Source: Podarcis melisellensis
Taxonomy: Eukaryota
Length of the DNA stretch: 64,000 bases
Strand: one strand, 5' to 3'
NCBI GenBank assembly: GCA_964234715.1
Contig: OZ174275.1
Translations under genes and position numbers: made by a program
The notes under the pieces: model-generated
The model's input: the letters and a program-made list of their open reading frames with translations, nothing else
Database searches by the model: none
What the model was told of the DNA's origin: nothing
In this document: positions 1 through 64,000 of the stretch, in pieces
How positions within the stretch are numbered: position 1 is the first letter of the stretch
Layout of the letters: each line of letters opens with the position of its first letter

Positions 1-708
1 AGGGGACTGTTTTGCAAAAATACAAAAATATATTTATGTAGAGGGTTATCCATGTAACTTTGACAGGACACAGTCAAAGTATCAGTGGAAAAGTTACATT
101 TCCATACAACACAGGTTTACTTCTAAAAGAGACTCACTGGATTACTTCAAAACTGCCAAGAACTTTATTTGTTGGTGTTGATGAGGATTGTTATCACTAG
201 AATTAAAATGTTCTGTTTTCAGTGCACAGTATTTTTAACTTCTAATTTCTCCCTTCTGACAGAGTGATTGCTAGTTTCCACTATGCCTGGACATAATGTT
301 CCACTAAGTATTGTGTGGACTGAAACAGTATTTTTTTGTGAAACCAAAAACTCTTCAAGTTGTAAAATCCAGTTGTTTTGCACCAAAAGTTAGTGCAAAT
401 TTGGCTTTTGTGTAGTAGAAGGTGACTGGACACTATTCCAAGCTAAATCAGCAAAGTATTCGAATCTGCAATAGACCTTGATCTGAAAAGTATGCTTAAT
501 GCAATGATAGCCACAAACGCTATTTGTTTGTTAATGCTTTGTAAACTTCTTTGCATGAGGGAGAGCTAAGTTTGAAATTGTCTGTTTATACATTTGCTGT
601 GAATTTGGAGCGGATCAAATACGTAGTTGTGCAAGCACACAACATATAAGGCTTCTGAGCAAATTTTATTTTGAATTGTCCATGGGATTTGCAGCCTTTT
701 ATATTCAG

Positions 709-797
709 AGAGGCACTGGAAGACAGAAGTGCCTGGCGTGCTCTGGTCCATGTGGGTCATGAAGAGCTGGACACGACTAAACGACTAAACAACAAAA
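709..797 (+). mobile_element. BovB/RTE LINE 3' end fragment (~90 bp)
   Basis: gaagacagaagtgcctggcgtgctctggtccatg...ggacacgactaaacgactaaacaacaa matches the 3' end of the longer copy at 62520-62941; flanked by atattcag at 701-708 and 798-805 (TSD). Confidence 0.85.
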
Positions 798-1125
798 ATA
801 TTCAGTGAGCAAGGGCTTTGGTGCCCTCTTCCCTCATATGCTACCTTTCCTTTGCAATCTCCAATCTGATTTACTCAGAAATGGTAGTTGCCAGATTTTT
901 AATTCAGCCCTAAGTAACAAGCTGACCAAAGCAATAACAGGCTTATGAGGGCTGTGCAAATATTCAGCTCAAAATCTTATCAGGGTTTGTTTGTTTGTTT
1001 ATCTCCCACAAGCATTCTCTTCATGTACAGTATGATCATATCCTATGTACATTTAACTTGCATGATTTCAACTACACGCACTCCCCCACACTTAAATGTG
1101 ATCGCATATACAGGCGGCACTGGGG

Positions 1126-1156
1126 AATAAATAAATAAATAAATAAATAAATAAAT
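1126..1156. repeat. (AATA)n microsatellite
   Basis: Direct observation. Confidence 0.9.
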
Positions 1157-2753
1157 AGAAAGAATCATATCAGGAAATGGAGGAGGAAAGCTGGAGAGTC
1201 ATTGTGGCTCACAAGGAGACCCTCCCCAGAACCCAAAGAGGATGTCAGTGAGGGTGGAGGAGCAGCAGGGCTTTGTTTAAGCTGTTCCGCCTCCCCGCCT
1301 AACAGCTGATACGTGGAGTAGCGCAGCAGCAGTAGTCACTTTCCTACGAGTCCTCCAGGTGGCCCCAGAGCTGGGATCTTCAACTAGAGAGAGTTGTGTG
1401 GCGATAGAGTAGGAGAGCTAGAGAGCTGGGGGGGGGGGAATGGGCATTGTGCCCTTGTGTTCTTCTTTGCCCTTCTAGGGAAATCCACTGTGAAAAGTAG
1501 CTTTTAAGCTCTCTGCCTCTGAGCAAGGCCATTTCCTAGTGTGGGCTTTGTATTTAACTTGTGGGATTTCAACCAGCCAGCCTTCAACCATGTATACAGG
1601 CATCACCCCACTTATGTGGGGGTTACGTTCCCTCCATGTGCATGAGTGAAATCACATGGAGAGCACCTTCTGAGAAGCATCTAAATGTCCATTTGCCTAC
1701 CTATCACTTCCCAACAGAAACCCGATGTGATTGGAGGCAAGCATATCATATTAGTACCCTAGCTTTTAGATCTGAGAGTCCCTCTTCCCACCCCTTCAGT
1801 AGTATGGTATCCACTAGGCAAAATCTGCCTCTGAAAACTTTTCTTCCTGTTTTTAGCATTGTCTGATAGAAGCGACTGAACTCTGGTGGAAATAAGGCTA
1901 ATGTTGAACTATTAATGGTGGGATTAACCTTCATTTTTATGACAAATAAAACTAGCAGTCAAATTGAGGTGCAGTTCAGTACTGACTTTAAACTTTTTGT
2001 ACAATTCCTCAGACTGCCCCTCATTTCAAAACACTATTTTATTTCATTTTTAAAAATAAAACTTTTCATTTCATTTTTTAAAAAGAAGACATTTCCCTTG
2101 AATAGCATCTTTCCATTTCAGGGGAAAAAATTATTTGAAGATGCACACTCGTTTTCAGAAATAGCATGCTAGGTTAAAAAAAGAAAAGAAAAATACTGCT
2201 GAGGTTGTGATTCAGTGGAATCTACAGAGAAATCCTTTCTTACAAGAACCCAAAGCCTAAAGCTTTCACAGTTCTGACAAAGACTGGAAATAGAATAGGA
2301 TTTCTTTTAATTTCCCCCCTCTCTTTTTAACAGAACAACCGCTAAAAACCAAAATCTCTTAGCTAGGGGGAAATGTGGGACTAACGTATTTAAAAGGCAG
2401 AAGTTGGTTGCATCATAAAGGTTTTGGATGACAGAGGCAAAAGGATTGTGCTATTCTTATGAGGTCCTATTTCTATTGTGACCAATGTGCACTTCATTTG
2501 ATAATACATTCCATATATATTGCAGCATTTTAACTTGTCCCCATTTGAGTAGTAAGCTTATGCATCAGTAAAAGCAAGCTGTATCATGTGCAGATCTTAA
2601 CAAAATAAACTCTAGGTTGTATCCAAGTAAGTCAAATTTGCTTTCGACATAGATACACTCTCTGCATTAAATCACTCCACCATTGCTTCATATATGACCC
2701 TCTGTTAGCCACCAAAATGACCATCGCAGACTGGAAGGAAGAGTGCACACTAG

Positions 2754-2896
2754 NNNNNNNNNNNNNNNNNNNNNNNNNNNNNNNNNNNNNNNNNNNNNNN
2801 NNNNNNNNNNNNNNNNNNNNNNNNNNNNNNNNNNNNNNNNNNNNNNNNNNNNNNNNNNNNNNNNNNNNNNNNNNNNNNNNNNNNNNNNNNNNNNNN
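2754..2896. other. Assembly gap (N run)
   Basis: Run of N. Confidence 1.
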
Positions 2897-4338
2897 TTTC
2901 TGCAGGTGTTGGATTTATGGTCATTTCAAGGGATGATAATAGTAAAATAATTGGCTTTGCATTATGCCTTTAGAAAGAAGCTGTGGGTTGCTGGACATCT
3001 GCAGTTCTTCTCTTGCATATTAATATTAACTTGCCGCTGCACACGTTCTAAATACCCGTTTCCAGTGACTATCATTTATCCACTCATGTGTTCTTGGGAA
3101 AGCAGGAGGCTTGTATTTTTCGTCAGCTGACATTTTAATTGTTCTCGTACTCATATTTATTTCAGTTATTTCTATCATAATAAACACACAGTTCTCCAGA
3201 TCATGTTATACCTTAAAATTCCTTACTCCCTGGTTGTAGTATATGGGTGGGTGTGTTTTTACAATATCGGTTACTAGGTAACAAAGCTGCTTAGTTGAAT
3301 GTTCTGCTCAGTTGTTCTATTCAAAGCTACACAAAATGGAATCTTGGGTTTTCTTAAGTGTGTCACATTCCTTTGTTTGAGCCTTTATTTCATGAATTGT
3401 AGGATTGACACCTAGTGCAACTAGTCAAGATTTTTCTGGCACTGGAAGATCGAGACTTGTTGTGTGTTCATTCTGATGAAAAAAACTAAATTCATTTCAC
3501 CATGTTTATACTGTGGCTTATTTTATACAGTTCATGAGGCTGCCCGTGTTCTGTGCTATTCTTAGCATTCTCCTCACTTACCTATATCAACACACAAGCG
3601 CAAACAATGCCAATAATAAAAATTGACAGCCACATCAGTCAGCTTCAAATACAAGTTCCTGGCTCTAGTTGCAATTCAGGTTTTTACTCTGCAAATTTGT
3701 AAACGTGATGGATTTTGTTTTGACATTAACTCCAGCCCTTCTCCAGCCCTTCTTATTATAAATTCTAAATAACTTCAGTTTCAAAGCTGAGTACAAGTAC
3801 ATGAAAGCAACACCAACTGATTTCAAATATATTTTATAGGGAAATGTGCTTGAAACTGCATCTTTACACTGCAGTGATATATCTATTGGTGCTGCTTGGA
3901 AGGAAGTAGCTACAGTGAATATATGAGCAGCTCTTCCTTACTTCTCTGGTCAAATCTCATACTCAATATACTCACAAGGAAGCTTCTTAGAAGAGTCAGA
4001 ATAATTTCTTTGGCAAATCTGGATGTGATATATAAAGCATCTTGACCTGTGCTGTTGGATAGCATGGCACAATGGTGGCCGACAGATTCTGTTCTCTGGA
4101 ACCATTTCATTTTGTGAAAATACAGTGGTGGCAGCCTATATATTGATCAAATTCATTATAACCTCTCCTCTTTTTTTGGTGTACTTTTTCTTTAGTCATT
4201 AACTTTGACCCATTATCGTAATCTAGGATTGTCAGTCAGCATTGACAAAATTGAATTAGCTGGACAAACAGTTGTCCACAGACACTGTCAATATGAGCTT
4301 CCTGTGGGAGTCAAGCCCTTTCTCCAGCCATTCTCCAG

Positions 4339-4686
4339 ACCTGAAGGAGTGTCTCCAACCCCACCGTTTAGCCCAGATACTGAGATCCAGTGCCAAGGGC
4401 CTTCTGGCGGTTCCCTCATTGCGAGAAGTGAGGTTACAGGGAACCAGACAGAGGGCCTTCTCAGTAGTGGAACCCGCACTGTGGAACACCCTCCCTTCAG
4501 ATGTGAAGGAAATAAGCAGCTATCCTATCTTTAAAAGACATCTGAAGGCAGCCCTGTTTAGGGAATTTTTAAAATATTTAATGCTGTATTGTTTTTAACA
4601 CTTGATTGGGAGCCGCCCAGAGTGGCTGGGGAAACTCAGCCAAATGGGCAGGGTATAAATAATAAATTATTATAATATTATTATTA
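4339..4686 (+). mobile_element. L2-clade LINE 3' fragment
   Basis: Translates to ...QGTRQRAFSVVEPALWNTLPSDVKEI...FKRHLKAALF (L2 ORF2 C-terminus), then 3'UTR gccgcccagagtggctggggaaac and (ATT)n tail. Confidence 0.85.
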
Positions 4687-4900
4687 TTCCTGTTCACATC
4701 ATTGCTTGGCATTCTGCTGCCACGCGGTACATACCCAACATTATGGGGATCATGACTCCAGTCTCTGCATCTGCGGCAGCACCAGAGCAATATCCTGTAT
4801 CTGCTTATATCACTAGTATGGTGCTGTATGCTTTGTTTCAGTGAAAATAGCCTTTATTATGCACATTCACATATATGAACAAGGCAAATATCATTGTCAT

Positions 4901-5252
4901 AAAGGGTAAAGGGACCCCTGACTGTTAGGTCCAGTTGCAGACGACTCTGGGGTTGCGGTGCTCATCTCCCTTTACTGGCTGAGGGAGCCGGCGTACAGCT
5001 TCCGGGTCATGTGGCCAGCATGACCAAGCCACTTCTTGCGAACCAGAGCAGCGCACGGAAACACCATTTACTTTCCCGCCGGAGCGGTACCTATTTATCT
5101 ACTTGCACTTTGACGTGCTTTCAAACTGCTAGGTTGGCAGGAGCAGGGACCAAGCAACGGGAGCTCACCCCGTCGTGGGGATTCGAACCACCGACCTTCT
5201 AATCGGCAAGTCCTAGGCTCTGTGGTTTAGACCATAGTGCCACTCGCGTCCC
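4901..5252 (-). mobile_element. Sauria SINE, full length
   Basis: Reverse complement of gggacgcgagtggc... head with B-box, ACCTTT-type tail; TSD atcattgtcata at 4890-4901 and 5253-5264. Confidence 0.95.
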
Positions 5253-6204
5253 ATCATTGTCATACTACAGCATATATAATAATTTCCACTTTCGGTGTTC
5301 AGAATACATACTGTATTTTAATACTGTGCCTTCAGGGCTAGAAACAGACTACCCTTGTAGGCATTGCTGGCATAGATAGAGGGATAATGATGGACCGTTA
5401 CTGAAGTTTCTTCCCAGTAAACCACCAGTATGGCTCTGCATTGCTTGGGATCTCTGCTTCGCCCCCACTTACCTCATTCATTCATTCATTCGTTTAAAAG
5501 CAGATATTTCAAAAACACAAAACACCAAACAATTGTAATTCAATTGAGTGAGCATAAATGTAAAGATCCTGCTTACCATTTATGTGACATTTCACAGATC
5601 TCCATTTTTGCATTGCTGCATACAATAATAATATTAAGTCTTACTAACTATACTATCCCAGATTATGATAATGAGTCAAAGTTAATGACTGAAGAAAATA
5701 CACCCCCCCCCCAAAGGAGGGACTATATTTTCACAAAATGAAATTGTTCCAGGGAGAACAACACAATCTAAACACACAGTAAAAGTATTTATAGTAATGG
5801 TGCAGAAACAAAGCATCTAAATTGAGGAACAAAACAAAAGCTCCAGTTTTCTCTGCAGCATTCAAAAACAGGCAAGTAAGGAATGAGAACTCTGCATGGT
5901 TAGATTTTAAATGTTGCTATTGTGGATGCATGCATTTTTTGCATCTAGATATATTTAAGGAAAGCAAAGGAATCCCGATCTTTTGTCTGTTTTTGTGTTG
6001 GGGATATATTCAATTTGTTACATTTGTTTATTATTAGTATATATTCCAGTAAGGTTGGAGATACTGCTATATAGGCTCCTCTGTAGGAATTCAAATTAGA
6101 ACTGGACTGAACAGAAATAGAGACCATATTTTTGCAAGCAACTTTTGCAAGCAAGTTTGCAATTCAGAGAGCTTCAGCTCAGCTACCTGTGTGGTTTTGT
6201 GGCG

Positions 6205-6375
6205 TGCGTGTCAGACTAGAACAGTGGCAGCCCAAGTTCAAATCCCCACCCAGGTGATCTGGGTCCAGTCACTATCTTTCAGTTTTAGTCTTTAGGTTTG
6301 TTGGGCAGATAAACTGGAGGGGGGGATATAGGATGAGCTTCTTGGAGAAAAGAGGTGATCTAAATATTCAAATTC
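6205..6375 (+). mobile_element. Degraded CORE/Squam3-like SINE
   Basis: gtcagactaga...gttcaaatcccc...gggtccagtcac similar to the copy at 47969-48195. Confidence 0.5.
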
Positions 6376-6440
6376 AGCTTTTTAAGTCTTGTCACTTATG
6401 TAGCCAAAATGGCAACAGTCACATGAACAGGGGGAGGTAA

Positions 6441-6746
6441 TCCGTGTGACGGGGTGAGCTCCCATTTCTCTGTCCCAGCTCCTGCCAACCAAGCCGTTCG
6501 AAAGCACACCAGTGCAAATAGATAAATAGGTACCACTACGGTGAGAAGGTAAACGGCATTTCCGTGTGCTCTGTTTTCTGTCACGGTGTTCCCTTGTGCC
6601 AGAAGCAGTTTAGTCATGCTGGTCATGACCCGGAAAGCTGTCTGTGAACAAACACTGGCTCCCTCAACCTGAAAGCGAGATGAGCACTGCACCCCATAAT
6701 CACCTTTGACTGGACTTAACCATCCAGGGGTCCTTTACCTTTTTTT
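6441..6746 (+). mobile_element. Sauria SINE, 5'-truncated
   Basis: gacggggtgagctccc...gataaataggtacc...ggggtcctttaccttt. Confidence 0.9.
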
Positions 6747-6879
6747 ATAGGACATAGTAGCTTGATTCTCAGTGGCTTCCATTGAGTTTTATGTGACAAA
6801 GGAAACAACCCAAAATCTGGGACACCATTGCGGGAGAACTCATCTGGTACACTCCATCCCTTTCACTTCCATTCAAACT

Positions 6880-7265
6880 TTTTAAAAGCTCACCTCTGCC
6901 ATCTGAAGCCATTTGCTAATTCTTGTTGGCCCCTACTCAGAATGAAGTATGTGGTGTGGGGGCCCAGGGAAGGGACTTCTTTTGGTGGCTCCTTGCATAC
7001 AGAACTCCTCCCCTACTGAGGTGCATTTGGCCCCATCTTTTCATAGTTTCAAGTGACTTGTTTAAGATATACCTGCTGGGAGCAGGAGAGACTTGAATAG
7101 ATAAATTGATTTAGCCGCTGTTGCTATAAATTGCTACTTATGAGTTGTTCTGACCCATTGCTTTGTGTATTTATATATTGTTTCTATCTTGTTTTTGTTG
7201 TAAACCACCATGTGGTGTGCAATGGGCGGCATATAAATAATCTATAAAATAAATAAATAATAAAA
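6880..7265 (+). mobile_element. Old L2 3' fragment
   Basis: Degenerate RAFSV-APxLWN-like coding region, then gggcggcatataaat and (AAAT)n tail. Confidence 0.5.
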
Positions 7266-8653
7266 TTCAGGTGCTTTCAAGTGTTTGTACTGCAAAGAGC
7301 CAAGCAAACATAAGAACATGCATCCCACACTTTGCCACATAACAACAATGATGTGTGCTGCCATGCCCTAAACATTTAAATATAAAAATAGTAGAACAAA
7401 GCCTTTTGTGTTTCCTCTCAGTGTGATGCACTATTTCCGTAAAAAAAGAAAGGAAGCAAAATATGCTTGACATTTTCTGTGCTTGTTGCCATAATATTTA
7501 GGGAAGTTAACACATTCAGGCAGCTAAATCATCACATTCTGGGGTCATCAGGGATCTCTGTCCCTTATTACCTCCTCTCTTTGCTCCAATTCTGGTGCCT
7601 TGGCTTCAGGTGATAAGAAGCAATGATCCGTAGTGATTTGTTTCATAATGATTTATTCTATAGCCGTTCCACGCCTCCAAGTTATGAAGTGACAAGTGCA
7701 AATCACCCTTCATAGCCCCTTTCCTTTCTCCATATTTCTCAAAGCCATTAGAAGACCCTCTGATGCATTTTCACATTTTCAGGATCTCTTTACAGAAGCA
7801 ATAAGAACTCTTCTGTCTCTTGCCTTATGAAATTCATACAAGGATCGCAGCTGCATCCAAACAGAATAGACCCATTTATCTATATTCCACAGTCAATCAT
7901 CCACTGCACCCAGAAAAGATGCATGTGGAATGGGTGATTTTCACTCAACCTATGCGAAAATTATATTGGTTCTAATCCATTAAGGCCATGCATTCTCCCT
8001 TTGCTCATCACTCTAATGTCATGGGAAGCAGTAGGAACTGTTACACTATCTCTGACACAGTGGAGACAAGGTGGTGTAGACAACTCGCAGAAGATGTCGC
8101 TCCAAAAGACATGGCAGATTTCAGAAGTGTGCATATGTCTTTGAATAATTTAGTTTCCCACCCAGACCTTTTGAAGTAGTCTATATACATAGCCCGTGTA
8201 CAGTTGGCCTACAGACTGCACATGCAGGCAAACCCCCTCCCCGACCTTCCTTTCTTCTTTTTGGCCGAATAGTCAGACCACATTCCATGTCCCCTGAGGA
8301 TGCCCATTCCTTATTGGGCTGTTCTGGGGGAGGTTTTTTGTGGGGGTTAGGAGTTGAGTGGACACTCTAGTGTCCAGTTTCAACTCCCTTCAAATCTTGG
8401 GATTTCTCTATTGATTTCTATAGACAGCTCTAATTCCTGTCACTGGGGAAATACTTGTAAGTATGAACCAAGAAATAGCCAATAAAAATAATCATGTATG
8501 GTTCTCTCCAGACTTTTCATATATATCTGTGTCTCTTCTTCCATCCCTCTTTTCCAGCCACTCTATTCCATTCCCACTTCTATCAAGTTTTCAGGTACCC
8601 CCCTTTCTTTTCATTCAACAGCCAGCATCTTTGGGCACTGAGCACTCTTCCAA

Positions 8654-8782
8654 TAGAATCATAGAATTGTAGAGTTGGAAGGGATCATAAGGATCAACTA
8701 GTCCAACTCTCTGTAATGCTGGAATCTTTTGCTTAACGTGGGGCTCAACAACCATGAGCTTAAAAGTGTCATGCTCTGAGTT
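8654..8782 (-). mobile_element. SINE with tRNA-Lys(CTT)-like head and CR1-derived 3' tail
   Basis: Minus strand: agagcatgacact...gagccccacgtt head, then gttggactag...ttccaactctacaattctatgattcta (CR1 tail); paralog at 30019-30152. Confidence 0.75.
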
Positions 8783-8864
8783 GGACTGCTTCCCCCATAT
8801 ATATATATATATATATATATATGCAGGTTAACCTGCATTCCTGTACCCGTGAAAATCTACGAAA

Positions 8865-8916
<52 letters not shown>

Positions 8917-8993
8917 TTTCGTAGATTTTCACGGGTACAGGAATGCAGGTTTTGGTGTCCTCGGGTGTCTTCCCGTGTAAAAGTTGGGGTGTC

Positions 8994-9036
8994 TAGGCGA
9001 CGTTTCGACGAGGTCTCACTCGTCATCTTCAGGCTG
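8994..9036 (-). ncRNA. Minimal type I hammerhead ribozyme (minus-strand copy)
   Basis: Reverse complement of 9471-9513; core at 9032-8999. Confidence 0.75.
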
Positions 9037-9470
9037 GTGCTTTCGGCTTCTTGTTACTGGAACAGAGCAGGATCTCAGTGTTTGAGTTCCTATAAATACT
9101 GTTGAGGGGGTGTGGTGTATAGCCTCCAATGTTCTGGGCAGAGAGGAAGTTCCCAGGCTAGTGTGCCTTTTCTTCTTTTGTTCCTTAATTACTTGAGGGA
9201 TATCTTGAGTGATTTCTTGAGTGATATCCTGAGTACCACTTAGGTACTCACCTAATGACCCACCTAAGTGGTACTCAGGATATCACTCAAGAAATCACTC
9301 AAGATATCCCTCAAGTAATTAAGGAACAAAAGAAGAAAAGGCACACTAGCCTGGGAACTTCCTCTCTGCCCAGAACATTGGAGGCTATACACCACACCCC
9401 CTCAACAGTATTTATAGGAACTCAAACACTGAGATCCTGCTCTGTTCCAGTAACAAGAAGCCGAAAGCAC

Positions 9471-9513
9471 CAGCCTGAAGATGACGAGTGAGACCTCGTC
9501 GAAACGTCGCCTA
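9471..9513 (+). ncRNA. Minimal type I hammerhead ribozyme
   Basis: CTGAAGA (9475-9481), T, stem II GACGAG/CTCGTC with TGAGAC loop, GAAA (9501-9504), palindromic loopless stem III ACGT, GTC cleavage triplet ending at 9508; stem I is weak. Confidence 0.75.
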
Positions 9514-9559
9514 GACACCCCAACTTTTACACGGGAAGACACCCGAGGACACCAAAACC

Positions 9560-9610
<51 letters not shown>

Positions 9611-10072
9611 CCTCTGCAAACCAGGGGTTGCCCTGCTGGGCTTTGTGTCTTGCTGGTCTTGGAGCACATAGAATGTTGGGAGTGGAACACAAATACACCA
9701 ATCTTGATTAAGTTAGTTGTGCTCATTGCACTGTTTCACCGAGAGTGGAGGAGTGTAGGTTGGCTGAAGAGCAACTTTGGAAGGCTCCATGTCAGCAATG
9801 TGAAGGATCTGAAGCCTGGTCCCGGGGTGGTTTACTAATCTAGGGCAGGCTTAGAGACAGCCAAGAGGCAAGCAAGAATGATCCTGGGAAAGCCTGCTGG
9901 GTGAGACACAGCAGTTGGCTCATCTGAGCTTGCTTCCAGATAACAACACTTTCTCTCCAGTTTTGTTGGTATATTAGTGATTAGATCAGGTGTGGGAACT
10001 TTGTCAACCAAAGGCCCAGTGGTATATTTATAGCATCTGCCACCCCAGGGCAAAAAAGTTTTGCCCTCCCCA

Positions 10073-10086
10073 AATAATAATAATAA

Positions 10087-10121
<35 letters not shown>
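10073..10121. repeat. Compound (AAT)n(AGT)n microsatellite
   Basis: Direct observation. Confidence 0.9.
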
Positions 10122-10363
10122 CATATGAGTACAGGGCACTGCAATCATATAACTTACATACCTGGAAGCAGTAAGCCCCTTTTAGCTTTGTGGGGTTTTA
10201 CTTCTGAGTAAATGCATATAGGATTATGCAGGATGCTCTGCGCCAAATGTATGAATTATAATCCCACCATGCCAGCTAATGGGGAAAAGAGAGAGGGTGA
10301 GACACACCCGCAATGGTGCAGTGGACAAAAAAGCTCTTTTTAGCAAGCACTACTCTTGCGGCA

Positions 10364-10717
10364 GGGATGCGGGTGGTGCTGTGGGTTAAACCACAGAGCC
10401 TAGGACTTGCTGATCAGAAGGTCGGCGGTTCGAATCCTCACGATCGGATGAGCTCCCGTTGCTCGGTCCCTGCTCCTGACAACCTAGCAGTTTGAAAGCA
10501 CCTCAAAGTGCAAGTAGATAAATAGGTATCGCTCCGGCGGGAAAGTAAACGGCGTTTCCATGCACTGCTTTGGTTCGCCAGAAGCGGTTTAGTCATGCTG
10601 GCCACATGACCTGGAAGCTGTACGCCGGCTCCCTCGGCCAATAAAGCGAGATGAGCACCACAAGCCCAGAAACGGTCACGACTGGACCTAATGGTCAGGG
10701 GTCCCTTTACCTTACCT
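10364..10717 (+). mobile_element. Sauria SINE, full length
   Basis: gggatgcgggtggtgctgtggg head, ggttcgaatcc B-box, cctttaccttacct tail; TSD tactcttgc(g/a)gca at 10351-10363 and 10718-10730. Confidence 0.95.
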
Positions 10718-12130
10718 TACTCTTGCAGCAAGGTTTTACAGCAAGGGGGAGTGATAGACAAGTGGCAAGGAGAGCAGCAGAGGGGTGCAAGCAAAAGAAG
10801 GGTGTTTGCTTGTTGGATGCAGAATGTACTGAAAGCAATCAGTGTTCTGAGTGCGACCCCCTCCCACCTCTTCCCGCCTTCTCACTTTCTCCGTGAGAGA
10901 GGCTGTTCTGGAGTTGGCCTCCCAGGCTTATTACCTTTGTGTGTCCTTATGATTGCTGTGGCTCTGATGATTACAAAGACTTTGCAAGTCTTCTTTCCTC
11001 CAAACGGAAGCTGGTCCTGTAGGCTCCTCTATATTTTCTGCGTCTTATAGAGCAAACCAAAACTGGAGCAAAATGATTTGTTTATAGGAATGAAGAAACG
11101 CATCAAGTTACTGAGAAATGGTTTTTTAACATTCAACTTCCATCTGCGGTTGTGTAATAAACTATAGATGCACAGATAATGGCAGAGTGCTGAAAGCACC
11201 TGTCTTCCAAGTAAAGATAGCATTACTGTCTGAAAATGGCAAGCAGTTGTTCCCTAAAGGCAGCAGTTAATTTAATATTTGAATTGCATTCAGTGTTAAT
11301 ACAATTCGGTGAGCATCCTAAGTATGAGATCATGACAGGAGACATTTTCATCTCCTATCTTGTGAGAGGTCTCAACTACAACTCGCTGAAGTAATATTTT
11401 GCTGAGCACCAGCGTAGCATAACACTGTTGTCGCAACTCAAGAACTGTAATTTTCCAATCTCGGTGTACAAAAAAATAATAATTACAAGGCAGTTAGAAG
11501 TAGGGCTGAGCTCAAAGGGGCCATTTTTCACAAAACGTATTCAGCAGCATCAAAAAACAGCACCCTCCCTCAGGCAGCTTTTCAGGAATTGCATTGGAAA
11601 ATGAGCAAAAGCGTTCACCCGTGCATAATGAAAGCAATTGGATTGGCTGAGCTCATCCATATAATCGATGTAGGAAGAACTGCCCTCACTCTTAATTCAC
11701 TTCACTTGTCCACAGTGAAATAGCACCATGACATCATCCCATTCATTCATTTGGCTGGGATGACAGTGGGGGAGGGAGAAGATGAAGTCATTTGAAGGGG
11801 GAAATTTTGCCTTTGGAACTGCAGAGAGGGGAGACAGTGACAGTGGATACCAGCAAATAAGTGGTTAAAAAACCTGGCAAACCTTCAGCAAAGCCCTAGT
11901 TTGAACGTTGCATTACAGATTATACTATTTAGCATATAAAAAACGCTGTAGTAAGTCACTGTTTGAGTTTATTACCTAAGAGAAGCTTTAACTGAACTTT
12001 TTCAATCCGTAAAAATATATTGGTAATAGGTTTATCTAACACTAATATCTTGCTTTGGCCTTTTAAGCTTTAACAAAGTTCCTTGGAGCTAAGTTTGAAA
12101 CAATGATAAGCTTGAGCAGAGCAAAATCAC

Positions 12131-12168
<38 letters not shown>

Positions 12169-12383
12169 TTGCCACTCTGGGCAGCTCCCAACATAATTTT
12201 AAAAACACGATAAAACATCAAACATGAAAAACTTCCCTTAACAGGATTGCCTTCAGATATCTTCTAAAAGTCAGATAGTTGTTAATTTCCTTGACATCTA
12301 ATGGGAGGGTGCCACCACCGAGAAGGCCCTCTGCCTGGTTCCCTGCAAGCTTACTTCTCGCAGTGAGGGAACCACCAGAAGGC
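12131..12383 (-). mobile_element. L2 LINE 3' fragment
   Basis: Minus strand encodes LQGTRQRAFSVVAP; (AAT)n tail on left; same family as 4339-4686. Confidence 0.85.
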
Positions 12384-12419
12384 TTTGCTTTTTCCTTTTG
12401 CCTGGTATACAGAGCACAT

Positions 12420-12770
12420 TCACCAAACGATGGCGTACCAGGATGTATTCATAAATAGTTGCAAATGAGGAGCTTACAGCCACTTTGCTCTTCCCCAGTA
12501 TTTTTTTACTCCAGCACTCCACTGAGCTAAACCAAGGTTTGACTTAACATGTCATTTGAACCCAGACTCGTGGTTATGCACCATGGGTTGTAGCCAAGGT
12601 TTATTCTTAGCTACCATGGGCCCATGCTCAGATATTACACTATAACCAAACCTTGGCTTAGCACAGGTGAACACAGAAGTAAAAAGTATTGGAGTGGAGC
12701 AAGAGGAGCCCACATATTTGCATGGTCCTGATAAACCATAGTTTGACTTGCCATGTTGTGCAACCAGACC
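12420..12770. mobile_element. Degenerate palindromic MITE-like element
   Basis: Imperfect inverted arms around ~12590 (gctaaaccaaggtttg / caaaccttggcttagc; cccagtattttttact / agtaaaaagtattgg); related to 24170-24490. Confidence 0.55.
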
Positions 12771-14363
12771 ATTAGTGTTGATTATTTATGTTATTGGGCT
12801 ATGGTTCCCGAGATTTGAACTCAGTATTTGTTTCTTTGCTTCATTTAACTTCCTTAAAGGCAAAAGCCTCTCTGACAGGCTAGGAAGCACCACTCCAGCT
12901 ACAAACTTTAAAAATGAGGCTGAAAGTCTCTCGGTAAAATGGCATTATGTAATCACCCCTCTCTCTTTTTGTAATTATTTATGTATATTTTTGGCTTTGT
13001 AACATAGTGATCATTACTAACAAACCAAAAGGTACAGTAGCATAACAAAGCAAATAAATAATAAGGAAAGGAAATGGTGGCACACAAATGTAAATGAAGA
13101 CATCCATATTTCCTGAGCTGGCATGGGTGGTGAATGTTGGGCATCCAGTTCTGAAGCATAGGAAATAAAATCCCACTAGGTTACATAAAAGCATTCTGGA
13201 TCGTCCACCCCCCACCCCTGAAAACACACAGTTTATGTGTGATTTTTTTCCCACAACAGCCAAAGTCCACAAGTTCTTATACCATAAAAATGTAGTTTTT
13301 TCAAGGTTTTCCATTGGTGGACTATTGAAATCCTATCCACAACCAGCATTTGTGTCTAAAAGTTTCCATGGCAGCTTTCGTGTTGTCAATCCACATACTC
13401 AGTAATGATAGCTGTGGGAGGTGGCCTGAACAAGTAATTTAATATTTTAGATACTTATTTATATACTGGGGACCGAAATAATGTAACATTAGTTCCAGAG
13501 ATAGCACGAGGGGGAAAATGGCTACCCTCATGTGAAGGAAGTCATATTTTTATCCACACTGCCCTGAGCTTCCGGATGCTTTTGGTATATCTGGCTATGA
13601 AAATAAAAATGATTAACACCCTCAAAAGGAAGTGCTTATCAGCGAGTGGTGCAATGGCTCAGTACTAAAGGGTACTTAAAGGTGAAAAGAGAATTCTCTG
13701 TAAGAAGCCATAGCTAGTTTAGACAGCCTGTGGAAATCTGCATTTTCACAGCTCTTGCAACACTGCTTACAGACAGATAAGTAAAGCCAACAGGAGCATT
13801 AGCTGTCCAGAATGGAGCCAAGATGCTTTTTACTATATCTAACAGGAATAAAGAATTAATACCACAATAAATGAAGCACATATTCATTACAGTTATATCT
13901 CTCCTAGGGCACCCAACCCAGTGCTTTTGCCCAAGGAAAAACCCAAGATATTGTCACTGTCCATTTGTCTACAGGATGTGTAATAAGTTGAGAAATGGAA
14001 ATATTTTCTCCTGTTTTTGTGCTCCTGTTTCTTTTGAGTTAAAAAGAAAAGGTATTTGCTTCATAGCAAATACTAAATCATTCTCGAAAAAGTGCAGAAG
14101 CAGAGAAAGCCTAATTCCTGATTATTAAGCATTCTCTCTCTTTGTCGACTTTTCATTATCATATCGCAGAAAGGGTTTGTAAATTCCAAAAGGAGTTCAT
14201 CTTATTACTTATCTACTTTATATTAGCAACCACCACCATGCCAACATTCATGTTTTTGTTTTTAATCCCGAAAGGATACACTGGAGCCTTGAAAATCATA
14301 AGATTCAATTTTTTTTAAGGTTTTGCATAAACCTACACAGACTGAGAATTCTGGTTTAACCAT

Positions 14364-14472
14364 GGGTGATATCCAGTGTTAGATACTCGGAACACACCCA
14401 TTGAAAACAATGGACTTATAAAATCTTGCTCAATAGGTTTGCTCTGAGTCTGACATAGTTTGGATAACACCC
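14364..14472. mobile_element. Short (~110 bp) palindromic MITE-like repeat
   Basis: gggtgatatcca...tggataacaccc termini with internal cccattgaa/caatagg; relatives near 55220-55340 and 59370-59480. Confidence 0.55.
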
Positions 14473-14509
14473 TGTATGCATTACAATATTCAGTTATGAA
14501 AAAGAAATA

Positions 14510-14735
14510 CAGTGGTACCTCGGGTTACAGATGCTTCAGGTTACAGACTCCGCTAACCCAGAAATAGTACCTCGGTTTAAGAACTTTGCTTCAGGATGAG
14601 AACAGAAATCGTGTGGTGGCAGCGTGGCGGCAGCGGGAGGCCCCATTAGCTAAAATGGTGCTTCAGGTTAAGAACAGTTTCAGGTTAAAAACGAACCTCC
14701 AGAACAAATTAGGTTCTTAACCCGAGGTACCACTG
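14510..14735. mobile_element. Tc1/mariner-pogo (Tigger-like) MITE
   Basis: TA|cagtggtacctcgggtta ... taacccgaggtaccactg|TA. Confidence 0.92.
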
Positions 14736-14798
14736 TATTCATATATATTTCTCCCCCTTCTTACTAGTAAGAAAATACATTTCCATTGCTCCTCTTAA

Positions 14799-14924
14799 CT
14801 GTTTAGGGATGCTTTTAATGCTTGAAGTTTTAATTCTGTTTTTAGTCCTCTGTTGGGAGCCTCTTAGAGTGGCTGGGGAAACCTGGCCAGATGGGCGGGG
14901 TATAAATAATAAAATTATTTTATT
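14799..14924 (+). mobile_element. L2 3' terminal fragment followed by (CATA)n(CA)n
   Basis: agagtggctggggaaacc...gatgggcggggtataaataataaa. Confidence 0.8.
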
Positions 14925-16970
14925 CATACATACATACATACATACATACATACACACACACACTTGCTGATTTCTCATAGAACTGTGTAAATGGATTCCG
15001 TGTTTGACATACTATGTCAATTATATACGTTCAAAATACTCAAGACACTTTTACTTATGGGAGCAACTGAAATACATTTTAGAGCTGTAGCATAAAAGTC
15101 AGTATCCAACAATGACCATAATCTTTGCTTCTAAATATAACATCAGTCAGAAAATATTGTAAACTCGGTGCCAGGAATCTCCTTCCAGTGTCATATTGGT
15201 ACCTTGAGATTTTCAATATTTTATTTCCTTATAATGGTTTACAAGTGGGACCTACAGAAAAGCATGACAAAGTGGAATGTTTCAGTTCAGGATTCCAGCC
15301 TGTCAGCCACAGACTCTTCCTACAATTTTATTTTATTTTATTTAACAAAATTTGTAACCCATTTAACTGTGTATAACATTTCGAAACAGTTTACGAAGTG
15401 TATAAAATATACATTAAGATTGTCAGTAAAAAAATAATAAAAAGCAAGATGAATAAAAAGCACATTCTCCCTTGCTTTCCAATCCAGCTTTCTACCAGTC
15501 AGCCAACATTCAGTGGTCATATTGAACATGCTCAGACATAACTGGAAACAGAACGTAATATACTTTGGCATCCCAATGTACAAAGTTATATATAGATGTC
15601 ATTTTGCACAGGATGACAAGTGCTGACATAACAGAAACAGCATGTGGTATAAGGCAACTGTGGCATCTGCCTGTCCTTTTGGGCTATGCACCAGTTTTAC
15701 TACAAGGGAAGTTGTTGCATGTGTGCTCTGTAAACGTTCCTTAAAATAACATTTTCTGAAAGGGTTTTTCATGATTTTCAAACAATACTGTCTGGAATTT
15801 GAAGGTTGGCCCCAGCTAGTGATGGGCAAAATGCTCACTTCTCCTTGAAATTTGCTCTTTTTTTACAGTTCAATAAATTGAAGCAGGGGGGCATTGAAAA
15901 CTGCAACTCCCTTCTTTTGTAGCAGCGAAGGACACTTGAATCATGCATTCAGGATGCAGTCTGTAAGGACTGCCCAGCCATCTCCACTGCCATTTCCCCT
16001 TCACCACCATGAGCAAACTTGGTTGGGAGCAGGAGGCAACGGGTTGGCTGAATGAATCCATTATGAGTCAGAGCCAAACACCACATTTTCAAACTGCCCT
16101 AATTATATACTGCTGACCTTAGTAGTTCAAACCACCAATGCATGCTGCAAAGATGGGACTCATTTCTCTTCCTATTCAGGGGTTGGTATGAATGGGAAAG
16201 CATCAATTCCTTTAGCTTAAAGTAATAACACAACAGCAACAACAATCTGATACGGCAGTCGCCAGCATTTTACTGCCACTGGCCACATTTGGAATTTTTG
16301 CGAAAGTGCTGCAAGTGCCACTCTCAAAATGGCTGCCATGGGGACATAACATGTCACAAAATGTTGCTGTGGGAGATGGCATTTCACAGAATGGCTGCCA
16401 TGGAAGCATAACGTAACACCAAATGGCAGCTCATTTCTGACAATACACAGGGATCATGTCATGTGTTTCCATGTGAAAAGGAATCATGTTCATGCTTCAT
16501 TTTACTAGAATTGAGAAATAAGCCTGTGGACAATAAACATTATGAATTTCATTCTAGTCCACTCAGTGTTAGTCAAAAGCAGAATGGCAGAATCTAAACT
16601 GTTCCTGCAGACTCAGAGAAACCCAGCATGTTCAAAAAGTGTAGGTATTTGTAATGTGGGGAGTACTTGGGGTAGCAAACCAGCATACACTAATTAGGTA
16701 ATGTGACATAAAAGCTGGCTTGAAATAGTTGTGCAACTCAGCCTTTCTGAGGCATTCTCGTGCTCCTGGGATTAAAATGCCGCACTTCTTCATTAGCTAA
16801 GATGAAAGCTTAAATAGTCTCCTATCTTAGCTGAGGCTAAAGCAATTACATTTGTGTTTTAGCCTTGTGCATAGTCATAGATCTTCTGTTCTGAAGCCAA
16901 AAGTTCTACCTCATTGAATGCAATAATTTGTATTTAATCATTTATATGTTGGCAATTTGGATGACCTTTT

Positions 16971-17060
16971 CATAGCTGTCAACTTTTCCCTTTTCTTGCA
17001 AGGAATCCTATTCAGAATAAGGGAATTTCCCTTAAAAAAGGGGAAATGTTGGCAGCTATG
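16971..17060. mobile_element. 90-bp MITE with CATAGCTGTCAAC TIRs
   Basis: catagctgtcaac...gttggcagctatg; cctttt on both flanks; same TIR as 41855-42008. Confidence 0.85.
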
Positions 17061-17245
17061 CCTTTTCAGTAGGAAAAATGCTTGTCAACAATAAAAGACA
17101 GAAAAAGAATAACTGCTAGGGTCCTCATGTAAAAAAATGGTAATCTAGAAACAAAAAGTAAAAGCTAAAATGCCATCCTACTATTTATGAATGTAACAAA
17201 GTATTTGTCAGTATTCCAGGTCATATTTTCATTTCAGTTGTGATC

Positions 17246-17330
17246 AGTGTGGTGTAGTGGTTAGAGTGTTGGACTATGATCTGGGACATTCCTGTTCAAA
17301 TCCTGGCTGAGCCATGAAGCTCACAGGCTA
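17246..17330 (+). mobile_element. Squam3-like SINE 5' fragment (tRNA-derived head)
   Basis: cagtgtggtgtagtggttagagtgttggact...gttcaaatcc (A and B boxes). Confidence 0.75.
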
Positions 17331-18739
17331 CAAAGAGGGTCCTTAACAAAATATTCCAACTTTGGTTTCATATGGAAGAGTAACATAGATATAAATACAT
17401 TTTTTAAAAAACTAAAATAAAATTTTACTGTGTTTCTCCAGACTCTTAACAGGCATGTTCCTGTTTATGCCTCCAGCAAGTCTGAAAAAGGCAGCAGGGA
17501 TAGCCAACATGGTGCTCTTCAGCTGCTCTTCAGTTATAGTTCCCATCCACATCAGAAGGACCCCATGTTGGTTATCGCTGATATAAAGAGTAGAAGAAGT
17601 ATGGAAAATAGGAAAAGGAATACTGTAGTTGTTGCTTTCCCTTTTACTTCTTCTGAAACAACCCTATTAAGGTGGGGGTTTTTAATGGTAAAGGACCCCT
17701 GCTCTTCGGCTTGTCAATCAATTGGAAACATCCCTATATATTGCAGGGAAAAGATAGAGGTGGGTTTTTTTTTAACCTTATAGTGTGCATCCCTCCAACC
17801 CTAATCTCCCTTTAAGAATATTTACTATAAGCCAATTCCATTTCTCTCCCTGCCTCTTTTTTGTTTTTCCTCAACCAACAACCTAACACCTATTTAAACA
17901 TAGATATCGCTATACAGAAAATGGTTTGTGCAGTTGTCTTCTCATATGCTATTAAAACTCAGTCTGAATTGCTAGCGCATATGTCAACATGGGAAGTAGC
18001 ACATAAAATTAAGATAACTTTCATAATGCGGTGCATCGGATGATTGTTAATGTAAACATATAGCTTGCAACAAAACTTGTCTTCCTAAGTGCAATTAGAA
18101 TGTGTTCGGGGATAGACATTATTAGTATATAGACTCTGCTAAATCTTAATAGGGCCATTAACTTAATGAAAGCAAGAAAAAGTGTATGTCACCATAACTT
18201 CGTAATGAACCAATTCTTTTCTTCCTTGTTAAAAAGAATCTACAGAAAATAAAAGAACATACAAAAAGGAGATGAACATTAATCATCTGGTTTAGTTCCC
18301 TAATACAGTAAAGAAAGCCAGTACTTAAGACAATGGCATGGTAAATTAGAGAGAATATATTGTTATTCTGTACAACAGGCCCTTACAAATGTTGAGTAGC
18401 ATTATGTCATTATAATCACCATAATAGTTATTATTAGCTTTTAAACTGAACATTTTGTCAAAGAAAAAGTCCAATAAAAAGTATAATTCCAAATGAGAAA
18501 AGGTGACATCTGGCACACTAGTGAAATCGTTTTGGCTTTGAGAAGTGTATCTGTGCAGCCCAAATCAAGCTGACAGAGAATGACATCACTTGTATGAACA
18601 GAAAACATTCAGACAGTGCTAGGTAGCAGAGGTGCAAGTGACCAGCAGTTAAGGCAAAATTGGATTGATGCTAGATGTTAAAGGTCATGTGTGATTACTA
18701 CCAAAAATGATAACCCTGCAGCTCCTCCTGATAACCACC

Positions 18740-19135
18740 TCCCATCTTGCCGCAAGTATTCTGCACCATCTGAAGTTTCTAAGCACTTCTCAAAGGCAGC
18801 CCCACACAGAGTGCATTGCAGTAACACAATCGAGATGTGAGTTGGACATGACAACCACTCACTAAATACACCCACAAGAACAGACCTTTCTGTTGTGGTT
18901 CCCCATTTGTGGAATGTTCTCACCATAGAGTCTCACCTAGCACCATCACCTTTCGGTTCCAGGCAAAAACTTTCCTCTATAACCAGGCCTTGGGCTTTAT
19001 GGCCTTTTTGAAGTGGGCCAGGTGTTTTTAATGTACTGGGATAGTTTCCTTCCCTTGGTTTTAATGTATCCGGGTTTGGTTGTAAGTCACTTTAGGTTGC
19101 CTTGAGCAAGATAAAGCGACTAACAAGTTTTAGTG
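18740..19135. mobile_element. Old L2 fragments in opposite orientations
   Basis: 18740-18860 minus strand resembles SRLDYCNALxVGLPL...LQxVQN; 18875-19135 plus strand resembles RxFSVVxPxLWNxL plus 3'UTR. Confidence 0.55.
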
Positions 19136-20349
19136 TTATAATACATGAATTACTTTCACAGAATTCAGTTTGCAATATCTTAGGTCTAAGCAGTTGTCCA
19201 TTGTGGTGCTGTGCCTCAAAACTCTCCTCCAAATGAACTCTGACTATTCCCCTTTCCCTGCTTTTTCCACTGGTGACTTAAAGCATTTGAATATTATGTT
19301 GTATTGTGGTATACTGGGGTGGGGAGTATATTTGTTCTATCTGCTGGTTGTGTGGTGCAATTGAAACCATGGTTACTCAGAAGTCAGCAACATGGAGCTC
19401 ATTAGGCCTTACTTCATTGTGCACTAGTCTTTAAAGCTGACTTGATTTCACTGTTGCTTTTAGCTCAACGTTTCATTTTGAACACTCCAACATTGGGGCC
19501 AGAATAGTAGCTTACCTTAAAAAAATTGATAATAATCATATACAAATGCGCAGGTCTTAAAACAGTTTACTTGAGACCATATACACATGAGACCTGCATA
19601 CACATATCTATTCCAGAATAACTTGATTGAATAGTGTCACCTTTTCATTTCAGAGACATGAATCATGCTAGAATTTCCTGTATTATTTAAATATGTATGA
19701 CTTCCTGAATGGTTTAAATAGTTATGAATATCCCATACCATTTTGGGCACCTTCTTTCTGACATCCAGATTGTGAAAAGACCATGTCGGGAGCTCTGTGT
19801 GCATTGCAGGGCTTCAGGATAAACTCTGAAAATGTTTTGAAATGAGGCTGTTTACACAGTGATGTTCCTATATACCTTTTATCACAATTTTATGAGAATA
19901 GCATGTGCTATTATTATCACTTTGCTTTGTAAAATGTATTTCCAAAACTAAATTTGTCTAGCTTATAAAACAATAAAGCTGAAGTTAGATGAATAGCGTT
20001 AGCTGGTTGCCCAAAGTAGAGTAAACATATTTATTACAGTAAACAGAAAAAGGGATAATTAAAAGCAATAAAACACTGAAGGGGTATGAGAAAAGTTTAA
20101 GGCAGCAATATATTTAAAAGCCTGCAGGAAAAATTTCTAAAATGTTTTAAAAGGACGTTTTCCATATCTTAGATTCACCTATCCGAGAGGCGGTCCCCAT
20201 AAAACAGCCGTTTCCCCCCATTATTTTTTTAAAGGAGGTATTTATGAAATGTTATTTGCTATTTGTTAACACTGCAATTTCAGAAATTAAAGTATGAAGA
20301 ATGTGGATGCAGTCTACATAGCTAAATTGGTTGCAAGTTGATTACAGGT

Positions 20350-20570
20350 TCTGGTGGATTGAGTGGACACGACTAATAGTGGGTCTTACAGTCAAGAAGG
20401 CAGTTTCTGCTTGTGCTGTAGAGGGAAGTGGCGGAGGACACATGGGGCTTGTCAACCTGGGAAGGTAGCCCATCTGGGAGAAGGAATACTCTGCCTTGCT
20501 GGGAGAAGGAAAGGCTTTGGAGTCAACCCTACATAAATCCAGAGTGGATTGCATCTTGTACGCTCCTTGC
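20350..20570 (+). mobile_element. Probable RTE-clade LINE 5'UTR-like fragment
   Basis: ggggcttgtcaacctgggaaggtagcccatctgggagaaggaatactctg resembles squamate RTE 5' regions (recall only). Confidence 0.4.
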
Positions 20571-21041
20571 AGCAGCAACTGCAACAAATACACCTTTTTG
20601 CCACTAATAGGCAATCTTATGTTGATCCTAATAATTATGCATTACTGTCCATAGCTTTTCACTGTAACAGGTATGCAGATGTTTCAGGGAGACTAGCTAA
20701 AAGTGTAAATCCATACCAAGCAGGCATTCTTTGCTGCATAGACCCATTGCATAGAATTTACACTGTTACTGAAATTGTATATATTTGTTAAGAGCTCCGT
20801 TATCCCAAGGAGAGCATTTTCAGTTATTGTCGTAGAACTTACTCGAAAGAAAGGTTCATGGAAACAAGTGGGATTACTTTCAAATAATTTATTTAGACAG
20901 CAATCTGCACTGCTGGGGCTCGTGGTGTTCGGATGCTGGGCTCCACTGGCAAAGGGGCTGTCCTTCGATTGTATAAGCCCCAACATACTCCTTTGGTCCA
21001 GGATGACCAAATATAACATTCCTAAAAGCTGAGAAGCTAGA

Positions 21042-21360
21042 GCATCACTGGGGAACTTTTAAGTCTGAGGGCTGCATTCCCTTGTGACAAAACTTCCAAA
21101 TGCCGCATACCAATGTTGCTGAGGGGCAGAAGTGGACAGATCAATGGATGTGACTCTTTGTATAGTAGCCATGCAAAGGTCAGAGGCTTCTACACATTTT
21201 CACATCACTTCATCCAGGCAAGCGAGAAGCATTACCACAGTTCAATGACACATTCCAACCAGGCATTCATGGATAGTGTGGAACATAGCTGTGAGGTGTG
21301 TGGTCTCTGGGGAGCAGTTCCCCACCACTGGGCTAGAGTTTGGACCTTGTACTCCTCATA
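21042..21360. mobile_element. Degraded hAT-like non-autonomous element
   Basis: ggggaacttt...tgagggctgcattccc start resembles lizard hAT MITEs; right end poorly defined. Confidence 0.4.
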
Positions 21361-23079
21361 TACTCAGTTACCCTAACTTGTGCTTCCATATACTTGTACA
21401 TTTCTAAAACACTTCTAATTACATGACTTTCTTGCAAAGCCAGCTACTAATATTAAGGTTCACATAATGTTAAGCCAGTCTTTCCAGGGAAGGTCTTCTT
21501 AACAACTGCATAGAACTCGTAGAATCTCTTTCACCCTTTGTTTATTATGGTCTATTGAGCATGAAGCATAGAAGACCCCAGGTTCCACATCTGTGATACG
21601 AAGAAGGATGATAAATGGGCATGGTGTCTCTCAACACCCAATTCTCGCTAAGACCTCTTGTGAACTGAAGTTTAGTCAAAGGAAAACCACTAGCAAAACT
21701 TGTGTAAATGTTTACTGAGCCTTCCCAGGAGCTGGAATCGAATCCAATTGCCCCTAAAAGGCAACACCGTGTAACAAGGAAGCTGTCGATTTATTTTGCG
21801 GCCTGCTTCAGTTTGCAGGGTTGCAGCAAGTATATAGCTCAGCAACAGTGAGGGAAGCTGTCTGCATTAACAGCAACACAGAGATAATTATGCAACTCCT
21901 GTCTATGAATGCAGTGCTAGAATTGTGTATCGTGCTGCAGATACCATTTAAATTGGAAAGTATTATCAGACAATCCTAATGCACATATAAAAATAATAAG
22001 GCCCATTCCCTTTCCCAAACAAGTTGAGCCCTGCTGTCACATCACATTTGTCACAAAATCATGTTATATAATAACAACTTGATAGTGCAGGAGAAGCCTT
22101 TGTGAAGAGCCATCATTTCCCTTTCACAGCAAAATACAAAAACTGCTCCAAGGACACTCTTTTGTGGTGGGAGGGGAAACTTCACCAAGAAATGCAATTA
22201 TACATAGCCTGCATACAATTGCAACAGCATGCTTCTTTCATACTACCTTCTCTAAGATAACTGAAGCTCCAGATATCATGCAAAATTGCATTAATGAAAG
22301 CTTAGACCGTAAAAAGCAGTGCATCCCTTAGTCATGACAGTACACTCAAGTTTGAAGACAAACACTTAATTGTTGCCTAAAGCAGTGTGACATAAATGTC
22401 ATTCCCCCCCCCTCCCAATAAGGTGTAACGAATCAGAATGCCTTGGAATGATTAGTTTAATAGGTTGTTGATTTAAATAGCGCTCTAATTCTAGCCTTAA
22501 CACATTTCTCTAGTCAGCCCCTTTTACTGGTGAGCAGATCATTTAATACTTTATGCCACTTTCAGCTGCCTGCTGTGGTTGAGTCTTCTCCCTGAAAATT
22601 GTTTTCTCTGAGGCTCTAACATTTTCTCTGTGATATTCTGAAGCAAAAAGATTTCCACCTTCAAGGTTTACTCTAAAAATGTATCATACACACCTAATTT
22701 AAATAATTAAGGGGGTTTTTTGTAAGTGAAAAAAATGCATACAATTACAGTGTTTAGAAGACTGGTGTTTTTTTTTGCTTGAGATAGAAGGAACTAGCAA
22801 TGAATAAGCCCCTTTGTGTGTCAAAATTTGATTTCGTTTTTCTCATATTCACTACTTACTTTCTTCTTGGAGTGTTTTGCATTTTGTCATGACTAATTTC
22901 TAAGGGAAATCTGAGCAAAGTTTGCTAAGAAATGGTGTGTATACACACTGTAACTTCCCTTTCCTTAAATCTCTTCTCTGGAAGTCTTGAAATGTACTTT
23001 CTCTTTCACAGTTTGTTTGGGCACCTGTTTAATGGTGTTAATGGTGTTCGCACCTGTTTAATGGTGTTAATGGTGTTCG

Positions 23080-23335
23080 CCTGCCAACCTAGCAGTTCGA
23101 AAGCACCTCCGGGTGCAAGTAGATAAATAGAGACCGCTTACCAGCGGGAAGGTAAACGGCGTTTCCATGTGCGGCTCTGGCTCGCCAGAGCAGCGATGTC
23201 ACGCTGGCCACGTGACCCGGAAGTGTCTCCGGACAGCGCTGGCCCCTGGCCTCTTAAGTGAGATGGGCGCACAACCCCAGAGTCTGTCAAGATTGGCCCG
23301 TACGGGCAGGGGTACCTTTACCTTTACCTTTACCT
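23080..23335 (+). mobile_element. Sauria SINE, 5'-truncated, CpG-rich subfamily
   Basis: cctgccaacctagcagttcgaaagc...ggcccgtacgggcaggggtacc(tttacc)n; ttaatggtgtt on both sides. Confidence 0.92.
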
Positions 23336-23345
23336 TAATGGTGTT

Positions 23346-23695
23346 AGGTAAAGGTAAAGGGACCCTGACAGTGAAGTCCAGCTGCGAACAACTCTGGGGT
23401 TGCGGCGCTCATCTCACTTTACAGGACAAGGGAGCCGGTGTTTGTCCGCTCCGCAGTCAGTTTTTCTGGGTCATGTGGGCAGCATGACTAAGCCGCTTCT
23501 GGTGCAACAGAACAGCGACACCAGAGCAGCGCACGGAAACACTGTTTACCTTCCCACCGAAGCGGTACTTATTAAACTACTTGCACTTTTGGGTGTGCTT
23601 TCGAACTGCTAGGTTGGCAGGAGCTGGGACCGAGCAACAGGAGCTCACCCTGTTGCAGGGATTAGAATCGCCAACCACAACGACACCTGCGTCCC
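23346..23695 (-). mobile_element. Sauria SINE with internal deletion near 5' end
   Basis: aggtaaaggtaaagggaccc tail; ends cacctgcgtccc (head). Confidence 0.92.
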
Positions 23696-23923
23696 TTTAA
23701 GTAGCTCTACATAGATTTGGGAATTATTTTAGGATTATTTGGGGGAATGCTGTAGAATCAGCATGAATCATTCAGTACCTAGTTTTTTGCACTAAAATGC
23801 CTTTTTTGCAGCTATATATTTTTACTTGCTGATCATTATTTCTCATTTTCCTTCTGTGCTGCTTTTAGCCCATCTGTAGCATGCATGCATGAAGAGCAGC
23901 ACAGGAACAATGGGGACACAATA

Positions 23924-24157
23924 CTGTGGTACCTCAGGTTACATATGCTTCAGGTTACATACGCTTCAGGTTACAGACTCCGCTAACCCAGAAATATTTC
24001 CTCGGGTTAAGAACTTTGCTTCAAGATGAGAACAGAAATCGTGCTCCGGCGGCAGCAGGAGGCCCCATTAGCTAAAGTGGTGCTTCAGGTTAAGAACAGT
24101 TTCAGGTTAAGAACGGACCTCCAGAACAGATTAAGTACTTAACCCGAGGTACCACTG
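23924..24157. mobile_element. Tigger-like MITE
   Basis: TA|ctgtggtacctcagg...ccgaggtaccactg|TA; same family as 14510-14735. Confidence 0.92.
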
Positions 24158-24169
24158 TACATGGTGGTA

Positions 24170-24490
24170 CAGCTCACATGTAACTAAGGTGAATGGTTGT
24201 GCATTTACTCATAGCAGAAATTGTAGCGGCTTCAATCCTTTCCCAGCCCTGCTGCTTTCGTGCTCCCTAGAGCTAAGGTGTTATAGCCAAACCTGGAGTT
24301 GTGGTTTGTCTTGTTGTGGTTTATTTGGAGCGAGATAAATCACAAGCCCAGCTTCAAATCTAATGCTAAGCCAATCTATGGCTTCGCTCTGGATATCAGG
24401 ACCAAGGGAGGAGCTAAGTGGCTACAATTTCTGCGTTGAATAGCCTCATACTCATTTAAGCCATGGTTTGGCTTAGCATTACATGCAAAC
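24170..24490. mobile_element. Degenerate palindromic MITE-like element
   Basis: gcagaaattgtagc (24213) / gctacaatttctgc (24421) inverted; central tgtggtttattt/agataaatcaca. Confidence 0.55.
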
Positions 24491-24776
24491 TGGATCACAG
24501 TCAATAGCTTTTGCTTCTTGGCATACTAAAGTGAAAAAATCACATTGATGGTAGTACATCTTAAAGCATTGGGGGGGGGGAGTGTAATGCAACAGAAAGG
24601 GAAATGATCTACTAATTGGGGATACAATCTGGAATCAGTTTTTCCCCTATTCTCTTTTCTCTCTTTTTCTTTTTGTTCAATGAGGGGAGGGTAATTATGT
24701 TCAAGTTCTTCTCAGATTTTACTCGATCGATGACCACAGTCATACAGAATAAGCAGCAAACTAAACACTGAGACAT

Positions 24777-25145
24777 GGGACGCGGGTGGCGCTGTGGGTT
24801 AAACCACAGAACCTAGGACTTGCTGATCAGAAGGTTGGCGGTTCGAATCCCCGTGACGGGGTGAGCTCCCGTTGCTCAGTCCCAGCTCCTGCCCACCTAG
24901 CAGTTCGAAAGCACTCTTAAGTGCAAGTAGATAAATAGGGACCACTTTATAGCGGGAAGGTAAACGGCGTTTCCGTGTGCTGCTCTGGTGCTGGCTCACC
25001 AGCTGCAGCTTCGTCACGCTGGCCACGTGACCCAGAAGTGTCTTCGGACGGCGCCGGCTCACGGCCTCTAGAGCGAGATGAGCATGCAACCCTAGAGTCG
25101 GACACAACTGGCCCGTACGGGCAGGGGTGCCTTTACCTTTACCTC
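24777..25145 (+). mobile_element. Sauria SINE, full length
   Basis: gggacgcgggtggcgctgtggg head; tail cctttacctttacct; perfect 14-bp TSD aaacactgagacat at 24763-24776 and 25146-25159. Confidence 0.97.
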
Positions 25146-26039
25146 AAACACTGAGACATCTCAGTTCTACCCTTGTTTGGCATTAGCCAAAAAAACAGAA
25201 GTAAGGTGAATTTATACCTGGCCTCACAGGAATATTGTGGCCTTGGTTGGTTTTATTTCTAATAACTGCTTGTATTTTGCTTGTGGTGATGAAACCCATG
25301 GAATGTTTGTGAGCTGAACTGTTCAACTTAGTCCAGGCATTCAGTGTTAAACTTTCCAGGAAGCAAACGTATCAGAAACTTCACAGAGGAGACATGGAAA
25401 TAGGAGATAGGTAGGTGCTTTGAGCATAGCTGAAATCACTTAAGGTATGGGCGAGCAATCTTGTGACTGGCCTGGGTGTGGGATGAATTGTGATAATGCC
25501 TCTTGGTTTCCTGGATTAGAGAGGTATATGCATATGCACCTCTGACTTTTGCAGGGCTGGAAATATAGAAAGGTAAGAGTCACAACCATTTTGCCACTCA
25601 GTTTTTGCCTCTGGCCTGCCCACCACTGCCTTGTGGCCCCTGGAATACTACAGATGCACCAAGATAATGCTCAGGCCAAAAAAATTTCCCTGGCCCTAAC
25701 ATCAGAAAGAGCTTGGTGCTATGAGGGGACTGAAATAGGTGTCTGATTAAGTGACAGGCAAGCTATATAAAAAAAGAGTGAGGGAAAGAGGGCTGAAAGC
25801 AGAGCCTAGGAACAAGCAGGACTGTGCACTGTTGGAATGAAGGAAGTGGACAGGCAAAAGGGAGGATTGGCAAGCTGGGGACTCTGGGCCATAGAGCATC
25901 AGGTTGTTAGCTTTACTCATCTGAACAGGGTTTTGTCAGTAGTTGCTTCCAAAGTCACAGCAGCATTGTGGTTGGATAATCTGAAGGGGAGACAACAGCA
26001 ACCTGTTGGGGGGAGAGCTCACAGTTCTACTTTTACATA

Positions 26040-26273
26040 CAGTGGTACCTCGGGTTACAGACACTTCAGGTTACAGATGCTTCAGATTACAGACTCTGCT
26101 AGCCCAGAAATAGTACCACGGGTTAAGAACTTTGCTTCAGGCTGAGAACAGAAATCACGTGGTGGCGGCAGCAGGAGGCCCCATTAGTTAAAGTGGTACC
26201 TCAGATTAAGAACAGTTTCAGGTTAAGAACAGACCTCCAGAATGAATTAAGTTCTTAACCTGAGGTACCACTG
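26040..26273. mobile_element. Tigger-like MITE
   Basis: TA|cagtggtacctcggg...ctgaggtaccactg|TA. Confidence 0.92.
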
Positions 26274-26783
26274 TACTCATGAAATGAACTAGCTAGTTTC
26301 TTGGCTGCAGGCGCCAAATCATTATGCAGCCAGAGCCTCAGGATTTTGACAATTGCAGGGGATTGCACATGCCCTAACACCCTGCCACAAACAAATCCAT
26401 TACTAAAACGATTACCGTAAATAGGATCACTAACTATTTGAATGACTTAGGAATTATTTGTTACTCCTTAGAGACAGATAGTATGTGGTTTCCTTCTTTT
26501 ATGTACAGCATCAGTGAAAGTGCCTTCTCACTTTTAATCCACTCCAGCTTTATCTCACTGTTTTCTTACATCTAAACTGCAAGCTTGTACCTAATATCTA
26601 ACGATGTGGTGTTCATTTTCCACTCATTCATTTTATAGCAAACCTTTAGTAATGAGATTTCTAGTTGAATGCAGATCTAGAGAGGCTGGAGCTGATGGTC
26701 CTCTTGTTGGCATAATAGCCCAAATCCAATGTAGCTATAACTAATGAACAGCAGCAAATAAAGGACCTGGCTTGGCAAGACTA

Positions 26784-27084
26784 AAAGGTAAAGGTAAAGG
26801 GACCTCTGACCATTAGGACCAGTCACAGACGACTCTGGGGTTGCAGCGCTTTATTGGCCGAGGGAGCTGGCATATGGCTTCCGGGTCATGTGGCCAGCAT
26901 GACTAAGCCGCTTCTGGCAAACCAGAGCGGTGCACGGAAACGCCGGAGCGGTACCTATTTATCTACTTGCACTTTGAGGTGCTTTTGAACTGCTATGTTG
27001 GCAGGAGCAGGGACCGAGCAACAGGAGAGCAGCCTGTCGCGGGGATTCGGACCATTGACCTTCCGATCGGCAAGCCCTAGGCTC
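26784..27084 (-). mobile_element. Sauria SINE, slightly 5'-truncated
   Basis: aaaggtaaaggtaaagggacc tail plus SINE body. Confidence 0.9.
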
Positions 27085-27476
27085 AGAGTAATTACTACTA
27101 AGAGTAATTGCTCTGTGTCTAAAATTAATTTCTACCCAACCTGTTGTGCTATGTTGTTCTTTTATGTGATAATTTCATAAACAAAATTTAAGAGTGGGCG
27201 AAAAACTGGGCTTTGATATAATTTATATTCATTTGGAAAATAATTACAAAAAATCCCACTTGCATATAATTGCATGCATGTATCTTTCCTCCCCAAGTGA
27301 TGGGTTTCCTTAGGTGAACAGTAGATCTTCCCCAGCAGTCATTTTGTCACATTTTCTTTACCAAGCTTTTATACAAAGTCATTTGAGCAGCTCTTGTGCC
27401 AGCCTAGTTGTGTTCCCAAAATGTCCCATGGTTGGGACTACAGTAGCCATGTTTGGCTACTGTCAGGGAGGATGCT

Positions 27477-27815
27477 GCCCGTTAAGTCCAGTCATGGGCA
27501 ACTCTAGAGTTGGGGCGCTCATCTCGCTTTACTAGCCGAGGGAGCCGGCGTTTGTCTGCAGACAGTTTTTCCAGGTCCATGTGGCCAGCATGACTAAGCT
27601 GCTTCTGGTGAAACCAGAGCAGCACATGGAAACACCGTTAACCTTTCCGTCGGAGTGGTACATATTTATCTACTTGCACTTTTTTGCCGTGCTTTCGAAT
27701 TGCTAGGTTGGCAGAAGCAGGGACCGAGCAACGGGAGCTCACCCCATTGTGGGGATTTGAACCACCAACCTTCTGAAGCTCTAAGCTCTGTGGTTTAGAC
27801 CACAGCGCCACCCGT
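27477..27815 (-). mobile_element. Sauria SINE lacking tail
   Basis: Body and head (gaccacagcgccacccg) recognisable. Confidence 0.9.
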
Positions 27816-28390
27816 GGGGGAAGGATCAGATCATGTGGAAAATGAACATAATATTTTAGCCGCAGTTGATTTCAGCTTTGAATTCTTGTAAAAAAGTGCC
27901 CCTAGAAATTCTGTTGTTGCATCCATAATCTAGGTTCAAGGTGCCATTTTGCTCCTGGCTTTCATATCTCTTTTTCTACCGCTGATTGGAATTCTAACCA
28001 AAGTATGACTCTCCTCTCCTTTCAATAAGTACAGTATGTGACTTCTTTGTTTTTGATCAATTTTCAATTCTAGGTAACATTAATTCTGATTTCAGCACAT
28101 TACTGCATGAACTGAGTCTCCAAGAAGTACAGTGCCATATGCCAGCTGTGCATTAATAATATATTCTTATTGTGATTAATATTTATGCATTTATTGGGGT
28201 GGGGCAGCAATCAATGAAGTCTGCACCATGCCTTGAATCCTCACGACAAGCTGCTCTGTTATATGTGGAAGCTAGTTTCATGTGGTGTTTCTATCATGTG
28301 AATCATTGCCATGTTCCACTGTCGTAAATAGACCTAGTGGATTAAATATGAACCAAATCATTTTTTTTTCAAGTTTCTGACCAAGCTCTT

Positions 28391-28410
28391 GTTTGCCTTT
28401 GAACTTGTAG
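28391..28410 (+). promoter_or_regulatory. KCNJ3: 3' splice acceptor of KCNJ3 terminal exon
   Basis: gtttgcctttgaacttgtag| immediately before GG ATG ACT TGT CAA, where protein homology begins (phase-1 intron). Confidence 0.9.
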
Positions 28411-29003
28411 GGATGACTTGTCAAGCCAGAACATCCTACACAGAAGATGAAGTTCTTTGGGGCCATCGTTTCTTCCCTGTTATTTCCTTAGAGGAAGGAT
28501 TCTTCAAAGTAGACTATTCCCAGTTCCATGCAACGTTTGAAGTCCCTACAGCACCTTACAGTGTGAAAGAACAGGAAGAAATGCTCCTTATGTCCTCCCC
28601 ATTAATAGCACCAGCTGTAAGTAACAGTAAAGAAAGGAATAATTCTGTAGAATGTCTAGATGGCATAGATGACATTGGTACAAAGCTACCGTCAAAACTG
28701 CAGAAAATGACTGGAAGGGATGACTTTCCTAAAAAACTGCTGAGGATGAGTTCTACCACTTCGGAAAAAGCCTACAGCATGGGGGACCTACCTTTGAAAC
28801 TCCAGCGAATAAGTTCTGTCCCTGGCAACTCAGAAGAGAAACTGGTATCTAAAACCACAAAAATGTTGTCAGATCCTATGAGCCAGTCTATGGCAGACTT
28901 GCCACCGAAACTTCAAAGATTATCCGGAGGAGGAGGAGGAGGTAGAATGGAAGGAAACCTCCCCCCAAAACTGAGGAAAATGAATTCTGATCGGTTTACA
29001 TAA
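28411..29003 (+). CDS. KCNJ3: G protein-activated inward rectifier K+ channel 1 (GIRK1/Kir3.1), terminal coding exon
   Basis: [46 protein letters not shown]...[11 protein letters not shown] is the diagnostic GIRK1 C-terminus; intact frame with TAA at 29001-29003. Confidence 0.98.
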
Positions 29004-29330
29004 CATGAACAGACATATTAGGTATTATTTCAAGTTTGAATTGCCATTCAATCCAATTGAGCAGGAAAGCAAACACGTTGAAAATTGCATTTGATGACTG
29101 GTTTTCCTTAAGAGTTACATGCACTCTGGGACAACTGTATTCCCCCAAATTAAGGACTCTTGTTGAATTATACAATAAAATACATGAACTTCAGTATAGG
29201 ACCATATGAAAGCTAACAAGCTAATATTAATCGGCATGTAATATCACCACAAGCATGCAATAATAGTGTGCAAATTTTGCATATAGTTTTATGGCATGGT
29301 TCTTACTATATTTATACTGTATATTATGGG
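29004..29330 (+). other. KCNJ3: Proximal KCNJ3 3'UTR
   Basis: Directly after the stop codon; AATAAA at 29174-29179; AU-rich block gcatgcaataat...gtgcaaattttgcat...ttttatggcatg; true 3' end unknown. Confidence 0.7.
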
Positions 29331-30018
29331 CGGGGAGTGTAAATGGGGTGTTATTCTCCTATATTTCTTAAGCGTTAAGTAGTAGATAAAACATCCAAGT
29401 GGGTTACTAACAGGGCAGGTTATGCATTTGTTTATAATGGGCACAATCCAGCCAAAGTTAAACATTTGAGGCATGATCCATCTGCCCATTGCAATCTTCC
29501 CAGCCTCTCAGCATGTGGAGAGGTCATCTGCTGCCAAGCCTCCTTCCCTTTCCCCACCCCCTGTAGGTGGAGAACTATGCAGAAGTGCACATAAAGGACA
29601 ATTTGGAGCAGTCGCTTTCTTAAAATTTAAGTAAGACCTTAGATGGCTTCTGTTTCCATCAATGGAAATTATAAATGTTTCATGTTGGCTGAATCGTGCC
29701 CAGTACCTTTTTACTCTCCTGATGTAAACTGTGATGTTTCGTTCAGACAGTTAAAGTGCATGTTTCTTTGTTAGATTCAGGCTATCAGTATTAGGAATAA
29801 TGAACACCAATACTTTTAGCCTTAATCTCCTAACTTTATTGTTTACTTTTAACAGTTTCCTCCACTTCTTTGGGAGGGAGAGCTACAGAGATCCCTGAAC
29901 CCATGCTTTATATTAAACAAAAAAGAGTGCAATGGGCTTAATGCGTGCAAAATAAGGACAGGTTTCCATTTTAGACACAGTGCATAAAAACCCAAAGAAT
30001 GTAAGAGTGATAGGTGCT

Positions 30019-30152
30019 TAGAATCCTAGAGCTGTAGAGTTGGAAGGGGCCACGAGGGTCATCTAGTCCAACCCCCTGAAATGCAGGAATCTTTCATCCA
30101 ATGTGGGGCTCAAACCCACAACCCTGGGAGATTAAGAGTCTCATCCTCTAGT
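30019..30152 (-). mobile_element. SINE with tRNA-Lys(CTT)-like head and CR1-derived tail
   Basis: Minus strand: tagaggatgagactcttaatctc..agggttgtgggtttgagccccacattgg (tRNA-Lys CTT-like) joined to gggggttggactagatgacc...ttccaactctaca..ttcta. Confidence 0.85.
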
Positions 30153-30355
30153 CACATATTAAATAATATGAAACAAGCTCTAAGAGTGAAGTAAAGTTCA
30201 AAAAGAGATATATTTTCTTGATTTATTATGCTGATTGCTTCATCTTGCCTAAATCACCAATCCCCTACCGGGGATTGTAGTGCTTTTGACTACATCTTCC
30301 ACCATTCCTGACGATTGGCCATGCTGCCTGGGGCTTATTTTGTAGTCCAAAATAT

Positions 30356-30568
30356 GTAGTGGCGCCCACCCTGTGGAACGCCCTCCCCTCAGATGTCCAA
30401 GAGATAAACAACTACCTGACATTAAGAAGACATCTTTAATGTGTGGCATCTTAGTGTATTTTTGGTCTTTGTGGAAGCCGCCCAGATTGGCTGGGGAAAC
30501 ACAGCCAGATGGGTGGGGTACAAATAATAAAATTATTATTGTTATTATTATTATTATTATTATTATTA
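30356..30568 (+). mobile_element. L2 3' fragment nested in an older MITE remnant
   Basis: gtagtggcgcccaccctgtggaacgccctccc...(ATT)n; flanks resemble the gactaca/tgtagtc MITE family. Confidence 0.8.
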
Positions 30569-30748
30569 GTGGAGGGCACCAATTTGGAAAAGGTTGCACT
30601 TAGATTATTATTCTTTCCATAACTTGTAGAAGGCTCCAAAGAACAAGTTAGAATAAAGTTGGATATAGACAACTGAGAGCCTCTCAGTAACTGCTTAGAA
30701 ACTTAATGTGTAGCATCTAAAATCCTGGGAGAAGTGTTTGACTTTAAC

Positions 30749-31029
30749 AACGGTGGCCAGTGTAGTGTTCTCAACATGATGTTGGGCTACAACTTTCATC
30801 ACCCCTGATCATTAGCCATGCTGGCCGGGATGGGGAAAGTTGTAGTCCAGGCACCCCCCAAACTCGGCCTTCCAGCTGTTTTGGGACTACAATTCCCATC
30901 ATCCCTGACCACTAGTCCTCTTAGCTAGGGATGACAGGAGTTGTAGTCCCAAAACAGCTGGAGGGCCGAGTTTGCGGATGCCTGTTGTAGTCAAAAATTG
31001 TCAGAAGAGCACTACGTTAGCTACCACTG
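30749..31029. mobile_element. Older hAT-like MITE interrupted by a younger MITE
   Basis: Degenerate termini and ctacaact/agttgtagtc arms on either side of 30848-30984. Confidence 0.65.
30848..30984. mobile_element. hAT-like MITE, 137-bp near-perfect palindrome
   Basis: caggca...aaactcggcc / ggccgagttt...tgcctg; 8-bp TSD ttgtagtc at 30840-30847 and 30985-30992. Confidence 0.92.
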
Positions 31030-32755
31030 CCTGTAACTACGAAAGCATGGTTTATGGTTTTGCCTAGCATTGTCACCATTTCACAAAGGGTAAGTACTTC
31101 ACTGTCTATTGCAAGGCTCCTGGCCATCTGACTCTACCTGGAAGGGGTTTTTTATGATGGCTACTGCATTAAGGTGTGTAGCATTGATAGTTTAGGGTGC
31201 TTTCTCACACTACCAACTTTGCCTTGTAAGGCAATAATTATCAGATAAATTAAAGCAGAGGAAGATAAATGGTGACTATGTGCCAAGACTGCATCATCAA
31301 AAATATTGCATAGTTAGCATCCATTCTATAATGACCCTGGGCCTCTCCCATTTGGTGCACAAAAATGATTTTTTTTAAAAGCACCTTTTTAGCCCAGTCC
31401 AAAGCTGACATCATCTGCTAGCAGAATAGGAAAACTCACAAGTAACGATCCAGTCATGCAATGAGGAGCCATCGATGTTGCAACACCAGTATTGATCCCT
31501 TGTGCTTGCCTCTGCATGCCAGTGTAGCAGCCAAAACGATGCTGAAAGTATCAGGAGAATGGTAACAAATTTTGCACATCACCTTTCTTGTAATAAATAG
31601 GAAATTAAGTCAGAGGTTCCTGGCAGGAGACAGAATTGCATAGGAAATTTCATTTTCCATTCAGATGCGGAATGGAAATTCAGAGGAAAATTCATTTTCC
31701 AGGGTTGGGATTGTTTAATTCCACCTAATAAAGAAATCAGTGGTTGAGATGGGGGTTCACCCAATGCTGAAAAGCAGCATTGATGGGTGCACAGAAGCCA
31801 GAATGAAGAATTCTTGGAGGCCCAACAGATACTGTCATGATCTGTGGAATTTCAACAGAAACCCAACCATAATGGCGGTAGGGGCACCAATAGGAGGTGT
31901 TTCTGCCAATTCCTATTTAGGAGAAACTTAGCTATAAAAGCACAAGCCTTTTGTTCTTTGCAATCTTAGACAAGGCAAAATATAGCACTGAGCTCTTAGG
32001 GGTTTTTTCCCCCCTAGTTAACAAGAATCTTGCATGTTCAATTGTTTTGTGAAATTCATATAATTCTGAAGCATTAGTGTTCAATAATCACCTGGAAGTC
32101 ATAAGCTGAACCTCCCCTGCACTGAGACAAGAGCCACAGTCCTAAGAATAGGATTGCTAATTGGAGTAATACAAGTAGCCCATAATATATAGCCTACAAT
32201 AATTCCGTTTACAGTGTGCTGCACACATAAGACATCAGGGATCAAGGTGAATCATGCCAGAGGTGCCTGTCGGACCAGGAAAATGTTTAATAAAACCCAG
32301 GTGGCTTAATTATAGAAATTGTTCTACATGCTATGGGGAAAGACAAATAAGTGAGATTATCTGGCCAAGGGCAAAACTTTCCCAATAATATATTGCCCTT
32401 GCTTTTCATGCTTGGGGCTTGACTGATCATCTCAAGTACTAAAACAAAAATGCTACTATTGATATCAATGCATGATCTTTAGCCAGTATTCAAAGAGACA
32501 CACTAGGTGATCCCAAGGGCTTGCGTCCAACTAGAATAAAAGTTCTCTGCCTCTGCCCTCTTTTCAGTTGCAGATCCCGATTTTAAAATTGGTCTCAGTT
32601 TGCCAAAATATGAAATGAGGGAATGCAGCAAGAGAAACAGAGGTACAGTGCTAGCTGTGTAGCTATTCAGATCTAGATCTTACTCTGCTGTCATGGGGTA
32701 GATCTGAAAGAAAATGACAACAAATTCAGAACACAGCAAATTTCCGTGATCTGTA

Positions 32756-32978
32756 CAGTGGAACCTTGAGTTGTGGACGTAATCCATCCCGGAGGCACGT
32801 CCGCAACTCAAAGCGATCACATCCAGAAGCGCTGCGTCTGCGCATGCACGCAGTGCGAATTAGCACTTCTGCACATTTGCAAGTGGTGAAACCCGGAAGT
32901 AACCATTCCGGTACTTCCGGGTTGCTGCAGGACGCAACTTGAAAAGACGTAACCTGAAGCAGACGCAACATGAGGTAT
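32756..32978. mobile_element. Tigger-like MITE (different subfamily)
   Basis: TA|cagtggaacctt start; CpG-rich internal palindrome cccggaagta/tacttccggg; degraded right TIR. Confidence 0.75.
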
Positions 32979-35900
32979 ACCAGTTTTTAAATGGCAAACA
33001 TTTAGTTTGCTTTTAATTTGGACTTGTATTTATAATGTTGAAAAATAAAGGAAATGTTAGATTTTTAATTTTTGCAAATAATATTAGGAGAATTTGCCTG
33101 ACCATTCCCCCCCCCCCCATTTGCTTTGAGCCCAAATGCAACATAGATGGGAATTGTCTTTTACATCCTGGAGAAAAGGTTTTGTGCTGATTATCTGAAC
33201 TGAGCAATTTTTATTTGTTTAAAGTACAGTACTACAAACAGAGGGCTAATTCCACAGATGAATGTGCATCACTTGATCTCTCATCAGTTGACGAATTTCA
33301 CCTGAACTTGTGAACATCCACAAACGAAACGTTCTGGCTCAGTTGCAGCAAACCACTCACATAAGAGGGATTTCCTATTTCTCTCTCCCTTTGGCAGTCT
33401 CCCCATGCATCCAAAAAATACACTGCAGAAAGGATGTGACATATGTGGGATGCTGTGGTGGGAAGAGGGGATCAGCAGAAATTTGGACTCCCTCTTATGG
33501 TTACCCCATTGGACCCAAATCACTGTGTCCTCTGTTGGCTCTGAGGCAGGATGAAAGATGCAGGATGTCTGTTGCAGACATAGCAGTCATTTCTAGGTCT
33601 CGCCATCAAGTGCTCAACATGCATAAATGGACTCACCCTGAGTGATAATAAGATAACTGGTAGCAGTGCCATGTTGATGCATATCTTCTAGATCACCCTC
33701 ATCGCTGTTCTTTCAATTCTTTGTATAGTATGTAGCAGTTATTCTGTGGAACAAAACAGGGTTGATTAAAACCAATGAGTACTAAATCTGTCCAAGTTTT
33801 GGATTCTGTGTGAAGCCATTTGTTTTTAATTACCTGAAAAATTGGTTGGTTGGGGTGGGGTATGTTTTGAGTGTTGGTGGGACAATAGAAAATTAAAGTT
33901 ATTTTATTCAAATGACATACATTTAGCTGAATTTGAACCCATATATACATTAGCATCTCAAAAGGGCTCTGAACCATTTGGAAAAAAAACAACAACCATG
34001 AATGAGTGACCAATTCATAGCTCTCTGTATAACTCAAAAATAATAGCAGATCTACCAAAACCTGAAAATAGTCAATCATTTTGTAAACTATAAGTAGTGA
34101 AAAGGAGACTATGCCACATTGCTTGTGGAGCCAAGGGGTGAAACCCAGATAACACAGGGAGATGTGTCTATCACGCTGTATTTGTACAAGCTTTGCATTT
34201 TCTTCCAACTTCGTTTACTAGTTTAAAATGTGTGAATTGAAATGCATGCTGTTCAACCTTTAAGCTCAAACTGTCAATTCATTTCACTGTGTCTGTAATT
34301 CCATGCGAAGAAACACAGCAAAAAATTGAGAACCCGTCTTGTGACCAGAATTCTGCTGTGTGAATAACTTATACAGTTTTTTCCACACCCATCTCTTAAG
34401 AGCCTCTTTGGCAATATGTAATTTGATTTCTGTGGCATACTGTACACACATCTTAAAGAACTCACATTGTTTCTTGAAGAAAAAACGCCACTTCTCTGTA
34501 CTTAAGTGTGGAGGCTGGACATTTTGTGCTACTTGCCCGTCTCATGGTTAAATGTTAATTTTATCCATGCCTCATTATTGAAACTTCAATAATGAATGAA
34601 TTGTCTACTATTTAATCATGTGTTAGGATCTGAGTTTGCATAGGAGTAAGAGGAGTTACTCATCTATGCAGCACAAGGCAATCTCTGTGCAGTGCAAAAT
34701 AGGACGCAGAAACAGGATTGTTCTTTAGTCACTTGTGAGGATGCACAATATCTCATGGTGTTCAAAAAAAAAGGTAACTTCAATTTATTCAAAGGACCTG
34801 AAATATTAAGCTAAAATAGTTTTTCCTCCTGCTGGAATTAAGATTGTTTAGCCAACCCTGCAGCATGCACTGTGTACTTAGATTAAAATATATTTGCTTT
34901 TAATCAATACATCAGAGTGGTTATAAAAAAAATATTGGAAGTTTTTTTTTTTAAGCGATTGTATATTTTTTCATTAGTAATCTTTTTTACTAGTCAAGCG
35001 GCCACTCTGGTTTCATCATTCGCTTTTCTGCCCGGCCCTAGTGCTTATGCTACCAAAACAATTCTGTCTGACTGCACAGCAGGTCTGTGTTTTTGACTGC
35101 TGAATTTATGCTTGAATTATATTGTAAATTGTACATATTCAAATTAGAATCAAGTAATTGCATTTTCTGGCATGCACTCTATAACTGTATAAATGTACAA
35201 CTTTATTTGGATAATATAAAAGAATTAACAAACTCTTGTACTCATTAATACTGCAAGCTCAGTTTTATCTAAAACTATATTAAACTTTCAGAAAATTATT
35301 GGATTTAAACACCAGTGTTTGTCTAGTTTATCTAATTATGGGCTTTTTTAAAAAAAGCAAAAGAATATTCAGTTTGTTTTAGAAGTTGCATAGACTTTGG
35401 AAATAGCCTCAGAATTTGGCTAATACCATATTTTTAATAAATGAGGGGCTTACTTCCAAGTACAAGCTGTTCTGTGAGCATATATTTCTTATCTGTCACT
35501 GATGGAGTCTATTTAGATTAGTAATCAGCATTATAGTGACACCTAGTAGTGGAAAACAAGCATTACAACAAACCGAAGTAAAAATATTAAGACACTAGCC
35601 AAAAAGGAAAGAGAGACCATATCTGCCAATTCATTGAGGATACGCACAAAATAATATTGAACCCTAACCTCATTACCTTTCTGTTCAAAATTTATGATCA
35701 GCAACCATATTTCCTTATTCTGTCCAAGTGTTTTACATATATTTGGCAAATACAGGAAAAGAACTCTGCTTTAAATTGTGGTGAACTGCCAGGTTCTCAG
35801 CACATAACTTGTTGAGCAACTTTCCAAACTCATTGCCGGCTGACCTGTTGTGCAAGTAGGAATCATATTCATTTTGATGAAGGGAGTTGATCTATAATCA

Positions 35901-36219
35901 GGACTGGCCAAAGAGCTAATGGTCAGAGACCGTTACAGTAATCTAGGCTGCAGCAACCTCTGATCTCATTCAAGATATTTATATTTATTGCAAACCACTG
36001 AGTTTCTATTAACTTCAAATGTTTGTAGAACCACCCATGGCTCCTCTTCTGTGTTCCTTGGACAGCTGTTAGGTACCAAGTCCTGATCACATTGCTTCTA
36101 TTTAATGGAAGTAGTAGTCAAATAAGTAAACCTGCAGCTTATTTTATGCTCGTACTACTTGTTCATAGTCTGTCTTTATAGCAACCTATATTGAACATTT
36201 CCTTCTGTAGCTTGCAGTA

Positions 36220-36449
36220 CAGTCATACCTTGGATCTCATACAGCTTAGTTGCCAAACGTTTCGACTCCCGAACGATTGAAAACCGGAAGTGAGTGTTCC
36301 CGTTTTCGAACTTTTTTTGGAAGCTGAACATCTGACGGAGCTTCCGCAGCTTCCTGCAGCCAACCAGAAGACACGCTTTGGTTTCAGAACATTTTGGAAG
36401 TCAAACAGACTTCCGGATCGGATTCCGTTCGACTTCCAAGGTACGACTG
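36220..36449. mobile_element. Tigger-like MITE
   Basis: TA|cagtcataccttgga...tccaaggtacgactg|CA. Confidence 0.85.
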
Positions 36450-37279
36450 CACATGCATCGTTCATTTGATAAATCTGTAACAAGACTGAAAAGAGGAGCA
36501 CACTAAAGAATTCTATTCCTTACTCCACTGCGCTTTCACAGCACACACCTCAAAATAAACATGCCAATTTATCATCTGCAAATGAAATTAAATGTGTCCT
36601 ATAAAACTCATTCAAGTCTTTTGAAAATACGAGTCCAGTGCCAACGACCTGAATATATAAATAAATGTCCTCTACACTATGAAGGACAGCTATAAATAAA
36701 AGGAAAGTTTGTTTATCGTGAGCTTAATAAGTATAATGGATATTTGCTGTGCAAATACTTTGTTCAAACAGATACCATTTCACATTGGGATCTTATTCAG
36801 CCTCCTATGAGGCAGGCCCACCTGCCTGCCCAGCCTTTCTCCTCTCTGCCTCTCCCCCATGACCTGCTGGATACCACAGTATGCCAGAACTGAGGCATGG
36901 GCCAACAGACAAAGATCATTGCCACAACTTAATAGATCTGTGCTCTTGATAAAAGAGTTGCCACATCAGATGTTGCCATTCTTTATGAATGCAAGCAAAA
37001 AGCCTTTAGGCAGGTGTGATGTGTAATGAAGAAGCGCTCACGGCAGCCACATGGAATAGCACAGCTGGAAACAGCTCCTATGCAAAAACATAAGAGCCAA
37101 AGTTTCGTCTCTGCCAGCATTCTGTTTTCGTCTCTGCCAGCATTCTGAGGCCCCTGAGCCCACAATGAGGACCAAAGCACAACAGAGCTCTTAGGCATTC
37201 GGAGCCATGCTGCCTTCAACAGCAGAACTAAGAATATAGCCATCATGGCTAGAAGCCCCTGAAAGCTTTATCCTCCATG

Positions 37280-37612
37280 AATTTGTCCAGTCTTAAAGCC
37301 ATTGGTGAATGTCGCTACCTTTTGTGGGAGCAAACTCCATAGCCGAACCATGTGCTAGTTGGTCTGGTCCGCATCTTCCAACATTCAGCTTCATTGAATG
37401 TCCCCGAGTTGTAGTATTTACGAGAGTGGGAGAAAAGCGTTTCACTGTCCGCTCACTGGGTGCCACACACAATTTTATACACCTCTTATCACATCGCATC
37501 TTACTAGCCTTTTCTCAGAACTGCAAAGCTGTATCCTTGCCTCATCAGGGATTTGCTGCACCCCCTGGGTAATTTCCGTTGCCCTTTTCTGCACCTTTTC
37601 CAGCTTTACAAC
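37280..37612 (-). mobile_element. Old CR1 LINE 3' fragment
   Basis: Minus strand TTTRGHSMKLNVGR-like and LEKVQKRAT-like segments. Confidence 0.7.
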
Positions 37613-37883
37613 ATTGCATATAGTGCTATTTTTATATATAAAGAAGTGCCAGAACTCACCACGAACACCTCCCTTGTTCTCTTATAATGGCAAGGGAGAG
37701 CAATTGAGAAGTGTGGAACTGAGTTCCAGCGAGTTCTGCCGGGTTTAATGTACCAGGAGTTGCTGTAATTCAAGCTTCCAGAGTTTCTCCCTGCCACAAG
37801 TTGTGTCACTAGCAACTTCTGTTTACCACAAAATCCTTGGATTTTGAACTTTGTATAGTGTTTTAAAGTGGTAAAACATCAAG

Positions 37884-37885
<2 letters not shown>

Positions 37886-37912
<27 letters not shown>
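37886..37912. repeat. (TG)n microsatellite
   Basis: Direct observation. Confidence 0.9.
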
Positions 37913-37916
<4 letters not shown>

Positions 37917-39365
37917 AATTGGTGTATCATGAACATCCGAATCCATTTCTTTTCCTCCTCTGATCAGTACAATTAATTATTTGCTTAGGTCAGTTTGGGC
38001 AATGCAAGATTTAAAAAGTATTAAGCTTGATTTTAACTGCTGGTTGAGAGCACATTTTCTCCTGTGAGGGCTCTCCCCTAAACGCACTGTATTGAAACCT
38101 TTAATTGAAAGGAATGGCTGTTGTCTGTAGGTAATAGGATCTGCACAAAAGCAGAATTATGAACTTTCATTACAGGGGGAAAATGGATTACATAGTTGAT
38201 TTCAAAAGAAATGGACACTGCAGACACAGCAAGGGCAAAGCATCAATTTTAAAAGCAACCAAACTAGGTTTGGCACAAGAATTCATCTGCATTTAATTGC
38301 ATCCATTTCCTGACTAGCCTGGCTGAAGAGTTCGACTGCATTGTGAGTTCCACTGTTGGGCTAAAGAGACAAGCAGTAGAATTTTAACCCTAGGATTTCT
38401 TGCTAAGAATAATTGGATAATGACTGGTTGACTGCTTTCTGCCAGTCTCAGTGATAATGCCTGTAATGTGCCAGCGGATGTTAAAAGTTAATTTAGACAG
38501 GATTCCAGCAGCAATGACAGATGAAGAATCTGGAACTTATTGCTTTTAAAAGCTGATTGAGATGATAAAAATATGTAACAATCTAGTGTCATTCTTATGA
38601 TTTGGCACTTTTCTAGGGTATGTGTTCTATAAAATGCTAAGCCATGACTTATTCTAGGGTGTGCTTGTAAAAAAACCGCTACTGATGATACTATGAAAAC
38701 TAATAAAATATTAGTTTAATCAAATATTAGATAATCAGGAAATTATCAGTTTTCATAATAAATAAAGACTACCATTTTCATAGGGATGACTATGAATTTA
38801 GTTGTTGTCCTAAATATATAGAGCAGAGGTTGAATGAGAAATCATTTTCCTCTCTAAAACCTGTGTTGTATGTGTGGCAGGAAGTGGGGCTGAGATCCGA
38901 TTTAGAAGTGGAGCCATACATAGAAAATGGCTTCCTTCAGAAAATGGATTGCTCTAGAGCATTTTTTAAAATAAAATTTAGGCTGGAACATACCGGTAAT
39001 TTAAACTGCAATTGTGGATTGTTTTAACAACCAAACTCTTCTGGGAAACTAATAATTAAGATGAAAAAAACATTTGATCTATTTCCACGAAGTCACCCTG
39101 ATCATTATTTTTAAAAACAACAACACCAGACTGTGATACAGCAGTCTTATGTGTTTCATCTAGGAGATTATGCACATATCTTTGGAGTAATATTTCAAGT
39201 GCTTTTCATAGCAATCATCCTGTACTTGGAAATGCTGTAAACAGATTAACAAAACCAGCACTGCTCTCATTTTAAATAGTACTTAGGCTCAAAATTAGGC
39301 TTCTTGTAAGTGGTTCAACATGTTATCATTTTAATTTCTCTCAAAGTGAAAATGTCAGATGTATG

Positions 39366-39714
39366 NNNNNNNNNNNNNNNNNNNNNNNNNNNNNNNNNNN
39401 NNNNNNNNNNNNNNNNNNNNNNNNNNNNNNNNNNNNNNNNNNNNNNNNNNNNNNNNNNNNNNNNNNNNNNNNNNNNNNNNNNNNNNNNNNNNNNNNNNNN
39501 NNNNNNNNNNNNNNNNNNNNNNNNNNNNNNNNNNNNNNNNNNNNNNNNNNNNNNNNNNNNNNNNNNNNNNNNNNNNNNNNNNNNNNNNNNNNNNNNNNNN
39601 NNNNNNNNNNNNNNNNNNNNNNNNNNNNNNNNNNNNNNNNNNNNNNNNNNNNNNNNNNNNNNNNNNNNNNNNNNNNNNNNNNNNNNNNNNNNNNNNNNNN
39701 NNNNNNNNNNNNNN
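39366..39714. other. Assembly gap (N run)
   Basis: Run of N. Confidence 1.
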
Positions 39715-39816
39715 AATTCCTCTTGCCCATTTGTGTGGCAAAGTGAGACTTTTCAGAACAGCATGAAATGATTAAGGCTGCCAGGCTAATCCCACTTGTT
39801 TAGGAGTAAACCCCAT

Positions 39817-40684
39817 TGACACCAAACTGGGAGTGGTGGCTAACACCCCAGAGGACAGGATCACACTTCAAAACGACCTTGACAGATTAGAGAACTGGGC
39901 CAAAACAAACAAGATGAATTTTAACAGGGAGAAATGTAAAGTATTGCACTTGGGCAAAAAAAATGAGAGGCACAAATACAAGATGGGTGACACCTGGCTT
40001 GAGAGCAGTACATGTGAAAAGGATCTAGGAGTCTTGGTTGACCGCAAACTTGACATGAGCCAACAATGTGACGCGGCAGCTAAAAAAGCCAATGCAATTC
40101 TGGGCTGCATCAATAGGAGTATAGCATCTAGATCAAGGGAAGTAATAGTGCCACTGTATTCTGCTCTGGTCAGACCTCACCTGGAGTACTGTGTCCAGTT
40201 CTGGGCACCACAGTTCAAGAAGGACACTGACAAACTGCAACGTGTCCAGAGGAGGGCAACCAAAATGGTCAAAGGCCTGGAAACGATGCCTTATGAGGAA
40301 CAGCTAAGGGAGCTGGGCATGTTTAGCCTGGAGAAGAGGAGGTTAAGGGGTGATATGATAGCCATGTTCAAATATATAAAAGGATGTCACATAGAGGAGG
40401 GAGAAAGGTTGTTTTCTGCTGCTCCAGAGAAGCGGACACGGAGCAATGGATCCAAACTACAAGAAAGAAGATTCCACCTAAACTTTAGGAAGAACTTCCT
40501 GACAGTAAGAGCTGTTCAACAGTGGAATTTGCTGCCAAGGAGTGTGGTGGAGTCTCCTTCTTTGGAGGTCTTTAAGCAGAGGCTTGACAACCATATGTCA
40601 GGAGTGCTCTGATGGTGTTTCCTGCTTGGCAGGGGGTTGGACTCGATGGCCCTTGTGGTCTCTTCCAACTCTATGATTCTATGA
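39817..40684 (+). mobile_element. CR1 LINE, 5'-truncated, young; ORF2 C-terminal part uninterrupted (39833-40612)
   Basis: LQNDLDRLENWA...FNREKCKVLHLG...EKDLGVLVD...LYSALVRPHLEYCVQFWAP...RRLRGDMI; 3'UTR ends ttccaactctatgattctatga. Confidence 0.97.
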
Positions 40685-41498
40685 ATCCAGTAGGACTTAC
40701 TTATGAGTAAGGATCACACTGTTATGTATTCATTTACATGTGGTAAGGATCACATTTACATGTTTTGTCGATTAAAATATTTCGATCTCCCTTTTAGAGA
40801 AAATGGTCTACAAAATAGCTGGTGTCAAAATGAAGCAATTAAATCCAGCGGCCGTGGCCTCAGAAGGGTACCAGCCACCATGGTGAGATGATACAGGACA
40901 AGGGCATTCCTGCCCTTAGCTTCTAGTGCTGGGAGGTGGAATAGGAGGCAGAAAGCAGCCAGCACTACACAACCTCACATTTGCTCAGTAGACCAAGGGT
41001 CTGACTCTGAATAAGGCAACTAACTCCCTATGGTACACAAGATCCTTATAAACCCATTGCCAGGAGCGAGCCAGCAGTAAATCACACCATGACTCTTAGC
41101 AAGAACACAGTCTGCACAGGAGTGTCAGGCCCAGTAAACACAGAAACTCGTCTCTGGTAGGTCTTGCCCCCATGAAGCACTTGTTGAGACTGAAGGTCCG
41201 TGTATCATCACAGCTGCCTGTCCCCTCCTCTCCAGGGCTTGTCCTCAAGCAATTGGAGACACTGCCTGCTAACTCTCTGCCCTTTTCATGCCTCTTCTGG
41301 TTCTGGGAGACAGCGGTGGATGGGAGCTTTTCATAGCAGCAGCAGGAGACACCCCATAACTTTTCACCAATCTGACCCATATTTGCCTCCCTCCTCCTAC
41401 CTCCTGCTTCGGCTTCTGTCTCTGATTCTCTGCCACAGACTCTCCCTGCTCACTGAGCTCTGTTACATCTTCAGCTTCCAACACCTCTTCCCTGACTT

Positions 41499-42407
41499 AT
41501 ATTAATAATAATAGTAATTTATTATTTATACCCCGCCCATATGGCTGAGTTTCCCCAGCCACTCTGGGCGGCTTCCAATCGAGTGTTAAAAACAATACAC
41601 CATTAAATATTAAAAACTTCCCTAAACAGGGCTGCCTTCACATGTCTTTTAAAGATAAGATAGCTACTTATTTCCTTCACATCTGAAGGGAGGGCGTTCC
41701 ACAGGGCGGGCGCCACTACCAAGGAAGCCCTCTTGTCTGGTTCCCTGTAACCTCACTTCTCGCAATGAGGGAGCGGCCAGAAGGCCCTTGACGCTGGATC
41801 TCAGTGTCCAGGCTGAACGATGGGGGTGGAGACGCTCCTTCAGGTATACAGGACCATAGCGGTCAACCTTCCCTTTTTTGTGGGAAATTCCCTTATTTCA
41901 GCCCCATTTCCCACTGCTATCCCGGATTGTTAGATATCCCATAGACTGTCCCCAGGACAGGTGAGGCTGCTGGTCCCTTATTTTCAAATCTGAAAGTTGA
42001 CAGCTATGTACAGGACCGAGGCCATTTAGGACTTTAAAGGTCAGTACCAACACTTTGAATTCTGCTCGGAAACGTACTGGGAGCCAATGCAGATCTCTCA
42101 GGACGGGTGTTATGTGGTCCTGGTGGCCACTCCCAGTCACCAGTCTAGCTGCCGCATTCTGGATTAATTGCAGTTTCCAGGTCACCTTCAAAGGTAGCCC
42201 CACATAAAGCGCATTGCAGTAGTCCAAGCGGGTGATAACTAGAGCATGCACCACTCTGGCAAGACAATTCGCAGGCAGGTAGGGTCTCAGCCTGTGTACC
42301 AAGTGGAGGTGATAGACAGCCACCCTGGACACAGAATTATCCTCCGCCTCCATGGACAGCTGGGAGTCCAAAATGACTCCCAGGCTGCGAACCTGGTCCT
42401 TCAGGGG
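41499..42407 (-). mobile_element. L2 LINE, 5'-truncated, interrupted by a MITE
   Basis: ORF 41898-42551 contains VRSLGVILDSQLSME...VHALVITRLDYCNALYVGLPLK...LHWLPVRFRAEFK; 3' end matches 4339-4686. Confidence 0.93.
41855..42008. mobile_element. 154-bp MITE with CATAGC(T/G)GTCAAC TIRs
   Basis: 8-bp TSD tacaggac at 41847-41854 and 42009-42016. Confidence 0.92.
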
Positions 42408-44272
42408 CTTCTCCCTCTTCTCCATGTGACCACTCATTGCAGTCCCAAAACCACTTCCCAGACTGTGAGCCTTTCCCCCTTGGTTGTTCCCCAGCTGCTT
42501 CCACCATTCTGTATCCAACCAGTCCATGACACCCAAAATGTAAGCAAACACCTGTATTTAACAATAATCCAGCCAGTAAGCTGTGGTCCCCAACCTAGTG
42601 CCTGAGGGCACTATTGTACCCACAGAGACTTACCAGGCTGCCTACCAACCTCTTTAATCCTCCCCGGCCCGGTTCAAAAATTATAATGGCCACAAAGTCC
42701 TGCCATGTTGCCTGTTTAGGCCCCCGTGCAATTTTGATTGGCTGGCAGACTTGGAAACAAGGAGAGAGAATGGTCCTCTCTGCCAGTGGCTGGTGCCATT
42801 GCATCAGAAGACAGGGTGCAGTTTTAATTGGACACCACCAGCTGAGGCAAGAGGAGGCTGTGCCTGTGCTTCAATGTTAGGAGGAAAGGTAAGTAATGGT
42901 GTGTGTGTGTGTGGGGGGGTGGAATTAGAAAATGTAACAGCTGCAGTCTGGAGGGTGGGGAGAGAGAAAAAAGATGTACCAACCAGGGCCTGTTTCGGAC
43001 AGGTATGTATGAGTGATATGGGTGGGAAGAAATATGGGAATGGTGTACGTTGGCTGGCAGAGAGAGAGAGAGATTTGTCATCTATAAAATGGGTGTTTTG
43101 TCTGACATGGAGAGAAATTGGGGGTGGGAACTGCCTTCTGTGTATAGTTTGCCTGGAAGACAGAGAGAAACTTTTCTCTGTCTCCAAAACTGGTGTTTTG
43201 CATTCTGGGAAAGTGGAACAAATTTTTTTTTCTCCCCCCCCCAAAAAAATGGCTTTGTGTTTGGGGGGTCTACATAGCACCTCTGCCTAGTACTTAGAGG
43301 TGGGTGGTGGTGGTGGTTTTTTGGAGAAGATTTATAGAAATGGGTGTTCTTTGACTGAATGCACCTACCACAGCAGCCATTTTGCAAATGGACATTTCCA
43401 CATTGCAGGTATTTTGTGATCACACACACTATGTTCTCCCCAAATTCTGAATGTGCCCATAAGACCAAAAGGTTTGGGTCCCCTGTATCAAGCCACATTT
43501 CCCCATTACTGAACACATTACCTATCACAGCTATTGCATAAATCAGTTGATTTTACTATTCTCAGTTTGATTTTGACTCTACTTAATCTGTGTTTTACTT
43601 TTCTAAAAAAAAAATCTCCATATTTTGCACCCTAAGATTTGACCTTCAATTTGTAATCACATCAGTAATTTCGGAACCGTTTTTTCCCCCTTGTGGGGGG
43701 AAAAAGGAATGAATAACCAGAGAATTCAGTTTTTTAAAAAACAACACAGAAAGAGAAAACAAAGGACAGGAATGCCTTGAAGTAAAATTGCATTGATACT
43801 GATTAAAACTAAGATAGCAACATCAAAAAGGGCTGTGTAAAAAGCCAGAGTGTTTGAACACTGTGCCATTTCCCATTATCACATTATTGCAGAAACATCT
43901 GTGATAATCTCTTAATTATGCACAAAGAACAGAATTCTTTGGTTTGTACTTGGTTGGTTTTAAGCTACATCCAATTGTTTCATCCCCAGTGGGGCATAGG
44001 ACTGGCCTAGGTAGGTAGGTTGGATTAATGAATTTTAGAAGCTGGGCCTTTGTTCACATGCTCAAAACCTATTATTGGAGAAATACAGTATTACACTACA
44101 CACATCATTCACCTTCTATTATGCTTCTTTCTTTAGCAGCTACAGAGGCACTTTGTGTTGAACATAAGACCTCCTCTTATGGACTGACAGGGCTGGCTAA
44201 AACCAGTTTCCTTGCATCATTGTAAATTGCCAAAGAATCCCCTCATGAGCTGAAGTGCAGTGCATGTAAAAT

Positions 44273-44622
44273 AAAAGTAAAGGGACCCCTGACAGTTAAG
44301 TCCAGTTGCGAATGACTCTGGGGTTGTGGCGCTCATCTCACTTTACAGGCCGAGGGAGCCAGCGTTTGTCCGTAGATAGTTTTTCCAGGTCATGTGGCCA
44401 GCATGACTAAGCTGCTTCCGGCACAACGCAACACTGAAACCAGAGCAGTGCACGGAAAAGCCATTTACCTTCCCGCCAGAGCAGTACCTATTTATCTACT
44501 TGCACTTTTACATGCTTTCGAACTGCTAGGTTTGCAGGAGCAGGGACCGAGCAATGGGAGCTCACCCCGTCACAAGGATTCAAACTGCCGACCTTCTGAT
44601 TGGCAAGTCCAAGGCTCAGTGG
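44273..44622 (-). mobile_element. Sauria SINE
   Basis: gtaaagggacccctg tail and body, slightly 5'-truncated. Confidence 0.9.
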
Positions 44623-44904
44623 TACTCACCTGCAATACATTACTGTTTCTTCAGGAAAGTTAAATGGCCTGAAGTTGATTTAAAGTAAGCACTAATTTAA
44701 ATGTCCTTTGCAATTCGATAATTAAGAAAAGCTTAAATTTCCGACAATGTCATTGTAACTATATTTGCCTCGGCATTTTAATGGGTCTCTTCCCTATTGT
44801 CAAATATTCCGTCCCCACTGAGATGCTACACATGTCCCTTATGGGTGCGTGTTTATGTCTGTGTATGAAATCTTCCTAAATACCAGGAGTGTGATACCCT
44901 TTTC

Positions 44905-45000
44905 AGGCATTTTTAATATTCTGTTGGAAGCCTCCCAGAGTGGCTGGGTAAACCCAGTCTGATGGGTGGGCTATAAATAAAAAATTATGATGGTGGTGGT
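44905..45000 (+). mobile_element. L2 3' terminal fragment
   Basis: ggaagcctcccagagtggctggg...gatgggtgggctataaataaa. Confidence 0.75.
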
Positions 45001-45269
45001 GATGTGATAGAACAAGAACGTGATGGCCATTTTACTTTTTAAAAAATATTTATTTATTTATTTATTTTTAAAAGCTAACTTTTTGCTTTACCTGAAATTT
45101 TGCAGAGTTAATACATTCTTGAGGGGCTGCCACGTCTCAAAATTTCATTCACCTATGTGAAAAATACAATAGAGCTATGGCTGTTTTGATTTCCTAATGT
45201 AATTCAATGCGAGGACTGAAGATTCAGATTTTTGAATTTTGATTCAGATTCAGGGTCCAAATCAGATTG

Positions 45270-45515
45270 GGTCCCGAACTTAAATCACCTCGCCTGCCAG
45301 GGTGTGTACAAACAACCTGAGACTTCTCCTGCACAGTAGTTGCTGCTTCTTCTGGCGCTTTAAGCCCCTCCTTGTCCTTGGAGACAGTGGATGGAACGGA
45401 GGAGATCCTAAACAGCCAGACTCTCTCAGGGTCTGCTTCTTCCTCCCCTTCCTGCAACACTTCCAGCCTCTGACATCCCTGACTCTTCCTCTTCCCCAAG
45501 CCCAGACTCCTGCCT
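45270..45515 (-). mobile_element. Diverged partial relative of the LTR-like element at 41058
   Basis: Shared ggagacag(c)ggtggatgg segment; both translate to PLSPRTRRGxKR on the minus strand. Confidence 0.5.
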
Positions 45516-45549
45516 TGTGGGTGGTGAAGAGCATATTATAAACTTGATA

Positions 45550-45990
45550 CGGTGGTACCTCGGTTCTCAAACTTAATCCATTCCGGAAGTCCGTTCCAAA
45601 ATGAAGGCGCGCTTTCCCATAGAAAGTAATGGATTAATGTGTTCCAGACTTTCAAAAATAACCCCTAAAACAGCAGTTTAACATGAATTTAACTATCTAA
45701 TGAGACCATTGATCCATAAAATGAAAGCAATAGACAGTGTACTGCAGCCACACAATCAATCAGTAGCTGAACTAGCTTCGACACAGTCACACACAAACAC
45801 ACACATAAGCCGCAGAAACAAAAACGCAAAATGAATAGCAAAAACAGATAGACCTCAGTCTAACACTCAAAACGGAGCACATTCGGCTTCCGAAAAATAT
45901 TCGCAAACCAAAACACTTACTTCTGGGTTTGCAGTGTTTGGGTTCCAAGTTGTTCAAATACCAAGGCGTTTGAGAACCAAAGCAGCACTG
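45550..45990. mobile_element. Tigger-like non-autonomous element (~440 bp)
   Basis: TA|cggtggtacctcggttctcaaac...gtttgagaaccaaagcagcactg|TA. Confidence 0.85.
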
Positions 45991-47661
45991 TAGGTATGTG
46001 TTGTCAATGGAAGACCTACAGTATCTAAGACATTTCAGTGCCTAAAGCAGGAGTAGAGTTGCTTGAGAATTCAGTCTTTTGAGTATTCCAGTATGAAGTG
46101 ACCTGGTATGCACCTTTAGGGCTAATGTATGTACAACAGAAGTCAGGGATGTGTGCTATGATTTATCCATTGGCTTTCACAATTCGGTGATGTTACCATG
46201 CAGCTCTTGGTTCTAAGCAGATACTAAAACACATTTAAAGGCGTCTATATTGAGAGAAGATGCATGCAGAAATGCACAATTTGAGATAAAGCATGTCTAA
46301 AAATGCATATTTAAATCAATATTGAAGCTTGACGCTGCTTACCCCCTTTTCAGCCTTCAACGAAATGAATATTCAGGGAGATCCAGCTGCAGCAGATCAG
46401 TTTGATTCCTAAAACTGCCTGGAATGAGGCGCTTCGGGTTCTGGGGAGAAGGGACAACAAAATTTGCTGATTTGAAATGGACTTCCATGGAGAGCAGCCA
46501 TGCTTTCTAGTTTGATAACCATAGGCCAGGCAAGGAGACAAAATAAGAAAGCAGGGCATTTTAAACCTGAACCACATCAGAACTAGTGCCATCTAGTTGG
46601 ATGGTGATAATGAGCCAGGAATGTGCTGGAACATGCTTTTTATTTATTTATTTTTTTTTTAGGACAGCTGTGTAGAGAGCAGTCAGCCTAAGCAGTCAAT
46701 TTGACAGAGATCTAACCAGCAGCATCCAGGAGCGTGTGACTTGCAAATGATTTAAAACAGAAGGGAGATAAGAGAGAAATGTGTCTGCTTTCTGAATTTG
46801 AACCCCAGCGCTGAAAATTTATTCCCCTCAGCCCCCCAGCTTGGATTGGTAGCAACGTGTTTCCCTAGTCGTCAAAGGATTTATGTGAATGATAAGATGT
46901 TTTCATTGCCATCAGCATGTCTCCAGGGCTGCTATGAGACTGGGAGATCTCATCATTTCATGCTATGCACTGAGGTGGGGAGGGGGTGAATTCACATTCT
47001 TCATTGTAGCTCAGCTATACACCTGCAATATCCAAAGGCTGAAATATTGCTTTTTTTATTTCTTGGTTGTCTGCTTTCCTCAGCTCTGCTTGATGTACAC
47101 TGCCTGAGCTCAGTGCCATCTCCTTTCCACAAAATAAGAATAATAAAATACGCACCAAAAATATTCTGTAGAGATATGATGAACTTTCCACTGTTTAGTA
47201 TGATACGTCTAAAGCACTGTAGATGCTAAGTACCGTACTGAGAGAGGCTTGCAGTGCAATGTCTGGGTGCATTTCCCTTATTTAAAAAATGATCTGCTTC
47301 CATTTAATCACCACCAATTTCTGAAGCAAGCATAGAGCATCAAAGCTAAACAGAGCCCTTTCATCAGCTTTCTTAAATTTCCAAGTTAAAGAAAACTTTG
47401 CATCATTATCACCCAGTTTTGCATATGTTCATATAAAGCAACAAAAGCTTCCAGGAAATGTAAGATATTAAAAAAAAAGACAAGAAATCCAGCTCTGCAG
47501 TTATATCACACACAAAAATAAAACCACAGTTGGCCACCATTTGATCATGCGCTTATACAAGTGTATATGGAAGCCATCTGGCCTATGCAACCTTTGGTTT
47601 GATTATAATAAATGTGTCAGGTTTGCGATTCTGGTCTGAGATTGCTGCATTATTACACACT

Positions 47662-47893
47662 GAAGAAGAGTTTGGATTTGATATCCCACTTTATCAGTAT
47701 CCGAAGGAGTCTCAAAGCAGCTAACATTCTCCTTTCCCTTCCTCCCCCACAACAAACACTCTGTGAGGTGAGTGGGGCTGAGAGACTTCAGAAAAGTGTG
47801 ACTGGCCCAAGGTCACCCAGCAGCTGCATGTGGAGGAGCGGAGACGTGAACCCAGTTCACCAGATTACAAGTCCACTGCTCTTAATCACTACA
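47662..47893 (-). mobile_element. Squam3-like CORE SINE with (CTT)n tail
   Basis: gaagaagagtttggatttgatatccc...cccaaggtcacccagc...ctcttaatcactac. Confidence 0.8.
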
Positions 47894-47968
47894 GAATAAC
47901 AACTGTGCTTCCTTTCCTTTGGCAAATGCTACCATTGAAACTTTTAGATTAGTTGGTAACTGGCTCTA

Positions 47969-48195
47969 GAGAGCCAGTGTGGTGTAATGGTTAGATTGTT
48001 CAACCAGGAGCTGGGAGAGCAGGGTTCAAATCTCCACTCAGCCTTGAAGATGACCGGGATACCTTGGGCCAGTCTCCATCTCTTAGTCTAACCTACCTCA
48101 CAGGGTTGTTGTGAGGGTGAAATGGGGAGGTGGAGAATCATATACACCACCATGAGATCATTGAAATATAAAGGTATATAAATGTAATAAATAAA
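47969..48195 (+). mobile_element. Squam3-like CORE SINE, full length
   Basis: gagagccagtgtggtgtaatggttag (A box), ggttcaaatc (B box), CORE acctacctcacagggttgttgtgagg, AATAAA-type tail. Confidence 0.85.
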
Positions 48196-49697
48196 ATTTC
48201 TGGTTGGTTGATTTCAGTGTACCAACCAGAGGTAATTCCCTGGCTAACACTGCTAAAAAAAAAGTTATCAGCTATCAGTTGTTATATTTGCTCTAGAACC
48301 CTGTAAATGTATTGTTTTATCCACCCAACCACACAGGACAAGGTTTCTTGCTACCAATATGCCTTCTTCCCCCTCCTCATATATGTCTGCATCAGAAACA
48401 CATGGCTTTTTGGAATTGCAACACAGCCAGAATTTTGTGCCACACTTTGTAGGCTTATATGGCATATACTGTCTCAGACAACATCCTCCAAATGGCACTA
48501 ATTATCCAACAGCTTTACTATTCTCATATGACACAAAGCACTGTGGGAAAGGAAACATATATACCAGACCAATGACATCTTTTGGATACTTAATGAGACA
48601 AAGGTCCTTCACTGAGAAGCAAAATTTATCTGAAATTTGCAAAATACTCTTACAAGCAACTATGGGCTCCTTAGATTCTCTTACAGATAACTGGGGAAAT
48701 GATTCAGGTGTAAACTGCAGATCCAGCAAAATCGAGTAAAATTTAGGATGCTATACCATTCAGCTCATTATCAGTCTGTATATTTCATATTTCACTTTGT
48801 ATACCGCCTTTCTATATTACTGAACACAAGACGCTTTACAACAACAAAATAACAAAGATCATATACCTTATAATAATCTGATCCAATGCAAAAAGTCATA
48901 ATAAAAACATAGCTTTAAAACAACCAACTTAGATCAAATAATATTCAACAACCCATTAGAAAAGTACAGTAAAAATTAACTCTCCTAATATCAGCAAATT
49001 AAAAAAACCCCAGAAATTCGCTCTTAGCCATTACAACAAATAATTACTAAACTATAATCAATAAAAATAACGGCAAGTTACAAAGACATAAAATACAACA
49101 ATGCATACAAAACCATGTAAAAGGGTCAAATTAAGAAACAGACTCACAGCTTACAAAATTATCGATAGTATCTATTCCTGCCTTCTGCCCCCTTAGTGGC
49201 TTACCAGATTATTGTGGGAAGCCCACAGGCAGGAAATGGGGCGGATCACCCTGCTCTGCTGGCAGGTGGTATTCAGATCCACTTTACCTCTGGTACTAGA
49301 AGTAGTACACATTCATTCTACATATTAGCCACCAACAGAGTTCCTTTAAATTAACTCCCAGGTGTGATTCCCCACAGCCTCAGCAGATTTTCAAGTAATT
49401 AACAGCCCATTGCAGAGGAGAGGTATGTGGGAAGATTGGTACCTTTTGCCATTTGTACTTGCAGTACCATGCAAAAATGAAATAATTTGGGAAGAGTGCA
49501 TTTTACAAACTGGGCTGTCCTTGTGCCTGGATCCTAGAATGGCACTTATTTCTGTATTTGACGAGGTGGAGAATGATCTTTGGGGGGGGGGGATAATCAA
49601 TTAGCAGCAAGAATGACAATTGCTAGAAGATGGAAGGAATTAGGTGATAATTTAAAATCAGTGTGGTATCAACAGCTATAGCCTACCGCATTAAAGC

Positions 49698-49702
<5 letters not shown>

Positions 49703-49772
<70 letters not shown>
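49703..49772. repeat. Compound (CT)n(CA)n microsatellite
   Basis: Direct observation. Confidence 0.95.
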
Positions 49773-49775
<3 letters not shown>

Positions 49776-50856
49776 CAGAAACAATTCAAGAAACACAGTG
49801 GGCAAATTTGAAGTGACTTCATTCAGTTTTATGGCACAAAAATAACTTAACTGGCAGCCACAGGCTTCTCTGGAAAGAGTGTATAAAATAGTTCCTTGTT
49901 GAGTAATAATTCTCTTTTTCCTTTAGGGCTATCAACAAAGATGTGACTTTTGTCATATTCGAATTCATTGCCATGTTGTTAAACCATCTGGTTTATTATT
50001 GATGCCCTTTCACTCATTGTTAGGTAGTTTCGTTTAGCTTTCACCTTTTAAAATGTTTTAATCAAAATATTTAGTTATTTTGTGTTTTAATATTATTTCC
50101 TTAACTTCTTTGACCACTTCTAGAGGTGCACAGGTACTTTCAATAAGCAACCCAATGAAAAAGAAAGTTAAGCCAGCAAAGTTCTCTTAAGCACCTTGGT
50201 CAGTTCGAGATAGGAAGTTGAATTTGAGTGCATTTTCTTAATACAGTTTTATATTTTATCTTTTTGGGAGTTCTGCTTCAGCATTATGTAGCAATCTCAA
50301 ATTATTGCACTTCAATTAACTTGAGACCTAGTCAAATAATTTAAGTCCCCTTACCAATGCATGCCAGCTGTTCTCCCAAGACAGACGTGTGATCTATCTG
50401 GATATGCGCTACATGAGTATGGCTGTCCATGCATAGGACTCCTTCCATGAGGATGTCAACCCTGGTCTGTCATGGAGACAGGCCCTCATTTGCATCTTCA
50501 GACTGACAGAGATGAGGAAGGGCACCACCATGCATCTGGCCTCCCATCAGTGGAGGCCCTGCCATTTAATGGGAGGGAAAGGTAGCCGAGAGGCCAATCC
50601 AGCCCTCCCAGTGCCCTCCCAGTAAGTGGCAGCAGCTTGACTTCCTGGAGGCAAGGTACACAGTGTTGCCCATCCTCACCAACCTGCTCCTGCCAACTTC
50701 AGGGGCATGGTCAGCATGCATGTCAGTATCCTGAGGGTGTGGATATTCCATGCGTTCACACATTAATTACTCTGGAGAACCAAAGGCCTGAACCAAAAGA
50801 CTTATCGTTGGGTGGAACTGTAAAGAACCCTTCTGGTAAAATTACTTTATCAAGTA

Positions 50857-51098
50857 CAGTGGTACCTCGGTTTTCAAACATAATCCGTTCCGGAAGACAG
50901 CTCAGCTTCCGAAACGTTCAAAAACTGAGGTGCAAAGGGCAGTCTGCAAATTCAATGGAGAAAATTGGGAGGGGGGCTCAGTGGAAGCTGTTCGACCTCC
51001 AAGGCGTGTTCAAAAATGGAAGCATTTACTTCCAGGTTTTTGCATTCAAAAACCAAAACGTTTGGCTTCCAAGACTCTCAAAAACCGAGGTTCCACTG
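50857..51098. mobile_element. Tigger-like MITE
   Basis: TA|cagtggtacctcggtttt...aaaaccgaggttccactg|TA. Confidence 0.9.
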
Positions 51099-51911
51099 TA
51101 GCCAAATGGATTGCGTGAAACAATCCCATGGTCAAACACACAAACACTTCCCTTTGTGTTGTTTTTGTCTGTTAAGATTATGTGATTTTTAAAAAAATGT
51201 CTCCCTTGAGAATCTGGTTTCCATTAACCAAATTAAAAGCTTCCTCAGTTCATGCCTCTTTGCCTCTTTCTACTAACTCACTGCCAGTGAATTATGGAAC
51301 GCTGTGACACTGCAATTTTAAACTGCTACTCTGGTGACCTCAAGAGGAGAAAATGCATTAATTAAATATGTTGCCAAGTTTACTTGGAAAGGAAGTTATT
51401 CATTCATGAAGCATTTAAAATATTTTTAAATGAATGAATGAAGCATTTTGAAGCATTTGCGTCATTTCTATATGTTAGATTTCTTGGAAACATTAAGGTT
51501 AGGGATTAGTTTTCCAGAACATTGTTGGCAGCGTTTAAAATGATTTCTCTGTTAATGATCTTTGGCACTACTAGTGAAAATATTTCCATTTGTTTATATT
51601 GCCCTCTCTTGTGTACTTTCTCAAATTGACTTCGTTTGCTCTCAGTGATGTCACCACAGGGCCAAATCTGATTGGCTATGTACTTCTATGATCGCTGATT
51701 GGCAGGCACCACCCATATGACTAAGAAAAGGGGAAGAAAGACACCGCAACCAGTGGAAACCCAAACAGCAGGGACAACAATGGAACCAATAAAAAAGAAG
51801 AAAAGTTTAATATTCGGTTTGGTGCTGATAAAACAGACTGATTCAACTTGGACCAATTAGGAGGCTCCTTTATTTGACTGGAGAATTACCCTTAGTTAAG
51901 AAATGTGCACA

Positions 51912-52273
51912 GGGACGCGGGTGGCGCTGTGTGTAAAACCTCAGCACCTAGGGCTTGCCGATCGCATGGTCGGCGGTTCGAATCCCCGCGGCGGGGTGAG
52001 CTCCCGTCTTTCGGTCCCAGCTCCTGCCCACCTAGCAGTTCAAAAGCTCCCCTAAGTGCAAGTAGATAAATAGGTACCGCTTTATAGCGGGAAGGTAAAC
52101 GGCGTTTCCGTATGCTGCGCTGGTGCCGGCTTGCCAGAGCAGCTTCGTCATGCTGGCCATGGGACCCGGAAGTGTCTCCGGACAGCGCTGGCCCCCAGCC
52201 TCTTAAGTGAGATGGGCACACAACCCTAGAGTCTGTCAAGACTTGCCCATACGGGCAGGGGTACCTTTACCTT
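51912..52273 (+). mobile_element. Sauria SINE, full length
   Basis: gggacgcgggtggcgctgt head, intact B-box; TSD ttaagaaatgtgc at 51896-51908 and 52274-52286. Confidence 0.97.
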
Positions 52274-52891
52274 TTAAGAAATGTGCCAAACTGCAGACAA
52301 TATGATTTTGGAGTCGAAAGAATTCAATTTCCAGGTAAAATGATTGCTTCTGATTACTTATTCAGAGTTCTGTTGGTACTCTCTCACCTCCCCATCTTTC
52401 TTTACAGTAGAGACATAGGTTTCACTCTTGCAAAGCTCTCCCAAAGTACTGGAGTACCGGTAATTCTCTAACTGCAAGCTGGAGTGTCAATAACAATAAG
52501 GCTCTGCCTCTGCACCCACTCTCTCCTTCAGTGTTTGCTTTCCCATCACCCTACCCTAATGTTATGGTAAGCTTAGATACATTGCTTTTGCTTTCAGCAG
52601 ACGCCTGCCTGCAGCATTATTTTGATGCCTGGATCAACGAGGTGCTACAAAGCACTTTAGGTCTCCTTGCCTCAATCTGTGCCTCCTGACAGAGATCTGA
52701 TTCACCATTGGCAAGGCCAAATTCCCTGGGGCATCCAGTTTCACCTCACAATTCATCACAATCTGATGCACAGCCCTAATTAATATTAACACAGGGGTAT
52801 TGGGAGAGGGGGCAAAATCACAAATTTTGGCCTGAAAAGCAAAGCCAGATAATACTTGGCACATTCCTAGTTAAGGTTGTAACTTCAAATA

Positions 52892-53134
52892 CAGTGGTAC
52901 CTCTGGTTACGTACTTAATTTGGTCCGGAGGTCTGTTCTTAACCTGAAACTGTTCTTAACCTGAAACACCACTTTAGCTAATGGGGCCTCCCGCTGCTGC
53001 CGCACCGCCAGAGCACGATTTCTGTTCATTATCCTGAAGCAAAGTTCTTAACCTGAAGCACTATTTCTGGGTTAGCGGAGTCTGTAACCTGAAGCTTATG
53101 TAACCTGAAGCATATCTAACCTGAGGTACCACTG
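52892..53134. mobile_element. Tigger-like MITE
   Basis: TA|cagtggtacctc...gaggtaccactg|TA; opposite orientation to the 14510 copy. Confidence 0.92.
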
Positions 53135-53245
53135 TAATTCTGGTTTTGAAATAGATTTAATTATTCTTTAAAAATTGGCACATACCCATAGTATATTATG
53201 TACAAATACCACCCTACTTAAAGGTTGGAGATAAGCACAATGTTA

Positions 53246-53487
53246 CAGTGGTACCTCGGGTTAAGAACTTAATTCATTCTGGAGGTCCGTTCTTAACCTG
53301 AAACTGCTCTTAACCTGAGGTACCACTTTAGCTAATGGGGCCTTCTGTTGCTGCCCCGCCGCCACTGCACAATTTCTGTTCTCATCCTGAAGCAAAGTTT
53401 TTAACCCGAGGTACTATTTCTGGGTTAGCGGAGTCTGTAACCTGAAGCATCTGTAACCTGAAGCATCTGTAACCCGAGGTACCACTG
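53246..53487. mobile_element. Tigger-like MITE
   Basis: TA|cagtggtacctcggg...cccgaggtaccactg|TA. Confidence 0.92.
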
Positions 53488-55459
53488 TACTGTGCTGTTT
53501 ACCATATTATTATGCTACTTTGAAGTTCAGTTTTACATGGAAGGAGTCTTTTGACACTCAGCAGCTAAAGCCTTCTGCACAAAACAGTATGTCATTGTTC
53601 CCCTCTAATAAGCAGAATGACCTTTCTTAAATTCCTACTGAGTAACCTGTGTTTTTAATGTGACGCCTTTCAAAAAATATCACAGGGACATGCTAATAGC
53701 AGGAGCAAAGAGCAAAGATAATGAGCATTCAAGTTTGTGTGTCTTTGGCTAAAACCTAAGACTGGATGGAGAGAGAAACCCCAGTTGTTGATTCTGTGAG
53801 CCTTTGCTAAAGACAGGCAGCTACCCACAGACATTTCTGCGGATGGATGATAACACCTCTCCCCAAATGCTAAGCCTTAGCAATGTAATTGTATGGCTGG
53901 GTTGGAGCCCATATTAGCTTCCCAGCAGTTGGGTAGCTGTTGCTTACAAAAAGGGAGAGGGATGAGATGGCAATAAGGTGGGCAAACACACCACTAAATA
54001 GCACAAGATTGGCTCTGCCACCGCATTTGCACTGTGCTGACCTCCCTGCCACCTCTCCGCTTTCCGTCTTCCTCCTGGTGAGCAACAGTGAGCCACCTGC
54101 CAGGAAGCTAGCATAGCCCCCACCTGAGCTGCTTCTGGGATCAACTGTATTATGGGTATGGTTGGTGGAAATGCCTGAGAACGAGATCCGTATGTGGAAG
54201 GGTAATAAGGATGTGCTTGGGAAATGTTACTGTGCCAGAAAGTACGGGTGCAGCTTCTATTTGAGTTATTTGGTTTAGCTGCTAACAATGCTTTAATGCA
54301 TGGGGTTTTTATTTGATTTTTACTTGCAATGTTTTCTGACATTTAAGAGGATGCCTTGTTTTGCTGCTAATTATGCTGCATTAATGAGGATTTTTTTAAA
54401 ATTTTGAACAAATGATTTGTCTGTGTAACGTTTTCTTCTGGGATTTTGGACTGCTGTATTTCAAAATATGCTGTAAACCGCTTAAGGTGTTTGGGTTGTT
54501 TTCCTTCCAAAAACTGTAAAGTGGGATACAAATGATGTAAAATAAATAAGTGACTTCATTGATGTGATATAGTGGCAACCATAAAAGGGAGAATGGATAC
54601 CTCAACTACTGAAAACATAAAACACAACTAGGTCTGTCCCAGAAAAAGAGCTTTGGTGGGCAAAAGTAGCCTCCTTCTTTAAGAATGAGTGGTGGCCTTG
54701 TCTTCTAGGGCCTCTGTGAAAAAGGCATGACACCTAGAGCACTTGATGCTTCACTTGGTGCAGCAATTTCCATGATCTTCTGTGTTATGAGACTCTAGGC
54801 ATTTGATTAGACTTTAATGCCCAAACCTTGGCCCTCTGAAAGCAGTGCAGGCTTTTCATCAATAATTGCAATGTGTGTTTGCTCAGTGACTTACACCAGA
54901 TCTTTTGTGGCAATAAAGGAAACAATAGTTGCTCTCTAGAGGAGTTTTGGTGGAGACTTTTATGAATTCCATGTCTGCTTTGATATCCGGGAAACTCATT
55001 TTCCAGCAATAAAAAAAGCTATCTCTGCAGAAAGTTCTTCCTTTTTTACTTCTTGGTTAATTTCCTATGGGAGGAATAAACCAACTGGTCACATTGAAAC
55101 AGTGAGCAAGATCTTCAGAGTAGCAGAATTCTATGTTTGCTAGTGGTGGTATCGAAATAGTTTCTCTGCCTAGATATGGAAAACATTGGGTTAGACACAT
55201 GGTTCCCAGTTTGGTCTGTCTGGGTGCTATTCAGTTAATGTTTGCTCATCACAAACCCACAGAAAGTAATGGACCTAACTTAGTCAGGTTCATTAATTTC
55301 AATGGGTCTACTCTGAGTACATGCTAGTTGAATTCCTCACTCTGTGTTGTAGATATGCAGCAAGCTTTCACTTATTTCATCATCATCTTATGGGCAGAAC
55401 CAGTGGTCTGTCTGCATGCTAGCCCGACAGTACATTTAGTGCAATATTTTGTTTCTGTC

Positions 55460-55790
55460 ATCAGTGTTAGTTGGGTGCATTTGGAATATCGCCTTCTGTT
55501 CCGGTAGCCTCCCCTCAAAAAGGATATTGCAGAGTTGGGAAAAGTTCAGAAAAGGGCAACAAAAATGACCAAGGGGGATGGAGTAGCTCACTTATGTGGG
55601 AAACTCGAGAAAAGGTAAGAGACAAGTTGATAAAAGTGGGTACAAATTATGCATGGCATGAAGAAACCGGGTAGAGAAAAGCTTTTCTCCTCTCAAACCC
55701 TTGAATTTGTTCAGCATTGAGGACAGGCAAAAAGTGCTTCTCCACACAGTGCATAGTTAAACTCTGGAATCTGCTCCAATTTGGATGGCA
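55460..55790 (+). mobile_element. Old CR1 fragment
   Basis: ctcaaaaaggatattgcagagttgggaaaagttcagaaaagggcaacaaaaatga (LKKDIAELEKVQKRATKM-like). Confidence 0.7.
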
Positions 55791-58786
55791 TGAGCGTTCT
55801 GTGTTCATCTCATAAGTCCCCGAGTTTGCTCTGTCAGAATAGATGTCAGACAGCTTCCAGGAATGCTGTTTTCTGAATCAGAACATCCAAAAAAATGTAT
55901 GTATAGCTTGTACTGATACCATCAACAGAGCCAATTGGGGCATGGGGTCAGGAGGGCCATTAGGCCTGGAGCCTCCAACTCAAAGCAGACCTCAAATTTA
56001 GACTCTTTCCCCCCTCTTCATTTTGTGGCCTTTGATGAGTTGCACAACTCGTTTTTATGCACACAAGACCAAACTGTGACACAGTCCTCTCAGGCTACAA
56101 AAGTGTTTGTTACATATAAAAACATCAAATTATCTACCACTCTATTTTTGGTGCCATGCAATTATGGCTAGAGGCTTCAAAAAGCTGGAAGTGGTTCTTT
56201 GGAGCTTTCAAAGGGCCTGGCCATAAACATGTCTGCAGAAAGATTTAGGCAGCCATATTCTGAAATCTCCCCGAAGTGTTAAATCATACCCTTCTCGTAC
56301 AGCATGCAAGCGAGAGACTAATGATGAATAGCATGCATTAATAAGTGCTACCTGCAATTTCTGCTTCGATGAGAAACGGGAATGGAATCACGGTCCCTGC
56401 TGTTTAAAATGCCATTCATGAACTTCAAGAATCCCATTTTCCAATTGCATATCTTTATATCTCACTTGAGGGAGGTTCCACTTATGTACAAATCAAACAG
56501 ATTTGAAATGTAAAAATACCTCCTACAGTTTTATAAAATAACATTATTACAATTTAATCTGTAAAATAAAAACTCTGGTTATTGACTGTATAAAGTAAGC
56601 ATCTTTCACCCTTTAAAGTGGCCACCAGGAGAGATGGGCAAAGGTTTAATTTTATTCAACAAACAGGATAAATCCACAGACATCCATTTGATGCAAATGA
56701 TTACCTAAGGTCTAATTGTCTGAGTAGGAGAAGAAGGTGTGCAATTGACTGATGTTTTGCATTCTTGTTCTGTACTGGGAATTTAAACAAAAAAAAATAA
56801 TGCCTTCTGACTATAAACAGAAAAAAGATTTGATGGGGAATAATTATGGGAAAGTAGCATGTCATTTTAAAATGCAATTTTGTAACAGTAATCACAGATA
56901 ATTCTATTGTGTGGTGCTTGGAGGGACCTTACAGGAGTAAGGTCTTGGATATTTTCTTGAGTAGGTTGGAAAGCTGTTCTAAGAGTCTTCTAAAATTGTG
57001 ATAAATGGGTCTGGGAAACTCTAGCACAGCACAGAGTAACAAAACAAGAAGCTAAACTACATTATATTCCAAAAGAACAGCAAGGAAAACATAAATCAGA
57101 AAGTTGGGAAAGATGTTACAAATCTTCAAAATTTCTTTGTAAACCCCACTACTGAATTGGTGTCAATAATTGTGCTCTCATTGTTGCCCCTAAAGTGATT
57201 ATTGCCTTTGTGCTGTTCTCTTACAGTAGATCATATAAATAACTACTTTTAAAACCCAGTGCTTCAGCTTTTGGAACCCTACGTCTTGCAAAAGTTGATG
57301 CTATAGATAGTCACTCGGTATTTGCAAGCAGCTTAGGCTGAAGTCTGCACGATGACCACCTCATCTATGCTAATAAGCCTCACCCATCTTCTTCAAGATA
57401 TTGTTAACCATCCATCTGGTAGGAGTGGAAACAGGTCGGCTTCTAGCTCATTTCCCTCTCCTGCTAGGAGTATCTGGGATCAAATTTCAGTCCAAAAATT
57501 CAGAGACTGCAAGAGGACAAATTCTTAGACACCAAGGATAGAACTTCACCACTAAATACTGTCAGGAAAAATATTTGTAAGGTAAATGACCAAATGTCAC
57601 AGATTTATGGTGATGCCTAATATTTAAAGTAATCTACTGTATGTTTTGGGAAGTTGTCTTTTCACTATGTATTTGGACACCTCTTAAGATATCAAAAACA
57701 AATTTGCATGATGGTGCCCTGCTACCCATGTGTGTTTCTGCGTCTAACCAACTAATCAATATCTATCTAGTTTATTTTCTGATAGATAAAAATATGTTCA
57801 AGCTGTCAAACCCCTTCCATTTCTTCTTTGGTGTCTTTCATATGAACAGGAGGAACTTCCCCTCCATTTCTTCCATAATGTACCCCCCTCCACACCCAAA
57901 CCCGCTCCAATGGATTGGGGGAACTCCCAGAACACATTTGGTGGGTGGACACAGGGAGAGAAGAGTTCCATTCTCTAAGCGGAAGCTCTTGAACAAACGC
58001 TGAAAAGTATAGCAATCTGCTTTAGTTTGTTTCAAGTATCCCAAAGTCCTGTGGTTGCTGGGCTTGAAGCTGGGGCCTACCTGATCTCTGCATGTTACCA
58101 AGCATAGCATTAATAAACATTGGCATAGAACAAATTGGCAAACTGTTTTTTTCCATGAAACAATGTTTTTCGATCTAATTATATAGCTATGTGCTCAAAT
58201 CTGAAGATGTTTTCTTCTTTCACTTGTACAAAATAATGGATTACCTCCTAGAAAATGAGATAAAGGAGAAGGGAAACTTTAGACTACACTTTTCAGATGA
58301 GCTTTATAGCTCAGTTCTAAGGTTTATGCCAAATTAAAAGTATATAAAGAATGTGTATAATGATGAACCAGCTTTTTACGTGGGTCCCCCTGCCCCTGAT
58401 GCTATTCAGTTCCAACTCCCATCAGTTCCAGCCTGCGTTGCCATTGCTCCAGAATGAAGGAAGTCCTAGTTCAACAACATCCAGACAGTGTACTGCTGGC
58501 CACCTCTGTTTTAACAAGTTGTTATTAATAGTGGTAGTGGGCAACCAATGAAACTGTTTTATTATCCTGCATTATATTAATTGTTTCCATGCGCCTCATC
58601 ACATGTCATAAAAAAACAACCCACCAACAGCATCAAGCAGCTTCCAAATATGTATAAAACACTAAAATAAATTCTCTGTTTGGTTTCAGACCAGACAACA
58701 CACATTACTTCTCCTTGTGAAGATTAGTTCTGAGGTAGATAAAGGACAGCTCACCCGGTGGGCTAAAGGAAAAGAGGGAGTCTATC

Positions 58787-58935
58787 GCTCAGCTGGTTAG
58801 AGCGTGGTGCTGGTAATGCCAATGTTGCAGGTTCAATCCCTGAATGGGACAGCTGTGTATTCCTGCATGGCAGAGGGTTGGACTAGATGACCCTCAGGAT
58901 CCCTTCCAACTCCACAATTCTATGATTCTATGAAT
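58787..58935 (+). mobile_element. SINE with tRNA-Ile-like head and CR1-derived tail
   Basis: gctcagctggttagagcgtggtgctggtaatgccaatgttgcaggttcaatccc (tRNA-Ile-like) joined to gggttggactagatgacc...ttccaactccacaattctatgattctatga; tctat(c/t)gct on both flanks. Confidence 0.85.
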
Positions 58936-59101
58936 TCTATTGCTATTGGCTGAATCAGGAATGGGCAGCCTGTCCAGGTTTGTCTCTGCCTTCACCCATC
59001 ACTGGCTCCAGCCTCACCTACTGCTGGCATGCAGCCTCTATCAGATTACTCCAACCCAAAAGTGTTAAGTAATCATTTGCAGGGGTTGAGGTTATTGATG
59101 G

Positions 59102-59102
<1 letters not shown>

Positions 59103-59145
<43 letters not shown>

Positions 59146-59208
59146 TAGGTTTTTTGTACCCCTCCCATCTTATTGGGTTGCCCCAACCACTCTGTGTGAC
59201 TTCCAACA
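59103..59208 (-). mobile_element. L2 3' terminal fragment with (AAT)n tail
   Basis: (AAT)n then cccatct...gggttgccccaaccactctg. Confidence 0.7.
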
Positions 59209-60282
59209 GAATATATGCCAGCCTTCAGGAGCTTCTCCTCCCTTTCAATGGAGAAGGTAGCAACCTGCAATTGGAGTGAATGGATCATCATCTAGGTGTC
59301 ACCCAGGACCATCCAGAAACATGATCTGAGGGCATGGAGATTTACAATGCACTGGCAGCAATCCACACAGTTGGTTGCATGCAGCTAAGCTTTATTCAGA
59401 GCAGACCCACTGAAATAATTAGGCATGACTCACTTAGGTCCATTAATTTCAATGGGTTAACACTGAATTGGCTACCATTTGGTATGTCCAAATGTAAAAG
59501 CTCTGGAAAGGGCCACATGCTGTTTTCAGTGGCCTCCCTTTGACAGCATGAGCCATATATACAAGCACCCACAATTGCTAGAGCTTAGCATTTTTCCCCC
59601 TGCCAGAATTGTGTCTCCTGCAATCTGATAGCAAGTCGGTGTCTAACAATCTCGCCATGCAATATTCTGTGGGTAAATATTTTTAAACTCTTGAATCAAG
59701 GAATGATGAAATATTTAACCGTAGAGCAGCTTCTAATGAGCTGAGAAAATGGTTATCCTGCAGCTCTAAAGGCCTTTTTGTTTGCTTATCAATCCCCGTG
59801 ATCTTGTTTTTATGAGCTGTCTGCTAGCGATAGTGTCCTCAGAGAAGTGGGTCTCTCATCCCCTGCAGATGAAGTGGCTTTTGTCTGTAAGGAGTGTAGG
59901 CACAGAATCTAGTGGGAAGTTCTCCTGCCCATATGCCATTGAAATACACGGAGGCCCGGCAAAAGCACAGTAGTACTACACTCACAAACCTCTTCTGCCA
60001 TACAATTTTCTACCTGTGTTACACGTAGGTGATGGGCAGCAGCCTCAAAAGCACTCAACCTTGGTTCTCAATGATCCCCTTCAAGCTAATTTACCTCTGG
60101 AACACTAATGGGACCATTTAAAACCAACCCTTCTGAATGCCAGATCCTACAGTGGAGTAGCAACAAAAGCGATGCCAGATTAATTGAACAAGGGAAGCAC
60201 AGAAACATTGTACTGGTCCATCTGTACTTATTATTCCCACTACCACAATATTTTTTTATTGAAATGCAGAGAGGATGTTGAT

Positions 60283-61140
60283 GATTTATTAAATTTCTGT
60301 TCCACCCTTCATCCGAAGATCACAGGGCATTTTACAATAAAAACACATCAGAATGTATAGCATAGTAACAAACAAAAACAATACCCCACCCCAGCTTAAA
60401 AGGCCGTACATTGTTTAATTAGCCAAAGGCCTAGGAGAAGAGGAATGTTTTCACCTAAAGATATGCAATGAAGGCACCAGGTGAACCTCGCTGGGGAGAG
60501 CATTGCACAAACGGGGAACTACCACAGAAAAGGCCCATTCTCATCTTGATGCCCTTGAGAACTCTCATGGAGGAGGCACGTGAAGATAGGCCTCAGATGA
60601 GCATCATGGGGTCTAGGTCAGTTCATATGGGGAGAGGTGGTCCTAGGTATCGCAGTCCTGTGCTGTTTAAGGCTTTAAAGGTCAAAAATAGCACTTTAAA
60701 TTGGGCCCGGAAACTAATTGGCAGCCGGCACAGTTGGACCAGGATTGGTGTTATATGCTCAAACCGGTGAGCAACCCGGCCACTGAGTTCTGCACCAGCT
60801 GAAGTTTCTGAACCTTCTTCAGAAGTAGTCCCATGTATAATGCATTGCAGTAATCCAACCTAGAGGTTACCAAAGCATACGTGACAGATAGGGGCATAGC
60901 TGGGCCACCATACAAAGCTGATGGAAGGCACTCTGCACCACTGAGGCTACCTGAGCCTCAAACGACAATAATGGATCCAGACATACTCCCAAACTGCATA
61001 CCCGCTCCTTCAGAGGGAGTGTAACCCCATCCAGAGCAGGCAAACTTGCATGCATCTTGTCTAGGGAACCACCCACTAGCAGTGCTTCAGTCTTATCTGG
61101 ATTGAGCTTCAGTTTCATGGCTCTCATCCAGTCCATTACC
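60283..61140 (-). mobile_element. Older L2 LINE 3' portion
   Basis: ORF 60867-61289 contains VMDWMRAMKLKLNPDKTEALLVG...SLGVCLDPLLSFEAQV. Confidence 0.88.
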
Positions 61141-61699
61141 AAAGCAAAAGATGTGTTGGCAGAAGGATGCTTGCAAAAGGGGACTTTTCCATCTCTCACT
61201 ACGGCAAATATCTGCACTGCCGCAACAACAAATGTTCTCCAAAGGGTCAAGGAAACCACTTGAGCAGTGTTGGGTGAGGCTGGGTTCAAATACCTAATGA
61301 CAAAGGAAAGGAAATTTCTCCAGGCTGTTCATTACTTAGAGTAAGCCACTTTGCCTGGAAGTGGGGGTAGGAAGTCTAACCCATGTTGAAAACATCAGCT
61401 GGCGAATACTGATCATTCTGTGCTCCTTACTAGTAACATCAGTGCTGAAAATCAAGGAGGAGACTTGAAAAGAATATATTTTCTTCTGATGAATTGTTGA
61501 TGTCCTCCTCTGTCTGGAGATGTCTTTGAAAACAAATAAACTTGTTGGAAGGGGACCTGAGAAATGACTCTTCCATCCCAAGTCTATCTGGGCTGTTTCT
61601 CAGAGCTGAAGTCATTTCTTTCATTTGTCTGAAGTTTGCAATCTTACATACATGCGAAATGAAGTTTCACCTTTGCAAACATACTCCCCACCACCCAGA

Positions 61700-61831
61700 A
61701 CCCAAATACTTCAATTTTATGTGGAGGCGCAATGTCAGGCCCAAAGTCACCTTTATGGCCAAGTGAAGACCTGAACCTTGGTCTCCCGGTTCCTAGTCTG
61801 ACAGTCTAAGCATTACATCACACTGGCTCTC
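61700..61831 (-). mobile_element. Degraded Squam3-like SINE
   Basis: Ends cattacatcacactggctctc (reverse complement of the head). Confidence 0.65.
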
Positions 61832-61885
61832 ATTTTGTTGCAAGTCCACTTACATATATGGACAACATGACCTGTTACTGGACCA

Positions 61886-62034
61886 CAGGAGCCTGCCTTA
61901 TTCTCAGTCAGACCATCAAGTCCAGTATTGTCCCTGCAGACTGGCAGCAGTTCTCCAGTGTTCCATCCTTACCTGGAGATGCCATTGGATGCATGCAAAG
62001 AAGAAGTTCTACCACTTAGCTACAGCCCTTCCCC
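61886..62034 (-). mobile_element. Degraded SINE with tRNA-Ala-like head and older CR1-type tail
   Basis: Minus strand ggggaagggctgtagctaagtggtagaac...ttgcatgc...ggcatctccagg...tggtctgactgagaataaggcagg. Confidence 0.6.
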
Positions 62035-62214
62035 CAAGTTATCATGGGGAAATAGCCAAAATATGGCTGCTAAGAAACAAGTGTGAGCTGTCAACATAGG
62101 GGAACTCGAAGGTTTCACAGAAGAAATAAACATTTGGGGGGGGAAGCCTAAGAGAAGCACACCCACACCAGCCGGACGAGGACTGAGCATGCCCACGGGG
62201 CACAGAATACAAAG

Positions 62215-62368
62215 GCTACACCCACATCATACCTTTAAAGCACATGGTTCCCCCAGAGAAGTGGAGTTTGTTAAGGATACTGGGAATTGCAGCTCTGTGA
62301 GGAGTCAACTCCAGCTCCCAGTATTCTATGTTGAGGGAACCATGTGCTTTAAATATGGCGTGGATGCT
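62215..62368. mobile_element. Palindromic MITE-like element
   Basis: tttaaagcacatggttccc / gggaaccatgtgctttaaa inverted; inner atactggga / tcccagtat. Confidence 0.7.
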
Positions 62369-62519
62369 CAATTCATGTCTTCTGCAGGGAAGATGGGAGT
62401 GGACTATTCTGAAAGAAGACGTGGGTAGCTGGAACACTGAAGAAGAATTCTCTACACTGCAACTTTTTATTGCTTGTCTCTCTTGTACGTTTGTAGTGCC
62501 AAGCTGATTAACCACCAGT

Positions 62520-62941
62520 GTTGTTGTTTAGTCGTTTAGTCATGTCCAACTCTTCGTGACCCCATGGACCAGAGCACGCCAGGCACTCCTGTCTTCTGCT
62601 GCCTCCTGCAGTTTGGTCAGACTCATGCTGGTAGCTTCAAGAACACTATCCAACCATCTCATCCTCTGTCGTCCCCTTCTCCTTGTGCCCTCCATCTTTC
62701 CCAACCTCAGGGTCTTTTCCAGGGAGTCTTCTCTTCTCATGAGGTGGCCAAAGTATTGGAGCCTCAGCTTCAGGATCTGTCCTTCCAGTGAGCACTCAGG
62801 GCTGATTTCCTTAAGAATGGGTAGGTTTGATCTTCTTGTAGTCCATGGGATTCTCAAGAGTCTCCTCCAGCATAATTCAAAAGCATCAATTCTTCGGCGA
62901 TCAGCCTTCTTTATGGTCCAGCTCTCACTTCCATACATCAC
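62520..62941 (-). mobile_element. BovB (RTE) LINE, 5'-truncated
   Basis: MYGSESWTIKKADRRRIDAFEL-CWRRLLRIPWT...LQYFGHLMRREDSLEKTL.LGKMEGTRRRGRQRMRWLD; (CAA)n tail; 11-bp TSD taaccaccagt at 62509-62519 and 62942-62952. Confidence 0.95.
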
Positions 62942-64000
62942 TAACCACCAGTACTTCGTGATTATATTGCGTGTCACTGAGTTGTGCTCTAGACAATTTG
63001 TGCTCTAGACAATTGGTCTTACAAAAACCAATAAAGTTTTTCTTTTCTTTTCTTTTTTAAAGAGCATTCTCTGAGACCTTACCACTGTTCCCTGACATTA
63101 TAAGTCAGCTAGAATGTTCAGCTTCCTTATAAATCATGTAATAGGCTTCTAGAACACAGGATATTACTCATAGATTTTAAGTCTTAATAACTATTATATA
63201 AAAAAATTAACATATTGTGCTGGAAGGATTCAGTTTAGATTTGCATCATCATTTCTGCCCCCTTTTGATGAGTAATTTAGAGGCTTTCTTGCATCTCAAG
63301 ATCAGAATTCCATTCTGCTTATCTTGCTTGGTACCAGTTGTTAAATGGACAGTAGATGCAAAGAAGCAGATTCCTAGAGAAAACGGCCTTATAAGCCATG
63401 TGTTATGTGTTTATGGAGCGTGAAGTACGTTCATCAAGGACAATATGATGGACTGCAAAGTCTGGTCGGTAATGTAATAGAGAAACTTATTTGTGTGGGT
63501 CTGCATTTTAATGTATAACTGTATAAATTGGTTGTCACTGTATTTTAACAGTGTATCTATGACTATTCTGCACAGTATGCATAGAATACTTCTATTTACT
63601 ATTTGGTTGAAATGACCAGGATGGTTGCAACAACAAATAAACTCTGACTACGTGTTTATGGGAAGCTCCTGGTGCTGAAATTGCAATTCCAACCACACAG
63701 CTATGAGCCTGCAGCATGTAAGCTACATATTACCTCATGTAGGGCAGTTGATGTTTGATGTGTGTACTGACAACTTCAAAAAGTCACTCTGGTCAGTGAC
63801 TGGAAAAAATTGATTGATTCATTCATTCATCTTCAAAAAATAAAGAAACAATTGCTCTCACTTTTGTGTCACAGCATGGATAACTTAACTGGGAGGAGAT
63901 ATTTGTATATGTAAGGAAATGCTAGTTTCCCATTGGAAGAGTATCAGAAGCAGGGGAAGGTCTTAAATCTTATGATAAGATCTCATAAACCTATTTGTGG

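Follow-up and report, generated by a model that had tools for sequence, protein, structure and literature searches.

Poseidon_Ac (PAc), a Penelope-like element (PLE) of the Penelope/Poseidon clade from Anolis carolinensis, is the subject of the only biochemical study of PLE integration, in which the later steps were left open (Frangieh et al. 2024, PMC11167929). The purified PAc protein, which is predicted to dimerise, cleaves AT-rich DNA and, unlike R2 or L1, cuts and extends both strands (PMC11167929). Initiation takes place at internal RNA sites without homology to the target, and the PAc tail corresponds to approximately nt 85-119 of the ORF, lying between two RT start sites (PMC11167929). 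The PAc hammerhead ribozyme was found to cleave only with its protein, and no RNA-seq ends were found at its cut site in vivo (PMC11167929).

The minimal hammerheads (min-HHRs) of metazoan PLEs are characterized by an enlarged helix II with an unpaired base at its 5' end, the absence of a helix III loop and a short helix I; they occur mostly in truncated PLE copies, have been described as dual motifs on opposite strands 100-700 bp apart, and are only weakly active, also when present as dimers or trimers (Cervera & De la Pena 2014, PMC4209133). PLEs in general display heavy 5' truncation and an adjacent inverted, 5'-truncated copy, with a tail of 30-40 bp that is often present at one end only, while a (TA)n insertion bias has been reported for Naiads and a microsatellite bias suggested for Neptune (Craig et al. 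2021, PMC8557442).

An inverted segment also arises in the twin priming of L1, said to have been described by Ostertag and Kazazian in 2001, in which the second target strand reportedly primes reverse transcription as well.

We analysed a 64,000-nucleotide stretch of the Podarcis melisellensis genome (contig OZ174275.1 of assembly GCA_964234715.1), hereafter the window, in which a first-pass annotation had noticed a long inverted repeat with a hammerhead motif on each strand. The locus is a known kind of object, namely a twin or inverted truncated PLE insertion with min-hammerheads. We consider it probable that it represents a young PLE integration scar, of Penelope/Poseidon-type architecture, in a pre-existing (TA)n microsatellite of the last KCNJ3 intron.

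Anatomy of the palindromic locus

The first-pass annotation had read the two arms by eye as exact reverse complements around a 16-nt spacer. An inverted-repeat search gave the same result: arms of 303 nt each (8943-9245 and 9262-9564), 100% complementary, separated by the 16 nt ACTCACCTAATGACCC. The palindrome itself was thus correctly placed at 8943-9564; the extent given for the locus was too narrow, leaving out a second perfect palindrome detected by the same search (I2, 8830-8951) and three (AT)n tracts. The outer AT of each arm is coincidental, being the start of a tail on the left and the start of an (AT)n tract on the right; the true element ends within the arms lie at 8945 (left) and 9562 (right). 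The complete anatomy comprises four copies of the element's end, referred to as a to d, in two head-to-head pairs (Table 1).

Table 1. Features of the palindromic locus and of the neighbouring exon, with positions in the window.
Feature	Position	Strand	Basis
(AT)13, left remnant of the presumed target microsatellite	8797-8822		TRF
Copy a, tail-less, joined to (AT)13: final 7 nt of the element (GCAGGTT; AACCTGC in the sense orientation)	8823-8829	-	Script: a identical to reverse complement of last 7 nt of d
Copy b, last 7 nt (AACCTGC) plus 30-nt tail ATTCCTGTACCCGTGAAAATCTACGAAAGC, abutting (AT)24	8830-8866	+	Reverse complement of first 37 nt of c; inside I2
(AT)24 between two tailed ends	8867-8914		TRF
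Copy c, antisense, 331 nt: tail (8915-8944) plus 301 nt of element (8945-9245)	8915-9245	-	Repeat search, script check
Copy d, sense, 317 nt including the 16-nt spacer (9246-9261), tail-less end ...CACCAAAACCTGC	9246-9562	+	12-nt repeat and open frame continue through spacer
81 open codons, frame 0, stop TGA (9489-9491) in hammerhead loop II	9246-9491	+	Translation; mirrored at 9016-9261 (-)
Minimal type-I hammerhead motif: C3UGAAGA9, bulged U, helix II, G12AA, A15.1-C-G-U16.1, C17	9475-9508	+	
Element ORF start; AUG (9481-9483) = A9, bulged U and G10.1 of the ribozyme	9481-9562	+	Translation
(AT)22.5, right remnant of the presumed target microsatellite	9563-9607		TRF
Last coding exon of an inward-rectifier K+ channel, GIRK1/KCNJ3-type C-terminus	28411-29003	+	Pfam IRK_C E=7.8e-18; acceptor ...ttgtag|G

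Each of the four element 3' ends, all located within 8797-9607, adjoins an (AT)n tract, and the only three (TA)n runs of at least 8 units in the window are those at this locus. The four ends make use of only two end points, situated 82 and 112 nt after the AUG of the element and therefore 30 nt apart. Copies a and d stop at +82 and are tail-less, and copies b and c stop at +112 and carry the 30-nt tail, which in copy c is nt 83-112 after the AUG. A script check confirmed that both head-to-head pairs, a/b and c/d, consist of one tailed and one tail-less end; this suggests a testable asymmetry, which with n=2 pairs is not significant, since chance would give it in about 25% of cases if both sites were used equally. 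No further copies of the arm were found in the 64-kb window, using blastn with a word size of 7 and a descriptor scan.

PAc insertions likewise end at one of two 3' positions approximately 30 nt apart, at about +85 and +119 compared with about +82 and +112 here, and an AT-rich target is common to both, taking the form of a pure (TA)n microsatellite at this locus. As in the PLE insertions described by Craig et al., we observed an inverted 5'-truncated neighbour, a tail on one side only and a microsatellite that would hide any target-site duplication. The locus differs from those insertions in two respects: no full-length unit lies beside or between the two partners, which are both short (317 and 331 nt), and the flank contains a further, nested mini-pair (7 and 37 nt). 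We noted that the predicted fold of the region between the ribozyme cut site and the tail contains a stem in which UUUU-ACACGGG pairs with CCCGUGAAAA and encloses the AC-rich tail-less end; as evidence concerning the start sites this stem was rejected, being no better than those of shuffled sequences (z = -0.62).

The two arms show 0 differences over 301 bp, and another copy of the family, described below, is identical at 79 of 80 amino acids (99%). These values agree with the very young age proposed by the first-pass annotation and indicate that the insertion is very recent. Gene conversion between the arms could be another source of their identity.

Hammerhead motif and open frames of the element

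Each arm holds the sequence CTGAAGA-T-GACGAG-TGAGAC-CTCGTC-GAAA-CGTC, and the corresponding 34-nt motif, CTGAAGATGACGAGTGAGACCTCGTCGAAACGTC, is present once per strand. That a hammerhead motif lies in both arms had been proposed from the letters; it was recovered at 9475-9508 (+) and 9032-8999 (-), with 0 matches in shuffled sequences. Specifically, a relaxed min-hammerhead descriptor gave 2 matches in the window versus 0 in 200 dinucleotide shuffles. The catalytic core is complete, with C3 U4 G5 A6 N7 G8 A9, G12 A13 A14, A15.1-U16.1 and, at the non-G position H17, C17. This C17 is nucleotide 9508, after which the cut had been predicted. Helix II (GACGAG/CUCGUC) has 6 bp, a 6-nt loop (UGAGAC) and a bulged U on its 5' side, and its hairpin is present in the predicted MFE fold of a single copy. 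Helix III is a loopless ACGU palindrome, with no intramolecular helix III, and helix I is limited to 2 contiguous pairs, G1.1-C2.1 and C1.2-G2.2. Full core, bulged U, 6-bp helix II and loopless palindromic helix III agree with the assignment to the PLE-type minimal type-I hammerheads made in the first-pass annotation.

A search against the Rfam hammerhead families, which had been put forward as a check, was negative: no family matched in the whole window at the gathering score, nor in a 1.1-kb and a 106-nt slice at E<=10. This result was to be expected, because loopless min-HHRs were found with a special descriptor (PMC4209133). For annotation purposes, it means that PLE min-hammerheads escape Rfam models. 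We accept the motif as a putative PLE-type hammerhead on the basis of the descriptor rather than of a covariance model or activity. Cofolding of two ribozyme copies did not predict an intermolecular helix III, and the exact ribozyme pattern had 0 matches in metagenome contigs. The notion that such motifs cleave efficiently mainly as dimers is at odds with the literature, in which dimers and trimers have low activity (PMC4209133) and PAc cleavage depends on the protein (PMC11167929).

The likeness to described min-HHRs extends to all core nucleotides, to the unpaired base 5' of an enlarged helix II, to the lack of a helix III loop, which would make folding depend on a dimer, and to the presence of an opposite-strand pair in truncated copies. 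The 2-bp helix I is as in the D. virilis PLE variant, min-HHRs typically having 4-5 bp (PMC4209133), and compares with about 3 bp in PAc, as counted by eye. With PAc the motif shares CUGANGA, the bulged U, a long helix II and GAAACGUC, which is present in both hammerheads. In both elements, moreover, A9, the bulged U and G10.1 together make up the AUG of the ORF (PAc consensus ...CUGAGGAUGCCUGCC...GGGCGAAACGUC), and the distance from the A of this AUG to the cut is 28 nt here versus 29 nt in PAc. At the level of sequence the two elements are apart: the ribozyme, end and tail sequences do not occur in the Poseidon_Ac supplement, and the 37-aa N-terminus could not be aligned to that of PAc by BLASTP at E<=100. 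An alignment by eye of the tail region to PAc was approximately 60% identical at the nucleotide level, which we treated as non-significant. Judged by these comparisons, the element is of a family distinct from PAc with the same architecture.

The frame that starts at the ribozyme AUG is open for 27 codons to the tail-less end and for 37 codons through the tail in copy c. Upstream, frame 0 of 9246-9491 is open for 81 codons, whereas frames 1 and 2 contain several stops each. The 81-codon frame is probably the C-terminal end of the upstream ORF in a tandem unit. If this is the case, hardly any non-coding pLTR would be left in tandem units of the family; in PAc, 126 nt separate the stop from the next AUG, whereas here the upstream frame runs into the ribozyme loop. 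The first-pass description of an ORF-less derivative has therefore to be replaced by that of two severely 5'-truncated terminal fragments, each with 81 open codons and the first 27 codons after the AUG. We also observed that the 81-codon frame overlaps the next AUG: within ATGACGAGTGA the AUG lies in one frame and the TGA in another. Inside each arm, at 9188-9234 and 9273-9319, approximately 4 ACTCAAGAAATC-like units of 12 nt (TRF period 12) follow one another in tandem and encode repeated ITQE, ITQD and THLM peptides near the inner ends of the copies.

A HMMER search with the 81-codon peptide against 1.84 billion proteins returned one match, UniRef100_A0A670HLY4 from Podarcis muralis. This entry is a model of Translin associated factor X (TSNAX), with the Translin domain at residues 52-165. 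Its last 80 residues match window positions 9249-9488, are identical to the arm at 79 of 80 positions and stop at the TGA of the hammerhead loop. Because of this identity, the entry represents a copy of the family at another, independent locus. The match also points to Podarcis or a closely related lacertid as the probable source of the window. It is either an element copy exonised as an alternative last TSNAX exon or an annotation artefact, and in this respect the TSNAX case illustrates that PLE fragments can be drawn into gene models. The P. muralis model also includes HLMT, which is encoded at 9249-9260, within the spacer; the 16 nt between the arms are thus element sequence belonging to copy d, whose 12-nt periodic repeat and 81-codon frame they prolong. 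At its first base the spacer departs from the P. muralis copy (T versus P codon), and the junction may therefore contain one non-templated base. An ORF for RT or GIY-YIG is absent from the arm fragments and from the 64-kb window, and no RT- or GIY-YIG-linked relative was returned by the search of 1.84 billion proteins, the chimeric TSNAX model being the only match.

Origin of the two arms

Copy c includes 30 nt that are missing from copy d, and copy d includes 16 nt that are missing from copy c. Since each carries element sequence absent in its partner, neither arm can be a simple copy of the other. The inequality of the arms therefore suggests that two separate reverse-transcription products would have been needed, one per target strand. 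By analogy with PAc, the likeliest origin would be reverse transcription primed independently from both target strands. In vitro, PAc cleaves and extends both strands, a reaction that would yield exactly such a head-to-head product; this precedent for two-strand priming, on which the analogy draws, is an in vitro one and comes from a different family. The likeness to L1 twin priming is that priming by the second target strand gives an inverted segment. The L1 reaction differs in that the second primer pairs with an internal site of the same RNA, leading to different, non-overlapping segments, whereas here both cDNAs start at canonical sites and cover the same sequence, leading to a true palindrome.

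The sequence of events that we infer for the locus is as follows. The element endonuclease would cut both strands of the AT-rich target, and each exposed 3'-OH would prime reverse transcription of the element RNA at a fixed internal site, either 82 nt (tail-less) or 112 nt (tailed) past the AUG. The two cDNAs, of 331 nt and 317 nt, would extend towards each other until they were joined head-to-head at 9245|9246, through either a template jump or end joining, with no more than 1 base added. An abortive round, or a second hit on the same microsatellite, may have left the mini-pair a/b of 7 and 37 nt that is found in the left (TA)n flank. The hammerhead is included in both arms because it lies upstream of the tail-less start site, at a distance of about 55 nt; it would have no locus-specific role and would need a partner copy, and probably the element protein, to cut. 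The motif comes along with the element and is not a purpose-built ribozyme cassette.

We tentatively entertain a more specific possibility, to which we attach distinctly less than even probability, whereby the locus would be the natural footprint of a symmetric integration, with a dimeric PLE RNP cutting both (TA)n strands and its protomers using different start sites. A symmetric reaction of this kind would leave each pair with a tail at one of its two ends and with cDNAs of near-equal length, as with the 331 and 317 nt seen here. If this is true, the two-strand mechanism, which has so far been observed in vitro only, for PAc, would gain its first in vivo support and could be read out quantitatively. 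Because the mutation-free scar records both start sites, two independent cDNAs and their junction at single-base resolution, the two-strand model could be put to the test without biochemistry by surveying comparable scars throughout this lizard genome. The residual interest of the locus is mechanistic, in that this natural record fits a two-strand, two-start-site integration of the kind that PAc would lead one to expect.

We weighed these interpretations against other ways of producing a perfect palindrome. The 100% identity over 301 nt and the short gap would also be expected of a single 5'-truncated insertion whose second arm had been copied, by snap-back RT synthesis or by a later DNA-level fold-back or template-switch duplication. 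RTs can self-prime, and the palindromic (AT)n flanks would conceal a duplicated flank. Such copying leaves unexplained the 30-nt tail confined to c and the 16 nt confined to d; inspection by eye showed, furthermore, that the cDNA 3' end needed for snap-back lacks a complementary upstream partner, and d and copy a share precisely the same tail-less end, as befits an alternative canonical end and not a random stop. We therefore regard a copied arm as unlikely. We consider it equally unlikely that the source of the arms was not an autonomous PLE transcript but a non-autonomous non-LTR retrozyme, in which PLE machinery mobilises a tandem or circular RNA carrying a hammerhead. Retrozymes are akin to pLTRs, neither the window nor the protein search linked an RT ORF to the arm, and an arm of about 300 nt is within the range of vertebrate units, those of reptiles averaging 176 bp with a range of 51-972 (bioRxiv 10.64898/2026.07.22.740005). 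Against this, there is no tandem arrangement at the locus, the 81-codon frame and the AUG frame meet as they would at the ORF-end/ORF-start junction of a tandem autonomous PLE, and the copies are truncated at arbitrary inner points, 16 nt from each other, that do not correspond to cut sites of the ribozyme. There is a slight possibility that two single insertions took place one after the other, in opposite orientations.

Assembly is difficult for perfect palindromes and AT microsatellites, and tandem or inverted PLE structures are known to cause assembly problems (PMC8557442), so that a fold-back or chimeric read collapsed into the consensus could in principle have doubled one real arm. We judge an assembly artefact of this kind to be very unlikely, because the boundaries fall at element ends, the tail is on one side only and the N runs (2754-2896 and 39366-39714) are far away, with unique intron sequence on both sides of the locus. 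Least probable of all, and hardly credible, would be selection of the palindrome as a self-masking ribozyme cassette or as a regulatory dsRNA element of KCNJ3. Its attraction is that the RNA of the + strand is predicted to form a 303-bp perfect hairpin sequestering the motif, and long duplexes can be edited or diced. The zero divergence of the arms reflects youth, not conservation, and the insertion mechanism outlined above would fully explain the structure. The motif itself, with a 2-bp helix I and no intramolecular helix III, is poorly suited to such a role, its relatives cleaving poorly (PMC4209133) or only with protein and leaving no RNA-seq ends at the PAc cut site (PMC11167929). A PLE integration scar, probably primed from both target strands, is the interpretation that we retain.

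Host gene and minor observations in the window

The palindrome is located about 18.8 kb upstream of the channel exon listed in Table 1. No upstream KCNJ3 exons were detected in the window with pore and beta-sheet motifs. The acceptor site and the C-terminal nature of the exon would place the palindrome in the last KCNJ3 intron. A KCNJ3-type last exon on the + strand is in keeping with the earlier statement that the antisense arm is transcribed first.

RNA from the + strand is predicted to fold into one perfect hairpin of -629 kcal/mol in which the motif is buried. The part of the self-masking proposal that concerns a duplex covering the motif is thus supported by the predicted fold; the idea of a purposeful cassette is not, the arrangement being a by-product of PLE integration. 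Masking of the motif follows trivially from this by-product, which is a known one: inverted 5'-truncated copies (PMC8557442) and dual opposite-strand min-hammerheads (PMC4209133) have been described before. Nothing points to selection or to a host function, and we infer that the insertion has none. Editing or dicing of the duplex is plausible, as a generic property of any long inverted repeat. A 303-bp perfect palindrome beside (AT)24 in a neuronal channel gene is a likely hotspot of deletion or rearrangement and a likely source of intronic dsRNA.

In an Rfam E-value search, 8821-8958 matched dozens of miRNA-precursor families of plants and animals, among them mir-5014 and MIR6217. We rejected miRNA genes at this palindrome of tail, (AT)24 and tail, all matches being below the gathering score and occurring on both strands; they are generic matches to a long AT-rich hairpin. 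The two N runs measure 143 nt (2754-2896) and 349 nt (39366-39714), and several overlapping ORFs at 39310-39771 merely span the second of them. A 259-aa ORF at 39833-40612 (+) has a sub-threshold Pfam match to TRAPPC-Trs85 (E=0.0016, 18 bits versus a cutoff of 26.7), which is probably due to chance or to a repeat-derived frame.
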